Virus record (IMG/VR): IMGVR_UViG_3300032334_002236
Span: 22,914-86,913 of that record
Source: a virus
DNA: 64,000 bases
Strand: one strand, 5' to 3'
The notes beneath the pieces were generated by a model. That model ran no database searches. It worked only from the letters and a program-made list of their open reading frames with translations, and was not told where the DNA came from. The first letter of the stretch is position 1; every line of letters starts with the position of its first letter. The position numbers were made by a program, and so were the translations under genes. This document shows positions 1 through 64,000 of the stretch, one piece after another.

Positions 1-7645
<7,645 letters not shown>

Positions 7646-7673
7646 AAGATATTTCCTTGGATAAATTATCCAT

Positions 7674-7680
7674 TATTTAT
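7674..7680 (-). promoter_or_regulatory. T4-type late promoter (ATAAATA)
   Basis: Matches the gp55-dependent TATAAATA core, ~30 nt upstream of ATG 7645. Confidence 0.7.
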
Positions 7681-7707
7681 TAGATGTCGCAGCCATAGGT
7701 CTTATTG

Positions 7708-9705
7708 TTATTGCTGGGATTTCAATTGATCTACTTGGGCTTGCAGCTCTTGGATGGCTGCAACCAACAGCGGAATCACATCTGTGTAGCTGAGACCCAG
7801 TGGTTCTGCAGGATCAGCTGGCACTGTGACGGCTTGTGGAAATACCTTCAACACATCCTGTGCTATGAGGAAACTGCGGCTGATACCTGGTTCATCCTGG
7901 GTGTATCTGCCGGTCATGGCTCGTAATCCAGCCACTTTTTCAGTGGCATCTGTGATGGGTAACAGATCTGCCTTGATGCGTTCATCGCTGTTTGCGGTCC
8001 AACTGGTTTGTCCGTTGCTGATATACACGCCCAGGTTGGCATTGTTCAAGATACTGAAGTTGCTGTAGGTGTTATAAGGACCCACACCCCAATATGCACC
8101 CACATTTGCTCGGCTATGTCTCAAGAATAGCTGTTGGTTAGGTGCTTCCACCTGCACTGATTGGATCACAGGTGCAAATTTGTTGCTAGAGCCTACTACG
8201 AAATTACCATCGCTGTCTATTTTAGCTGCCTGATACATGTCATTTTCAGATGGTCCACTGCGTGTGGCAAAGGCCAGATAACCATAATAATTACCAAGTT
8301 CATCCTCGTTACCAGCATAGATATCAGCCATGGTGCCAGTGGCACCACTGTCATCATTGCTGCGACTGAATCGCACACCAACTGCTGCTGTACCTTGACC
8401 AGCACCATATATCCAGGGGTTGTTCCAATTCTGTGCGATGGCTAATCCAGCCACGTTAGCTGACTGGATGGTTAATTTATTCACCGGCTGGGTGGTATTG
8501 ATACCCACCTTGCCATCATAATTTATAGTAACTTGTTCGCCCAGGTTGGTAGCCAACTGCATGCCACCAGTGGAATTATCAAATCTTATATGGGCTGAAT
8601 TTTGTTTACCGATAATTAAACTGTTTTCTAAACCTATATTCAGATTGCCCAGGAAGAAAGCAGCATCACCGTCCTGCGTGGCATAAAAGTATTCATATTG
8701 TTCCAGCCTGGGAGTGATAAACAAGCTGTTGACAGTATCGAAAACACTGAAACTGTATCCTGGACCATTGGCACCGAAATCCTGGAACACGCTCAATGCT
8801 GCCGTGTCACGGAAATTTTGTCCTATGGTGACACGGCCAGGCATGTTGATGTTGGCTCCCTGGGCACTGAAACTGGTGTAGTTGGCTCCGCTATCCCTGG
8901 TTATGATACTGATGTTGGCATTGTTGATGCTGTTGCTGATCACCAGGTTATTGCTTTGCATGTTCATACGTACCTGGTTGAAAGCACCCATGTTGATGCC
9001 CAGGTTATTTGTGACACTGAGGCTGCCTCTGGTGCCAGTGTTGATATCAGTACGCATGTAGTTGTTGCTGTATAATCCACCCAGCCTGAAACTATCGCTT
9101 ACCTGTCCTGTGAGACGGTTATTTGTGACAAAATTTTGATTGACCAGGTTGAGTCCTGGTGCGATCCTGCTGAACCCACCTATGCTGTTCTGTGGAATGA
9201 ATTCCTGGTCAGCACTGAGTATGGCATATCTGGTGTTATCGATGTTGAAACTCAACACATGATGGTTGGAACCCATTACGTCTCTGATGGTCTCAGCATT
9301 AGTGCCATTGGCACCACCGCTGCCCACTGTGAACCAGGTAGCTCCTATCCAGATACGAACCTGTGGATTACCCAGGTTTCCAGTGTCTAACCACATGTCC
9401 CCCACATTGGGAGCAAGTGGACTGATGCTACTGGTGTAACAGCTGGTCACATTCTTGAAACGCTGTCCATTATAAACATTCAACTGGTTGGTGGTAGTGT
9501 TGTACCATAATTGACCAGTTATGGGTCTCACAGGTGCGGTGCTGTTGGCAAAATTTTCCAATAACGACAGGAAATTCTGATCGATCAATCCACCGTAATT
9601 CTGTATGTTCCTGCCCACGAATGTCAGGTTAGTGCTGTTGTCTAGTTTACCATCTAGCACTACTATGGGGTTCTGTCCGTTGTTAGGGGTGAGTGTATAG
9701 CTCAT
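7708..9705 (-). CDS. Tail fibre with C-terminal intramolecular chaperone (peptidase S74-like)
   Basis: C-terminal SDERIKADLLPI...FLIAQDV...LSYTDVIPLLVAAIQEL coiled coil. N-terminal LVGR/K..YG...LLENFA...GQLWY anchor domain shared with two other ORFs. Confidence 0.85.
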   Translation of the reverse strand: MSYTLTPNNGQNPIVVLDGKLDNSTNLTFVGRNIQNYGGLIDQNFLSLLENFANSTAPVRPITGQLWYNTTTNQLNVYNGQRFKNVTSCYTSSISPLAPNVGDMWLDTGNLGNPQVRIWIGATWFTVGSGGANGTNAETIRDVMGSNHHVLSFNIDNTRYAILSADQEFIPQNSIGGFSRIAPGLNLVNQNFVTNNRLTGQVSDSFRLGGLYSNNYMRTDINTGTRGSLSVTNNLGINMGAFNQVRMNMQSNNLVISNSINNANISIITRDSGANYTSFSAQGANINMPGRVTIGQNFRDTAALSVFQDFGANGPGYSFSVFDTVNSLFITPRLEQYEYFYATQDGDAAFFLGNLNIGLENSLIIGKQNSAHIRFDNSTGGMQLATNLGEQVTINYDGKVGINTTQPVNKLTIQSANVAGLAIAQNWNNPWIYGAGQGTAAVGVRFSRSNDDSGATGTMADIYAGNEDELGNYYGYLAFATRSGPSENDMYQAAKIDSDGNFVVGSSNKFAPVIQSVQVEAPNQQLFLRHSRANVGAYWGVGPYNTYSNFSILNNANLGVYISNGQTSWTANSDERIKADLLPITDATEKVAGLRAMTGRYTQDEPGISRSFLIAQDVLKVFPQAVTVPADPAEPLGLSYTDVIPLLVAAIQELQAQVDQLKSQQ

Positions 9706-9722
9706 GATTACTCCGCAGCTGA

Positions 9723-9729
9723 TATTTAT
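9723..9729 (-). promoter_or_regulatory. Late promoter (ATAAATA)
   Basis: Motif ~18 nt upstream of ATG 9705 with GGAG RBS. Confidence 0.65.
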
Positions 9730-10742
9730 CAGACGGTGATATAAGTGATGCCTGCCCGAACATGGGTATTTGCTGTGGTACTCACAGCATACAGCGATAC
9801 CAGATCAGCTAACAAATCAGTGCTCAGTGAGAGTAGTGATCCGCCTGCTATCACTTCACTATATACCACCAGGTTACTGATTATGCCGTTATGTGTCAGC
9901 AATACTTCCATGGAATGCGAATTAGATGCGGTAAATGCAGATATCACATATTTGGCTGTCCTGTATTGGACATGATCAAAGCTGTCCAATGTTACGATAC
10001 TGGTTCCCACAGTGGTTGGTGCTCCGTCATATAATATGGAGTTATTGATCAGTGTGGTATTGGCAGTTATCTGCATGACAGGTGTATTATTTGCCAGGAT
10101 CAGATTAATCTGGCCTTGGCCCTGATTATCGTAGACTGCTTGCACATGGATACTATTATTGACGATTTCCGTGACAACAGAACTGACACCAAACACCCGT
10201 GCTTCCACGATATCAGTATCAAGTGGTACCTCACTCTGGAAACTCAACACGTTGCCGCTGACTGTGTAACTGCGCCCTGGTATCTGTGCCACACCGTTAA
10301 CATGCACCAATGTGCCCTGTGTGTTGCTATTCTGTGTGAGATAAAAATTACCAGTGACATTATCACCTGTGAACACATCGCTGGTCACATAACTGTTACT
10401 GATGGTACCGCCACTGGTGCCGCTGCCCACTGCTTGCCATGCAGATCCAGTGTATACTTCCAGGCTACTGCTGACAGTGTTGAATCTGATCTGGCCGCTT
10501 ACTGCTGTGGGTGGATATGTGTTGTTGCCATTGGGCGCAACCAGGCTCGTGGTGGCTACGATGGTGTTGGCATTGATGATGCCACGCACATCCAGATCAA
10601 ATCTGGGCATGACAGTGTTGATGCCCAGCCTGCGATTACTGACATCGAAATATGCCAGATTGCTGTCGATAACCAGATCCACACCATTGCGGATCAGGTT
10701 GTCCCGGAGCATGGAACCAGCTACTTTACCCAGAATTGCCAT
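9729..10742 (-). CDS. Virion structural / fibre-associated protein
   Basis: 337 aa. GQIRFNT..LEVY motif, DVFTGD..F.L repeat unit and C-terminal YRTAKYVI domain; located in the structural cluster. Confidence 0.7.
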   Translation of the reverse strand: MAILGKVAGSMLRDNLIRNGVDLVIDSNLAYFDVSNRRLGINTVMPRFDLDVRGIINANTIVATTSLVAPNGNNTYPPTAVSGQIRFNTVSSSLEVYTGSAWQAVGSGTSGGTISNSYVTSDVFTGDNVTGNFYLTQNSNTQGTLVHVNGVAQIPGRSYTVSGNVLSFQSEVPLDTDIVEARVFGVSSVVTEIVNNSIHVQAVYDNQGQGQINLILANNTPVMQITANTTLINNSILYDGAPTTVGTSIVTLDSFDHVQYRTAKYVISAFTASNSHSMEVLLTHNGIISNLVVYSEVIAGGSLLSLSTDLLADLVSLYAVSTTANTHVRAGITYITV

Positions 10743-10774
10743 CTATCTCACCTTGATAAGGTATTTAACAATGC

Positions 10775-11188
10775 TCAGGATACATAAGCATCTGTGCTGG
10801 CAAAGTTATGGAATATCACTACAGTTTGCCCAGCAGGTGGTGGATTAAGGAAAGTTATAGTGGCATTGCTTAATGTGAAAGCATCATCTGGATTCTGATG
10901 CACGTTACCCACGAATACCAGGACGCTGCGGCTGCTTACAGGAATCTGGCTCAATGTATACTGTGTCTGTGATCCGTTACCAGTAAATGTGTCCTTGGTG
11001 ATGGATACCTGGCCAGTGATAGCCAAAACCAACCAGGAATTGTAATAGATCTCGAAACGCTCAGTATCTGAATTGAATCTGATCTGACCATTCACAGGTG
11101 CAACTGGTCTACTGGCAGTATTACCCACAGGTAACTGTATGGCTGTACTTCCGGTCTTGATCTGATCGTTTTTAAGATATCTGGCCAT
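10775..11188 (-). CDS. Virion structural protein
   Basis: 137 aa. LPVGNTASRP..GQIRFN and DTFTGNG..Y.LS..VFVGNVHQNP motifs shared with its neighbour. Confidence 0.7.
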   Translation of the reverse strand: MARYLKNDQIKTGSTAIQLPVGNTASRPVAPVNGQIRFNSDTERFEIYYNSWLVLAITGQVSITKDTFTGNGSQTQYTLSQIPVSSRSVLVFVGNVHQNPDDAFTLSNATITFLNPPPAGQTVVIFHNFASTDAYVS

Positions 11189-11496
11189 TAGAGTCCAATA
11201 TACCCCACTGTGCTATTGATCACGCTGTTGGCATTGGCACTGGCATAAACTGCATCGCCGTTGCTTAGGATGATTTTTTCTTTGTCTACCACCAGTGTAT
11301 CGCTGGTGCTTATGCTGTAATTTTTGTATACGATGGTAGTATTGTCTGGACTACCACCATTGGGCACCAGATACATATTGATGGTGTGGTTAACACTATC
11401 AGTGTTACAAAAATACATAAGTGTCACCACAGTCTGCCCAGTGCTGGTATAGATGGCAGTGGGACTGGTGGTTAGTGTGTTATTGACTATGGCCAT
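11188..11496 (-). CDS. Small virion structural protein
   Basis: 102 aa, beta-rich, TAATG overlap with the downstream gene, AGGA RBS. Confidence 0.7.
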   Translation of the reverse strand: MAIVNNTLTTSPTAIYTSTGQTVVTLMYFCNTDSVNHTINMYLVPNGGSPDNTTIVYKNYSISTSDTLVVDKEKIILSNGDAVYASANANSVINSTVGYIGL

Positions 11497-11504
11497 GTTT
11501 GTTC

Positions 11505-12272
11505 CTAACTAAAAATCAAAGCCAAAACAGTGGCTTTACTCTTGCTTATCAATTCATCTTGTGTGCTGGTATTTACGAAGTATAGGCCTGTGCCGCCGCT
11601 GCCTGGAGCATTAGCATACAATGTGACTTTACCACTGGCACTTGCTGGCTGGGCTGAGTAAGACATCTGTACAGGACTGCCAACTTGGAGCGGGCCTGTG
11701 AAATTAGTGATGCTGTTGGTGGTTAAACGCAGATTTCCCACAAAGAAGATACCAGATCCCGCATTATATTTCAGCACACTGTCGCCCAGGAAACTGGTGC
11801 CGTTGCTGTATTGTACGCTCTGGGCTGAACCACCAGGTTGTGATGACGGCAAGCTCTGCAGATATCCTTTGGTCACTACATCGTCACTATTGACAGGTGT
11901 TGCTGCCCTGATGGCACTGAGGTTACTTCCCAAGAGTCCTTCGAATCTGCTGCTTACTTCACTATATTGCCATATGGCATTGGCACTGGTTCCGCGGCTG
12001 ATTATGATGCCACTGTTACTCTGTGTGATACCTGCACCGGTTTCTCCGCTGTTCAATGTCATGAACAAGTTTCCGGATGTGCTGTTGGTAGTGGTCACAC
12101 TCACAGTATTTCCCAATACCAACAGGTTACCATGGATGGTAGTCAATCCACTGTAGATATCCAACTTGTTATTGGTGATGCTTGTATTTCCCAGCACATT
12201 GAAATTACCGTGTATGGACACGGTATTACTATAGATGTCATAATTTCCACTAAATCTTCTGATACTGTCCAT
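11505..12272 (-). CDS. Virion structural / fibre protein
   Basis: 255 aa, N/G/S/T-rich beta-strand repeats, late promoter at 12291-12297. Confidence 0.7.
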   Translation of the reverse strand: MDSIRRFSGNYDIYSNTVSIHGNFNVLGNTSITNNKLDIYSGLTTIHGNLLVLGNTVSVTTTNSTSGNLFMTLNSGETGAGITQSNSGIIISRGTSANAIWQYSEVSSRFEGLLGSNLSAIRAATPVNSDDVVTKGYLQSLPSSQPGGSAQSVQYSNGTSFLGDSVLKYNAGSGIFFVGNLRLTTNSITNFTGPLQVGSPVQMSYSAQPASASGKVTLYANAPGSGGTGLYFVNTSTQDELISKSKATVLALIFS

Positions 12273-12311
12273 TGTGTGTTCCGGCTAGATTATTTATCTG
12301 ATGGAAAAAAC

Positions 12312-12340
12312 TCAGAAAAATAGCGGCCGGAGCCGCTATC
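12312..12340 (-). terminator. Rho-independent terminator
   Basis: ATAGCGGC-TCCG-GCCGCTAT hairpin followed by a T-run on the minus strand, just after the stop at 12348. Confidence 0.8.
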
Positions 12341-12347
12341 TGTTTGT

Positions 12348-13166
12348 TTAAGCCTGTGGCAGTCTTACTGTAGTAGCAGTAGGATTGCTGAAGGTGTAAG
12401 CATATTTGTTGCCTGCAAAATCACGAGCAAACTTGTTGTCCAAACGAGCGACATATGCTGTTACAAACATGTCACGAGTGCTGTTTGACACAGCTTGGCT
12501 ACTGAAGCTGATGCTGGCATTAGCTAGTCCATTGGCAATAGTCACGTTCGTGACAACCACGTTGCCATTCAAACCAGTGTTATTGATGACCTGTATTTCA
12601 GGATCTGATGTGGTAACTGGACCACTGATGACACCAGCTACGTTACCCACTGCATAAGTGACATAAGCACTGGTAGCAGGGCTACCATTTTGCTTGAGAT
12701 TAGCACTAAGCAGAACGGCCTTGTCCATGGTGATGCTCATTTCACCAGGTGACAATTCTTGGGGCAACTTGTTGACCAGCTTGCAAACCTGTGCACCATA
12801 AGCACTGCCAGTTGTAGTCAATGCACTGTTCTGTGCGATGCAAGTGAAGATATCACCAGCAACTGCATCTTTAGGGCCACCAAGTGCTGCCCAATCAGTA
12901 GTACCTACGGTTTTGACCACATAGGCGTTGCCATTAGTCAAAGCCTCATCTTGGATGGTATTAGTTGTATCAGCAACTAAAAACTTGCTGCGGCCACGAG
13001 CACGTAGCAAGCTGCCGTTAGCTTGTGTGCCATTCTGTACCACATTGACTTGAGCTTGGATCTGGCTACCAGTGATGGTTGCGAGACCACCTGTGCCACC
13101 GATTACGTTTAGCGCATCAGCATACAGGTTCACTGTTGCTGATTTCTGAATCTTAAATTTTGCCAT
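12348..13166 (-). CDS. Hypothetical virion protein (monocistronic late gene)
   Basis: 272 aa, strong AGGAGA RBS, own late promoter (13231-13237) and own terminator. Confidence 0.75.
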   Translation of the reverse strand: MAKFKIQKSATVNLYADALNVIGGTGGLATITGSQIQAQVNVVQNGTQANGSLLRARGRSKFLVADTTNTIQDEALTNGNAYVVKTVGTTDWAALGGPKDAVAGDIFTCIAQNSALTTTGSAYGAQVCKLVNKLPQELSPGEMSITMDKAVLLSANLKQNGSPATSAYVTYAVGNVAGVISGPVTTSDPEIQVINNTGLNGNVVVTNVTIANGLANASISFSSQAVSNSTRDMFVTAYVARLDNKFARDFAGNKYAYTFSNPTATTVRLPQA

Positions 13167-13177
13167 TTTATTCTCCT

Positions 13178-13223
13178 GTTGCGACGTTCTAGGTCATCGG
13201 CTGGCTGACCGAAGTCTATCAAC
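13178..13223 (-). promoter_or_regulatory. Candidate structured 5' leader (three-way junction) next to the RBS
   Basis: Minus strand: GTTG/CAAC closing stem enclosing TCGGT/GCCGA and GAC-CTAGAAC-GTC hairpins, directly before AGGAGA. Confidence 0.35.
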
Positions 13224-13236
13224 GACTATCTATTTA

Positions 13237-15096
13237 TCAGTTTATCTGGCTATATGCATTAATGCGAGTGACCCAATGCCAGTTTACCAGGTTTACTACC
13301 AAGGTACTGCGTGTCTTTGCATAAAGCACGTCGATATTCCATAATTTGATCTCTATGGGACCAGATGCACCAGCTTTCACTTGCAGGGGGCTAACCAGGC
13401 TATCCTGGCCGCTTATCTGCAAGAAATTCTTATCGCCACCAGAGAATCCGGAATTAACCACCCTGTATTTGTTGCTGCCAGCATCATTGATGGTTACTAG
13501 ACCGCTATAATTCTCATTGGTGGTGATCTCGGTGAATTGCATCCATATGGTGGCACTGTAAAAATCAAATGGATCGGTTATGGTCAGCACAGTATGTGCG
13601 GTATATGCTGCTTCACCTGAGGGGAACTCCACTGCTGTGGTATATGGCACAGTATTGATTCCATTGACAACACTAGCAGCAACTGGAGCATCTATCCACT
13701 GAGCGATGGTACCGTTGGTACCTAATACTTTGTTGGCTTTGTTAGTCTGATCAGGCAATACTGCTGGTGTCAACCAGGCTAATTTGTTGTTGTTGCCCAG
13801 GCCCAATACAGCACCTGGTGATCCGCCACCCACGCTTATGGTGTTAGCTAGACCCAGATCCACATTGCCTCTCACTGTGAGCAGTTGCATGTTAGGCAAA
13901 GCCGTGATGAGATATTGGACAGGGTCAGTGACAAACCTGGCTTGTATGGCCTGTTGGCTATAGATGCTGCTGTTGGCGCTACCGTTGATATTACCTGAGA
14001 TGGTGCTAGTTACAGCTAGCCCAGTGAGTGTACCCAGGCTGGTGATGTTTGGTTGTGCTGGGGTCAGGATGTTTCCTGATATTGCTTGTGTCTGTAGTGT
14101 ACCTGTGACCAACGTACCCACAGTGGCAGTACCAGTTACAGTGATGCTGCTCAGGTTACCTAAACTGGTTATGTTAGGTTGTGGTCCTGGCCCCAATACG
14201 CCGTTAAGGATAGCAGCAGTGACATTGCCTGCCGTGATAGCACCTGTGACATCCAATGATGTCAATGTGCCCAGGCTGTTTATGTAAGGCTGGTTATTGG
14301 TAAGGATCAGTCCATTGATGCCTTTGCTGGCACTAAGCACATTAGCACCAAAATTATTATTGACTTGGAAATTATCAGCCACTAGACTGGTAAAGCTGCC
14401 AGGATAACGCAATCCACTTTGGTTAATAGGACCAGTGATATTACCAAAAAAGTCCTGTGCTGTGACTCTGACAGCTGTGACTTGTGTAAAGGCAGCTACA
14501 TTTGGCACACGATTACCTATGACGCCATTGAAATAACCTGATATGTCAGGTGATTTTATGCTTGTGGCAGTGACACTGGTAAATGCACCAGTATTAGGGG
14601 CAGTTAGTCCTATGGGACCAGTATAATTTCCACTGGTGCTGTTATTAGCAATGACATTACCTATCTGAGCTTTGTTATAGATGAAGCTGTCTGTTACGAT
14701 CAGATTCTTGATCACTGCATTCACAGCACTGAGATTGATCACTGACAAGTTTGCTATCACTGCACTGTTAGCAGTCATGGCATCAGTAACCAGATTGGTA
14801 TTGGTGCTATTCTGGCCAACTATCACGAATCCCGGCTTGCCATTAGCACCGCCGTTACTAGTCCAGACGTACAATGTTTGCTTAGTTTTACTAAACCAAA
14901 GTTGCCCCACTAAAGGATTTTGGGGTGGGATCGTGTTGGCATAATTTTCCAGCTGACGTATGCTGTTTCCAGCAAAAACAGTGGCATAATCAGCATAACC
15001 TTTGCCTACCAGCGTGGTACTGTAGGTTGTGTTCAATGTACCGTCAGTTACTGTTACTAATGGTGTTCCGTCAGTGAGATTAACGCTATAGGTCAT
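13237..15096 (-). CDS. Tail fibre-like protein
   Basis: 619 aa. Shared N-terminal anchor (LVGKGY...LENYA...GQLWF) and repeated QPNITSLGTL.SL.VTG units. Confidence 0.8.
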   Translation of the reverse strand: MTYSVNLTDGTPLVTVTDGTLNTTYSTTLVGKGYADYATVFAGNSIRQLENYANTIPPQNPLVGQLWFSKTKQTLYVWTSNGGANGKPGFVIVGQNSTNTNLVTDAMTANSAVIANLSVINLSAVNAVIKNLIVTDSFIYNKAQIGNVIANNSTSGNYTGPIGLTAPNTGAFTSVTATSIKSPDISGYFNGVIGNRVPNVAAFTQVTAVRVTAQDFFGNITGPINQSGLRYPGSFTSLVADNFQVNNNFGANVLSASKGINGLILTNNQPYINSLGTLTSLDVTGAITAGNVTAAILNGVLGPGPQPNITSLGNLSSITVTGTATVGTLVTGTLQTQAISGNILTPAQPNITSLGTLTGLAVTSTISGNINGSANSSIYSQQAIQARFVTDPVQYLITALPNMQLLTVRGNVDLGLANTISVGGGSPGAVLGLGNNNKLAWLTPAVLPDQTNKANKVLGTNGTIAQWIDAPVAASVVNGINTVPYTTAVEFPSGEAAYTAHTVLTITDPFDFYSATIWMQFTEITTNENYSGLVTINDAGSNKYRVVNSGFSGGDKNFLQISGQDSLVSPLQVKAGASGPIEIKLWNIDVLYAKTRSTLVVNLVNWHWVTRINAYSQIN

Positions 15097-15124
15097 GTTC
15101 TTGCCTCAGAGTATTTATCGGCTG

Positions 15125-16060
15125 TTAGCCCACGAGCCTGATGCTAAATCCACTGTTGCTGTCATTTATATGAGCATTGCTACTGGCACTGATCATGAAT
15201 TGCAATACATCGCCAGCAAAACAGTTGAGGAATCCCCTGATGCTCAGTTGTTGTTGGGTGCTTGTGGAATGTTTGTTCTCTGCGATGAGACCAGTATAAT
15301 CCTGGTTCTGCCACCACATTACCCGGTGTCGATCATAACCTGTGGCGCCGCCCAGTGTCTGGACATATCCATGCACCTCATATGTGCCGTCCACAGGGCA
15401 TTGGAACACCCCGCCACCAGGAGTGCTGAGCCAATATCCACCATTATTCACAGGCACATAGACTGCATCATATGTGCTGGGCACATCGATTCCTGATCCT
15501 GAAAAATATCCGGTACCAAATGTGTTCACACGATAATTGGCACACACACAAGCATTGTATGGAAAATTGATCTGGCCCTGGTAATTGGTTTTAAGCACCG
15601 TGGTGCCCTGTACTTGCAGATCAAATTCCTTGGCTTCGGCACGTAGTTGCCCAGGATTGCTCAAGATAGGACCGATCACTGTGAAAGCGTTATTGTAGTA
15701 TACGCTCAACTGTAGATTGTTGGTATCCCACCATAGATCGCCATTGTTTACCAGCAAAGGTTTATTGTCTGATTGGATCATGCCAGTGAGCGATTGCCAA
15801 TAAGCCTGCGTGGGTGTTACCCTGTAAACTTTTATGTTCTGGCTGTTGAGATCATACCATAGCTGCCCTTGTACAGGATAGTTAGGAGCACTGGTATGTG
15901 CGAAATTTTCCAACAGGTATACCAGGTTCTGATCGAATATCTCACCATAAGCTGGATAATTCTTTCCCACTAATACCAGGCTGGTGCTTTTCTCATCTAG
16001 TGTGCCGTCAGCTATGTTCACGAGTGGATCTGTGTTGCTACGTTTGATATAATAGGTCAT
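15125..16060 (-). CDS. Short fibre protein with C1q/TNF-like C-terminal head
   Basis: 311 aa. Shared N-terminal anchor; C-terminal G.F.CPVDGTY...L...AGD...NSGFSIRLVG pattern typical of C1q-like domains. Confidence 0.7.
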   Translation of the reverse strand: MTYYIKRSNTDPLVNIADGTLDEKSTSLVLVGKNYPAYGEIFDQNLVYLLENFAHTSAPNYPVQGQLWYDLNSQNIKVYRVTPTQAYWQSLTGMIQSDNKPLLVNNGDLWWDTNNLQLSVYYNNAFTVIGPILSNPGQLRAEAKEFDLQVQGTTVLKTNYQGQINFPYNACVCANYRVNTFGTGYFSGSGIDVPSTYDAVYVPVNNGGYWLSTPGGGVFQCPVDGTYEVHGYVQTLGGATGYDRHRVMWWQNQDYTGLIAENKHSTSTQQQLSIRGFLNCFAGDVLQFMISASSNAHINDSNSGFSIRLVG

Positions 16061-16686
16061 GCTGAAACACCCAAGTTGGTCAAGCTCTGGATCCTGATGG
16101 TATAATCCACTTGTATCTGCCTGTTGAGGCTCTTCTGTATGGGATGGAATATCACATGTGTTAATAGCATACCTGGATTGGCTGTGATGCCGTAATCATC
16201 AGTGGTGGTGCCAGCATAGCTTTTTATGCCCATCTCATCAAAAACATAAGTGTCATTTACCAGATAACTGTTGTCGAAAGCCAACTGATCACTGGGCTCA
16301 CCGTAATCCAACACACAACTGATGAACAGATCAGTGTACACTTGCCCAGGAGTATGTCTCACCTGTATGTTGTTGCGTGTGGCATCAGTATTACTGCTCT
16401 GGTATTGGTTAACGATCTTTTTATAAGTCTGGTTATACAAGCTGCTGTTGCTGCCTTTGGTGTTGGTGGGCAGATATGTTATCACGCCAGTGTTGTCTAT
16501 ACTGGTACCACCATTTCCAAATACCATCTCACTGACAAAACCTTGCCCGCCATTCACGAGGCTTTGGGCAATGGCCAGACTGAAGTTTTCATAATGTATG
16601 GCATTGTGATCGTGATAAAAAATGGTGCCATCTGTGGGACTCCAGATCTTAACGTCGCCGGTTATTTGCAGTGGCAAGTGGTTCAT
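16057..16686 (-). CDS. Baseplate-associated structural protein
   Basis: 209 aa. FGNGGT...LDYGEP..Q.AFD...FDEMG...LLTHVIFHPIQKSLNR; ATGA overlaps on both sides. Confidence 0.7.
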   Translation of the reverse strand: MNHLPLQITGDVKIWSPTDGTIFYHDHNAIHYENFSLAIAQSLVNGGQGFVSEMVFGNGGTSIDNTGVITYLPTNTKGSNSSLYNQTYKKIVNQYQSSNTDATRNNIQVRHTPGQVYTDLFISCVLDYGEPSDQLAFDNSYLVNDTYVFDEMGIKSYAGTTTDDYGITANPGMLLTHVIFHPIQKSLNRQIQVDYTIRIQSLTNLGVSA

Positions 16687-16838
16687 GCGCGGGTTTCCAG
16701 TAATATTTGTCCTGATTCACCATCAGTTATCTTGAGGAACCCTTGTAACAGGATGCCACTGGATTCTTCTGGCAGATCTTCAACAACATTCTGTTGTTGT
16801 GGTGTATTATTTATCTGTGATTCCTGCTGCGAATCCAT
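16683..16838 (-). CDS. Small 51-aa protein below the ORF-track cutoff
   Basis: MDSQQESQINNTPQQQNVVEDLPEESSGILLQGFLKITDGESGQILLETRA*. TAATG overlap with the upstream gene and ATGA overlap with the downstream gene. Confidence 0.7.
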   Translation of the reverse strand: MDSQQESQINNTPQQQNVVEDLPEESSGILLQGFLKITDGESGQILLETRA

Positions 16839-19800
16839 TATGCGCTCCTGATATATCTGGCTTGTATACTGTCCGATTCATGCAGTGTCTGACCAGGTTT
16901 GATCCATAGATGACCTTGTCTCAATTTCTGCCCATTGGCTACAGTGACCAACTGTCCGGCCTTGTTAGTTATCACCACATCTATCAGCTGTGTAAAGATG
17001 CTGAAACCTGGTGTGCCAGTCAATGTGATTCCTGTGGCATCATTACCCGTATCAGCAGCAATCACGCCAGTGAAGGCAGTGAGTGCATTTATGGATGTGA
17101 CTATCCTTGATCTATTAGTGGCAGTATTTGTTGTCAACAACAGGTTGACTATGGTGCCATTTATCAAGATCTGGGTGCTGGTACTGGCCGAGGGTGCAGT
17201 CATGGCACTACCAGGCACAACGGTAATTGCACTGAGTGGACTGGTACCTTGCTGGAGACCAGTATATCCCAGATCAGCACCGTTGCTGTCAGTAAATCCA
17301 CCACTTATATCCACAACTATATCCTGGCCTATCAGATCACTCAGTTTGATGCCAGTGGTATCACTGCCACTGTCTATGGCTGTGACCCCGGTGATGCTGC
17401 TGACAGCATTTATGGCATTGGTTATCTTGCTGCGATTAGCTGTGATATTGGTTGTGAGATAGCCTATGCTTATGTCCTGCCCATCTATCCTGATGCTGCC
17501 AGTTATCTCAGTACGCGGTGCAAGCATGCTGGTTCCAGCAACAACATTCACAGCAGCAAATGATCCCAATGTCAATCCCAACCATGTGGCATCTATGCCT
17601 TCAGTCAATAATTCTGTCTCTGTGCTCTGTGGTATGTTCATCATGTCGCTGGCATCTTGAAGTATGCTGAAAGTGTCATGCCTATCTGCTGCTCCAGTTC
17701 CAGCCGTGCCCCTTCTGAGTAATCCCAAGCGGCTGTTGGCCAGATCCTTGACTCCATATGTTATGCGTTCACCGTTGACAAACACCACACCAGGTTTGTT
17801 CACACTGGGATCACTGTCTGCCAACCTGCTGAGATCTGCCACATATATCCACTCATCCGCCTGATACAGATCTTGTGTGAGATAGGTCATATGGTCCTGT
17901 TTGATCACCTGGTATGTGGTGGTATCAGTGAGATCCTTGAATATCCTGAACTTGCTCCAACGGTTGCGGTTGGCACTGCCGAATGCTCTAACCACGATGA
18001 TGTCAGCATCAGCAATATATTGATCGAATATGATCCTGTTCTTGCCTATCAGGCGATAATCCAGATATGGCATCTGTAACATGCCGTTGATGGTTATCAT
18101 CACTGCACCTGGATCTTCTATATCCACAGGCAACACGAATGGCAAGTCGGTCCTGATCTGGGATAACTCGTTATCGAAAGGACTGTCATCCAGGATATCG
18201 CCATCGAACCCTGCGTTAACATTGACATATGTGCCCATGTTATTTCCAGTGTACACCCAGGTCTTGAGATCTATCATGTCGTGGTTTGTCAGTGTTAACA
18301 CATGCACACGATCAGTGTCATGTAATCCCAAGCTGGGATCGATAGTCACTGAGTTGGTGCTGTGTATGCGATAATCGCTGTAACTGCTGTCACTGATTAT
18401 GATCTGGCTACCTGGTAACGGAGTCACATTGAATTGTATCTGGGGCCATTGGCCTGCCACACGTACTACCTGATATTCTATGCGATTCTTCATGGTAATA
18501 CCATCTACTACCACGACAATGTCGCTGTCCCGTATCAGATTGAGATTGGAAACATATCTAAGCTGGCTGAGACTGAATTTGCTGGTCATGCCATTGGCAG
18601 TATAATAAGCCTGGCTGCTGGGTGTCAGATAGGTGTTGTTTACTCTCACGATGGTATGTACTATGGCTGGTTCTTCCTGCAATACCGGATCAGCCAATAC
18701 CAGGTTGTAATTGACTGGAGCGCCTGCTGATGTGGAATAAGTGTATTCGTTTATACGAGCATAGCTACGCAGTCCGTTATCATAACCATAGCTGTGCAAT
18801 GATATCTCATCATTCAGCTTGGGCTTATGTGCCAATGTGACCAACACACCATTATCAGTCTTACTCAGGGTAAAGTCAGTATAATGATCTTGTTGTATGC
18901 GCACATACACCTGTTTGCAATCGACCAGGCTGACATCTGGCAGCAGGAATGTCCTGGTGACGCCGTCACTGATATATCTGGCATTGCTGCTCTGTGCAAA
19001 TCCCGTGCTACCCCAGATATTGATCTGCAGAGTAAGGCCAGCAACTGCTGGATTAGTCAATATGACATTCTTTCCTGACAGATCCAATGTGTAATCCAGA
19101 TCCAGGTCAAGTGGTCCATATTTTTCCACCGCCACCCAGACAAACTCGCTGCCTGCCTGAGGCAGTGAAACATCGCTCCAACTGTAAACTTGTTGGATAC
19201 CATCTGACACATACGCCACCTGGCGTATCTCAGGATTGATATAATGTGTGAGCATATCTGTGGCGCTGGTAGTCACTGTTATGTCCAGTGTATCCATCAA
19301 TCTGCCTGGCAACAATTCTTCAGGTGCTGGCACATTATTGGCATCCACGAATTGGCCGCCTTCAGTGATGATATCTTCTGGCCTGATACCCAGCATCTGG
19401 TCTGTGAATTGGCTGGTATAGATGGTATCTATGGCTTGTGGACCACGTATGATATCCAATCCCAGTTCATCACGATATACAGGATCATATGGAGCCTGAT
19501 CATAAGCTGGCTGGTCATATCCGCTTGCCTGATCGAATCCTGGTCCTATCACTTGCACACCAGCATGCTTGATACCGGCCATCAGTTGGCTGAGATCACG
19601 ACCAGCTTTGCCTGGACCAGTCTGGTAATAACTCCAGATACGGTCAGCAGCATTGTCCAACCAATTGCCTGCATAAGGTCTCAATTTAGCAGCATCGAAA
19701 TCGTTGCCACTGACAAAACTTTCAGTAACCACATAGGCCACTGGTCCAGTATGATCCCACAGGCTGTCACGATAGATCACCACATCTTCCTTGTTGTAAC

Positions 19801-22800
19801 TGGTGTCAGGTGTCCATATCCTTATTATCATCAGTCTGAAGTTCAGCATGTTGAACCGGTTGTTGCTGACATGGTCCACCACACACCTGAATGCTGGATC
19901 GATGTAACTCACCACCTGATCCAATTTGTAACTGGTATCAGGTTTCCAATCTTGTACCTGATTGCTGTAGGTATATCTGTCGAATTTCAGCTGGGTCTTG
20001 ATGTTCCTGGCCAGGCCCAATCCCAGGTGTACCGCAGCAACAGCAGGCGTGTCATTTATGCCAGTGATGGTCACTGATGCTTGTGTATATCCTTTACCAG
20101 GATCGGTCACTGTGATCTTAGTGATCACACCGTTAACCACGGTTGCTTTGGCCTTGGCACCAGTACCATTGCCATATATCTTGACGCTCACTGTGCTGGC
20201 AATATATCCTGTTCCAGTGTGTATCATACGAACACGCTCTGCACCATAAGCATGGTTATTGAGCCAAGGTGCATACACTGTACGGGCCAATGCTACCTGA
20301 TCTATCTGGTTGTTAAGTTGTGGACTACGATACCTGCTGGCATCTATATTGTAATAAGGCTGCAGATCAAAATCCGTTATGTCCAGTTGAGCCACGTCTG
20401 GATTTTGCATGTTGTCGTATCTGGCCACATATTTTTTCAGATACACATGGAAAGGTTTGATCTCCTGGAAGAACTCGCTTATGCTGTTTTGTATATCTGG
20501 CAGGAACACTGGAAGTTGGTCCAGTTTTCTCACTCTCTGATACATGTCCACCAGGCTGGTTTTCATGACCCAATCTGCATCCAGGGTCTGGCTCAGTTGC
20601 AGGTTCATCAGGCTACGCATGATGGATTTGAGATCAGTACGGAATTCCTGGGTCATCAGATGTTCTATCACAGCTTGGAATATCACGCTTACTTCTTTAT
20701 TGCAATCTTTGCCATAACTGGTGCTGTCCAAACTGCTGCCGTCCAGGCCCAGACCATTCTGGCTGTTATCCCATAGGTTGTCGCTGAATGACACAGTGGC
20801 ACCTTGTTGAGCCAACAATGTCAGACCGTTGCCAGTTACCAGGCACATCTTCCAACCACCAGCATCACTATTACGGATGTATATGACATCCCCTAATGCC
20901 AATGGTAGGTTGTTGATCTCACCTTCATTATCGATGTTGTAATTGGTCTTGGTATCCTGTGTATATTCAGGACTATACCAATCAGTACTGGTCCAATACT
21001 TCCTGACATCATAGGTCTGTACTCTCACCAGGTACCAATAAAATTTATTCTGTGGATCTTTTCTCAGTTCCCTGATGCTCCATCCACCAGACACATCTGA
21101 ATCTTGGCTTACAAGTACCTTGGCACCCAAGGTGTATAATCTCTGATCCAGGTAACCCAATTCTGTCAGATCCTGGACGCTTGTGACATAATGGCTGCTG
21201 TCTGGCACTGGATCATGGCGACCCAGAGCAGCCAAGAAGCTGGGCCTGATCAACGTGATGCAGACATTCTTACAGAATTCATTCAGTTGTAAGAAATAAC
21301 TCTGGCGTGCCTGGTATAGATCACCAAACACTGTCTGCCTGGGTCTCACACTGGTGCCGTATCGTTGTTTTTCCGGCAATCTGGTGTCAGGCACAGGCCT
21401 GTCCTGATCGTCTTGCCCAGATAGGCTGTGGCGTATCTTGTCATAGATTTCTTGGTTAGTTCCCAGATCGCTGCCATCGTCGAACACCGCCCATTCACTG
21501 TGAGTGACACTTGTATCTGACTCACTTGTGCGTAATATCAGGCTGGTGTCTGAACCTATCAGGCCCTGGCAATTATATAATCCCAACAAGTTTGTGTCAA
21601 GCACACTGATATACGCCTGATCCTGCTGTCTGGGACTGGCTAATATCTGTTCCATCTCTATGGTGCTGACGTCGTTGAGATTGCTATTTCTCACCCAGAA
21701 ATAATAACGCACCTGTGCTGCACCAGTGATATTGTCCACGATGGTGCGGGTACTGTACACATCTGTCTGTACATACAAGGGCTTGGTTTTACCATTGGCT
21801 GTGGAAAATTCCAGTGGCGGAACATCAGATTCTATCCACTGATAGATGCTGATGCTGCTGTTGGGGAAAGCATTGTTCCAGGTATTCAGTTTGAAGATGA
21901 TGTCACCCTGATCCTGATCCATCAATTTGATGTTATTGGTATCCCACCAAGTTTGTCCCACTTGTTGGTATCCCCAACTGCTTCTTTGATCTGTATTAAA
22001 AGTCAGTCTGTTGGGCGCATTGGTATAAACTGCTGGATCGGTATTACTGATGTAATTTAGTTTGCTGGCCACTGTGGGAGCAAATTTGCTATGCAAAGGA
22101 TCCAGCACTATCAGATCTTGCATCTTGGTACGGGTATTACGATCATAAAGATAAGCATGCGTGATACGGCTGCTGTCATATTCTGCACCTTTGCGTCGCA
22201 ATGTCTTCCATACACGTTCAGCAACGGGATTCTTGTAGATGTATAATGTGCCCTGTGGTTGGTCGTTGACATTGCCACTGGGGCTGCCGATGGCTAACCA
22301 ATTTTCACTGATAGCTACACCTGTGCCAAATTTGCTCTGTGTGGACAGATCTTTATGGCTCAATGTGCTTGCGTACACATATTTGTCTGGTCTGTCAGTG
22401 TCGCCAGGTCCCTGCAATTCATATAGATAGGCTGTGCCACTACGATAGGTCTTGTCTTTGAGGTCCACTAATGTGCGATTATCGAATGTCAATGCACCAT
22501 TATCGAATGTTGTTATCTTATAGTTGTCACTTACGCTAGTTCCCACCAGCAGCAGTTGCCCATCAGGACTCAATGTTATCCTTTCTCCGAATTTTTCTGT
22601 GTCCTGGGTCAACGGGCTCAGTATAAGCTGGCTATGGTTCCAGGAACTCATGCCCAACAGAGACAACACATCTGTCAATCCATTACGTAGGCGCATGATA
22701 GCTGGAGGTGCTGCTATTATTTGTATCTTGCTGGATACCAGAGCAGCAGATATTCCCAGTATACCAGCATTGTTTATGGTATCCAGGATATCCTGTGTGC

Positions 22801-25800
22801 TGCCAGTGGCAAATCTCAACAGATGATCATTTATATACAAACAACTGTTGGCTGGTATCACCGGTAATACCACATTGCTGGTCACCTGATTGTACTTGAG
22901 ATGTGTATCCAGGTAACGGAAGATAGCGCCATTCCTGTTGTTGGTATAGCGATATCCAGGAGCACCCACCACCAATTCAGCACCGGTCTGGTCTAATTTT
23001 ACTTCTTGACCGAATTCCAAGGAATCATTCACCAGAGCAGGCAATACGTTTGCTGTACTGATCAGCCTGGAGTATTCAACACTTATCTGAGCACCAGCAT
23101 CCACAGGTTGTGACAGTACCACTATCTGGTAACTGATGTTGCAACTGTTGAAATTATAGGGATTGGGATCAGTGTACAACACCACATTGCTGATGTCACG
23201 ATCAGTACACAATTTCAAGGTGTCCTTGTCCACATATTGCACATAGTATGCAGTGTTGTTGACAAAATTTGCAGGCACTGGACCACTGATCTGTACTTGA
23301 TCCTGATCTGCCATGCCATGATCCAATACGGTCAATACTGCTTGCCCGTCGATCTCTATGATCCTCTGTATGACTAAACTTTGCCTGCCCAGCATATAAT
23401 CTGTTCTTATCTGCTGATCCACTGTTATAACAGGATCCATGTAATAGGGTTCGCCAGTGGATATGGTATTAGTATTGTTTTGGCCCAGGACATCTATGTG
23501 GAATTTGGTCTGTGATGCAGTAGCTTTTACTATTCTGACCTCACGTTCCAGTATCTCTACTGTTCCATAGCCACCATAACTCTTGTGTCCCACAGCTATA
23601 CGCCTACCTGTGGCATCTGTGCTGATGCTCGATCCCCAATCACTACTGTTGGTACCCTCGTATGCTCCCACCAGTTTATAGTAATCTCTATAATGGATGG
23701 TTATCACACTGTCAAGATCTGGAGCTACTGTGAAAAAGATGTTGTCTGGATTGGGACTTAGTGTATAATCCAGGTTGGGTATCTGCACTACCTGATCTAT
23801 CATCACAGTAACATCATTGGCTTGCAACAGTTTTGTCTGTGCAGCACTGGGGAAAGCATATTCCTGGCTGGTGCTATCACCTGTATAACTGACGCTACCA
23901 GATATCACAGTGGTGTAACGGAAGCTGTAAAGCTGCCCATTGACGCTATCTGTCACATACAGCCAATTGCCATCCTTGCTGACAGTCATACCAGCCATAT
24001 CACCATCAGTGAATGCATAATAGATTATCTGTTTGATGCTGATTTCACGATCCACGATTTCAGCCACGTGTACTATTCCCCGGCCAGCACAAGTGCCTGA
24101 GATGCACACCCGATCTTGATCACTGATACTGATTTCTTTACCGAAATCACTTATGGCTGCATTTGCAGGATTGAGCCTGGATGTCTGGTTCCAGTTGTTA
24201 CTGGTATCCAATGTGTACAGATAAACTGCACCTGTTGAACCTCTGCCCGGACTGTTGACCACGCTGTAATTTTGTCTGCTGTTGATCACCACCCGCTCAC
24301 CGTAACGGTCCACCGGGTGGGTGTATATGGGACTGATCATCTTGTCGAATTGCCAGCTGTCTGTGTTCTGTAACACGCTGTAATCTTTAGGATCATGATC
24401 GATGTAAACTATGTCTCCATTCTTCCAACCACGGGCTGGTTGGAAATCTCCGAAACTAAATTTATCGGTGAATCTGACATTTACCAGTTTATACACCAGT
24501 GAACGGATGGTCTGTGTTCCTATGCTGATGTTGTTCTTGACGTTTACTGTGAAGTATGCCCCTGCCACTGCTTTAATGGTGTAGAATCCTGCCAGATCCA
24601 CCTGGTTATTGGTGTTATTCAACACAGTACTGTGCAACATGATCACATCTAATACCTGGAATCCATGGGCAATATCTGTGGTGAATGTCAGTTCGTTAGG
24701 TGCAGTCTGGGAACAGTTTGTCACATAGATGCGATCAGTGAGAGTGACACGATAGGTGGCCCATTGACCAGCATTGTCGTTAGCCACCCATACCAGGCTT
24801 CCTTCACCCAATAAGCTGTTGATACTGTCTATCTGATCTATCTTCTGTATGTTGAATACTGTGGCGCTGACTTCACTGCTACGCACCGGCCCTGTATCAC
24901 CTAATATCTGTGGTTTGGCAACACCTGCAAATATATTCTTGTCATATTCATATGGACATTGTATCAGATCAGTTTGACGATAATTGTTGGCTCCTGGCAG
25001 ATCTTGATCAGTGGCATCTTGGAAAGCCAGAGCATACTGGTTATTGATGCTGCTGATTCCTGCCAGATCCAGTTCGAACAGTTGTTGTTGTTGTGTATTA
25101 CCGAATCTGTCCAGGCGTACTGCAAACAATTCCTGGATCTCTATACTAGTATCCAGGCTCTCATTCTGTGCGCGGATGAATGCCTGCACCACTGCCTGGC
25201 TGCCTTTCTGTTTCAGCATGCCCAGATAGAATTTGTGTTGGCTGACCACATCCAATCCCAGAGCATTGAGATATCTTCTCTTGCTGAAACCAGTGGCATG
25301 CCTGCCATACATGTCTGCCAATGCGTTGACATTCTGCTTGTCCACGTCATAGAATCCCAGGAATTGGCTGGCATCGTATGCTGGATTGGGTATCAACTGA
25401 TGTTGCAGCAGGTCACCTGAAATCTCATACCATAGACCGTGGTTGAATTTACCAGCACCAGGTGTGAAGTTCTTGGCAGTGTAATAATGGTTCTTGTGGA
25501 AGGTCACGTCGCCGCGATAATAATCAGTGTAACTTTGCCAATTTTCCACAGGCCTGACATTTATCAGATATCCTGGTGCATAAAGGCTGCCGTTCCAATC
25601 CTGTGTCTTATTGCCTTGTATCTTGATCCTGCTCTGGCGATTGCCCATGACAGGATCAAATATCACATCATTGAAAACTGTGCGGTTGTCCAGCACCAAA
25701 GCATGTTCATATTGTACCACGCTCAGGTCCAACAGGTGTATGCCTTTGTTCTGGGATCTGGTCTGGATATGGAAATCGTTGCCATCACGGTATATGCGAT

Positions 25801-28800
25801 AGTCGCTGCTCTTGAGCGTCCTGCCATCGCTGTCTACCAGCCTGGTATAATCGCTGCGATTGCTCAGTGTTTCCACAGCACCATAATCGCTGTGGAATTT
25901 CAAGGATACACCAGCAGGTGTCACACTGATCACCACGTCCTGACCCCAGTGCTGTTGGTTCCAGAACAGGAACTCTTTCACAGCTAGTGTCCAATTACTC
26001 ACAGTCTGTTGATCGTCTAATATATCATCGAATTGGAATCCCTGTTGTGCAAGATAATGTCCATACCCCATGAGGAAGTTCACAACAGCCTGTTTGTTGG
26101 CCAATATCTGTCCATAAGGCATGCTGATGACGTTTGTGCTGAATTTTTCGTAGATCAGTATGCTGTCTGTTCCCACAGTCAGGGTGTAGGAATTATTAGT
26201 ATCCAACACAGGAGTCAGCAGGAAGTAGGGCTTAACGGTATCGAATCCGTATATCTTATAAGTGTCTCCTATCCGTACTATGGTCACTGCGCTGTAGATG
26301 GCACGGGCAATCACACTGCTCTTGCTGAAAACCACATGATAATTTTCATTAGGGATCATTATGCTGTTGTTGGTGGTCTGTGGGCTGACCTGATCTGCCA
26401 ACAATATCAGCTGCTGTTTGTCTGTATAACCAGCCAGTTTGTACACCAGATTGATCTGGCTGTTTTCCACGAAATCATACCAGGTGTGTTGCAGTTGCTG
26501 GTTGCGTGACAGAATGAAATCTCTGACCCACACGTTAGTTCCAGCATGGAAATCTGTGCTGTCACTCAGCTTGTGATTCCATTCACGTGTATTGGTCTGT
26601 TTATCCACTAATTGTCCGGTCAACACATCACGGATCTGGTCTCTGGTATTGAACCTGAGGCTGGCATATTCGGCAGGGCGAGCTAATGCACAAGCTATCT
26701 GTATGGCAAAAGGATAATAGCTGCTGCGCCTCCAGGAATTCTCAGCAGGTGCCCAGTCGCCCACTTTCCAATCATTAGTGGTACTGAAATCCTGATAATT
26801 CTTTACCAGGAAACTGTCAGGGCTTAACAAGTTGCCATGTGAATCCACAGGGATTATCTGGCTAAGTCCTGGCCTGCTGTATCTGACATCTAACCTGGCC
26901 TGGCCAGGATTGCTGCCCCTGATGAATCCCATCTCCAGATCCATCCACATTGTCATGTTGGCATTGGTATATGGAGCTGAGCCATAAGCTGCTGTCCACC
27001 AATCAGGCATGTCGGCAAAGCCCAACATCTGCCAGGGCTTGTGGTGTGGTTGATCAGTATCATAGAAATATTGATAGATGCCACGCCAATGCCCTGGCAC
27101 CTGCTCACTGTATATGACATCACGGCCACTATTATAATTAATGGTGAAGGCATCATAACCTGTGCCAGTGTTTTCAAAGATGTCGATGGCAAACTGCCCG
27201 CTCCATTCCAACAGGCTCTGACCGATGAATTTGTTCCATTCGGTCATGGTATAATCAGTCTTACGGAAAGCGCCAGGCTTCATGCTATTGATGCCAGTGT
27301 TCTCATCATCCCTGTAAAATGTCTGGCAATTATTGTATACCCTACGCTCATATTCCATGAGGATGTTATCGCGATAATCACCATATGCTGGAGTGATGCT
27401 GCCATCATGTCCTATGATCACCTGGATGGGTGTGGTATAGGTGTTGTCAGTTTCTATCACAGGCATGCTCAGCGGATACAATCCCAGCTTGCTGGGTGTG
27501 GCAGGTATCACATTCGCCTGTGTTGATGCATATTCCAGGATGGTTATGGTATCATTGAGGAATATGGCCAGGTCATTGCTGAGTGTCAATGTGTAACCCT
27601 GTACTGTATAATCTTTGCCACGCAGCAACAATATGTTATTGCGATAGGCCAGTATGGATGTGTAATTGCTTTCCTGTAGATCATAATTCTGGTTAAGATT
27701 ATATGACCTGTATCCCAAGTTGATCACAGGATACTGGTTGGAGTAATCAGGCAGTCCATGGGCTGCCATGTCAGTGTGATAATAAGGATCGGTAGGTTTA
27801 GCATCCTGCGATAATGTGGCTAATACCAGATCCAAACACTGCCTGATATTGGAGGTATCAGCAAAATTGGTATTATTGATCTGATCATGTAGATTGATCA
27901 TGAACTGGCCATATGCTGTCATGTTTTGCCGTATGGCACTGATAATATTGCAATCCGGATTGAGGCTTAATGTGGTATGTGCCCACATTCCAGCACTATG
28001 TTGCAATAGTTTACCAGGAACACCAGTGAGATCGATGTCACGGCTATTGTTTATACCAGATGCTTCGCCTGAAAACTCCATGCTATTGCTGGATATTTCT
28101 ATCAGATGGTTTCTCATCTGTCCCAATGTGACATCTGTTATCAGTTCGTTCTTATTGTTCACACCCAGATTAACTGGTATCTCATAAGTGGCATAAGTGT
28201 CTCCAGCTATGCCTGCGATCATCACTGTCAAACGATCACCTACTGATAAGTCTTGATGCAGGTGTAGGGTGACATATTTGTCTTGTACGATTATGTCATA
28301 ACTGTTTTTATCCATGAGGCGGGCATTGACCCGTATCTTGGCATCTATCAATCGTCCACTCTCTTCATAAGTGGTCTTGAATATGAAGTCATTCACACGA
28401 ACAATGTTAACATCTACGCTGTATACTACTTTTTGTCTGCTGCGTTCCCTGACCCGATCCCAGCCTGTGAGATACTTTATTCTGCTGTCAGGATCGATGC
28501 TGGCAGCATATCCTGTGCGGATGTGTCGTTGTGTGTTCTTGCTGTCTTGGGTGTAGTTGAACACATCTGTGTGGTAATAATTGGTGAAAACTATGTCACC
28601 TATGTTACCGATGTTCTGATATTTTAATGGTATTCCCAACACCTTATCTGATGTGCCAGTTGCATCAGCATAGCCAAACAAGCGGCTGCCTTTGAAATTG
28701 GTGCCCAGATATTTCTGGTTGTGCCCAAAGCTGTCAGTCTGCTTGTCAACTATCTCGAACAACGGGGGCTGTGGTATTCCCAACTTCTGTTGGCTGCGTT

Positions 28801-31258
28801 GCCATTCTCCCTGGTGATAGTGATACACCACGCCTTGGTTCTCGATGCCACTGTCAACTACAACTACATCACCTTCTGTAGCAGTGCCCACAGGTGTGAG
28901 TGTTATCTGGCTGGCTTCATTAGTGAATGTGTAACTGGTACCAGCTGGCACATCAGTGGTGACACTGTTGCTCAGGTATATCTGGTTGCGATCGTGATCG
29001 ATCACGACCACAGTACATCCTGGTACTAGCCCTGGTCCTGTGACCAGATCACCCACACGTATGGTACTAACATTTCCAAGTTGTAGCACACGGGTATCAG
29101 CAGGTATGAAGCTCAATGCCTGGAAGTTGCTGTTACGGAAGCTCTGCGCCAGCACATTTTTAACTTGATAGATGGTTTTTCTTATTTCTGGTCTAGTATC
29201 TGTGGCAAATATGATCTTGATGCCATCCACTAATAGTATGCCATCACAGTTGTATTGACCGAAATAAACCTGTTCTGCAGCCAACACATCACCAGTGAGT
29301 TCTTTGCTCAAGGTGATCTGTTTATTCTGTACATCTACCTTGGTAACCCTGGTGTCTGTATGGATGTTTACCCCAGTGATCAATTGGTTTACAGCCACAC
29401 CTGATATATCACCTAATGTTAAAACATTAGTGCCAACAGCAGCATCCAGTATGGTCTGGTGGAAGAAGAATTCGCTCTGTAAGCTGAGGTTGTTCAGTCC
29501 CAGTACCTGATTGAAAGCATCAGTCGTGGTCTGATCGTAGATGTTTACAGTGGTCAGGAACTTCTGTCCATGATCAAATAACTGGATGTCTGGAACAAAT
29601 TCCACTATGGGACGCTGTGCTTGGAAATTGGGGTTCAACACCAGTTGCTTTCCGGTTATGGAAGCCACATAATCCAATATGCTGCGATGGAACCAACGAT
29701 TATTACGGCTCCAGGCATTGCGATCCCTGCTGCCACGGCTGATGGTGATGTAGTCTGGAATCACAGGATTATTCTGGCTGCTGTCGTATCCACTGGTGTC
29801 ATAAGGATCAAAATCATATTCACCACCCAGATAATAATTGAATAATTCAGGTGTGACAAATTCCTTCCATGGCATCAGTCGGCAACCATGACTGAGATTT
29901 TCCACCACATATACCTGTCCATTATATTCAGGAGGATTGACGTTTCCACCAAAGGTCACTTTCAATCCATTACTGAATCGGATTCCATTGGGACTGGTAT
30001 ATTCTGTGGAACCCAGGATGTCACTGATGTTAAGCACACTGTTGGGATCTGGATCCAGCAACCTGATCTCACCCACGAAATCAGGATTGCTGCTGTCTTG
30101 GTAATACAGCTTGTCCATGAGTGCAGTAAGAGTGGGAAATTTCTGTAGTGTGTCAAGCAGATCCCGGTATACCCATATGTGTCCATAGGTGTTGCCTTCT
30201 GTGACAAACACACGCCGGTTCCTGTCCAGGTCGCTGACATAAACCAATTGGATGATGTTGTTGGTGTCCACGCTGACTTGCCACACACCCAGTTGTTGTT
30301 CCAGCGGTATATGAGCAGGCCAACCTGCTGTATTATTGATTATGATATTCCTGCTACCAGTGGTGTTTAACCTGGTGCCATCAAGATCTTTATTTTTCAG
30401 AAAATTAGCAAATAAATTGCCTTGCAATTCATTATAAGGCAGATCGGTTATCACATCCACTGTGACGGTAGAAATGGGCATGTTATATAATCTATCTTGT
30501 GCATCTCTCAGAGGCACACCAAAGCTGATCACACCGTTGTCAGTGCCATTATTGACCACACCCAGTATCTGCCTGCTATCGATATTGTGTTGATATTGTG
30601 TATGCCCTGACAGTCCAGGTTCTGTCTGTATCCAGAACTTATATCCAGGTTGATCCACATGGAAATTATAAATGCGGCCACGCACTAGATATAATACAGG
30701 GTTCACGTTTTCCACTTCAGCAAAAACATAACCTGTTTGTGTCTGCTGCGGGCTGGTCTTCCTGCTGATGTGGTAATCACTCACAGCATCGTCTGTGACG
30801 TTGGCGTTCACTTCCACTGCGGCAGGTCCTGATGGAACCCAATAATATTGGCGATAGTTCACCAATTTGTCCAGTTCTGTGAAACTGTTGTAATTGTAAT
30901 ATTCCTGTCCGAACAACCTGGCGTGATCATTGATCACGCTGCCATCATTGCCGCATTGATTCAGCATATCCACATAGTTGTAGACATTACCATCCACTAT
31001 CAGGTCGCTGTTGTTCTGTTTGTTGCGCACTCGCAATCCAGGTTCCAGCTGATAGAATTGGCTGTAAGAATCAGACTCAGTGATGTAGCTGTCATTGACC
31101 CGGAAATTATTACTCAGATCTTTCTGTCCCACATAACCATAGATGGGTTTTAATGAAGGTTCCTGTATCAACTGATCCACAGTGGCATTGAGGAATTTTT
31201 CATTCGTATTTGTCTGGAAAATATTTGGTAAGAACTTTTTAGTGCTGCGTTTTGCCAT
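16838..31258 (-). CDS. Giant (4806 aa) baseplate wedge-like virion protein
   Basis: Directly downstream of the gp6-like gene (the gp7 position). Contains FG-GAP-like propeller repeats, W...T.Y..GD/QVV CBM5/12-like motifs and a duplicated C-terminal flagellin-like domain. Confidence 0.8.
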   Translation of the reverse strand: MAKRSTKKFLPNIFQTNTNEKFLNATVDQLIQEPSLKPIYGYVGQKDLSNNFRVNDSYITESDSYSQFYQLEPGLRVRNKQNNSDLIVDGNVYNYVDMLNQCGNDGSVINDHARLFGQEYYNYNSFTELDKLVNYRQYYWVPSGPAAVEVNANVTDDAVSDYHISRKTSPQQTQTGYVFAEVENVNPVLYLVRGRIYNFHVDQPGYKFWIQTEPGLSGHTQYQHNIDSRQILGVVNNGTDNGVISFGVPLRDAQDRLYNMPISTVTVDVITDLPYNELQGNLFANFLKNKDLDGTRLNTTGSRNIIINNTAGWPAHIPLEQQLGVWQVSVDTNNIIQLVYVSDLDRNRRVFVTEGNTYGHIWVYRDLLDTLQKFPTLTALMDKLYYQDSSNPDFVGEIRLLDPDPNSVLNISDILGSTEYTSPNGIRFSNGLKVTFGGNVNPPEYNGQVYVVENLSHGCRLMPWKEFVTPELFNYYLGGEYDFDPYDTSGYDSSQNNPVIPDYITISRGSRDRNAWSRNNRWFHRSILDYVASITGKQLVLNPNFQAQRPIVEFVPDIQLFDHGQKFLTTVNIYDQTTTDAFNQVLGLNNLSLQSEFFFHQTILDAAVGTNVLTLGDISGVAVNQLITGVNIHTDTRVTKVDVQNKQITLSKELTGDVLAAEQVYFGQYNCDGILLVDGIKIIFATDTRPEIRKTIYQVKNVLAQSFRNSNFQALSFIPADTRVLQLGNVSTIRVGDLVTGPGLVPGCTVVVIDHDRNQIYLSNSVTTDVPAGTSYTFTNEASQITLTPVGTATEGDVVVVDSGIENQGVVYHYHQGEWQRSQQKLGIPQPPLFEIVDKQTDSFGHNQKYLGTNFKGSRLFGYADATGTSDKVLGIPLKYQNIGNIGDIVFTNYYHTDVFNYTQDSKNTQRHIRTGYAASIDPDSRIKYLTGWDRVRERSRQKVVYSVDVNIVRVNDFIFKTTYEESGRLIDAKIRVNARLMDKNSYDIIVQDKYVTLHLHQDLSVGDRLTVMIAGIAGDTYATYEIPVNLGVNNKNELITDVTLGQMRNHLIEISSNSMEFSGEASGINNSRDIDLTGVPGKLLQHSAGMWAHTTLSLNPDCNIISAIRQNMTAYGQFMINLHDQINNTNFADTSNIRQCLDLVLATLSQDAKPTDPYYHTDMAAHGLPDYSNQYPVINLGYRSYNLNQNYDLQESNYTSILAYRNNILLLRGKDYTVQGYTLTLSNDLAIFLNDTITILEYASTQANVIPATPSKLGLYPLSMPVIETDNTYTTPIQVIIGHDGSITPAYGDYRDNILMEYERRVYNNCQTFYRDDENTGINSMKPGAFRKTDYTMTEWNKFIGQSLLEWSGQFAIDIFENTGTGYDAFTINYNSGRDVIYSEQVPGHWRGIYQYFYDTDQPHHKPWQMLGFADMPDWWTAAYGSAPYTNANMTMWMDLEMGFIRGSNPGQARLDVRYSRPGLSQIIPVDSHGNLLSPDSFLVKNYQDFSTTNDWKVGDWAPAENSWRRSSYYPFAIQIACALARPAEYASLRFNTRDQIRDVLTGQLVDKQTNTREWNHKLSDSTDFHAGTNVWVRDFILSRNQQLQHTWYDFVENSQINLVYKLAGYTDKQQLILLADQVSPQTTNNSIMIPNENYHVVFSKSSVIARAIYSAVTIVRIGDTYKIYGFDTVKPYFLLTPVLDTNNSYTLTVGTDSILIYEKFSTNVISMPYGQILANKQAVVNFLMGYGHYLAQQGFQFDDILDDQQTVSNWTLAVKEFLFWNQQHWGQDVVISVTPAGVSLKFHSDYGAVETLSNRSDYTRLVDSDGRTLKSSDYRIYRDGNDFHIQTRSQNKGIHLLDLSVVQYEHALVLDNRTVFNDVIFDPVMGNRQSRIKIQGNKTQDWNGSLYAPGYLINVRPVENWQSYTDYYRGDVTFHKNHYYTAKNFTPGAGKFNHGLWYEISGDLLQHQLIPNPAYDASQFLGFYDVDKQNVNALADMYGRHATGFSKRRYLNALGLDVVSQHKFYLGMLKQKGSQAVVQAFIRAQNESLDTSIEIQELFAVRLDRFGNTQQQQLFELDLAGISSINNQYALAFQDATDQDLPGANNYRQTDLIQCPYEYDKNIFAGVAKPQILGDTGPVRSSEVSATVFNIQKIDQIDSINSLLGEGSLVWVANDNAGQWATYRVTLTDRIYVTNCSQTAPNELTFTTDIAHGFQVLDVIMLHSTVLNNTNNQVDLAGFYTIKAVAGAYFTVNVKNNISIGTQTIRSLVYKLVNVRFTDKFSFGDFQPARGWKNGDIVYIDHDPKDYSVLQNTDSWQFDKMISPIYTHPVDRYGERVVINSRQNYSVVNSPGRGSTGAVYLYTLDTSNNWNQTSRLNPANAAISDFGKEISISDQDRVCISGTCAGRGIVHVAEIVDREISIKQIIYYAFTDGDMAGMTVSKDGNWLYVTDSVNGQLYSFRYTTVISGSVSYTGDSTSQEYAFPSAAQTKLLQANDVTVMIDQVVQIPNLDYTLSPNPDNIFFTVAPDLDSVITIHYRDYYKLVGAYEGTNSSDWGSSISTDATGRRIAVGHKSYGGYGTVEILEREVRIVKATASQTKFHIDVLGQNNTNTISTGEPYYMDPVITVDQQIRTDYMLGRQSLVIQRIIEIDGQAVLTVLDHGMADQDQVQISGPVPANFVNNTAYYVQYVDKDTLKLCTDRDISNVVLYTDPNPYNFNSCNISYQIVVLSQPVDAGAQISVEYSRLISTANVLPALVNDSLEFGQEVKLDQTGAELVVGAPGYRYTNNRNGAIFRYLDTHLKYNQVTSNVVLPVIPANSCLYINDHLLRFATGSTQDILDTINNAGILGISAALVSSKIQIIAAPPAIMRLRNGLTDVLSLLGMSSWNHSQLILSPLTQDTEKFGERITLSPDGQLLLVGTSVSDNYKITTFDNGALTFDNRTLVDLKDKTYRSGTAYLYELQGPGDTDRPDKYVYASTLSHKDLSTQSKFGTGVAISENWLAIGSPSGNVNDQPQGTLYIYKNPVAERVWKTLRRKGAEYDSSRITHAYLYDRNTRTKMQDLIVLDPLHSKFAPTVASKLNYISNTDPAVYTNAPNRLTFNTDQRSSWGYQQVGQTWWDTNNIKLMDQDQGDIIFKLNTWNNAFPNSSISIYQWIESDVPPLEFSTANGKTKPLYVQTDVYSTRTIVDNITGAAQVRYYFWVRNSNLNDVSTIEMEQILASPRQQDQAYISVLDTNLLGLYNCQGLIGSDTSLILRTSESDTSVTHSEWAVFDDGSDLGTNQEIYDKIRHSLSGQDDQDRPVPDTRLPEKQRYGTSVRPRQTVFGDLYQARQSYFLQLNEFCKNVCITLIRPSFLAALGRHDPVPDSSHYVTSVQDLTELGYLDQRLYTLGAKVLVSQDSDVSGGWSIRELRKDPQNKFYWYLVRVQTYDVRKYWTSTDWYSPEYTQDTKTNYNIDNEGEINNLPLALGDVIYIRNSDAGGWKMCLVTGNGLTLLAQQGATVSFSDNLWDNSQNGLGLDGSSLDSTSYGKDCNKEVSVIFQAVIEHLMTQEFRTDLKSIMRSLMNLQLSQTLDADWVMKTSLVDMYQRVRKLDQLPVFLPDIQNSISEFFQEIKPFHVYLKKYVARYDNMQNPDVAQLDITDFDLQPYYNIDASRYRSPQLNNQIDQVALARTVYAPWLNNHAYGAERVRMIHTGTGYIASTVSVKIYGNGTGAKAKATVVNGVITKITVTDPGKGYTQASVTITGINDTPAVAAVHLGLGLARNIKTQLKFDRYTYSNQVQDWKPDTSYKLDQVVSYIDPAFRCVVDHVSNNRFNMLNFRLMIIRIWTPDTSYNKEDVVIYRDSLWDHTGPVAYVVTESFVSGNDFDAAKLRPYAGNWLDNAADRIWSYYQTGPGKAGRDLSQLMAGIKHAGVQVIGPGFDQASGYDQPAYDQAPYDPVYRDELGLDIIRGPQAIDTIYTSQFTDQMLGIRPEDIITEGGQFVDANNVPAPEELLPGRLMDTLDITVTTSATDMLTHYINPEIRQVAYVSDGIQQVYSWSDVSLPQAGSEFVWVAVEKYGPLDLDLDYTLDLSGKNVILTNPAVAGLTLQINIWGSTGFAQSSNARYISDGVTRTFLLPDVSLVDCKQVYVRIQQDHYTDFTLSKTDNGVLVTLAHKPKLNDEISLHSYGYDNGLRSYARINEYTYSTSAGAPVNYNLVLADPVLQEEPAIVHTIVRVNNTYLTPSSQAYYTANGMTSKFSLSQLRYVSNLNLIRDSDIVVVVDGITMKNRIEYQVVRVAGQWPQIQFNVTPLPGSQIIISDSSYSDYRIHSTNSVTIDPSLGLHDTDRVHVLTLTNHDMIDLKTWVYTGNNMGTYVNVNAGFDGDILDDSPFDNELSQIRTDLPFVLPVDIEDPGAVMITINGMLQMPYLDYRLIGKNRIIFDQYIADADIIVVRAFGSANRNRWSKFRIFKDLTDTTTYQVIKQDHMTYLTQDLYQADEWIYVADLSRLADSDPSVNKPGVVFVNGERITYGVKDLANSRLGLLRRGTAGTGAADRHDTFSILQDASDMMNIPQSTETELLTEGIDATWLGLTLGSFAAVNVVAGTSMLAPRTEITGSIRIDGQDISIGYLTTNITANRSKITNAINAVSSITGVTAIDSGSDTTGIKLSDLIGQDIVVDISGGFTDSNGADLGYTGLQQGTSPLSAITVVPGSAMTAPSASTSTQILINGTIVNLLLTTNTATNRSRIVTSINALTAFTGVIAADTGNDATGITLTGTPGFSIFTQLIDVVITNKAGQLVTVANGQKLRQGHLWIKPGQTLHESDSIQARYIRSA

Positions 31259-31272
31259 TATTTTTTACCTGA

Positions 31273-34200
31273 TCATCTCTGGTTAGTTAAAGCTAGGCCA
31301 GCATTGTTGATGCCACTCAACACACCGGTGGTTATTTCAATATTATCCACAGTGGCAGCACTAAGGAATATCTCATTGGGTAGACATCTGATTTCATACA
31401 AGCTGCCGAAAACACTGTTGGTGTCTTGTGGTGCGATTATTATGCTGTTGAGCAAACCGGGCAATTTGCTGTGCAGATAGGCACTGAGTTCGGAAAAATA
31501 AAATGTCTCGCCGAAATCCCAGTTTTCCAGAGCAAAATAATCCTGTATGTGATCCACTATACGGCTCTTCAATTCGTTGTCACTGATGCTGGTGTTGGTG
31601 TTCTTGACAACATAGAATTTAGCTTGTAGACTTAACATAGCTCTGTTGCCAAACAATAACTTATATCTGCCAGGATTGATCACCAGTTCGTCTGATATCA
31701 TCTTGTTACGGAACAACCCACCATAGCTGTTGTTCAGTGTCACACTATCCAGCTCAGCTGGACGCATCTGTGTGTTTGTCTGATCTGCCACATAATTCCT
31801 GTACTGCTCGTCATAACTCCGGGTGATGATGAACATGTCAATCAAGTTACTTGTGGCAGGATCCAATCTGCGATCATTGTTGGCATTATGTTGGTATTGG
31901 AAATTTATCAGTTGCCTTCCAGCAAAAACCAAGTATTGGCTGGTTACATCTCTGACTGCAGGAACATTGTTGGCTGATACTATCTGATAAAATTTACGGT
32001 CAGTGACAGCATAGAACAATTTACCGATAGGGAATCCGTTCCTGGCCAACTGTATCTGGTTAAACGTGCTGTAATTGCTGGCATTGATCACTTCACCAGT
32101 GTCCAATAATTGATAACGAACCAAGCTATCACTGTCAGTATAACTCTTGTAAAACACTGTGGTATTGGAGACCACTTTGCGGAATATGTCTGGATCACTA
32201 GGCAATGTATCATTTGCACGGTTAGCATATGTGACCATTATACGGCTGCTGTCACTAAATCCGTCATTTTCCCTGATGTTATCGCTTATCCTCAGGTCCA
32301 CAGTTGCAGCCAATCCCATGTTGTTGGCCAACACCCTGATGTTGTCATACATCAGCTTGTTAGTGCTGCTGTCGAATACTGGTACCGGATTGATATTGAG
32401 GAAGCTGATCTGTTTCTTGCTGCCAAAAACCATTTCACATACACGATATGTCATGGTGTAACGGTTGCCGTCTGTCTGGAATAACACCATCCAGCTGCTG
32501 TCCAAATTAGTACCCAGTGTATTGATATCGTAATCGCCAGTGACGCTGACATTGTCTATGCTGATTATGGTCCAAGGATCTTTGAATCCACTAGTGAAAC
32601 TGCGGTTGTATACCAGTGCAAATTCCTGATGGTTGAATATCAGGTTGATGATGGTGTTGGCAGTGATGTTCTGCATGGTGGTGGACCAGGGAGCATATAC
32701 CTTGGCTACTATCGCACCAGTGGGAATATTGTCCAACAGTGTGATAGCACCTATCCTACGTCCAGCAACATAACTCACCTGCGTGCCATCTCCCACCACG
32801 TTACGGACGCCTGTCCAGAATTCCATGCGGTCGGTGGTTATGGCTGGCGTGCCAGCTATCAGCACATTGTCCTTATCGAAATAATAACCAGCAGGCGCAC
32901 GTATCAACACCAGGCTGTTGGGCAACAGATATTGAGTGTTGCTGGTGCTGAATTCTGCCACTGTCTGGCTCACACCCACGTTGTTGACAAAATATCCAGT
33001 GCAACTGCTGTTGTCATTGGTAGTACGCTGCCAGAACAGGTAGGGTTGATCCAGCAATCCGCCTATGTTGGTATAAAATGATATGCTGTTGTAGTTTTCA
33101 TAATAGAACTGGCGCATGCCATCGCTTGCGATGCTGTTCAGCAATAACTTGTTGTAGACATCCACCACTTCATTGCGATTGGTAAACACAAAGTCCTGTG
33201 TCTTGTTCTTCTGGTCCTTGTAGAATACGCCGTCATCTGCAAACAAGTTGGTGCTGCTGTAGTTTCCCGTGGGGTCATTGATCTCGATACCACGGCTGCT
33301 GCCGATACTGAAACGGTTGACTGCTTTGCTCTTGACTATGTCGCTGTATTGTGTGTAAGGAAAGCTGTTGTAATCTTCACCATTGACCATGCGGTCCTGG
33401 CTGTAGAATGCCTGTGGTGCTTTGTTTTTTATCTCTGCCATGGAATCTGCCCGGCTGGCATTACTGACAGTGTATTGCAGGCTGGCCAGTATGCTCAATG
33501 TTTCCACACGGTTACTCTTGCTGACATAGGGTATGGTTATCAGTATACGGCTCATGTTACTGGGGCTTATGCGGTATGTGGTTCCATTACTGACACGATA
33601 GTATAACCTATATGTACCATATGGAATGTTACCGAATGTGCCATCACTGAACACCAGATCTATCTGATCGTTCATCCTGCTATTGACACTATAGATGTTC
33701 CTGACACCTTTGGCCAGGTCGCTATAGATGGCGCTGCTGTTATACAAGCTGGGTACCTTGGTCCATAGGTCAGCAACGGTGCCATTCTGCAGATCATAGA
33801 ACCAGATGTCTTCATTGTTGATGTTGTCGCTGTTTACATTGATCAGCCTATTGGGGATCTTATCCGAGATAGTCAAATCATTGTTGAGCAGGGTCCCCTG
33901 TTTGAAATACAGGAAATAACCAGTATTACTGCTGCCATAACCTTTACCATCATCCTGATGTATCAGACCGAATTGGCCACGTGTGCCAGGGTCCTGCTCA
34001 GTTATCAGATCGCTGGTAGCGATGTTGGCACCAACTATCTCGAAAGGACTGCTGTTGGTATCCAGGTTAGCAGTGAAGCTGAATACCGGTAAGATGCTAT
34101 TGGGGGTAATGATGTTATATTGTTGGGTGAGTATGTTGCTGATATATTTGCTGGCATAGGGTCTGCCCACACGTCCTGATCCCTGAGTAGCATTCAATAT

Positions 34201-34674
34201 CTGATTGAACTGGTTCTGCCAGTTCTGGTTTCCGCTGTCATCCCAGTTTACATATACATCATTTATGTTGTTGCCATTGATATCAGTCATGTTCTCAGTG
34301 GTACTGATAGCTGATATCTTTAACAACCCGCTTGCGCTCTTGTTACGATTGGGTGAATAACCCAGTTGTTTGATCAGTTTAAGCACACTGTCACTACGGG
34401 TAGCAGTATCCAGGAAATTCTCACGAGCATTGAGATCGGTGCGGAAAGCCAATGCTTGTGCATTGAAAGCAATCAGATCCAATAATGCCACAAACTCTGA
34501 ACTTTCTATGAAGTCATTGAAATCCTCTGCGTAATAAGTGCGGATGTAATCCACCATTACCTTGCGCATGGTTTCGAAATCATAACTCTGGAAATTGGCA
34601 TCACTGAAGGTGGTGTACAGCGTCTTCCAATCTTGCAAAGCGAATAGATTATTTTGTCTGGTGTTACTGGCCAT
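31273..34674 (-). CDS. gp6: Baseplate wedge subunit, T4 gp6-like
   Basis: N-terminal DFETMR..M..Y....FNDFIESS...LLDLIAF...E.FL.TA....SV; FSDGTFGNIP; AP..FYSQDRMV..EDY. Confidence 0.85.
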   Translation of the reverse strand: MASNTRQNNLFALQDWKTLYTTFSDANFQSYDFETMRKVMVDYIRTYYAEDFNDFIESSEFVALLDLIAFNAQALAFRTDLNARENFLDTATRSDSVLKLIKQLGYSPNRNKSASGLLKISAISTTENMTDINGNNINDVYVNWDDSGNQNWQNQFNQILNATQGSGRVGRPYASKYISNILTQQYNIITPNSILPVFSFTANLDTNSSPFEIVGANIATSDLITEQDPGTRGQFGLIHQDDGKGYGSSNTGYFLYFKQGTLLNNDLTISDKIPNRLINVNSDNINNEDIWFYDLQNGTVADLWTKVPSLYNSSAIYSDLAKGVRNIYSVNSRMNDQIDLVFSDGTFGNIPYGTYRLYYRVSNGTTYRISPSNMSRILITIPYVSKSNRVETLSILASLQYTVSNASRADSMAEIKNKAPQAFYSQDRMVNGEDYNSFPYTQYSDIVKSKAVNRFSIGSSRGIEINDPTGNYSSTNLFADDGVFYKDQKNKTQDFVFTNRNEVVDVYNKLLLNSIASDGMRQFYYENYNSISFYTNIGGLLDQPYLFWQRTTNDNSSCTGYFVNNVGVSQTVAEFSTSNTQYLLPNSLVLIRAPAGYYFDKDNVLIAGTPAITTDRMEFWTGVRNVVGDGTQVSYVAGRRIGAITLLDNIPTGAIVAKVYAPWSTTMQNITANTIINLIFNHQEFALVYNRSFTSGFKDPWTIISIDNVSVTGDYDINTLGTNLDSSWMVLFQTDGNRYTMTYRVCEMVFGSKKQISFLNINPVPVFDSSTNKLMYDNIRVLANNMGLAATVDLRISDNIRENDGFSDSSRIMVTYANRANDTLPSDPDIFRKVVSNTTVFYKSYTDSDSLVRYQLLDTGEVINASNYSTFNQIQLARNGFPIGKLFYAVTDRKFYQIVSANNVPAVRDVTSQYLVFAGRQLINFQYQHNANNDRRLDPATSNLIDMFIITRSYDEQYRNYVADQTNTQMRPAELDSVTLNNSYGGLFRNKMISDELVINPGRYKLLFGNRAMLSLQAKFYVVKNTNTSISDNELKSRIVDHIQDYFALENWDFGETFYFSELSAYLHSKLPGLLNSIIIAPQDTNSVFGSLYEIRCLPNEIFLSAATVDNIEITTGVLSGINNAGLALTNQR

Positions 34675-34692
34675 GTATTTGCTCTTTTGATC

Positions 34693-34699
34693 TATTTAT
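34693..34699 (-). promoter_or_regulatory. Late promoter (ATAAATA)
   Basis: Upstream of the gp6-like ATG at 34674. Confidence 0.65.
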
Positions 34700-34720
34700 C
34701 GGCTATGAAATACACAGATA

Positions 34721-35107
34721 TTATAGCAGGAATAATCGCTGAGCTTGGCTATCGAATTTTATCTGTAATGTGGTGATCTGGTCGGTATTATTGAAAGCCA
34801 GGGTGCATACCACTATCAGTCCATGACCATCAGGGCTTTCCTGCAAGGTAGCACCGCTGATCACGTTTAATCTGGGATCATTACTGATGATGTTCTGTAT
34901 GTTTGTCAGTATCTCGTCCTTCAAACCTATGGTCAATGGTTCGAACAACCTGTCCCAGATAATGCATCCAAACTCGGGATTCATCAGTTTTTCACCACGA
35001 CGTATGTTGAAATTATTCAACAGATCCTGGATGATCAGATCGTTATCTGCGATCCTAAAAGGTCCGAAATCCCTGTTTACTGTGCTATAACCGCGATACA
35101 ATACCAT
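34721..35107 (-). CDS. gp25: Baseplate wedge subunit, gp25-like
   Basis: D.DLI.QDL.N.F..RRGEKLMNPEFG..I...LFEP...I...DPR motif. Confidence 0.9.
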   Translation of the reverse strand: MVLYRGYSTVNRDFGPFRIADNDLIIQDLLNNFNIRRGEKLMNPEFGCIIWDRLFEPLTIGLKDEILTNIQNIISNDPRLNVISGATLQESPDGHGLIVVCTLAFNNTDQITTLQIKFDSQAQRLFLL

Positions 35108-35119
35108 GTGGTTATTTAC

Positions 35120-36334
35120 CTACTTTCTGAACACAGGTTTACTGAACACACTGCGGCCCAACGTGACACTGCCAGTGCCTGGCAGCACATATCCACCACC
35201 GATAGGTGTTTTCCTGGTCTTGGTTTTTCCCAGGTTCTTCTGTGCCAGAGCCTGTTGGTTTATGTTATTCTGATATATCTCTCCAGACTGGCTCATGTAG
35301 GCATCAGCAGTCATCTGGGTACGCAGTGCGATGTCATTGTTTTGTATCAGTGCTGCATCAGTATCTCTCTGGCTATAAGGTTCCGTGCCCGTTTGGCTAT
35401 TGATCACTGATGTCTTATTTGTACCAGTCAATTGGCTGTTGATAGCCATACGCTGTTCTACCAATCCCTGCCGTTGGAATTTTGTATTCTGTATCTGATC
35501 ATTAAGAACTTGTTTCTTGTATGCATCAGTGGTCCTGACATATTCCGATGTGAGCGATGTTATCTGATCATCTAACAGGCTTATCTGCTTGTTTACCTGC
35601 TGGCGTTTCAGTTGGCTTGTGCCCTGGTTGCTGTCATATAATTGTGCTGTGCTATAAGCCACAGTGCCGCTCTGATTATTCTGTTTGGTTGTCAGGTGTT
35701 CCAGCATGTCTTTCTGGTTCCAATAAGATTTTATGTTCATGTCATCTGGTAATCTGGGAGGTGACTGTGCCAGATCTTGTATCTTTTCCTGCAACAAGCT
35801 GCTGGCTCCAGATGACAGCAGATCACTTGTGGGATTAACGAATCCCTTGTCGCCGTTTATTCCAGCGCCATTCTGCCAGGCATATTTTCGTGGCTGTACC
35901 AGATTGGTGAATTTCTCAGCGGTCATATTCAAAGCCAGCGCACAACCACGCAACTGGCTGTCCACATTGAACAACGAACCATCATTCAACAGGCTGATGA
36001 AATTACTGACCCAACACAACAGCGTCAGTGGATCTTTGAGATCAGGAACCTGTTGCGGTTCTATCCCTGTATTGTCTGCCATATATCTGCTGACCAATGC
36101 CACTTGCAGGGCATTTATATCTGTTATCCTCAAGTAATAGGCACACAGTTTTTCACTGGTATTATTACCCAGTTGTGCTGCATCAATGAACAATGTAGCC
36201 AGGGCTGCTATGCCCTGTTCGGCTCTGAGATAAACTGCATAGCCCCCATTGGTGCCTGATGCATATTTGTCATTTGCATTGTACAGCAAGTTGCCTGGAT
36301 TGTTGAGGTTAATACTAAGTGTCTTGTCTGCCAT
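35120..36334 (-). CDS. Virion protein with N-terminal NNPGNL lysozyme-like domain and coiled-coil tail
   Basis: NLNNPGNL...Y...EQGIAAL...T.EKL..YY pattern; starts 1 nt after the gp5-like stop. Confidence 0.55.
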   Translation of the reverse strand: MADKTLSINLNNPGNLLYNANDKYASGTNGGYAVYLRAEQGIAALATLFIDAAQLGNNTSEKLCAYYLRITDINALQVALVSRYMADNTGIEPQQVPDLKDPLTLLCWVSNFISLLNDGSLFNVDSQLRGCALALNMTAEKFTNLVQPRKYAWQNGAGINGDKGFVNPTSDLLSSGASSLLQEKIQDLAQSPPRLPDDMNIKSYWNQKDMLEHLTTKQNNQSGTVAYSTAQLYDSNQGTSQLKRQQVNKQISLLDDQITSLTSEYVRTTDAYKKQVLNDQIQNTKFQRQGLVEQRMAINSQLTGTNKTSVINSQTGTEPYSQRDTDAALIQNNDIALRTQMTADAYMSQSGEIYQNNINQQALAQKNLGKTKTRKTPIGGGYVLPGTGSVTLGRSVFSKPVFRK

Positions 36335-36335
36335 A

Positions 36336-37952
36336 TTATACCACCATTATGATTCCAGTTCCAGTTCCCAGTGTGCCGCCACCAGCGATGCCTGTGCCGC
36401 TGGGTGAAATAGTTCCCTGGTTATTGGTAGTGAGTCCAGTGATGAAACCAGGATCGTTAGTGTTGGCACCAGTGATGATACCAGTATTGGTATTAGTATT
36501 AGTATTGGTATTAGTATTAGTATTGGTATTAGTATTGGTGCTACTGCTGGATTGTTGCAATTGGTTTAAGTTTGCCATGCCACCACCAAAATTGTTCTGT
36601 GCGCTATATGAATTAGTACTAATGGGGGTACTGCCAGCTGAACCTTCGAAACCTTCATTGGGATTGAAACTATAATCAGCTGGACCACCACCGTTGTCCA
36701 GATGGTAGGGCCAGGGTTCGTGCCTGGGCATGTAGATGGGTAATTTGGCAACAGGTGCTGGTTCAGCATCTTGCTCTCCGCCACTGTTGATCAAGACCAA
36801 TGCACCAACGATGACCACGACACCATGTCCATAGATGTTTATCATGTCTGCACTGTTAAGCCATACTTCACCGCCTTTGAGATGTAATCCTGCTTCTGCG
36901 GTGATCTTGGTGTTCTCATGGCTCAGGCTGGTGATCTGGTTGCTTTCGCTGCGTATGTACTGGCGGCTTTCTATATCGATGGTGTCTGCTTTGAGACGGA
37001 AGCTGCGACCCACATCTATGAACATGTCTCGCATGGCTGTGATCTTGATGTCGCGTTGGCTGTACACATACACGTCACCTTCCTTGTCTATCTCCACCCA
37101 GGCTTTGCCGTTGTGATTGATGATATAGATGAACTCCTTGTCCTCCTCATCATGCATGAGGATGGTGTGTCCAGCAGTGCTGCGCAATCTCAGCCTGCGA
37201 TTTTCACCTTCTATGTTACCGTCATCCATGACGAAGGTGTGGCCACCCTTGCGCTCAGGATAATAGATCTTGAGAGTGCCATGTTTATCATCGTAGGGCT
37301 CTATCACTGGGTCTCGGTCCACAGGCATACCTGGTGTACTGATACCGAACACCCTGCTGGGGCTTTCACGGAATGCAGTGCTGGTACCAGGATTACGATG
37401 ATCATCCTGATCTATACCCTGTTTCTTATAAGCCTTTTGCTGATAATCCAGAGGAGTCTGTGCCTTTGTATAGAAATTGGTGTAAGCATCAGGACTCTGC
37501 TCCTTGTCATTCCATTCTTTCACAGGATCTTTACCGCCCACGATGTCATGGCTTATGCCAGGCATCATGTGCATGCTGGGCCAGTCTGGCACACAACCTA
37601 TCCAATAACCCCTGCTGGGATCACCGTTGACAAATATGCACATGACGTTCACACCCACATCAGGGCTAGCGAACCATAAACCGCTGCTCTGTGGTTCAGT
37701 TTTCCTGCTGTCGAATGGCGGTGTCACTGTGTAAAAAGGACTGAGATAATCCACAGTCTTCCAGGAAGCATCGTCCGCAGGATCGCCACCTAGTTCTGGT
37801 ATGTAAACCTGGACACGACCGCTACGTTTGCGATCCACATTGGCTTTGACTGAACCGATATAGGGTCCAGGACTGATGCGAATGCCATCTGCGCTTTCAT
37901 GAACGGTGTGACCTAAGGGTTTTTTACTGTCGGTAATATCTAGATTAGGCAT
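36336..37952 (-). CDS. gp5: Baseplate central spike, gp5/VgrG-like (no internal lysozyme domain seen)
   Basis: OB-fold D....GRVQVYIP...P.VG..V...F.NGD....YWIG; GH..VMDD...RLRS..GH.I.M beta-helix start; low-complexity C-terminus. Confidence 0.8.
   Translation of the reverse strand: MPNLDITDSKKPLGHTVHESADGIRISPGPYIGSVKANVDRKRSGRVQVYIPELGGDPADDASWKTVDYLSPFYTVTPPFDSRKTEPQSSGLWFASPDVGVNVMCIFVNGDPSRGYWIGCVPDWPSMHMMPGISHDIVGGKDPVKEWNDKEQSPDAYTNFYTKAQTPLDYQQKAYKKQGIDQDDHRNPGTSTAFRESPSRVFGISTPGMPVDRDPVIEPYDDKHGTLKIYYPERKGGHTFVMDDGNIEGENRRLRLRSTAGHTILMHDEEDKEFIYIINHNGKAWVEIDKEGDVYVYSQRDIKITAMRDMFIDVGRSFRLKADTIDIESRQYIRSESNQITSLSHENTKITAEAGLHLKGGEVWLNSADMINIYGHGVVVIVGALVLINSGGEQDAEPAPVAKLPIYMPRHEPWPYHLDNGGGPADYSFNPNEGFEGSAGSTPISTNSYSAQNNFGGGMANLNQLQQSSSSTNTNTNTNTNTNTNTNTNTGIITGANTNDPGFITGLTTNNQGTISPSGTGIAGGGTLGTGTGIIMVV
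36483..36536 (-). repeat. Hexanucleotide tandem repeat (RGTATT)x9 on the plus strand, encoding poly-(Thr-Asn)
   Basis: Read directly from the sequence; protein reads STNTNTNTNTNTNTNTNTNTG. Confidence 0.9.
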
Positions 37953-37967
37953 ATCTGGTTTCCATCT

Positions 37968-39848
37968 TTACATAGGTGAATTTTGATTGAATTGTCCAAA
38001 GTCGGGCAAGGATACCTTGCCTGTGTTACCAGCGTTACCACCTGTGGTACCTGTAGCATCAGTTATATTACTATCTCTTTTGCCAGTCTGGCTACCAGCG
38101 TTGCCACCTGTGGTTCCAGTGGCATCAGTTATATTACTATCTCTTTGCCCGGACTGCTGGGTCTTCTGCGTGGTGGTATCATCCTGGTTTGTGTTGCGTA
38201 TCATGCGTAATAACTGCGTAAAGCTGCCGTTGCGGAAACTGGACTTGACACTGATGATCTTATAAACACCTTGTATGAAGCTGGCGTCACCTACGTCAAA
38301 TAATCCGTCGTCCTGATAATCGGTTTTAGGAGCGCGGCTGCGGATAAAAACGAATTGATCACTACTGGTAAAATCTATTGTATCTTTCAAGTTGATATTG
38401 TTGCCGCTGACAAAGTCTGGATCTCCCACTATCTGTATCTCCAATGTGACCATGTCCACATTATGATCATACACATATTGCATGATGTCGTCCACACTCA
38501 TGCGAGCGATATTATCGGTCATGGGTCCAGTGTTCTGGCGATTGGCCAACCCACGTGCAGGAATCATCTTCCTGTCCAGTTGCAAGGGATTCTTTGTTGT
38601 GCCATTGATGTCTGGTTCTTCTGGTTGTTGGCCTTCCTTGATGGGACCGATGGTGTTACTGTCCTGGGCATTATAGTTGGCATGTGATGCATTCCTGGCT
38701 GTCCAGAATGCTGTCTTGAAATCCATGTCTAGTCTCAGTATGTCCCGGTTAAGACCAGTATACAGGTAATCATAGACTCGCACACAGTCATCTATGGTGA
38801 CTTTTTTAGTGGTTATGTGCGGTGGACTGATGCCTTTGACAGGATAGGTCACCACTTTATAGGTGAATACTTTCTGCCAGTCATTGCGTTTCCTGTCCCA
38901 CTTAACGAACTGGGTGTCCACATTGATCTTCCACAATGTCATTTCTTTGCCGCCCACCTGGTCTTTCATGTAACTGCTATAGCCGATGATGGTGTTGATG
39001 AAATCGGTGATCTTGGTACCTGATGCCACACGGAATACGTTGTTTTTTATCTCCAGCGGCAGGAATCCTTTCTGCATCTGCTGCCAAGCTCCAGCATTCT
39101 TGGCATCTGGCACACTGAATGTCTGGAACTGTTTGCGGTTATCAGTAGATACTTTGGCGCCTGCTATCTCACCGGGCAGCTCTATAAGATAAGTGTTAGC
39201 CTGTTCCACTTTCTGTAATTTGGTTTGCATCTCTTGTTCGGCCAGGTTCAGAGTGTCTTTGAGGCTCTTGACCATTTGCGAGTTGGGACCTGACAATATG
39301 TGTTGTACGGTGGTACCTTGCAATTCCAAGCCGAACGGTATGAGATTTTCTGCTGGATTAAGTGCATAATGGCTTGTGGGGATAGCTCTACAACTATAGA
39401 CGCTGCTGCCATTGAGTATCTTCATCTGGACGCCAGTCATGGTAAATGGTACCACTTTACTAGTGATCACACCAGTGGGGTTGCCATCATCTGTATATCC
39501 CAGCCACTGGATCTTCATGGCGAAAAAACAACTGTTCCACTGGGCGCCAGGGTTAAGCCTAGCATGTGTCTTTAATATCTGTGCAAGGAATCGATTAGTG
39601 TAGGGTTCAGTGACATCGAATGTGAAATTGACCACATCTGTGTTCCTACCCCTGGCAGTGAGACCCACCAAGCTGCTCATCTCCAAGTTATCGATATGCA
39701 GGTCCAAAGGAAAATCCGCACTGCGGTTGCCGCCCACACCGCTGTCAGCTATGAGCAACTCTGAGCCTTGCAGTTCATTAGCCTTACAGGCCCACATCTC
39801 TAACCTGTAAGCATAGTTGACATAGTTGTGTAATGTATTAGTGGCCAT
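37968..39848 (-). CDS. Baseplate hub protein (gp27-like position)
   Basis: 626 aa between the gp53-like and gp5-like genes. F.VTEPY, YDYLYTG.N.DI, LEI.IVGDP, G.Y.I.SV.S.F.NGSF.Q.L motifs. Confidence 0.65.
   Translation of the reverse strand: MATNTLHNYVNYAYRLEMWACKANELQGSELLIADSGVGGNRSADFPLDLHIDNLEMSSLVGLTARGRNTDVVNFTFDVTEPYTNRFLAQILKTHARLNPGAQWNSCFFAMKIQWLGYTDDGNPTGVITSKVVPFTMTGVQMKILNGSSVYSCRAIPTSHYALNPAENLIPFGLELQGTTVQHILSGPNSQMVKSLKDTLNLAEQEMQTKLQKVEQANTYLIELPGEIAGAKVSTDNRKQFQTFSVPDAKNAGAWQQMQKGFLPLEIKNNVFRVASGTKITDFINTIIGYSSYMKDQVGGKEMTLWKINVDTQFVKWDRKRNDWQKVFTYKVVTYPVKGISPPHITTKKVTIDDCVRVYDYLYTGLNRDILRLDMDFKTAFWTARNASHANYNAQDSNTIGPIKEGQQPEEPDINGTTKNPLQLDRKMIPARGLANRQNTGPMTDNIARMSVDDIMQYVYDHNVDMVTLEIQIVGDPDFVSGNNINLKDTIDFTSSDQFVFIRSRAPKTDYQDDGLFDVGDASFIQGVYKIISVKSSFRNGSFTQLLRMIRNTNQDDTTTQKTQQSGQRDSNITDATGTTGGNAGSQTGKRDSNITDATGTTGGNAGNTGKVSLPDFGQFNQNSPM
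38020..38156 (-). repeat. 66-bp tandem duplication in the hub C-terminus
   Basis: Two copies of RDSNITDATGTTGGNAG starting at ~38028 and ~38094, differing mostly at synonymous sites. Confidence 0.9.
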
Positions 39849-39851
39849 GCA

Positions 39852-40154
39852 TCAACCTCCCAGCGCGGTACGAAGATATTTGCCTTGGGGCAGGTATATG
39901 ACAGTGCCAGCATTGTGATCCCAGATGGGATCCTTTATGATATCAGGATTACGTACTGAAAACACCCACCATAGCCCACTGGTACCATACAGATCATAAG
40001 CCATGAGATCTGGTCTCAGATCATAAGTGGGGCTGATGGCTATCAGGACGTCATCTGCTCTCGCAGGCACATCCCTCATGGTCATGATGTCCAGGAAACG
40101 ATTCTGTAACAGGGCGGTGGTGTAATAAGGACTGCTGATGCTGTACTCTACCAT
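39852..40154 (-). CDS. gp53: Baseplate wedge protein gp53-like (LysM-like)
   Basis: RPDLMAYDLYG...LWWVF...N..I.DPI.D...G..IYLP. Confidence 0.85.
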   Translation of the reverse strand: MVEYSISSPYYTTALLQNRFLDIMTMRDVPARADDVLIAISPTYDLRPDLMAYDLYGTSGLWWVFSVRNPDIIKDPIWDHNAGTVIYLPQGKYLRTALGG

Positions 40155-41164
40155 TAGATGAATCCTTGTCCTATCAGACCACCTTGTGCTAATTTTTCCA
40201 AGCTGTAGCTGTTGGTTATCTTATTTCTGCTGTATACTGGCATCATGCTGGCACTGATGGAGCACAGCGTGGGCACACGCTGATGGTTGCCTCCCACAGT
40301 GCAACTGATATAATCCACATCTGCAGGTAGTGTCATCTCATAGTTAGTCACAACCACCGGCACGTTCTCAAAAACCACTGGGCCATGGCCCGTGAGGAAG
40401 AATATAGGTGGCGGTGTGCCGCGCAGGCTGTCCTGACCATAAAACATCTTGGTGCTCATCCTGAGGAACCAGATCACGCCAGCCACATATGCAGCACTAG
40501 CTTCGCTACTAGCTGAGAATTCACCAGTGACGTTGATGGATTCCACGCTGCTGTTCTGATAACTGACAACACCATAAGGAGTATGGGTCAGTTTTTGTAC
40601 GTCATAGGTGGCACGATGGCTGCTGGTAACCGTTGGAGTATAAGGCCATAGTATGCCACCAGTGGCAGCAAGAGCACTGGCCACACCTTTGGTGAACTTG
40701 CCAGTGTTATCTTTGAGATATACACGATCATCTATGTTACCATATCTGCGATCCAGGTTGGCATTATTATCCACTAGTTTCTGATAAGGATCAGCACCAT
40801 TAGGTAACCCGCTGTTGACCAGGCGTTGCTGCTTGAGGTCGCGGTTGGGTTCCAACTGGCTGCTGGTGCCCTGGATATAATCGGTATTAGTGGTGGTGTA
40901 TATGACGCTGGTGCTGCTGGCCTGGCTTCCACTAGCAGATATCTTGGCTAATGTCTGGGTGGCATAATTCTGAGCTGGTAATTTATAACCACTGAATCCA
41001 GGAAGCTGCCCCTGTGTGTTATAATTGCTCAACGATGCGGTACCAGCAGGTCGTGTGCCAGTGTAACTGCTTTGGCGTTGGGAGCCGAAAGCTTCGGTGA
41101 TGTTCTGCTGGTTGGCCGCTGGCAAACGAGCATAGTGTTGGTTTGGGTCTGATATTTTTGTCAT
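40154..41164 (-). CDS. Baseplate / tail tube initiator-like protein
   Basis: C-terminal PYTP.V....A.Y....TH..Y...Y.NS...I.V.G.F ... PPP...L.G.G..VF.NVPVVV..Y...LP.DVDYI. Confidence 0.65.
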   Translation of the reverse strand: MTKISDPNQHYARLPAANQQNITEAFGSQRQSSYTGTRPAGTASLSNYNTQGQLPGFSGYKLPAQNYATQTLAKISASGSQASSTSVIYTTTNTDYIQGTSSQLEPNRDLKQQRLVNSGLPNGADPYQKLVDNNANLDRRYGNIDDRVYLKDNTGKFTKGVASALAATGGILWPYTPTVTSSHRATYDVQKLTHTPYGVVSYQNSSVESINVTGEFSASSEASAAYVAGVIWFLRMSTKMFYGQDSLRGTPPPIFFLTGHGPVVFENVPVVVTNYEMTLPADVDYISCTVGGNHQRVPTLCSISASMMPVYSRNKITNSYSLEKLAQGGLIGQGFI

Positions 41165-41179
41165 GTGCCTTCTGAATTA

Positions 41180-41186
41180 TATTTAT
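41180..41186 (-). promoter_or_regulatory. Late promoter (ATAAATA) heading the leftward baseplate operon
   Basis: ~16 nt upstream of ATG 41164. Confidence 0.65.
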
Positions 41187-41204
41187 TCTTTAGTAAACTG
41201 GCTA

Positions 41205-41210
41205 TATAAT
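41205..41210 (+). promoter_or_regulatory. Sigma70-type -10 box TATAAT (leaderless)
   Basis: 6 nt before ATG 41217, no Shine-Dalgarno. Confidence 0.6.
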
Positions 41211-41216
41211 AGTGTC

Positions 41217-42098
41217 ATGACAAATGTAACCCCACCCACCCTCCCTACCAAACGCACCCCATATCTAACCAACAAAGACTTGTTGAGGCAGATCCATCTC
41301 AGTAAGAACAGCTATTGCAGTTATCTGGTCCCTGAAGATAACCAGTATGATATCATACTGCCCAGTCTCAGTAAGGTAAACCAGAGGACAGTGGCAGAAG
41401 CCAAACGCAATCGCGCAGACCGGATCGCCAAGAGAGCTTGGGAAGCCAGCCAATTGACTGGTGTCAAGACCAAATTGGACCAACACACCATTGATTGGCA
41501 CAAGGTACCCAAGACTGATGTGGTATTCCGTATCATCTGTTGGGATCATATACCGCTGGCACCAGGACGTAAGAAGAATCCCAAGATTACTGCAGACCAT
41601 CATGTCAAGGTCAATTTTCCTCCTTTCCAGCATTATCGGTTTAATGATCAGGACGAGCTGGTGTGTGTGGGCAAGAGCCACTGGCAGGGTGGATTACAGA
41701 ACGGACATTTCAGCAAAGATCACGGCAAGATGACTCCTGCCCTGGCTCGCATGTTTATCAAGCTGTGTGAGCGTTATGGCAGCAAGGGTAACTGGCGCGG
41801 TTACACCTATAATGACGAGATGCGTAGCCAAGCATTATTGCAACTGAGCCAAGTGGGACTCCAATTCGATGAGAGTAAATCTAATAATCCTTTTGCTTAT
41901 TATACTGCAACTATCACTAACAGTTTCACTCGCGTCCTCAACGTGGAAAAACGAAACCAACACCTACGAGATGATATCTTGGAAATGAACAACCTGAATC
42001 CTTCTTATTCTCGTCAGACTGATAATGCCATCAAGGCAGCAGAAGCAACGACCGCTGCTGTGGCTATCACGGCTGCTGCTGACACTCCCAAAGTATAA
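41217..42098 (+). CDS. gp55: Sigma factor for late transcription, gp55-like
   Basis: YLTNKDLL N-terminus; NWRGYTYNDEM...QFDESKSNNPFAYYT...SF.R.L..EK.NQ. Start reassigned to the in-frame ATG at 41217. Confidence 0.85.
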   Translation: MTNVTPPTLPTKRTPYLTNKDLLRQIHLSKNSYCSYLVPEDNQYDIILPSLSKVNQRTVAEAKRNRADRIAKRAWEASQLTGVKTKLDQHTIDWHKVPKTDVVFRIICWDHIPLAPGRKKNPKITADHHVKVNFPPFQHYRFNDQDELVCVGKSHWQGGLQNGHFSKDHGKMTPALARMFIKLCERYGSKGNWRGYTYNDEMRSQALLQLSQVGLQFDESKSNNPFAYYTATITNSFTRVLNVEKRNQHLRDDILEMNNLNPSYSRQTDNAIKAAEATTAAVAITAAADTPKV

Positions 42099-42100
42099 GA

Positions 42101-42129
42101 TAGACTTTCCATCAACAAGATAGTATATT
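42101..42129 (+). promoter_or_regulatory. Sigma70-type promoter TAGACT-17-TATATT (leaderless)
   Basis: -10 box ends 6 nt before ATG 42136. Confidence 0.55.
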
Positions 42130-42135
42130 GGATAC

Positions 42136-43149
42136 ATGGCAAATTTATTCAAACGTGCGGCTGTGTTCACGGACCTTCATCTGGGTAACAAGAGCAACAG
42201 CCATCAGTTCCTGACCGATTGTGAAAATTATATCACATGGTTCCTGGATGTGGTCCAGACCAGGCAATGTGATTGCGTGATCTTCTTGGGTGATTTCCAT
42301 CACAATCGCAACAACATCAACATCCAGACCATGGATGCCAGTTTGAAGATACTGCAACAGCTGGACGATCTTGGCATGCCAGTGTATTTCATCACTGGTA
42401 ACCACGACCTATATCACAAAGACAAGCGCACAGTCAGCAGTGTCAAATATATACATAAATTCCAAAACATACAACTGATCAACGATCAGATCACCACAGG
42501 TGATGTCACGTTCGTGCCCTGGCTCATAGGTGAGGAATACAAGAACATGAAGCGTGTGAAGAGCCAGTATGTCATGGGACATTTCGAGCTGCCACATTTC
42601 AAGATGAATGCCATGGTGGAGATGCCAGATCATGGCGAGCTTAATTCCAGAGATTTTGACAATGTGGGCTTGGTGTTCTCAGGACACTTCCACAAGCGCC
42701 AGAAAAAGAGCAACATCCATTATATCGGTAATGCTTTTGCACACAATTATGCAGATGCATGGGACGATGATCGTGGTTGCATGGTACTGGAATGGGGTTC
42801 GGAACCAGAATACCTGAACTGGCCTGGTGCTCCCAGATATCGCACACTCACGCTGGCACAGATGTTGGATCAACCAGATGTACACCTGGATCATCGCACA
42901 CATGCTCGTGTACAGTTGGATATCAGCATCAGCTATGAGGAAGCCACGTTCATTAAAGAAGAGATGCAAAAGAATTATAATGTGCGTGAACTCAGCTTGA
43001 TCCAACACAAGAATGAGACTCTGTTGGAAACTGGCATACAGGATGTCATGTTCGAGAGCGTGGATCAGATTGTCATGAGCCAGATACAGAACTTAGACAC
43101 CAAACATTATGATCAGCACCTGCTGATGGAAATTTACAATAGCTTGTGA
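42136..43149 (+). CDS. gp47: Recombination endonuclease subunit gp47 (Mre11/SbcD-like)
   Basis: Metallophosphoesterase motifs DLHLG, LGDFHH, GNHD, GHFE, SGHFH. Confidence 0.95.
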   Translation: MANLFKRAAVFTDLHLGNKSNSHQFLTDCENYITWFLDVVQTRQCDCVIFLGDFHHNRNNINIQTMDASLKILQQLDDLGMPVYFITGNHDLYHKDKRTVSSVKYIHKFQNIQLINDQITTGDVTFVPWLIGEEYKNMKRVKSQYVMGHFELPHFKMNAMVEMPDHGELNSRDFDNVGLVFSGHFHKRQKKSNIHYIGNAFAHNYADAWDDDRGCMVLEWGSEPEYLNWPGAPRYRTLTLAQMLDQPDVHLDHRTHARVQLDISISYEEATFIKEEMQKNYNVRELSLIQHKNETLLETGIQDVMFESVDQIVMSQIQNLDTKHYDQHLLMEIYNSL

Positions 43150-43161
43150 TGGGTGTATAAT
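43133..43161 (+). promoter_or_regulatory. Sigma70-type promoter TTTACA-17-TATAAT (leaderless)
   Basis: -10 box ends 5 nt before ATG 43167. Confidence 0.65.
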
Positions 43162-43166
43162 AAATC

Positions 43167-44939
43167 ATGCTTCAATTAAACACATTGACGGTCAAGAACT
43201 TCATGAGCGTGGGAAATGCCACACAAGCTGTGGATTTCAATCGCCGTGATCTCACTCTTGTGCTGGGAGAAAACTTGGACCTGGGTGGTGATGATACAGG
43301 TGCCCGTAACGGCACAGGAAAGACCACCATCATCAATGCTCTCAGTTATGCCTTGTATGGCCAAGCACTGACCAATATCAAGAAAGACAACCTGATCAAC
43401 AAGACCAACGGTCGCAACATGCTTGTGACCGTGGAATTCATCGTGAGCGGCAAGCAATATCGAATCGAGCGTGGGCGCAAGCCCAACGTGACCAAACTGT
43501 ACATCGACGGTAATGAACAGACCGAATATTCAGATAACAGCCAAGGCGACAGTCGTGAAACACAGCACGATATCGATCGTTTGTTGGGCATGAGCGTGGA
43601 CATGTTCCGCCATGTTGTGGCATTGAACACCTATACAGAACCATTCCTGGGCATGCGGACTAATGATCAGAGACAGATCATCGAACAGCTATTGGGCATC
43701 ACTATCCTGTCCGAAAAAGCAGACATGCTGAAAGACCAGATAAAGATCAGCAAAGAGATGATAAATGAAGAGCGTATCAGTATCAAAGCGCAACAGGATG
43801 CAAATACTCGCATTGCTGAACAGATAGAAAACCTCAGGAAACGCCAGAGATTATGGCTGGCCAAACGAGAAGAAGATTGTGTCAATCTGGAACGTGGCTT
43901 GAGAGATCTGGCCGACGTGGATATCGATACTGAGATCGAGAACCATCGCATCCTTGCTGATTACCATGATCGCAAAAAGAGGAAAGCTGATGCGGAAAAA
44001 TGGATCAAAGCCATACAGCAGGATAAGATTAAGGAAGAAAGAAACCAGGCCAAGCTGGAAAAAGAGATCGCTGATCTGGAAAACCACACATGCTATGCTT
44101 GCGGATCTGCGCTCCACGATCAAAAGCATGAACAAGTGCTTGCTGGAAAAGTCAAACAACACAGTGAGTCCGCCGCACAGCTCTTGGCACATGAGCATCA
44201 AGAACAAGAACACACCGACGTGATCGCACAAATCGGCGATATAGGTGATATGCCTAATGTGATCTATGACACACTGGAACTGGCATTGAACCATCGTAAC
44301 ACGCTGGAACAGATGATGGACCAGCTGGACAAACGCCAGGAAGAAGACGATCCGTATGCCGAGCAGATCACAGACATGGAGACAACTGCACTGGCTGAGA
44401 TCACATGGGACCAGGTCAACAGCCTCACACAGGTGCAAGAGCACCAGGAATTCCTGCTCAAGATGCTGACCAACAAGGACAGTTTCGTACGCAAGAAGAT
44501 CATAGATCAGAACCTGGCTTACCTGAACAGCCGTCTGGGCAGCTACCTGTCAGCTATCGGCTTGCCACATGAGGTCAAGTTCCAGAACGATCTTACTGTG
44601 GAGATCACAGAGCTGGGTCGTGAACTGGACTTTGACAACCTGAGCCGTGGCGAACGCAACCGTCTGATACTATCACTCAGCTGGGCATTCCGTGATGTAT
44701 GGGAGAGCTTGTACATGCCCATCAACCTGTTGTTCATCGACGAATTGATCGACTCAGGCATGGATGCATCAGGTGTGGAGAACAGCTTGGCTATCCTCAA
44801 ACGCATGGCACGTGACAGGAACAAGAGCATCTTCCTGGTCAGCCACCGTGACGAACTGGGTGGCAGGGTCAACAATACGTTAATTGTAACAAAGGAAAAT
44901 GGTTTCACGAGTTACGGATCTGATACGGAAATGGTATAA
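43167..44939 (+). CDS. gp46: Recombination ATPase subunit gp46 (Rad50/SbcC-like)
   Basis: KNFMS, Walker A NGTGKTT, zinc hook CYAC, signature LSRGE, Walker B LLFIDE, SHR. Confidence 0.95.
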   Translation: MLQLNTLTVKNFMSVGNATQAVDFNRRDLTLVLGENLDLGGDDTGARNGTGKTTIINALSYALYGQALTNIKKDNLINKTNGRNMLVTVEFIVSGKQYRIERGRKPNVTKLYIDGNEQTEYSDNSQGDSRETQHDIDRLLGMSVDMFRHVVALNTYTEPFLGMRTNDQRQIIEQLLGITILSEKADMLKDQIKISKEMINEERISIKAQQDANTRIAEQIENLRKRQRLWLAKREEDCVNLERGLRDLADVDIDTEIENHRILADYHDRKKRKADAEKWIKAIQQDKIKEERNQAKLEKEIADLENHTCYACGSALHDQKHEQVLAGKVKQHSESAAQLLAHEHQEQEHTDVIAQIGDIGDMPNVIYDTLELALNHRNTLEQMMDQLDKRQEEDDPYAEQITDMETTALAEITWDQVNSLTQVQEHQEFLLKMLTNKDSFVRKKIIDQNLAYLNSRLGSYLSAIGLPHEVKFQNDLTVEITELGRELDFDNLSRGERNRLILSLSWAFRDVWESLYMPINLLFIDELIDSGMDASGVENSLAILKRMARDRNKSIFLVSHRDELGGRVNNTLIVTKENGFTSYGSDTEMV

Positions 44940-44940
44940 T
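44932..44940 (+). promoter_or_regulatory. Extended -10 promoter TGGTATAAT (leaderless)
   Basis: 6 nt before ATG 44947; overlaps the gp46 stop. Confidence 0.6.
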
Positions 44941-44946
44941 TACTGT

Positions 44947-45468
44947 ATGCCAAGTCCAAGTAAGAACAAAGGAAATAGCTGGGAACGTGACGTTGCCAAG
45001 GATCTAACCAATCTGTATGGTGAATCATTCATCCGAGCTCCTGGCTCAGGTGCATATGTGGGTGGAACCAATGCCCATCGTAAGCAGGTATTGCATGAGG
45101 GACAGATCAGGAGTTTCAAAGGCGACATCATTCCTGGCCAGAGTTTTCCCAGGCTTAATATCGAAGCAAAGAGTTACAAAGACTTTCCATTCCATCAATT
45201 CTTCACAGGCACAGTACTACAACTTGAAACTTGGCTCACACAATTGGCAGCATCGGCAGACCCAGGCGACGTTAACTTACTCATAATGAAATTCAACCGC
45301 AAAGGCAAGTTTGTAGCTTTCAATTTTGACGAAGACAGAGCTTATCCTATATTTGTGGAACGGCATTTCCTATACACCAGCGAAAAACTAGGCACTTGGG
45401 CATTCATGGGTTACGAAGCATTCTGGCGTTTGAATGCGGACGGCATCAGGCATTTATCGGCTGCATAG
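44947..45468 (+). CDS. PD-(D/E)xK nuclease, Hjc-like Holliday junction resolvase
   Basis: SKNKGNSWERDVA...R...SGA...GDII...IEAKSY. Start reassigned to ATG 44947. Confidence 0.8.
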   Translation: MPSPSKNKGNSWERDVAKDLTNLYGESFIRAPGSGAYVGGTNAHRKQVLHEGQIRSFKGDIIPGQSFPRLNIEAKSYKDFPFHQFFTGTVLQLETWLTQLAASADPGDVNLLIMKFNRKGKFVAFNFDEDRAYPIFVERHFLYTSEKLGTWAFMGYEAFWRLNADGIRHLSAA

Positions 45469-45501
45469 GCAAATCATAGTCCCCTATATGAACTACCAAT
45501 C

Positions 45502-45802
45502 TGAAGGTTGCTGACACCCCGACATTGTCAGGACAGGGACACCGCACGGCCACGCGATAGGCTAAATGATGACAGCTCTGAGAAAAAGCAACTGTCTGGT
45601 AACTGACTCAGTCACACTGGGGTAAAGTTGCTTCCGTTGGATCAGCAGGATTAAAGGGGTACAGGCCAACCGCCCCGCTAGTAACATAGTTCCGCAGTGT
45701 AGATATGATTGAGAGACTCACCGAACGTTCTCATCAGCTGGTCCTGTGATCAGGATCAGTATGACCTCAAGGTCTACCGAAACATTCCAAGATAAACCTT
45801 CA
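45502..45802 (+). ncRNA. Candidate ~300-nt structured non-coding RNA of unknown family
   Basis: No ORF. Long-range 8-bp closing helix TGAAGGTT/AACCTTCA enclosing about eight hairpins; G-U pairs favour the plus strand. Confidence 0.55.
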
Positions 45803-45817
45803 AGAGAATTAAAAAAA

Positions 45818-45861
45818 AGTTAACGAACGAAGTGAAGTTAACTGCTTGCTGCCAAGCAAGC
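45818..45861. other. Twin hairpins after an A-tract (convergent terminator or ssDNA signal)
   Basis: AGTTAAC..ACGAAGT..GTTAACT and GCTTGCT-GCCA-AGCAAGC. Confidence 0.5.
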
Positions 45862-45899
45862 CTGAAGATGAGCACACAAGGATAAATGGCAAGCTGTGA

Positions 45900-46118
45900 T
45901 CAGAAGTAGGGTAATCCTGATTTCTTGGTCACTTCCAAGTTCTCTTTTATTATCTTGCTGATCATTTCCCGCTCATCACTACTCAGCAACATGGCATCCT
46001 CATATGTGACACCACCTCGCATGTTCCAACTCATCTGTAGTGCGGTATATTTGAGACTCTTGACTTGACCTTCCATGCTATTGACCATACCGATTATCTG
46101 CTCGGTGGTCATGGTCAA
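45900..46118 (-). CDS. gp51-like assembly protein; probably the -1 frameshift extension of the upstream gene
   Basis: ~70 aa, W.MRGGVTYEDAMLLS..ERE; no RBS; lies in the -1 frame of the slippery site at 46130-46139. Confidence 0.7.
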   Translation of the reverse strand: MTMTTEQIIGMVNSMEGQVKSLKYTALQMSWNMRGGVTYEDAMLLSSDEREMISKIIKENLEVTKKSGLPYF

Positions 46119-46963
46119 GAGCCGACTGCGAAAAAATTTGAGTAATCGAACTCCAATGCTAGATCATATACATGGGCACATTCGGTGCATTCCAATCTCA
46201 TCTTGGGTAACTTGGCATCTTCGTTGAATTTTTCCATCTGTTTCTGTATGCGACGGATCATCTGTCCAGGTGCATTGTTGTAATATTCCAGGATATATTC
46301 TGGATCGTCCACCTCAAGTCCATCGCTAGTCATGATATTCTGGGTACTAGTGGCCAACAAGCTCATGTTGAGATCTACCAGGTTTGTCAAGTAGGTATTA
46401 TATCTCTTTACTTTCTCATCTTCAGCCAAGCTATCATCTGTCACTGTGGCTAAGATGCGTTGTTCCTCGAATAGGATACGATTGCGACGATTCACATCGA
46501 AATACTTCTGTGGTTTCAGTTTGATCTTGATATCGGTATCAGTCACCAATTCTGTATAATCAGGTGATCGCACATTAGCCAATGCGTAGTTGAGATCCAC
46601 TGCATGGGTGTTTTCTGCTTCACATGCAGGGCATTTGCTATCCACATCCATGTCTTGACCGTAACTGGCGATCCTAATAGCTATCAGTACAGCATCCACA
46701 TCTATGCTAGGCATCTCCCAGGCATTGATGATGTCAGGGCAGCAGTTCTGGATCACTTTAACCACACCTTCACCATTCATCAGTGCATCAGGGGTGCGGA
46801 TGATGATTTCTTCCCTGGTAGTCATGGGATATACTGCCACTTCTCCGCTGCCTGTGAGATTGATGCTACCAGCTGGCCAATAGTTTCCAGAGCTTGGTAG
46901 TTTCAGATACAAAGCAGGTTGCCTGAAATGTTTGATTAGGGGATTACTTGATTGATTATCCAT
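46115..46963 (-). CDS. gp26: gp26-like baseplate hub / tail assembly chaperone
   Basis: LKLPS.G...V.VYPMT.REE...D.DA.LIAIRIASYG, CPAC and CTEC motifs, ends DYSNFF. Start reassigned to ATG 46963. Confidence 0.8.
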   Translation of the reverse strand: MDNQSSNPLIKHFRQPALYLKLPSSGNYWPAGSINLTGSGEVAVYPMTTREEIIIRTPDALMNGEGVVKVIQNCCPDIINAWEMPSIDVDAVLIAIRIASYGQDMDVDSKCPACEAENTHAVDLNYALANVRSPDYTELVTDTDIKIKLKPQKYFDVNRRNRILFEEQRILATVTDDSLAEDEKVKRYNTYLTNLVDLNMSLLATSTQNIMTSDGLEVDDPEYILEYYNNAPGQMIRRIQKQMEKFNEDAKLPKMRLECTECAHVYDLALEFDYSNFFAVGS

Positions 46964-46979
46964 GTGGTTTTCTGGTTCC

Positions 46980-47001
46980 ATAAATATGTACAGATATTTA
47001 T
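46980..47001. promoter_or_regulatory. Face-to-face pair of late promoters
   Basis: ATAAATA on plus at 46980-46986 (tape measure) and ATAAATA on minus at 47001-46995 (gp26-like). Confidence 0.65.
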
Positions 47002-47011
47002 TGGTTGAAAA

Positions 47012-50000
47012 ATGAACCCTCAAGATTTACAGAATCTGTTAGACACACTGAAACAATTCAGCGACAAGCTGGGTACCATCGCTGACGACATCAAGACCAA
47101 TGCCAATAACACGCAAGCCCAGGTAAATCAAAATAATACCAAAATTTCACGTAGCTGGTCCGAGCTGGGTGAAGCCACGAAAAAATTGTCAAAACGTCTG
47201 GACGAAAATGAAAAATCTGCACAAAAGAATGAGGACAGCCAAAAACGCACATACAAGCAACAAGACGACGCAGTAAAGTTCTTCTCCCGGGGTATCAGGC
47301 AGAGCACCACAGAATTCAGTAAAAACTTACAGACTGGCAAGATAAGCCTGAATGAGTTTCGTGATCAGATCAACAGTGCCAAGGATGATATAAAAAACGA
47401 ACAGAATCTCAAAGTCCAGCAAAAACAAGAGCTGATGCGTGAGATCGAAGCCCTGGATAAGAATGTTCAAAGGCAAGCCAAATATGGATTTGCCACAGAT
47501 CTGGCTGGTAAAGCATTGGGCCAGTTGGGCAAGGCAGCTGGTGTTGTAGGCGGAGCCACGTTAGATGTGGTACGTTCCTACCAGAATTCCAGTAGCCAGA
47601 TAGGAATCAGCACCGCTGCTATGTCAGCTGGGGTAAACCTGGCTGGTACTGGGCTCAGCATGGTGGGCGATAGTGCTAGCATTGCTGGCGGTATGCTAAC
47701 CGCGTTCAGTAGAGGACCATGGACAAAAGGTCTTGGTGTAGCCCTCCAAGTTGCAGGGTTTGGTGCTTCTTTTGCTGGTAAATCCATTACAGAACTGGGA
47801 AAAGTAGTACTCCCCATTCTCAACACTGAGATGGAAAAACAGATACAGAGCTTCCAGGCTCTGAGCAATATCGGTGCCATATTTGCAAATGGCGTGGATG
47901 GTATGAGAAAGGCAAGCATAGAAGCTGGCATGGATCTGGGCATGTTGAGTAACGTGTTCAAGACCAACACAGAACAGTTTGCAAATAGTGGTTTAGGTAT
48001 GACTGCTGTCATGGAAAGGTTTGCTGGTGCCCGTAGCAGGAGCATAGCTGATGGATTCCAGAAACAGTTGTTGAACCTGGGTTACAGCGTGGAACAACAG
48101 GGTGGGCTCATGGCTCAGGTGTTCCAACAACTGGGCAGGTCAGGTAAAGCACAGACTGCTACCAGTGAAGAAATAGCCAAACAGACTCTGGAATATGGCA
48201 AGACTCTCAAAGTCATAACAGAATTGACTGGCGCTGACGCTGCTAAACGCATGCAGGAAGCTGGTCGCCAGATGCAAGAAGTGCAGATAGCTTCCAAGAT
48301 TCGTGAGATGGAAGCAAAAAATCCTGGAGCTGAAAAAAGGATACAAGCTATATTAGCCACTGTGCCTGACGAATTAAAGCTGGGAGTCAAACAAAAATTA
48401 GTATTGGGGCAAGTGGTAGACCAAACCACCAATGAGATGATCAGCCAATCACCTAAAATGGGACAAGCAATGGACACCATTGTTGGTGCGATGTATGATT
48501 CCTCTCTTGATGCTAAATCAGGAGCAGCATTAACTGTTAAGACATTGAGTGCTGCTAGAGATCAACTGGCAAAGGATCTAGAGGCTATGGGTACTGCTCA
48601 ATTAGCAGATCCCATGTCATTCACAGCACCGGCTGTTGAAAAAGCAAATAAGATCATAGCACAAACACAATCTTTTGCTGATAAGTTAACTGCAGATGGT
48701 GCACCTAAACGCACAGAAGACGCAGCTAAGACAGAAAACAAAGCCACTGCTGCTATGAATAACGTGATCGAAAACAACATCAAGATGGCCATGAAGATCC
48801 AGGAATTGATATTGGACACAGACATCATGGGCAAATATGCCAAGGCTATGACTAATCTCACTGATACTGTGATAGAACAGATATCAAAATTCGGTGGCAA
48901 GTCTAAACCAGAAAACGAAAACGACAAATCTGAAGCAGCAAAGATAGGAGGTGCAACAGTAGCCTATGGCGTACCAGCAGCTACCTCAATAGCTGGTGCA
49001 GTAGCTGGTGAAGCAATAGGTAAAGAAGTAATCAAGCAGATAGTCAAACGAGGAATTACAGCAACCACAACTGTTGCTGGAGGAGTTGCAGGAACAGGGG
49101 CTATGCCTGGTCCAGGTTCAATTGCAGGTGCAATTGCTGGTGGGATCTTGGGAGAAAAACTAGGTGAAGCTATCGTTGACAGTGACGTCGGGGAAATACT
49201 AATAACTGCTGGTGAGAAAGTAGGACAAATAGTAGAAGCTTCGGTAGAGATTGCCAAAGCTGGGTTCAATAGCATAATAGGCATGTTCAAGAACGCACCA
49301 CATGCCAAACAAGGAGGGATCATTAACAGTGATGTGTCTGGCAGCATTGCCATGCTGCATGGCACTGAAGCAGTATTACCGCTGGATGATGCCAGCATCA
49401 TGACTAAATTGCGCAATAGCCTGATGCCAGAAGCTGGTAATGCTAACCAACTAAGTGGTGTCTCTGAAATCTTAAAAAATATGCAAGACAATAACAGCAA
49501 CATATTGAAACAAGTCTACAAGGAAAGCGGTACAGAATCTTATATCATGATGAGATCCCTTCTACAAATGCAACCATCTACTGGTCACATTACTAATGAT
49601 TTAATAACAGATGCTATCACAAAACTGAATGATCAGGGATCTATCAGTATAGAGACCAATAATCAGATCAAACAGCTTAATGATACTACTAAAATTACGG
49701 CTAGAGATCAACTTATATCAGATCTACGTAATAATAAGGAAGATCCTTTAAGATTTACAGCAGACTCACCGTATTTTGCAAAATACAACGAGGCTATCTC
49801 AGGTAAACAAAAACAACCGGAAAATTTCAATACAGAAGATATTTTTGGTGATCGTATAACCAAAATCAACACGCAGTTGCAGGGCGGTTTCCTTAATATA
49901 AATGACACCATTAGTAAGATACCAAAGACTGTGACTAACCAAAGAGAAAACGTCTTTGATTCAGAAATAGGTCCTGCTAAAGAAAAGACAGGAATTGTTA

Positions 50001-50371
50001 GCGATCTTTTCAAAACTATATCATCGTTAATACCTAACATGGGTACCATGGGCACTGCAAATGATGCTGTCATAGGTGCATTGAACAATCTGACCAGCTT
50101 GAGCGATGCCAGCAACAAGAGTATAGACAATGTCAGCCAGGCTTTAACTGGTGTTAAAGACAGCATGCAAGCTATCGTACAACAGAAACAATCACCTGTT
50201 TCGGAAGAAATGATACAGGCAGTCACAGGCAAAGTCATGGATAGCATGGGTAAGACTCTGGACACCCATAATGAAATATTAACAAAGATCAGCGGCCAGA
50301 TGGCTGATCTGGTGGACCATAGCCGTGCCACCAACTACAACACTGAACAGATGAAATATAGTATCCAGTGA
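47012..50371 (+). CDS. Tail tape measure protein
   Basis: 1119 aa, helical A/G/K/Q-rich with Gly/Ala-rich hydrophobic stretches, AKQGGII...AMLHGTEAVLPL motif, adjacent to the chaperone pair. Confidence 0.75.
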   Translation: MNPQDLQNLLDTLKQFSDKLGTIADDIKTNANNTQAQVNQNNTKISRSWSELGEATKKLSKRLDENEKSAQKNEDSQKRTYKQQDDAVKFFSRGIRQSTTEFSKNLQTGKISLNEFRDQINSAKDDIKNEQNLKVQQKQELMREIEALDKNVQRQAKYGFATDLAGKALGQLGKAAGVVGGATLDVVRSYQNSSSQIGISTAAMSAGVNLAGTGLSMVGDSASIAGGMLTAFSRGPWTKGLGVALQVAGFGASFAGKSITELGKVVLPILNTEMEKQIQSFQALSNIGAIFANGVDGMRKASIEAGMDLGMLSNVFKTNTEQFANSGLGMTAVMERFAGARSRSIADGFQKQLLNLGYSVEQQGGLMAQVFQQLGRSGKAQTATSEEIAKQTLEYGKTLKVITELTGADAAKRMQEAGRQMQEVQIASKIREMEAKNPGAEKRIQAILATVPDELKLGVKQKLVLGQVVDQTTNEMISQSPKMGQAMDTIVGAMYDSSLDAKSGAALTVKTLSAARDQLAKDLEAMGTAQLADPMSFTAPAVEKANKIIAQTQSFADKLTADGAPKRTEDAAKTENKATAAMNNVIENNIKMAMKIQELILDTDIMGKYAKAMTNLTDTVIEQISKFGGKSKPENENDKSEAAKIGGATVAYGVPAATSIAGAVAGEAIGKEVIKQIVKRGITATTTVAGGVAGTGAMPGPGSIAGAIAGGILGEKLGEAIVDSDVGEILITAGEKVGQIVEASVEIAKAGFNSIIGMFKNAPHAKQGGIINSDVSGSIAMLHGTEAVLPLDDASIMTKLRNSLMPEAGNANQLSGVSEILKNMQDNNSNILKQVYKESGTESYIMMRSLLQMQPSTGHITNDLITDAITKLNDQGSISIETNNQIKQLNDTTKITARDQLISDLRNNKEDPLRFTADSPYFAKYNEAISGKQKQPENFNTEDIFGDRITKINTQLQGGFLNINDTISKIPKTVTNQRENVFDSEIGPAKEKTGIVSDLFKTISSLIPNMGTMGTANDAVIGALNNLTSLSDASNKSIDNVSQALTGVKDSMQAIVQQKQSPVSEEMIQAVTGKVMDSMGKTLDTHNEILTKISGQMADLVDHSRATNYNTEQMKYSIQ

Positions 50372-50406
50372 TTGGCATAGTGTAAATATACAGAGGATTT
50401 ATCTTA

Positions 50407-52188
50407 ATGGCATCATGGAAAAAACACTGGCGTGTGGTCAGTGACGGCAAATATAGTCCAGTTAACGGCAGCGTCACAGACTACAGCAACACCAATTATC
50501 TGGGCCAACAGGCCAATGCGGCATTCCGCAATTACCAGAGCATGCTGCCTGATGTGTATTCGGGACATCCCAACCGTGTGGACCGTTATGCCCAATATGA
50601 GAACATGGACCTGGATTCGGAAGTGAACGCTGCACTGGACATCCTGGCTGAGTTCTGCACACAGATAAACCCAGATACCCAGACCAGTTTCCAACTGCAT
50701 TTCCATGAAGATGCCAACGACAACGAGATCATGATCCTGAAAGAACAACTGCGAGCCTGGTACAGTCTCAACGAATTTGATCAACGCATGTTCAAGATAT
50801 TCCGCAATACATTGAAATATGGCGATCAGATATTCATCCGTGATCCAGAGACCTACAAGTGGTACTGGTCAGAAATGAACCGTGTGAGCAAGGTGGTGGT
50901 CAACGAGAGCCAGGGCAAGAAACCTGAGATCTATTACATCCGTGACATTGCACCAAACTTGCAGAACAACACCATCACCAAGCAACCAGGACCCAACGAC
51001 ACTTATGCTCATGCTCCTTACATGGGTGGCAGCCGCAGTTACACTGCTGGTGGCGAAGTGTTCAGTCCCAACAACCGTTTTGGTGCTGGCAACAATGAAT
51101 TCCCTGTGGATGCAGAACACGTGATCCATCTCAGTCTCACGGAAGGACTGGATGTGAACTGGCCTTTCGGTGTCAGCCTGTTTGAAGGCATCTTCAAAGT
51201 GTTCAAACAGAAAGAACTATTGGAAGATGCCATCATCATCTATCGTGTCCAACGTGCGCCTGAACGCCGCATGTTCAAGATCGATGTGGGTAATATGCCA
51301 GCGCATCTGGCCATGCAATTCGTGGAACGTGTGAAGAACGAGATACATCAACGTCGTATTCCCACACAGGGTGGCGGCGGTCAGAATCTCATGGATGCCA
51401 GTTATAATCCCCTGAGCATCAATGAAGATTATTTCTTTCCACAGACTGCTGACGGTCGTGGATCCAGTGTGGAAGTGTTGCCAGGTGGACAAAACCTGGG
51501 CGAGATCGACGATCTCAGATATTTCACTAACAAATTATACCGTAGTTTGCGTATTCCGTCAAGTTATTTGCCCACTGGTCCTGAAGATTCAGACCGTGTG
51601 TTCAACGACGGCAAGGTTACCACAGCATTGATCCAGGAATTCAGGTTCAATGAATATTGCAAGCGCATACAGCGTTATATCAGTCCCAAGTTCGATACGG
51701 AATTCAAGATGTTTTTGAAATATCGTGGGTTCAATCTGGACAACAGCATCTTCGAACTCAGGTATAGCGAGCCACAGAACTTTGCTGCTTACCGTGAGAT
51801 GGAATTGAATGTCAGCCGCATCAGCAGTTTCACTGGCATAGCACAGACAGAATTCCTCAGCAAGCGTTTCATGCTCAAGAAGTATCTGGGTCTCACAGAA
51901 CTGGAAATGGCAGAAAACGACAAGATGTGGCATGAGGAACGTGGACAAGACGAGCCAGGCAATATGTTACAAGGTAGCGATCTGCGTACAGTGGGTGTCA
52001 CACCAGGTGGTATCAATACCGACATGGATACCTTGGGTGATATAGCTGCACAGCAACCTGGTCCAGGTATGCCTGGTGCAGATAACATGGCACAGGGTGA
52101 AGTTGGTGCTGGTGGTGCTGTAGGTCCACAAGCTGGTGCTGGAACAAGCCCAGGTGGTGCTGCTCCTCCAAGTGGTGGCTTGATATAA
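50407..52188 (+). CDS. gp20: Portal protein gp20-like
   Basis: LLEDAIIIYRVQRAPERRMFKIDVGNMP, EDYFFP, LPGGQNLGEIDDL.YF..KLY.SL.IP; late promoter at 50383-50388. Confidence 0.97.
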   Translation: MASWKKHWRVVSDGKYSPVNGSVTDYSNTNYLGQQANAAFRNYQSMLPDVYSGHPNRVDRYAQYENMDLDSEVNAALDILAEFCTQINPDTQTSFQLHFHEDANDNEIMILKEQLRAWYSLNEFDQRMFKIFRNTLKYGDQIFIRDPETYKWYWSEMNRVSKVVVNESQGKKPEIYYIRDIAPNLQNNTITKQPGPNDTYAHAPYMGGSRSYTAGGEVFSPNNRFGAGNNEFPVDAEHVIHLSLTEGLDVNWPFGVSLFEGIFKVFKQKELLEDAIIIYRVQRAPERRMFKIDVGNMPAHLAMQFVERVKNEIHQRRIPTQGGGGQNLMDASYNPLSINEDYFFPQTADGRGSSVEVLPGGQNLGEIDDLRYFTNKLYRSLRIPSSYLPTGPEDSDRVFNDGKVTTALIQEFRFNEYCKRIQRYISPKFDTEFKMFLKYRGFNLDNSIFELRYSEPQNFAAYREMELNVSRISSFTGIAQTEFLSKRFMLKKYLGLTELEMAENDKMWHEERGQDEPGNMLQGSDLRTVGVTPGGINTDMDTLGDIAAQQPGPGMPGADNMAQGEVGAGGAVGPQAGAGTSPGGAAPPSGGLI

Positions 52189-52191
52189 ATA
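52184..52191 (+). promoter_or_regulatory. Late promoter, exact T4 consensus TATAAATA
   Basis: Overlaps the portal stop, 10 nt before ATG 52202. Confidence 0.75.
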
Positions 52192-52201
52192 TCTTCGGAG
52201 T

Positions 52202-52426
52202 ATGACAATGTTATTGATGGAGATGTTCACAGACGAAGCTGGTGATTACCAAGATGTAAGCCAGGATCAGAGCGTACCAAAGATCAATGATCTGCGTAAA
52301 AGCCGTCTGACACTGAGCCAGATAAACCAGTTGCGTAAGATGAATGACCAGAGAATGGTCGAATATATGGCTGACCTCAAGAAGGTGAAACAGCAGTATG
52401 GTGCACCGCCTGCACCAGTCCAGTGA
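52202..52426 (+). CDS. Small head-module protein
   Basis: 74 aa, GGAG RBS, RKSRLTL.QIN.LRKM..YG; lies between the portal and core genes. Confidence 0.75.
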   Translation: MTMLLMEMFTDEAGDYQDVSQDQSVPKINDLRKSRLTLSQINQLRKMNDQRMVEYMADLKKVKQQYGAPPAPVQ

Positions 52427-52515
52427 AATGGCTCAAAAACCATAGGTTTGAGCTAGTATTTACTCCCGCTTATTAAATATTATCACAGTACAGAACCTCA
52501 CAGGAGTCCAGGGTT

Positions 52516-53346
52516 ATGCGTAATTATGAACAACTGATCGAATACATCATCAATGATGAACAGGACAAAGCAAAGGCCTTGTTTCACAATCTGGTGGTAG
52601 ATAAGAGCCGTCAGATCTATAATGATCTGATTGCAGAAGAAATGGAAGACGAGATGTCAGAAGCTCACGGTGATGAAGCTGATGATATGATGAGCGATAT
52701 CCAAGCTGATCATGAAGGCATGGATGCTGATGCAGATCATGACGATGAAATGGGTGACATGGACGACATGGACGACATGGACGACATGGATTCCATGGGC
52801 GATGACGACAGTGGTTATGCCACCAAAGACGACGTCATGGACCTGGAAAGCGAATTAGAAAACCTCAAGTCACAATTTGAACAGTTGATGGCTGATGAGC
52901 AGCATGAGCCAGAACACAATGACGGCATGGATGATCCGGAATTTGGTGGTATGGATGATGATATGCCACAGGAAAACATGATGTACCGCGAAGGTATCGT
53001 TCGTGAATACGTGGAAAAAGTTGCTGCACCAAGCAACAGTGAAGGTCAACCAGTTGGCGCTAAGAACACTAGCCCCAGCAAGACCAACACCAAAGGCATC
53101 GTAGCTGGCAAGAACGACATGGGCGGCACCACAAAGAACATTGCACGTGGTGGCAAGAATGAAGATCCAGACGGCAAGCAGTACTCAGATCCTTCAAATG
53201 AATACAGCAAAGGCAAGGGCAACCTGCCAGGCGCTGGTAAGTTTGAAAACGTACCTGGTGCAAGTGCTGGCAAGGCATTCGCAAATGCCAAAAAGCCAAC
53301 ATCAAGTGAGCCATCAGGCGTTAACAAGCGCAGCACAATTGATTAA
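52516..53346 (+). CDS. Acidic prohead core / scaffold-like protein
   Basis: 276 aa, D/E/M-rich with a (GACGACATG)n repeat near 52756-52790; AGGAG RBS; late promoter at 52474-52479. Confidence 0.7.
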   Translation: MRNYEQLIEYIINDEQDKAKALFHNLVVDKSRQIYNDLIAEEMEDEMSEAHGDEADDMMSDIQADHEGMDADADHDDEMGDMDDMDDMDDMDSMGDDDSGYATKDDVMDLESELENLKSQFEQLMADEQHEPEHNDGMDDPEFGGMDDDMPQENMMYREGIVREYVEKVAAPSNSEGQPVGAKNTSPSKTNTKGIVAGKNDMGGTTKNIARGGKNEDPDGKQYSDPSNEYSKGKGNLPGAGKFENVPGASAGKAFANAKKPTSSEPSGVNKRSTID

Positions 53347-53358
53347 GGAATCGACACG

Positions 53359-53988
53359 ATGAATAACAATTTTCTGGTAGAGAACCTCACTTACGATCAG
53401 GCCAAGATGGAAATGAGTCATGGTCCTGAAGGTAAGGATCTCTACCTGAAGGGCATCTGCATACAAGGCGGTGTCAAGAATGCTAATCAACGTGTATACC
53501 CTATTAACGAGATAAATCGTGCCATTGAAAGCCTTAATAAACAGATAAACACAGGTTACAGCGTGTTGGGCGAAGTGGATCATCCCACAAACCTCAGGAT
53601 CAACCTCGACAGAGTCAGCCACATGATCACAGAAATGTGGCTGGATGGTCCCAATGGATATGGCAAGATGAAGATATTACCCACACCCATGGGCAACCTG
53701 GTCAGCACTATGCTTACCAGTGGTGTCAAATTGGGAGTCAGTAGTCGCGGAAGCGGTAATGTCAATGAAGGCGACGGTCAGGTAAGTGATTTTGAAATCG
53801 TTACCGTAGATATAGTGGCACAGCCTAGTGCGCCAAACGCTTATCCCACAGCAGTCTATGAAGGACTGATGAATATGGCAGGCGGGCATCGCATACTGGA
53901 AATGGCCGGAGAAGTAAAGAATAATCAACGAGCTCAGAGATATTTGGAACAAGAAGTTCGCAAGATCATCTCAGAGTTGAAACTTTAA
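53359..53988 (+). CDS. gp21: Prohead maturation protease gp21-like
   Basis: KNANQRVYP, GEVDHP, VSH, TPMG, GVSSRGSG, DIVAQPSAPNAY. Confidence 0.97.
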   Translation: MNNNFLVENLTYDQAKMEMSHGPEGKDLYLKGICIQGGVKNANQRVYPINEINRAIESLNKQINTGYSVLGEVDHPTNLRINLDRVSHMITEMWLDGPNGYGKMKILPTPMGNLVSTMLTSGVKLGVSSRGSGNVNEGDGQVSDFEIVTVDIVAQPSAPNAYPTAVYEGLMNMAGGHRILEMAGEVKNNQRAQRYLEQEVRKIISELKL

Positions 53989-54006
53989 GTTCGGGAGAAT
54001 GAAAAA

Positions 54007-55101
54007 ATGTTCGAATCACTAAAACCATTACTCGATAGTGGTATCCTGAACGAAGAAACTCGTGAGGGTCTGGAAGAAGCTTTCAAAGCTAAAATTTCAG
54101 AAGCTCGTGAGCAGATCCGTGCAGAAATACGTGAGGAGATGGCTAACCGTTATAAGCATGACCGTGAAGTCATGGTTGAGGCTCTGGACCGCATGGTCAC
54201 AGAATCACTGACATCAGAGATCAAGAAGATCGCTGCTGAACGTGACACCATCACCGAAGACCGCGTTCGTTTCACAAACGCGATGATGCAGAAAGCAAAC
54301 AATTTCGATAGCTACTTGTCAGAAAGCCTGGTAAGTGAAATCAGCGAATTGCGTAGCGATCGCGTCGCATATCAGAATAAGATCAAGAAATTAGAATCTT
54401 TTGTGGCAGAAAACCTGCAGGCAGAAATTCGTGAATTTGCACAAGACAAAGCCGAATTGGCTGCTACTCGTGTGGCTGTGGTTGCTGAAGGACGCCAACG
54501 TCTGGAAGCTATCCAAAAGAGCTTCATAAAGAAAAGCAGTTCATTGGTGGAAAACATTGTGACAAATCACCTGCGTTCAGAATTGTCACAGTTGAAAACC
54601 GACATCCAGGAAGCTAAAGAAAACAACTTCGGACGTAAAATCTTCGAAGCATTTAGCACTGAATTCGGAGCGAGTTACCTTAACGAGCGAGCAGACCTTA
54701 AGAAGCTACAGAATCAACTGGGCCGCATGGCTGCTCAGATCTCTGAAGCTAAAGAAACTGCTGTTATAGCTCAGGCTGAAGTTAAGGCCAAGGACCAGGA
54801 AATACGTAGAATCAACGAAAGCGTAGCCCGTGAGTCTAAGATCAACGATTTGCTCAAGAGCCTGAGCAAAGAAAAAGCCGCTGTAATGTCAACACTGCTG
54901 GAATCAGTCCCAACAGGTAACTTAGACGCAGCATTTAAGAAGTATCTAAAACCTGTAATGGAAAACGGAATCGTGGAGACACCTAAGAAAGTGTTGACCG
55001 AAAGCCATAGCGAAGTCACTGGTGATAGAGCTGTTAAATCAGACCCTAGTTCAAACAATATCATAGAAATGAAGCGTTTGGCTGGTCTTGTCAGAAACTA
55101 A
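54007..55101 (+). CDS. gp22: Prohead scaffolding protein gp22-like
   Basis: Long coiled coil between protease and MCP; KIFEAF..EF motif. Confidence 0.85.
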   Translation: MFESLKPLLDSGILNEETREGLEEAFKAKISEAREQIRAEIREEMANRYKHDREVMVEALDRMVTESLTSEIKKIAAERDTITEDRVRFTNAMMQKANNFDSYLSESLVSEISELRSDRVAYQNKIKKLESFVAENLQAEIREFAQDKAELAATRVAVVAEGRQRLEAIQKSFIKKSSSLVENIVTNHLRSELSQLKTDIQEAKENNFGRKIFEAFSTEFGASYLNERADLKKLQNQLGRMAAQISEAKETAVIAQAEVKAKDQEIRRINESVARESKINDLLKSLSKEKAAVMSTLLESVPTGNLDAAFKKYLKPVMENGIVETPKKVLTESHSEVTGDRAVKSDPSSNNIIEMKRLAGLVRN

Positions 55102-55116
55102 TTGGAGATAGTAACA

Positions 55117-56316
55117 ATGACACAAGAACTACTTGAAGGACGTTGGAACGAGACCAAGTCAGCCCTGTTGGAAGGACTCACTGGTAACCGTAAAAACACA
55201 ATGTCAATGGTATTGGAAAATACCAAGAAGTACCTGGCAGAAAACGCATCAGCTGGTGCAACTTCTGTTGGTAATATCGCTACCCTAAACCGTGTGATCC
55301 TCCCAGTGATCCGCCGTGTTATGCCCACAGTTATCGCCAACGAAATTGTAGGTGTTCAACCAATGACCGGTCCAGTTGCTCAGATCCACACTCTACGTGT
55401 TCGTTATGCAGATAACTTCACAAGCTCAGCAAATGGCCAACCTGGCACAGATGCTACCTCAGGCGACGAAGCATTGAGCCCATTCAAGATTGCTAGCGGT
55501 TACTCCGGTACTGCTACAGGTGTCACAAGCACCGATGGCAGAGCAGGATGGACAAGTTCAATGGAAGGTACTCCTGGACGTCGTTTGAACGTGCAGATCC
55601 TGAAACAACCAGTAGAAGCAAAGACCCGCAAGCTGTCAGCTCGTTGGACTTTCGAAGCTGCTCAGGACGCACAGGCAATGCATGGCCTGGACATTGAAGC
55701 CGAAATCATGGCTGCACTGGCACAGGAAATCACTGCTGAAATCGATCAGGAAATTCTTTACAGCCTGCGTTCACTGGCTGCTAACGAATTCACCTTCAAC
55801 CAGGCTACAGTATCTGGTACTGCAACATTCGTTGGTGACGAACATGCCGCTCTGGCAGTTCTGATCAACCGTGCTGCTAACTTGATCGCACAGCGTACAC
55901 GTCGTGGCGCTGGTAACTGGGCTGTTGTAAGTTCAGCTGCTCTGACAGTATTGCAGAGTGCTACAACTTCAGCATTTGCTCGTACAACTGAAGGTGCTTT
56001 TGAAGCTCCAACAAACACTAAGTTCGTTGGTACACTCAATGGCGCGATGCGCATCTATGTCGACAGCTATGCTGATGACACTGTGCCAGTTCTAGTTGGT
56101 TACAAAGGCTCAAGCGAAGCAGACGCAGCAGCGTTCTACTGCCCATACATCCCACTGATGTCAAGCGGTGTTATCCTTGATCCTGCTACCTTTGAACCAG
56201 TTGTTGGCTTCATGACACGTTATGGTTATGTAGAACTTACCAACACTGCAAGTTCATTCGGTAACGCAGCCGATTACTTGTCAGAAATCACTGTGAGTAA
56301 TTTGAGTTTTCAATGA
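55117..56316 (+). CDS. gp23: Major capsid protein gp23-like
   Basis: RRVMP..IA..IVGVQPMTGP, V.AKTRKL.ARWT.E.AQD..AMHG.D.E.E, FYCPYIPL, F.P..GFMTRYG. ATG 55117 with GGAG RBS. Confidence 0.98.
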   Translation: MTQELLEGRWNETKSALLEGLTGNRKNTMSMVLENTKKYLAENASAGATSVGNIATLNRVILPVIRRVMPTVIANEIVGVQPMTGPVAQIHTLRVRYADNFTSSANGQPGTDATSGDEALSPFKIASGYSGTATGVTSTDGRAGWTSSMEGTPGRRLNVQILKQPVEAKTRKLSARWTFEAAQDAQAMHGLDIEAEIMAALAQEITAEIDQEILYSLRSLAANEFTFNQATVSGTATFVGDEHAALAVLINRAANLIAQRTRRGAGNWAVVSSAALTVLQSATTSAFARTTEGAFEAPTNTKFVGTLNGAMRIYVDSYADDTVPVLVGYKGSSEADAAAFYCPYIPLMSSGVILDPATFEPVVGFMTRYGYVELTNTASSFGNAADYLSEITVSNLSFQ

Positions 56317-56335
56317 TTTATCATTAAAAACAAAT

Positions 56336-56362
56336 AAAAAGGGGCAGAAATGCCCCTTTTTT
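56336..56362. terminator. Bidirectional Rho-independent terminator after MCP
   Basis: AAAAAGGGGCA-GAAA-TGCCCCTTTTTT. Confidence 0.9.
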
Positions 56363-56389
56363 ATTGGATAAAATATTACTGGAAAGTAA

Positions 56390-56581
56390 AGATCTGTAGC
56401 ATTAATAGGTAAAAAGAAAAACCAAAATAGTTCTGTTAAAAAATCAGAAACATTAAAAAATTTAGCTGCCTCTGGAAAACATCATAGTATGATAAAATTA
56501 ATATGTCCGCATTGCGGAACAACTATGCAAAAACTGTTGTATGCACGTTATCACGGTGATCGTTGTAAATTAGCAAAATAG
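56390..56581 (+). pseudogene. Remnant C-terminus of a homing endonuclease (NUMOD3-like repeats plus CPHC..H...C finger)
   Basis: RSVALIGKKKNQNSSVKKSETLKNLAASGKHHSMIKLICPHCGTTMQKLLYARYHGDRCKLAK*. Preceded by an in-frame TAA, no catalytic domain, AT-rich. Confidence 0.65.
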
Positions 56582-56603
56582 AAAGCGGCTTAAGCCGCTT
56601 TCT
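56580..56603. terminator. Perfect 24-bp palindrome, likely convergent terminator
   Basis: AGAAAGCGGCTTAAGCCGCTTTCT between converging stop codons. Confidence 0.75.
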
Positions 56604-56704
56604 TAAAAGTATCTGGGAATACGTCCTGTGCGTATCATCTCTTCCACTTGGCGTTCTCTGGATTTGATCAAGAAATTCCAAATGCTCATTAATACAGCAA
56701 TCAT
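56603..56704 (-). CDS. 33-aa small protein
   Basis: MIAVLMSIWNFLIKSRERQVEEMIRTGRIPRYF*; AGGGA RBS; ATGA overlap. Confidence 0.55.
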   Translation of the reverse strand: MIAVLMSIWNFLIKSRERQVEEMIRTGRIPRYF

Positions 56705-56778
56705 ACTGATTTCCCTATTACAAGATTGTGATACAGATTTTCTACAGCATCTGTGAGTAGGAATACTAATGTAATCAT
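56701..56778 (-). CDS. 25-aa small ORF
   Basis: MITLVFLLTDAVENLYHNLVIGKSV*; ATGA overlaps at both ends. Confidence 0.4.
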   Translation of the reverse strand: MITLVFLLTDAVENLYHNLVIGKSV

Positions 56779-56963
56779 TGTGTTACGGTATCCCCAAACT
56801 TTGTAATGCTGTGCTTGCGAGCAACAAACTCGATGTCACAACGGTGGATGCCCAGATCGTTGAGATCACGGTCTGTCAGACGGTTTAGTTCATATACTGT
56901 GGTACGATATTCTTTCCAACGCTTGAATGCTCTGGAAACAGTTGCGATAAGTGTAATTAGCAT
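56775..56963 (-). CDS. DUF1127 (YjiS-like) small protein
   Basis: RWKEYRTTVYELNRLTDRDLNDLGIHRCDI signature; AAGGAG RBS. Confidence 0.9.
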   Translation of the reverse strand: MLITLIATVSRAFKRWKEYRTTVYELNRLTDRDLNDLGIHRCDIEFVARKHSITKFGDTVTQ

Positions 56964-56986
56964 GGCTCTCTCCTTTGTTATGCTTT

Positions 56987-57016
56987 ATTATACAATAGTA
57001 TTTATATGCAGCGCAA
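56987..57016 (-). promoter_or_regulatory. Sigma70-type promoter (TTGCGC-18-TATAAT) with a nested ATAAATA
   Basis: -10 at 56992-56987, -35 at 57016-57011, late-type motif at 57005-56999. Confidence 0.5.
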
Positions 57017-57102
57017 CATATTTTTATTGCTCCGCACAAATAGCTGGTATGCAGATAAAAATACCAGAAAAACAGGTAAATATGACACATCCTGGAGCAA
57101 GC

Positions 57103-58470
57103 ATGCTACGCCGCTATTTTGGTAAAATAAGTCCATTACAAATTGGAAATCTAGTAGGTCACAATGGTGAATTAGTGATCGATGAACTCAATAATACCAT
57201 GCACATCATGGATGGTGTCACTCCTGGTGGTCACAAGATGTTCATAGACGGCGTCAATACCAACCAACCTGTGAATCCCAATCCTGGCAGCATGTGGTAT
57301 GACGATCAGAGTGGTCGAGTGTTTATCTATTATGGTAACACCTGGGTCGATGCTAATCCTGGCTTAAGAGGTGATGTGGGACCCACTGGGCCTGCTGGTG
57401 GTCCTACAGGTAGCAGAGGGCCTACTGGTCCCGCTGGCGGCCCTACAGGTCCCGTTGGACCCACTGGAGCATCTGCACAAAATAACCGAATATCCAATGG
57501 CAATTTACAAGTAACATTAGATTCTAGTGGCACATTGAATACTCCGTTACTGTTGCCCAGGATCTTCACAGCAACATTAGACACAGCACATTGCACATCC
57601 AGTCCTGGTGGAACGTTCACCAGCGAGCCTTGGTATTATGAGGTGCATTTTGTTTGTACCCAAGGCGGTATAGTGGAAATACAGATCGATGGTAATCGAG
57701 TATGGAATATGTTACCAAACTATCCTGACGGCAGCACATTTGATTTTACTGAAGCAGATCACGGAATTCCAAATTACACATTAACTATCACAGTAGTCAG
57801 GACCATAAACACAGGTCCATCAGGTTGGGCTGCAGAACTTGCTGTTACCCAAGGTCCAGTATATCCGTCAACTATTAGATCTTTAGGTGCAATCAAAATC
57901 ACATCTTATGCTAATAGTTGGACCTTTGGTACTAATGGTATCCTAACATCACCTCCAGGAAGTGACATACGTGATGCCATGTCTAACATCAGTGTATTGA
58001 AAACCCGCATAGGCGATACATATGCATCAGGTGCGTTCCAACAATTATCTATTGCACGTGACGAAGGAAAATTAATCACAGTGGGTGGTGGCAACGGTGT
58101 CTTTAGATTACCCAGATTGTATGCAAGTTTATTAGGTGCAGAATTCGAATTTTATTTTTCAGGTGATGCTGGACAGATCCATATACAGAGTTATTATACT
58201 GGTGTGAGGGAAACCACTGATGTATTCAGAGGGTCCATATATGTGGGCGTGGATAATGCCACTACTGGCAAGCTGCACAAAGCAACTGCCACCACTTCCA
58301 CAGCTTGTGATCTATTCCTGGGACAGCATCATGCCAAAGCTGGCAGCTATGTCAAAGTCAAAGCTATCGCATTTGATACAGTAGGCACATGGCTATTCCA
58401 AGGCATGTGCATAGGTGATACTGGCCAAACGCCAAACAGCTCAGATCATCCCTTCCAAGATTATAATTGA
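57103..58470 (+). CDS. Fibre protein with Mtd_N-like N-terminus and short collagen tract
   Basis: Start reassigned to ATG 57103 (GGAG RBS, TAAATA at 57077). GELVID...[28 protein letters not shown] tract. Confidence 0.8.
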   Translation: MLRRYFGKISPLQIGNLVGHNGELVIDELNNTMHIMDGVTPGGHKMFIDGVNTNQPVNPNPGSMWYDDQSGRVFIYYGNTWVDANPGLRGDVGPTGPAGGPTGSRGPTGPAGGPTGPVGPTGASAQNNRISNGNLQVTLDSSGTLNTPLLLPRIFTATLDTAHCTSSPGGTFTSEPWYYEVHFVCTQGGIVEIQIDGNRVWNMLPNYPDGSTFDFTEADHGIPNYTLTITVVRTINTGPSGWAAELAVTQGPVYPSTIRSLGAIKITSYANSWTFGTNGILTSPPGSDIRDAMSNISVLKTRIGDTYASGAFQQLSIARDEGKLITVGGGNGVFRLPRLYASLLGAEFEFYFSGDAGQIHIQSYYTGVRETTDVFRGSIYVGVDNATTGKLHKATATTSTACDLFLGQHHAKAGSYVKVKAIAFDTVGTWLFQGMCIGDTGQTPNSSDHPFQDYN

Positions 58471-58540
58471 TGTGATTTTTTACTTACTCATAGCTGCCAA
58501 GGATATATCAGGTTAAATATACCATATAGGAACAAAAAAC

Positions 58541-59629
58541 ATGGCTTTGCATTTTCCATTTCCAGCAGTAAACGGTGATATCTATCCTGCGGAGAATGGT
58601 GTCACATACACCTACGATGGCACCAAATGGGTTGGATCGGGTACAGCTACGGTTAACAATGTGAGTGAATTAAATCGTGGTGAAAGCCAGCTGTTGTTGA
58701 ATGCCAATGGCAGTGTGCAATTCCCAAATTATCTTTTCCCTGCTACAGATGGCTCATACAATCAAATATTGAATACTGATGGCCAAGGCATGCTGTCATG
58801 GAACGATATCGTAGCTGATAATGGTACTGGTACTGGTAATATTGCGTTTGATGGATCCATAATAAGTTCCATTACTGATGACAATATCCAGCTAACCACT
58901 AACAACAAGACATGGACCTTTGGCACAGATGGTATCATAAACTTACCCAATAACAATGGCCAAATAGGACAACTGGAATCACCATACACTGGTCTAGAAT
59001 TTAGAACAGGATCAGGGGCAGACTGGATTGGTATAAGCTATGGTGAAATTAATGATAACAACACCAGCTATTTCTATTTTGATAAAGATGGCTCAGATTA
59101 CTTAACTGCCAATCATCAGGCTCATCTACAAATTAAGAATACTGCACATGACGGACATGTTGAATGGCTGTTTGAATCCAATGGTGCATTAACACTTCCA
59201 CAAGGCACTACGCTTGGTATCAATGACTCTACGGATGGATTTATTATTGATGGTGCAGCAGACAAAGATATCTCAATCTATACATACGGTAGTTCTACTG
59301 CTTACGGATGGACCTTTGACATCGACGGTGATCTCAAAGTACCCCAGGAGATCCGTAACCCACAAGGTCACAGGGCCATCTGGAGCAACGAAGTTCCGCG
59401 TGATATCAGTGACCTGACAGACAACAGCATGTTGCTGGGCATGAGTAGCAGCACATTGGACATCAATATAGATGGTGGTGGTGCATATGCCACCTATGAG
59501 GGCACACTGGTACGTGCAGATGGCGGGTTCAGCGGCACACGATGGGGCGTGAACACCACAGTGTTTGACGGCGGCTCAGGTGCTGCTAGCGCGGGATATA
59601 CAATGACATTGAACGGCGGCGGAGCATAA
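58541..59629 (+). CDS. Fibre / virion accessory protein
   Basis: MAL.FP....GD.Y...G.TYTYDGTKW N-terminus, repeated W.F...G.L.LP units, C-terminal DGG repeats; late promoter at 58514. Confidence 0.75.
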   Translation: MALHFPFPAVNGDIYPAENGVTYTYDGTKWVGSGTATVNNVSELNRGESQLLLNANGSVQFPNYLFPATDGSYNQILNTDGQGMLSWNDIVADNGTGTGNIAFDGSIISSITDDNIQLTTNNKTWTFGTDGIINLPNNNGQIGQLESPYTGLEFRTGSGADWIGISYGEINDNNTSYFYFDKDGSDYLTANHQAHLQIKNTAHDGHVEWLFESNGALTLPQGTTLGINDSTDGFIIDGAADKDISIYTYGSSTAYGWTFDIDGDLKVPQEIRNPQGHRAIWSNEVPRDISDLTDNSMLLGMSSSTLDINIDGGGAYATYEGTLVRADGGFSGTRWGVNTTVFDGGSGAASAGYTMTLNGGGA

Positions 59630-59630
59630 T

Positions 59631-60779
59631 ATGGCCAACAAGATACAATTACGTAGAGATACAGCTGACAACTGGGACAGAGTTAACCCCATATTGGATG
59701 ATGGTGAACCAGGGTTAAACATCACAACTAATCAAATAAAGTACGGTGATGGCAACACTACCTGGCGTGATCTAGCATATGCCAGTGGTGGTGGTTTTAC
59801 AGATGTAGAAGGCGTAGTGACTTTTCCAGGAGACCTATTGATAGGCACGCTATGGCCAAATGACCCAGTTATTGGGCCAACTGGACCAAGTGGACCAAGT
59901 GGCGATAAAGAAAGTGTCGTATGGGCCAAAGATGATACAGAATATCTAGGACTATGGTGGGGCGGTGATCAGATTTATCCATCTGAGGGATACGGTCCAG
60001 TGGCTGGTATCATGATCGGGTCCGACGAAGAAAATAGCATGACCGATGATTTTATCGAGAACGCAAGTCCGGTAGGAACAAACATCACCTTCGGCATAAA
60101 CGATTCCTCAGGTTTTACAAACGAATGGCGTTTTGATAGGGATGGCACGACAACATTTCCCACTGGCGGACGCATCGGTACTACTAAAGGCGGCACGATG
60201 CTAGATGGTGGCTTTGGCTTTGATACCAGTCTAACGACTTATTATGCTAACACAAATTATGCTGCCTGTGTCACAGGTTTCTCATCTACCGGTAGCCTGG
60301 GTATTACAACATACAAGGACGGCGGAGTAAATCCATCCAGGACCTGGACATTCGACAACGATGGTAACCTAACATTACCACCCAGCGGCGATATACTAAT
60401 AGATGGCGGTACCAACAGTGCCATACGCGATCTCATACAGAATGATGTTCATACAGGTGCTGCTGATTATACCTTAGTGTTGAGTGATCGTGGTAAGATG
60501 ATTTATCAGACTGGAGGATATTCTGTTATGGTTCCTAATGTGCAGGTTGCCTTTCCAGTAGGCACTGTGATAACCGTAGTCAACTCAGGTGGCGCTGGCG
60601 ATCTTAGCATTACTGCCGATGACGGCGGCGCCGATACCGATATCTACGGTGCCGGCACTGATACAAACTCCAGTAGTTGGGCGTTGCCCAGCAACAGCAT
60701 CGCAACTATACTAAAAGTGGAAGCAAGCAGCGTATATGCTAAATGGTTGCTCAGTGGCACTGGCATATATGCGATTTAA
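59631..60779 (+). CDS. Fibre protein with major-tropism-determinant-type N-terminal domain
   Basis: IQLRRDTA.NW...NPIL.DGEPG....T.QIKYGDG.T.W..L.Y; C-terminal YTL.LSD.GK...FPVGT.I...W.LSG.G domain. Confidence 0.8.
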   Translation: MANKIQLRRDTADNWDRVNPILDDGEPGLNITTNQIKYGDGNTTWRDLAYASGGGFTDVEGVVTFPGDLLIGTLWPNDPVIGPTGPSGPSGDKESVVWAKDDTEYLGLWWGGDQIYPSEGYGPVAGIMIGSDEENSMTDDFIENASPVGTNITFGINDSSGFTNEWRFDRDGTTTFPTGGRIGTTKGGTMLDGGFGFDTSLTTYYANTNYAACVTGFSSTGSLGITTYKDGGVNPSRTWTFDNDGNLTLPPSGDILIDGGTNSAIRDLIQNDVHTGAADYTLVLSDRGKMIYQTGGYSVMVPNVQVAFPVGTVITVVNSGGAGDLSITADDGGADTDIYGAGTDTNSSSWALPSNSIATILKVEASSVYAKWLLSGTGIYAI

Positions 60780-60787
60780 GGTGTAAT

Positions 60788-63700
60788 ATGGCAATAGTCC
60801 AAGCAGCAATCGTAGGTAGTTCAGTAGGTAGTTCCATATACCCTCCTCCAAGGGTGGATGCCAGACCATCAAATAATTGGACTGGAATGATACAATCTTC
60901 AAGTCCTACAATATACAATGATAGGAAATACATATCATATGATGGTGATATCCAATATGCTGTAAGTGTGGGGCTCGCTGCAGGACAAGATTATTCACTA
61001 GAGTTTTATATCAGAACTAGTGGTGACAATGGAGTCATAGTTTCTGATAATGATTCAGTTGGATATCATCAGTCTTTGTTGGAAATCGTTGCTGGTAATC
61101 TAACAGTGGGATACTACATCGGTGCAGGCGGCCCTGCCCTTCAAACATCAAACCCAGTGATCGAGGATTTCTGGCAACATTATGTCTGTACCTATGTCCA
61201 TGGCGGCGCATTAAAACTTTATATTAACGGTATTCTCGAAAGTGATAACACTGGTTACACTAGTGCGGCCAAGTTAGGGGCCGCTGGCCAGTTAGTGTTT
61301 TTCAAAGCAGAAACTACCAATCTCGGCGGTGGCACAGCCCTTGTTGTTGATTTTAGAGAGTTTAGACTATGGGATCAGGTTCTTACAGATCATCAAGTGC
61401 TTCAACAGTATAACAGCACACGCAGTCGTTATCCAATGATCATCACGCCAGAATTCCGTGAAGCAATCGCAGATGCTGGGCCTAATAGTCTGTATGGTTA
61501 TATTCCAGGCAATGTCATTGCAACTTGTAATGAAGGTGATTTTGTATGGCTTAACGTGAAATGGCAAAACGTCCCTTACCAGACTGCTGCTAATATATTG
61601 ATCAACGGAACTGGTATAACTGCTGGTGATGTCGGTATACTTGGCGCCACAGTTGGTACTGAAGCAAGTGTGGGACAGATAGCAACATCGGAATCACTTG
61701 ATACTTACGGAGAAGGACTAAGTGGTCCAATAGCTATATTAGCCGACCACACAACTGAAGGTACTGAATCATTAAAATACCACATCAAGATACCTGCACG
61801 TAATCGTGATTATGTTGCTAGTTTGACTATTGTCGATACCAGCCTAAATCCCACATACTTGCTAGAAACAGCAGGACCTGCGCTCAATGTTGACGAAGGT
61901 AATGAAATAACCTTTAATGTGACTACTACTGATGTTGATGACGGCACTACACTATGGTGGACTACTGGTGTTAGTGGTGGAAATATGCAATTTGGAAGAC
62001 TTTCATCTACTGCTGGTTCACTTACTATAACTGGTGGAGCAGCAAGTTTCAGTATCACGGTTAGCGCAGACGATCAAACAAGCCCAAATCAACAGTATTT
62101 CCTTGCTAAACTGTATAAGAATGCGCCAAGCGGCCAACCTGGTGCTGTAAAGGTTGCTGAGATCAGTATAGATGTAAACGATACCAGCCTGACCAGACCA
62201 CAGTGGACTAACGGTGATGCTACTGCTTCAGGGCTAAGTGTAAGTTATAGATACTACAAGTTTAACATAACCAAAGTAAGAAATTTAAGTACTGCTACTA
62301 ATAATACACAGATCAGCGAGTTGATAATACTCAATGGCAGCACAAGACTAACGGGCGGTACTGCTACTAATCCCAATGGTAGCCAGGTCTCCGCAGGCGA
62401 AGCTCCAGCTAAGATTCTCGACGGATATTACGATACTAAATGGTGCGATCTTTCTTTTGTTTCCAACAGCAATACATCAACACTGATAATCGACTATACC
62501 ACAGCACAGACATCCAATGGATTTACATTCGCAACTGCTAACGACTATGAGGGGAGAGATCCTGTTAGATGGACTTTCGAAGGCAGCAACAACGGATCAA
62601 CTTGGACTGTAATACACGAACAGTTTGCTGATGCTACTATTACCACAAGCAGAAACACACTTGTGAGCACTGTGTTTAACTATCCAACACACGGCAGTGC
62701 TGTGATAAATCAACCACAGAACGATTACCTAAAAGTTGGAAGCACTTATTGGATAATAACCTCTATAGGTGGCGGTCTGTATGGCCAAAGTGCCGGAACT
62801 ACGATAACAATAACAGACACATCAGGCAACTATTACTATCCCACACTACATGACAATGCCAATGGTACTACATTTGCAGTGAATAAAGTTGACGGTATGC
62901 CGCAGCCTGCGTATGGATGGCGTTGGGGCGCCTCTGAAGGATTTAATGGTTTCCTTATCGGCAGCTCTTCAGATCCCAGCGATTTTTCCCTCAACCTTGG
63001 AACAACTTGGACTGTTGAGTTCTGGATCTATATGAACAGTGGGTCAAGCGTCGCTGCGAATCAGCAAGGCGGTATCTGGGGAGTATTGAACCAGGGCGGT
63101 TGGGCTACTACAGACAGCATAAACATCGCGTTGAGCGGAGGTTATCTACAGATAAACCAAGGTAACAACACTGCTTATTACAACAAGCTCGTCTATGAAC
63201 CTACACCACTACAGTGGGTTCATGTTGCTATAGTCAATAACGCAGGAGCCAACAAGGTATACTACAACGGTATAGAGCAGGTTCCAGTAGCTAATGTCGG
63301 TAGCCAAGACTACACCGCAAGCTGGACCAATAGCACGAAACCATTATTCATAGGATGTCTAGGTCGTAGTGACAATGACGGTACCGGCGGCAGCAGCTTC
63401 GACGGCAAGATCACTAACCTACGCATAACGAATACCGCAGAATATGCTGCTAATTTCTATCCACCTACTACATTGCCAACAAAGATTTCCGGAACTAAGT
63501 TATTGTGGAACCCAACTGATCAAGCACTAACAACAGACACCGGCAATAGCGCAGTAACTATAACCAACAACGGTGCTACATTTAGCACTAGCTACCCAGC
63601 AACTAATAGCACACGTGGTAGCGCAGTATTCAATGGTTCGACAAATCGCTATTACAAGGTTCCAGGCGGAAGCCACTTACAACTGGGAACTACTTGGACC

Positions 63701-64000
63701 ATCGAATGGTGGCAGAAGTCTACAGCCTTAACAGCCGGTAATGGCAATTTATATGCGGTTATGGGCCAAGCACCAGACGGTGGCCGCATTGACATATACT
63801 ATCAAGACGGTAACTTGAAGGTACAGAATGGCCAGACGCTGTGTGCTGAGCCTGCGACAGATGTATGGGTACATGTAGCCTTAGTCAACAATGCTGGAGT
63901 AGGCACGGTCTATTATGACGGTGTCGCACAGAGTGCTTCTGGAAACTTTGGCAACTACGGTCAGACGCAGGATCTCTACATCGGTAAGCGCGGAAACAAC
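60788..64000 (+). CDS. Multi-lectin virion protein (LamG/ConA-like x3, Calx-beta-like, F5/8C-like), 3' end outside window
   Basis: Absent from the ORF track, consistent with no stop in the window; ATG 60788. W.H...Y...LYING, WTVEFWI..WVHVAIV..YYNG and WTIEWW..WVHVALV motifs; DG..DTKW...P..W.FEGSN.G..W. Confidence 0.85.
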   Translation, partial: MAIVQAAIVGSSVGSSIYPPPRVDARPSNNWTGMIQSSSPTIYNDRKYISYDGDIQYAVSVGLAAGQDYSLEFYIRTSGDNGVIVSDNDSVGYHQSLLEIVAGNLTVGYYIGAGGPALQTSNPVIEDFWQHYVCTYVHGGALKLYINGILESDNTGYTSAAKLGAAGQLVFFKAETTNLGGGTALVVDFREFRLWDQVLTDHQVLQQYNSTRSRYPMIITPEFREAIADAGPNSLYGYIPGNVIATCNEGDFVWLNVKWQNVPYQTAANILINGTGITAGDVGILGATVGTEASVGQIATSESLDTYGEGLSGPIAILADHTTEGTESLKYHIKIPARNRDYVASLTIVDTSLNPTYLLETAGPALNVDEGNEITFNVTTTDVDDGTTLWWTTGVSGGNMQFGRLSSTAGSLTITGGAASFSITVSADDQTSPNQQYFLAKLYKNAPSGQPGAVKVAEISIDVNDTSLTRPQWTNGDATASGLSVSYRYYKFNITKVRNLSTATNNTQISELIILNGSTRLTGGTATNPNGSQVSAGEAPAKILDGYYDTKWCDLSFVSNSNTSTLIIDYTTAQTSNGFTFATANDYEGRDPVRWTFEGSNNGSTWTVIHEQFADATITTSRNTLVSTVFNYPTHGSAVINQPQNDYLKVGSTYWIITSIGGGLYGQSAGTTITITDTSGNYYYPTLHDNANGTTFAVNKVDGMPQPAYGWRWGASEGFNGFLIGSSSDPSDFSLNLGTTWTVEFWIYMNSGSSVAANQQGGIWGVLNQGGWATTDSINIALSGGYLQINQGNNTAYYNKLVYEPTPLQWVHVAIVNNAGANKVYYNGIEQVPVANVGSQDYTASWTNSTKPLFIGCLGRSDNDGTGGSSFDGKITNLRITNTAEYAANFYPPTTLPTKISGTKLLWNPTDQALTTDTGNSAVTITNNGATFSTSYPATNSTRGSAVFNGSTNRYYKVPGGSHLQLGTTWTIEWWQKSTALTAGNGNLYAVMGQAPDGGRIDIYYQDGNLKVQNGQTLCAEPATDVWVHVALVNNAGVGTVYYDGVAQSASGNFGNYGQTQDLYIGKRGNN

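What the first reader, a model, noticed from the sequence alone, without database searches (positions are those of the whole stretch)
45469..45810. Candidate novel ~300-nt structured RNA downstream of the recombination genes
Seen: the largest ORF-free gap in a densely coded window. TGAAGGTT (45502-09) pairs with AACCTTCA (45795-802). It encloses CTGACA/TGTCAG (45511-31), GACAG/CTGTC with an A-rich loop (45571-96), GGTAACT/AGTTGCT with an inner hairpin (45598-632), GGGGT/GCCCC (45656-76), CTA-GTAACA-TAG (45678-89), TGAGAG/TTCTCA (45710-33), a 9-bp CTGGTCCTG/CAGGATCAG (45738-59) and GACC/GGTC (45763-74). Loop CCAAC could pair with GTTGG (45636-40) as a pseudoknot, and ACCGAA occurs twice. G-U pairs favour the plus strand. 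I do not recognise tRNA, tmRNA, RNase P or intron signatures. Inference: an undescribed phage ncRNA (ribozyme, RNP scaffold for the adjacent nuclease, or R-loop origin primer).
Basis: partly seen in the sequence, partly recalled or inferred. Interest (0 to 1): 0.78.

Follow-up and report, generated by a model that had tools for sequence, protein, structure and literature searches.

The report
Twin-box knotted RNA gene of phages
The gene-free gap behind a small nuclease gene of this uncultured lake giant phage is a real gene for an intricately folded RNA of about 400 bases; more than a hundred related phages keep it, it carries the same short word twice, and its job is still unknown.

Summary
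The gap 45469-45899 is ORF-free. It holds a conserved plus-strand element of about 400 nt (about 45466-45865). A single-sequence fold is no better than shuffles (z -0.80), but comparison settles the matter. The element was found in 30 of 80 loci fetched through the upstream PDDEXK protein, and in 117 of 120 loci fetched through a 20-nt motif. On 68 sequences, 86.8% of cells pair against 77.2% in shuffles (0 of 500 shuffles as high), and 68 of 92 pairs change on both sides. Two pseudoknots and a long-range helix are among the pairs counted. G-U cells outnumber A-C cells 708 to 94, so the plus strand is the RNA strand. No family in Rfam 15 matched. ARAGORN found no tRNA or tmRNA. No complement turned up in cis or in the flanks. 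This scan has already reported the family at least eight times on other DNA. Function is unknown. My best guess is a dual display of one short recognition word, and it is weakly supported.

The parts
44899..45468 (+). Upstream neighbour: PDDEXK_15 nuclease gene ('RusA-like resolvase' in PHROGs), 189 aa. Its TAG stop codon (45466-68) is the start of the conserved word TAGGCAA.
   Evidence: (PF24608, E 3e-26).
45466..45499 (+). 5' leader of the element: conserved TAGGCAA word, then a small hairpin P0 (TAGT 45477-80 with ACTA 45492-95 in the window).
   Evidence: Upstream stretches of the first 40 of 87 unique sequences were printed. By eye, P0 changes on both sides among relatives (CTGAGT/ACTCAG, CCAGT/ACTGG, TTGGAT/ATCCAA). 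It was not counted with the count of structure pairs.
45502..45506 (+). 5' strand of the long-range helix LR (TGAAG; UUGAG in most relatives). It pairs with CTCA 45717-20, that is, the letters just before box 1 plus its first letter.
   Evidence: helix 2: 90.7% paired. The pair that includes box position 1 reads UA 34, UG 18, CG 8. In the window the helix needs a bulged A (read).
45511..45531 (+). Hairpin P2 (CTGACA / TGTCAG).
   Evidence: helix 3: 6 of 6 pairs changed on both sides, 76.6% paired (the MAFFT register is poor for the window's clade).
45571..45596 (+). Hairpin H4 (GACAG/CTGTC) with an inner 2-bp stem and the conserved loop GAGAAAAAG.
   Evidence: helices 1-2; (top mutual-information pairs 45572/45595 and 45573/45594).
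45598..45632 (+). Long hairpin H5 (GGTAACT/AGTTGCT plus GACTCAG/CTGGGGT). Its loop (about 45612-17) forms pseudoknot PK2 with about 45697-45700.
   Evidence: helix 3 (12 of 14 pairs changed on both sides). PK2: helix 9 (5 of 5 pairs changed on both sides, 81.3% paired). The window's own PK2 pairing (ACAC with GTGT) is read.
45636..45676 (+). Most conserved core: pseudoknot PK1 (GTTGG 45636-40 with CCAAC 45666-70) through the loop of hairpin H10 (GGGG 45656-59 / CCCC 45673-76). The linker 45639-45 (GGATCAG) repeats the 3' strand of H12.
   Evidence: helices 4 and 6. CM R1 hit at 45566-45698, 70.8 bits, E 2.9e-12. Linker copy.
45720..45726 (+). Box 1 (ACCGAAC), preceded by CTC and set in the loop of stem TGAGAG/TTCTCA (45710-33).
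45738..45759 (+). Hairpin H12 between the boxes (CTGGTCCTG / CAGGATCAG). Its 5' strand can pair with the PK1 linker instead.
   Evidence: helix 16; the linker holds a 4-7-nt copy of the H12 3' strand in 13 of 13 distinct H12 types.
45776..45782 (+). Box 2 (ACCGAAA), preceded by TCT. It is identical to box 1 in its first six letters and lies 56 nt downstream.
45811..45842 (.). A-run (45811-18) followed by hairpin H13 (GTTAAC 45819-24 / GTTAAC 45837-42). On the plus strand it is a conserved hairpin with a tandem G-A and small-loop core. On the minus strand it reads as a hairpin followed by a T-run, so it looks like the terminator of the convergent baseplate-hub genes.
   Evidence: helices 17-18 (8 of 8 pairs changed on both sides). 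The consensus scan did not call it, so the terminator reading is inference.
45844..45861 (+). Last hairpin H14 (GCTTGCT / AGCAAGC); probable 3' end of the RNA.
   Evidence: pair types at 45846/60 are TA 26, CG 22; at 45849/57 they are GC 26, AT 11, CG 11.
45900..47023 (-). Convergent neighbours: a 72-aa ORF and the baseplate-hub (gp26-like) gene.
   Evidence: among motif-found loci with at least 1.5 kb of room downstream, the hub lies downstream on the opposite strand in 85 of 91 and the 72-aa ORF in 79 of 91.

Best explanation
SHOWN. Window positions about 45466-45865 (plus strand) are a gene for a structured non-coding RNA of roughly 400 nt. It belongs to an uncatalogued family of uncultured giant T4-like lake phages, which earlier reports of this scan call the 'twin-box knotted RNA'. 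The fold has about a dozen helices and two pseudoknots: PK1 (a strand upstream pairs with the loop of the near-invariant GGGGUAC..ACCGCCCC hairpin) and PK2 (the loop of H5 pairs with a strand about 85 nt downstream). A long-range helix (LR) ties the 5' domain to the letters just before box 1. Two boxes of 6-7 nt lie 48-61 nt apart on either side of hairpin H12. They stay identical to each other while the word itself changes between phages. A second duplicated word gives the 5' strand of H12 two alternative partners: its own hairpin strand or the PK1 linker.

INFERRED (about 1 chance in 3). The 5' domain holds the stretches just before box 1 (CUC with GAG) and just before box 2 (UCU with RGA) on either side of hairpin P2. 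The two identical words would then be presented side by side as single strands. They would read the same complementary sequence twice on a partner nucleic acid made elsewhere, either two copies of one site or a two-fold symmetric target. The H12/linker toggle would act as the switch. The RNA is probably made on the same transcript as the small nuclease gene 0-50 nt upstream. It may or may not work with that nuclease.

The confidence figure below is for the whole statement. That the element is a real structured RNA of this family I put at above 0.9.
For: - Conservation: the element is in 30 of 80 loci found through the PDDEXK protein and in 117 of 120 loci found through a 20-nt motif. It always reads the same way as the model and lies in mostly ORF-free stretches.
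- Structure, core: 93.8% of cells paired against 83.1% shuffled (0 of 500 shuffles as high); 28 of 41 pairs changed on both sides; slid controls 38-51%.
- Structure, full length: 86.8% against 77.2% (0 of 500); 68 of 92 pairs changed on both sides; slid controls 34-50%.
- Strand: 708 G-U against 94 A-C cells.
- Window membership: CM R1 scores 70.8 bits, E 2.9e-12, the only hit in the window.
- Boxes: the first six letters are identical in 68 of 68 sequences and seven letters in 62 of 68. There are 15 different 7-letter words.
- Boxes on a tree built without the box columns: at least 14 changes at position 1, 10 at position 5 and 25 of the 6-letter word. In 6 of 6 independent supported pairs both boxes changed the same way.
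- Anchoring of box 1: helix LR, with UA 34, UG 18, CG 8 at the pair that holds box position 1.
- Toggle: the linker holds a 4-7-nt copy of the H12 3' strand in 13 of 13 H12 types.
- Weak sign of RNA: one metatranscriptome contig (170 nt, depth 3.3) covers 45475-45601 of a close relative.
Against: - No partner was found. There is no cis complement within about 150 nt on either side. No third column covaries with the box columns (best MI 0.12-0.26).
- Complements in 700,660 bases of flanks number 43, against about 43 expected.
- Inverted-repeat targets in five large contigs are no more frequent than the reversed control pattern.
- The anchor before box 2 (GGA with UCU) shows no change on both sides (helix 4), so the side-by-side picture rests on one proven anchor.
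- A partner containing U would tolerate A or G, yet mixed boxes are never seen. A simple trans-pairing model therefore needs three sites to change together.
- The single sequence folds no better than shuffles.
- Transcription is not shown: the RNA-library contig could be DNA carry-over.
Confidence: 0.35

Rival explanations
1. Two-site processing. The two identical boxes are the two cut sites, or cut-and-join sites, of one enzyme or ribozyme active site. This would release the roughly 55-nt box-hairpin-box piece as a small RNA, or splice it out and leave a single box.
For: The boxes flank a covarying hairpin at a narrow spacing of 48-61 nt in 86 sequences. The H12/linker alternative pairing fits an RNA that rearranges between two steps. 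A small nuclease gene lies directly upstream in at least 72 of 89 loci.
Against: No internal guide complementary to the boxes exists. A protein that reads the word would have had to change specificity at least 25 times on the tree. The contigs laid on the window show no joint between the boxes. The only joint, 45585 to 45654 in one DNA contig, lies elsewhere. Contigs drop rare forms, so this is weak evidence.
Confidence: 0.15
2. Guide RNA of the upstream nuclease. The RNA forms a particle with the small PDDEXK (here) or minimal GIY-YIG nuclease, which lack a DNA-binding domain of their own. The twin words would aim a nuclease dimer at DNA.
For: The gene directly upstream, on the same strand and 14-50 nt away in most loci, is a 142-158-aa protein that is a SegE-type GIY-YIG domain alone in 59 of 89 loci, and PDDEXK_15 in 13 of 89. 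Here the stop codon of the PDDEXK gene lies inside the conserved 5' word.
Against: Two unrelated folds hold the same position. That is what free-standing homing nucleases do beside any conserved gene. PDDEXK_15 loci with other synteny have no RNA behind the gene (L005-L025, L034). The GIY-YIG protein is common in cultured T4-like cyanophages and others (499 records). In 3 of 3 of those records that I checked, other genes follow it and the CM finds nothing. No target was found. The RNA is tied more closely to the convergent hub genes (85 of 91) than to the PDDEXK protein (15 of 89).
Confidence: 0.12
3. Template with repeat-guided strand transfer. As in DRT2 non-coding RNA, telomerase RNA or coronavirus TRS sites, a polymerase copies the stretch between the boxes. 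The new strand's end, complementary to box 1, then re-pairs at box 2. This would demand identical boxes without any third sequence.
For: It is the only mechanism considered here that needs identity as such and no complement anywhere, which is what searches show. Helix LR, directly 5' of box 1, could serve as a template boundary.
Against: No reverse transcriptase (PF00078) was found in 0 of 5 large contigs that carry the RNA, one of them a complete 346,856-bp genome. The same search rang in 3 of 14 control genomes. Head-to-tail copies of the unit give an open frame in 10 of 86 sequences on either strand, fewer than the 17-18% of shuffles. Only 20 of 86 unit lengths are multiples of three.
Confidence: 0.07
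4. DNA-level element. The region would be a replication origin, iterons or a recombination site at the border of the recombination and baseplate modules, with the boxes as twin protein-binding sites. The hairpins would be DNA structures or merely terminators of the convergent operons.
For: The position lies between converging gene blocks. An A-run plus hairpin reads as a minus-strand terminator. Direct repeats flanking a hairpin resemble iterons.
Against: G-U cells outnumber A-C cells 708 to 94, which is strand-specific and means nothing in duplex DNA. Two pseudoknots and a long-range helix covary. About 400 nt of conservation far exceeds a terminator. A binding protein would need at least 25 specificity changes.
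Confidence: 0.05

Closest known systems
Large ornate orphan RNAs of bacteria and phages: GOLLD (RF01998), ROOL (RF03087), and HEARO (RF02033, the RNA that, from recall, proved to be the IscB guide RNA)
   Same: Several hundred nucleotides, many helices and pseudoknots, strong covariation, found in phages or mobile DNA, and no job known at discovery. HEARO also sits next to a small nuclease gene.
   Different: No sequence or structure match to any Rfam 15 family. The neighbours here are PDDEXK or GIY-YIG, not HNH or RuvC. No such family is known to me (recall) to carry two short words held identical.
Methylobacterium-1 RNA motif (RF01712), named as closest by earlier reports of this scan
   Same: An orphan structured motif. 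Earlier agents reported a distant likeness to the middle part of other family members.
   Different: Not reproduced here. It gave no match in the window at the gathering score, none at E up to 10 over 45300-46100, none in the window's 86.9-kb record and none in two further RNA-bearing contigs at E up to 10. A fourth contig gave one 13.9-bit hit whose position relative to its RNA I could not place. The same search gave sub-threshold hits in 5 of 14 control genomes.
DRT2 non-coding RNA, telomerase RNA, coronavirus leader/body TRS (from recall of the literature; no paper on these was read here)
   Same: Short identical words at both ends of a copied stretch, identical because a newly made strand must re-pair. 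There is a helix next to the 5' word, and pseudoknots in the same RNA.
   Different: No reverse transcriptase in the phage genomes checked. No endless reading frame. No evidence of any copying.
IS110 bridge RNA / seekRNA and TIGR-type dual-guide RNAs (from recall)
   Same: One structured RNA presents two short recognition segments in separate loops.
   Different: In those systems the two segments differ, because they read two different strands or sites, and a dedicated recombinase or Nop-domain protein is encoded beside them. Here the segments are identical and no such protein is nearby.

Membership tests
Twin-box knotted phage RNA (uncatalogued; the name comes from earlier reports of this scan) | Conserved core with pseudoknot PK1 through the GGUAC..ACCGCC hairpin loop | tested here: met
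   CM R1 built from 68 relatives hits window 45566-45698 at 70.8 bits, E 2.9e-12. PK1 is 98.3% paired, with 3 of 6 pairs changed on both sides. In the window GTTGG 45636-40 pairs with CCAAC 45666-70.
Twin-box knotted phage RNA | Two short boxes, identical to each other, about 50-60 nt apart and flanking a hairpin | tested here: met
   Window: ACCGAAC 45720-26 and ACCGAAA 45776-82, so 6 of 7 letters are the same. Family: the first six letters are identical in 68 of 68 sequences. Spacing is 48-61 nt in 86 sequences.
Twin-box knotted phage RNA | Second pseudoknot and long-range helix ('doubly knotted') | tested here: met
   PK2: 5 of 5 pairs changed on both sides. LR: 90.7% paired. In the window itself PK2 is only 3-4 bp and LR needs a bulge.
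Rfam Methylobacterium-1 (RF01712) | Covariance-model score at or above the gathering score of 40 bits | tested here: not met
   No match in the window or its record.
Any Rfam 15 family, including GOLLD, ROOL, HEARO, RNase P, 6S, group I/II introns and the small ribozymes | cmscan match at the gathering score | tested here: not met
   0 matches in the 64-kb window. Nothing in the core at E up to 10. 0 matches at E up to 1 in 7 related loci.
tRNA / tmRNA | ARAGORN call | tested here: not met
   0 genes in the window.
DRT2-like template RNA | Reverse transcriptase encoded with the RNA | tested here: not met
   PF00078 was found in 0 of 5 RNA-bearing contigs, one of them a complete genome. The neighbours are PDDEXK or GIY-YIG.
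DRT2-like template RNA | Head-to-tail copies of the unit give a stop-free reading frame | tested here: not met
   10 of 86 on either strand, against 17-18% of shuffles.
Guide RNA of an RNA-guided nuclease (omega RNA / reRNA type) | Constant association with one nuclease family, and a target complementary to the variable segment | tested here: inconclusive
   A nuclease gene lies upstream in at least 72 of 89 loci, but it is of two unrelated folds. No target was found in flanks or large contigs. Host genomes were not searched.
Self-cleaving or self-splicing ribozyme | Catalytic activity | not testable with these tools
   Needs an in-vitro transcript assay.

The most novel reading that the evidence does not exclude
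The family works by a principle not yet described for natural RNAs: two copies of one short, freely evolving word are held side by side on a knotted scaffold. The requirement is that the two words be the same, not that they complement anything in the RNA. This could be a programmable dual reader of a repeated or two-fold symmetric nucleic-acid target, possibly arming the small domain-only nuclease encoded just upstream. It could equally be a strand-transfer device that uses a polymerase other than a reverse transcriptase.
Probability: 0.3. Interest if true: 0.9.

Novelty: categorically new. Interest (0 to 1): 0.8.

Why it matters
Large, intricately folded RNAs without a known job are rare. Past examples turned out to be ribozymes or the guides of new nuclease families.

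This one is widespread. It sits at a fixed place in giant T4-like lake phages, usually right behind a nuclease gene that is a catalytic domain alone.

Its most unusual trait is the pair of boxes. The word changed at least 25 times on the tree, both copies always together, and nothing complementary was found. Ordinary base-pairing models do not predict this.

Working out the trait could reveal a new way for RNA to recognise or copy nucleic acid. It would also give a function to a conserved gene of abundant environmental phages. The practical obstacle is that no cultured phage clearly carries the RNA.

Tried and rejected
**Catalogues and known RNA classes**
- Rfam at gathering and at loose thresholds and RF01712 tested directly gave nothing.
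- ARAGORN found nothing.

**Deposited phage records**
- blastn of the gap and of a consensus-like member against 50,697 deposited phage records gave no match.
- CM R1 was run on six cultured phage genomes: PA5oct, Phosso, SCTP-2, S-SSM7, Melnitz and phiN3.
- The only result was a 14-bit hit (E 0.69) in PA5oct, between its resolvase and baseplate-hub genes.
- That PA5oct stretch shares the GCTCTGGTAGAAAAAGATCAAC word. It is not one of the four ncRNAs listed in Table 1 of PMC7318152, of which I read passages.
- I treat this hit as a lead only.

**Bacterial genomes**
119 matched the motif only.
- One locus (L310) carries the whole element together with phage GIY-YIG, 72-aa and hub genes. It is therefore a phage contig inside a bacterial assembly.
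- I did not reproduce the earlier reports' claim of 'bacterial mobile elements'.

**Coding readings**
- No conserved ORF lies in the element.
- I considered a ribosome-hop reading, because many boxes read RGA followed by TGA or TAA. I rejected it for three reasons:
  - the short frame upstream is not kept (one extra base in the L027 group);
  - box 2 would stop translation at once;
  - the window's clade has no stop there.

**Search for a partner of the boxes**
- The searches were the cis complement, mutual information, the flanks, and the window against its 76%-identical relative L002.
- In the L002 comparison, no site where TTCGGT in the window faces TTCGTT in L002 lies within the shared 4.7 kb.
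- Inverted repeats were searched in five large contigs.
- All of these were negative.

**Other points**
- (open frames in concatemers) used a faulty position filter and is superseded.
- Promoters: neither TATAAATA nor TATAAAT was found in the 90 nt upstream in any of 87 sequences. TATAAT was found in 7 of 87. The consensus scan gave no more sites than shuffles.
- Helix H14 scored 38.6% paired only because my reference row was out of register. Recounted on another row, it covaries.
- In the window's own row of A3, P2, H5 and H12 are out of register. The window's helices are therefore read directly.
- Sequencing runs: 20 rows were listed. I laid four of them, all as contigs, so no transcript ends or expression levels can be read.
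- Literature: three full-text searches found no description of this RNA.
- For PMC10690425 I saw passages only. They mention candidate RNAs upstream of resolvase and RusA genes.
- For 10.64898/2026.09.22.753630 I saw only the abstract and outline; it is not relevant.
Full report
**What is at the locus.** The window is part of an 86.9-kb IMG/VR contig that CheckV rates 25% complete.

The genes around the finding, are:
- an SbcD-like gene (42136-43149, +);
- an SbcC-like gene (43167-44939, +);
- a 189-aa PDDEXK_15 nuclease (44899-45468, +; PF24608, E 3e-26; PHROGs name it 'RusA-like resolvase');
- a 431-nt gap;
- a 72-aa ORF (45900-46118, -) and a baseplate-hub gene (46115-47023, -), which converge on the gap.

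Nothing longer than 41 aa can be read in the gap. The nearest cultured relatives of both flanking proteins are giant phages at 28-44% identity. They include Salicola SCTP-2, Pseudomonas PA5oct, Sinorhizobium Phosso, Agrobacterium Atu_ph07 and the RaK2 group.

**First tests.**
- Rfam 15 gave no match in the window at gathering scores.
- At E up to 10 over 45300-46100 it gave only seven chance-level matches, none in the core.
- ARAGORN found no tRNA or tmRNA.
The minus strand gives z +0.90.

**Relatives.** A search of viral contigs with the PDDEXK protein returned 80 loci out of 214 relatives.
- nhmmer seeded with the gap sequence, iterated three times, found the gap conserved in 30 of the 80. 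It was always on the strand of the nuclease gene and in stretches that are mostly ORF-free.
117 of them carry the whole element.
- 99 hits were full length, giving 86 unique sequences, or 87 with the window.
- Conservation runs from about 45494 to 45865.
- A further conserved 5' leader starts at the stop codon of the upstream gene. It consists of the word TAGGCAA and a small hairpin.

**Structure.** Mutual information on my own MAFFT alignment put Watson-Crick covariation at the top of the list.

I then counted pairs on two alignments made with the tools.
- Core alignment A2 (68 sequences, 41 pairs). 93.8% of cells pair against 83.1% in shuffles (0 of 500 as high). 28 pairs change on both sides, and slid controls give 38-51%.
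- Full-length alignment A3 (68 sequences, 92 pairs in 19 helices). 86.8% against 77.2% (0 of 500). 68 pairs change on both sides, and slid controls give 34-50%.
- Helix H14 scored badly in that count only because my reference row was out of register. Recounted, it covaries.

There is a second pseudoknot, between the loop of H5 and a strand about 85 nt downstream (5 of 5 pairs changed on both sides). There is also a long-range helix between UUGAG in the 5' domain and CUC plus the first two letters of box 1 (90.7% paired; UA 34, UG 18, CG 8 at one pair).

G-U cells outnumber A-C cells 708 to 94, so the RNA strand is the plus strand.

The proposed outer closing helix (45502-09 with 45795-802) exists in the window but, by eye, not in relatives.

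A covariance model of the core (R1, 145 positions) hits the window once, at 45566-45698, with 70.8 bits and E 2.9e-12. It hits the same 30 of 80 loci as nhmmer.

**The twin boxes.** Among the strongest mutual-information signals were pairs of columns that are identical rather than complementary. In the window these are 45720/45776, 45724/45780, 45726/45782 and 45728/45784.

They belong to a 6-7-nt word that follows CUC (box 1) and recurs after UCU (box 2), 48-61 nt downstream. Hairpin H12 lies between the two copies.

On A3 the first six letters of the boxes are identical in 68 of 68 sequences, and seven letters in 62 of 68. Fifteen different 7-letter words occur: AGATGAT 19, GGATAAT 13, GGATGAT 11, AGATAAT 9, and rarer ones such as GTCGGAA, AACAAAA and the window's ACCGAAC.

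On a tree built without the box columns:
- position 1 changes at least 14 times;
- position 5 changes at least 10 times;
- the 6-letter word changes at least 25 times;
- in 6 of 6 independent pairs on supported branches, both boxes changed the same way (sign test p 0.03).

**Search for a partner of the boxes.**
- No segment within about 150 nt on either side can pair with the word at a consistent place.
- No third column covaries with the box columns.
- In 700,660 bases of flanking DNA from 80 loci, the exact complement occurs 43 times against about 43 expected. Same-sense copies occur 74 times, which I put down to coding bias.
- The window and its close relative L002, whose word differs at one letter, share 4.7 kb with no matching complementary change.
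- Inverted repeats of the word in five large contigs are as frequent as a reversed control pattern.

The identity of the boxes is therefore not explained by any cis partner or any nearby partner.

**A second duplicated word.** The linker inside PK1 always contains a 4-7-nt copy of the 3' strand of H12. Examples are GGATCAG in the window and GTGAA, GCAAA, GCGAA, CAAG, AATCTA and CAAAG elsewhere. This holds for 13 of 13 distinct H12 types, with a mean shared length of 5.2 against 3.3 for cross-pairings.

The 5' strand of H12 can therefore pair either with its hairpin partner or with the core. The two pairings exclude each other, which points to a switch. This is an inference from sequence. I could not count it on A3 because the linker is not aligned in register.

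**Neighbours.** In the loci found by motif, which do not depend on the protein query:
- the baseplate-hub gene lies downstream on the opposite strand in 85 of 91 loci with room, and the 72-aa ORF in 79 of 91;
- a PDDEXK homologue lies upstream in only 15 of 89.

The gene directly upstream falls into one cluster of 59 (142-158 aa). Two members tested are a SegE-type GIY-YIG domain and nothing else (PF19835, E 9e-33 and 6e-32). A second cluster of 13 has two members tested, both PDDEXK_15. The smaller clusters are mostly without a Pfam match, and one of them matches a homing-endonuclease PHROG.

A small nuclease gene is therefore the usual upstream neighbour, but two unrelated folds fill that role.

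Both proteins also occur without the RNA.
- PDDEXK loci with other synteny lack it.
- The GIY-YIG protein is found in 499 deposited phage records, mostly cyanophages.
- In three of those records that I inspected, other genes follow it and the model finds nothing.

PDDEXK loci L041-L080 have a 450-780-nt gap at the same place that R1 does not hit. Those gaps hold their own repeated words at 52-66 nt spacing, for example GGCAATGT in L041 and L049. They probably hold a diverged sister family. I did not test this further.

**Expression.** Twenty public runs hold part of the stretch, and one of them is an RNA library. I laid four runs, all as contigs. The RNA library has one 170-nt contig (depth 3.3) over 45475-45601 of a close relative. 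This is a weak hint, because DNA carry-over cannot be excluded. No joint between the boxes was seen.

**Mechanisms weighed.**
- Template with strand transfer (as in DRT2 RNA, telomerase or coronavirus TRS) is the one mechanism that needs identical words and no complement. However, no reverse transcriptase is present in 0 of 5 large RNA-bearing contigs, one of them a complete 346,856-bp genome. Concatenated units are not open reading frames (10 of 86, below shuffles).
- A protein that reads the word would have had to change specificity at least 25 times.
- A DNA-level element is contradicted by the G-U asymmetry and by the pseudoknots.

My working model is a knotted scaffold that presents two copies of one word next to each other. 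Box 1 is anchored by helix LR. Box 2 is perhaps anchored by GGA with UCU, which never varies and so is unproven. The scaffold would read one complementary sequence twice on a partner made elsewhere, with the H12/linker toggle as a switch. I give this about one chance in three. It does not explain why mixed A/G boxes never occur if the partner could wobble.

**Known families.** No Rfam family matched. The Methylobacterium-1 motif named by earlier reports of this scan gave no match in the window or its record, and one noise-level hit in another contig. Three full-text searches found no paper describing this RNA. One survey of candidate viral RNAs (PMC10690425, passages read) may list it in supplements that I could not open.

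**Earlier reports of this scan.** The scan has reported the same family at least eight times on other DNA. I found the boxes before reading those notes. I have adopted their name for the family.

New relative to the summaries I could see:
- the count of upstream neighbours;
- the alternative pairing of H12;
- the reverse-transcriptase and concatemer tests;
- the failure to reproduce the Methylobacterium-1 link.

**Verdict.** This is a real, strongly structured, uncatalogued phage RNA with an unexplained identity constraint. Its function is unknown. Interest is high.

Noticed in passing
window 45811-45842: An A-run followed by the GTTAAC..GTTAAC hairpin reads, on the minus strand, as a hairpin plus T-run. 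It is probably the terminator of the convergent 72-aa and baseplate-hub genes, and it overlaps the 3' part of the RNA. The consensus scan did not call it.
   Followed up: partly
L041:4573-5313, L049, L050, L054, L056, L058, L060, L065 (gaps behind the PDDEXK gene): These loci have a 450-780-nt gap at the same place. Model R1 does not hit it, yet it holds its own repeated words 52-66 nt apart (for example GGCAATGT at L041:4882 and 4938; ATAGGGCA at L050:4822 and 4888). This is probably a diverged sister family of the same RNA.
   Followed up: partly
L325:1501-1681 (NC_071039.1 76338-76518, Pseudomonas phage PA5oct): A weak R1 hit (14.1 bits, E 0.69) lies between the resolvase and baseplate-hub genes of a cultured phage. 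It shares the GCTCTGGTAGAAAAAGATCAAC word and is overlapped by an annotated 39-aa ORF (gp338). It is not among the four ncRNAs published for PA5oct.
   Followed up: partly
L310 (contig of a Haliscomenobacter sp. assembly in genome contigs): This locus carries the whole RNA together with a phage GIY-YIG gene (89% identical to that of L094), the 72-aa ORF and the hub gene. It is a phage contig inside a bacterial assembly, which means either a hint at the host or binning contamination.
   Followed up: partly
L094:1116-1541 and 499 deposited phage records: The 142-aa protein that is a SegE-type GIY-YIG domain alone (PF19835) is labelled 'NAD synthetase' in phrog_447 and in many phage records. The label looks like an annotation error that has spread.
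   Followed up: no
window 45537-45592: In lake metagenome contigs this 56-nt stretch reaches a summed depth of 167-185, against 4-12 for its surroundings (run X3). Many different phages in those samples evidently share this most conserved part.
   Followed up: no
L005-L025, L034: These loci have the PDDEXK proteins most similar to the window's (61-71% identity) apart from the RNA-bearing L002-L004 and L010. They have different synteny, with plus-strand genes following directly, and no RNA within 4 kb. The RNA may lie elsewhere in those genomes or be absent.
   Followed up: no
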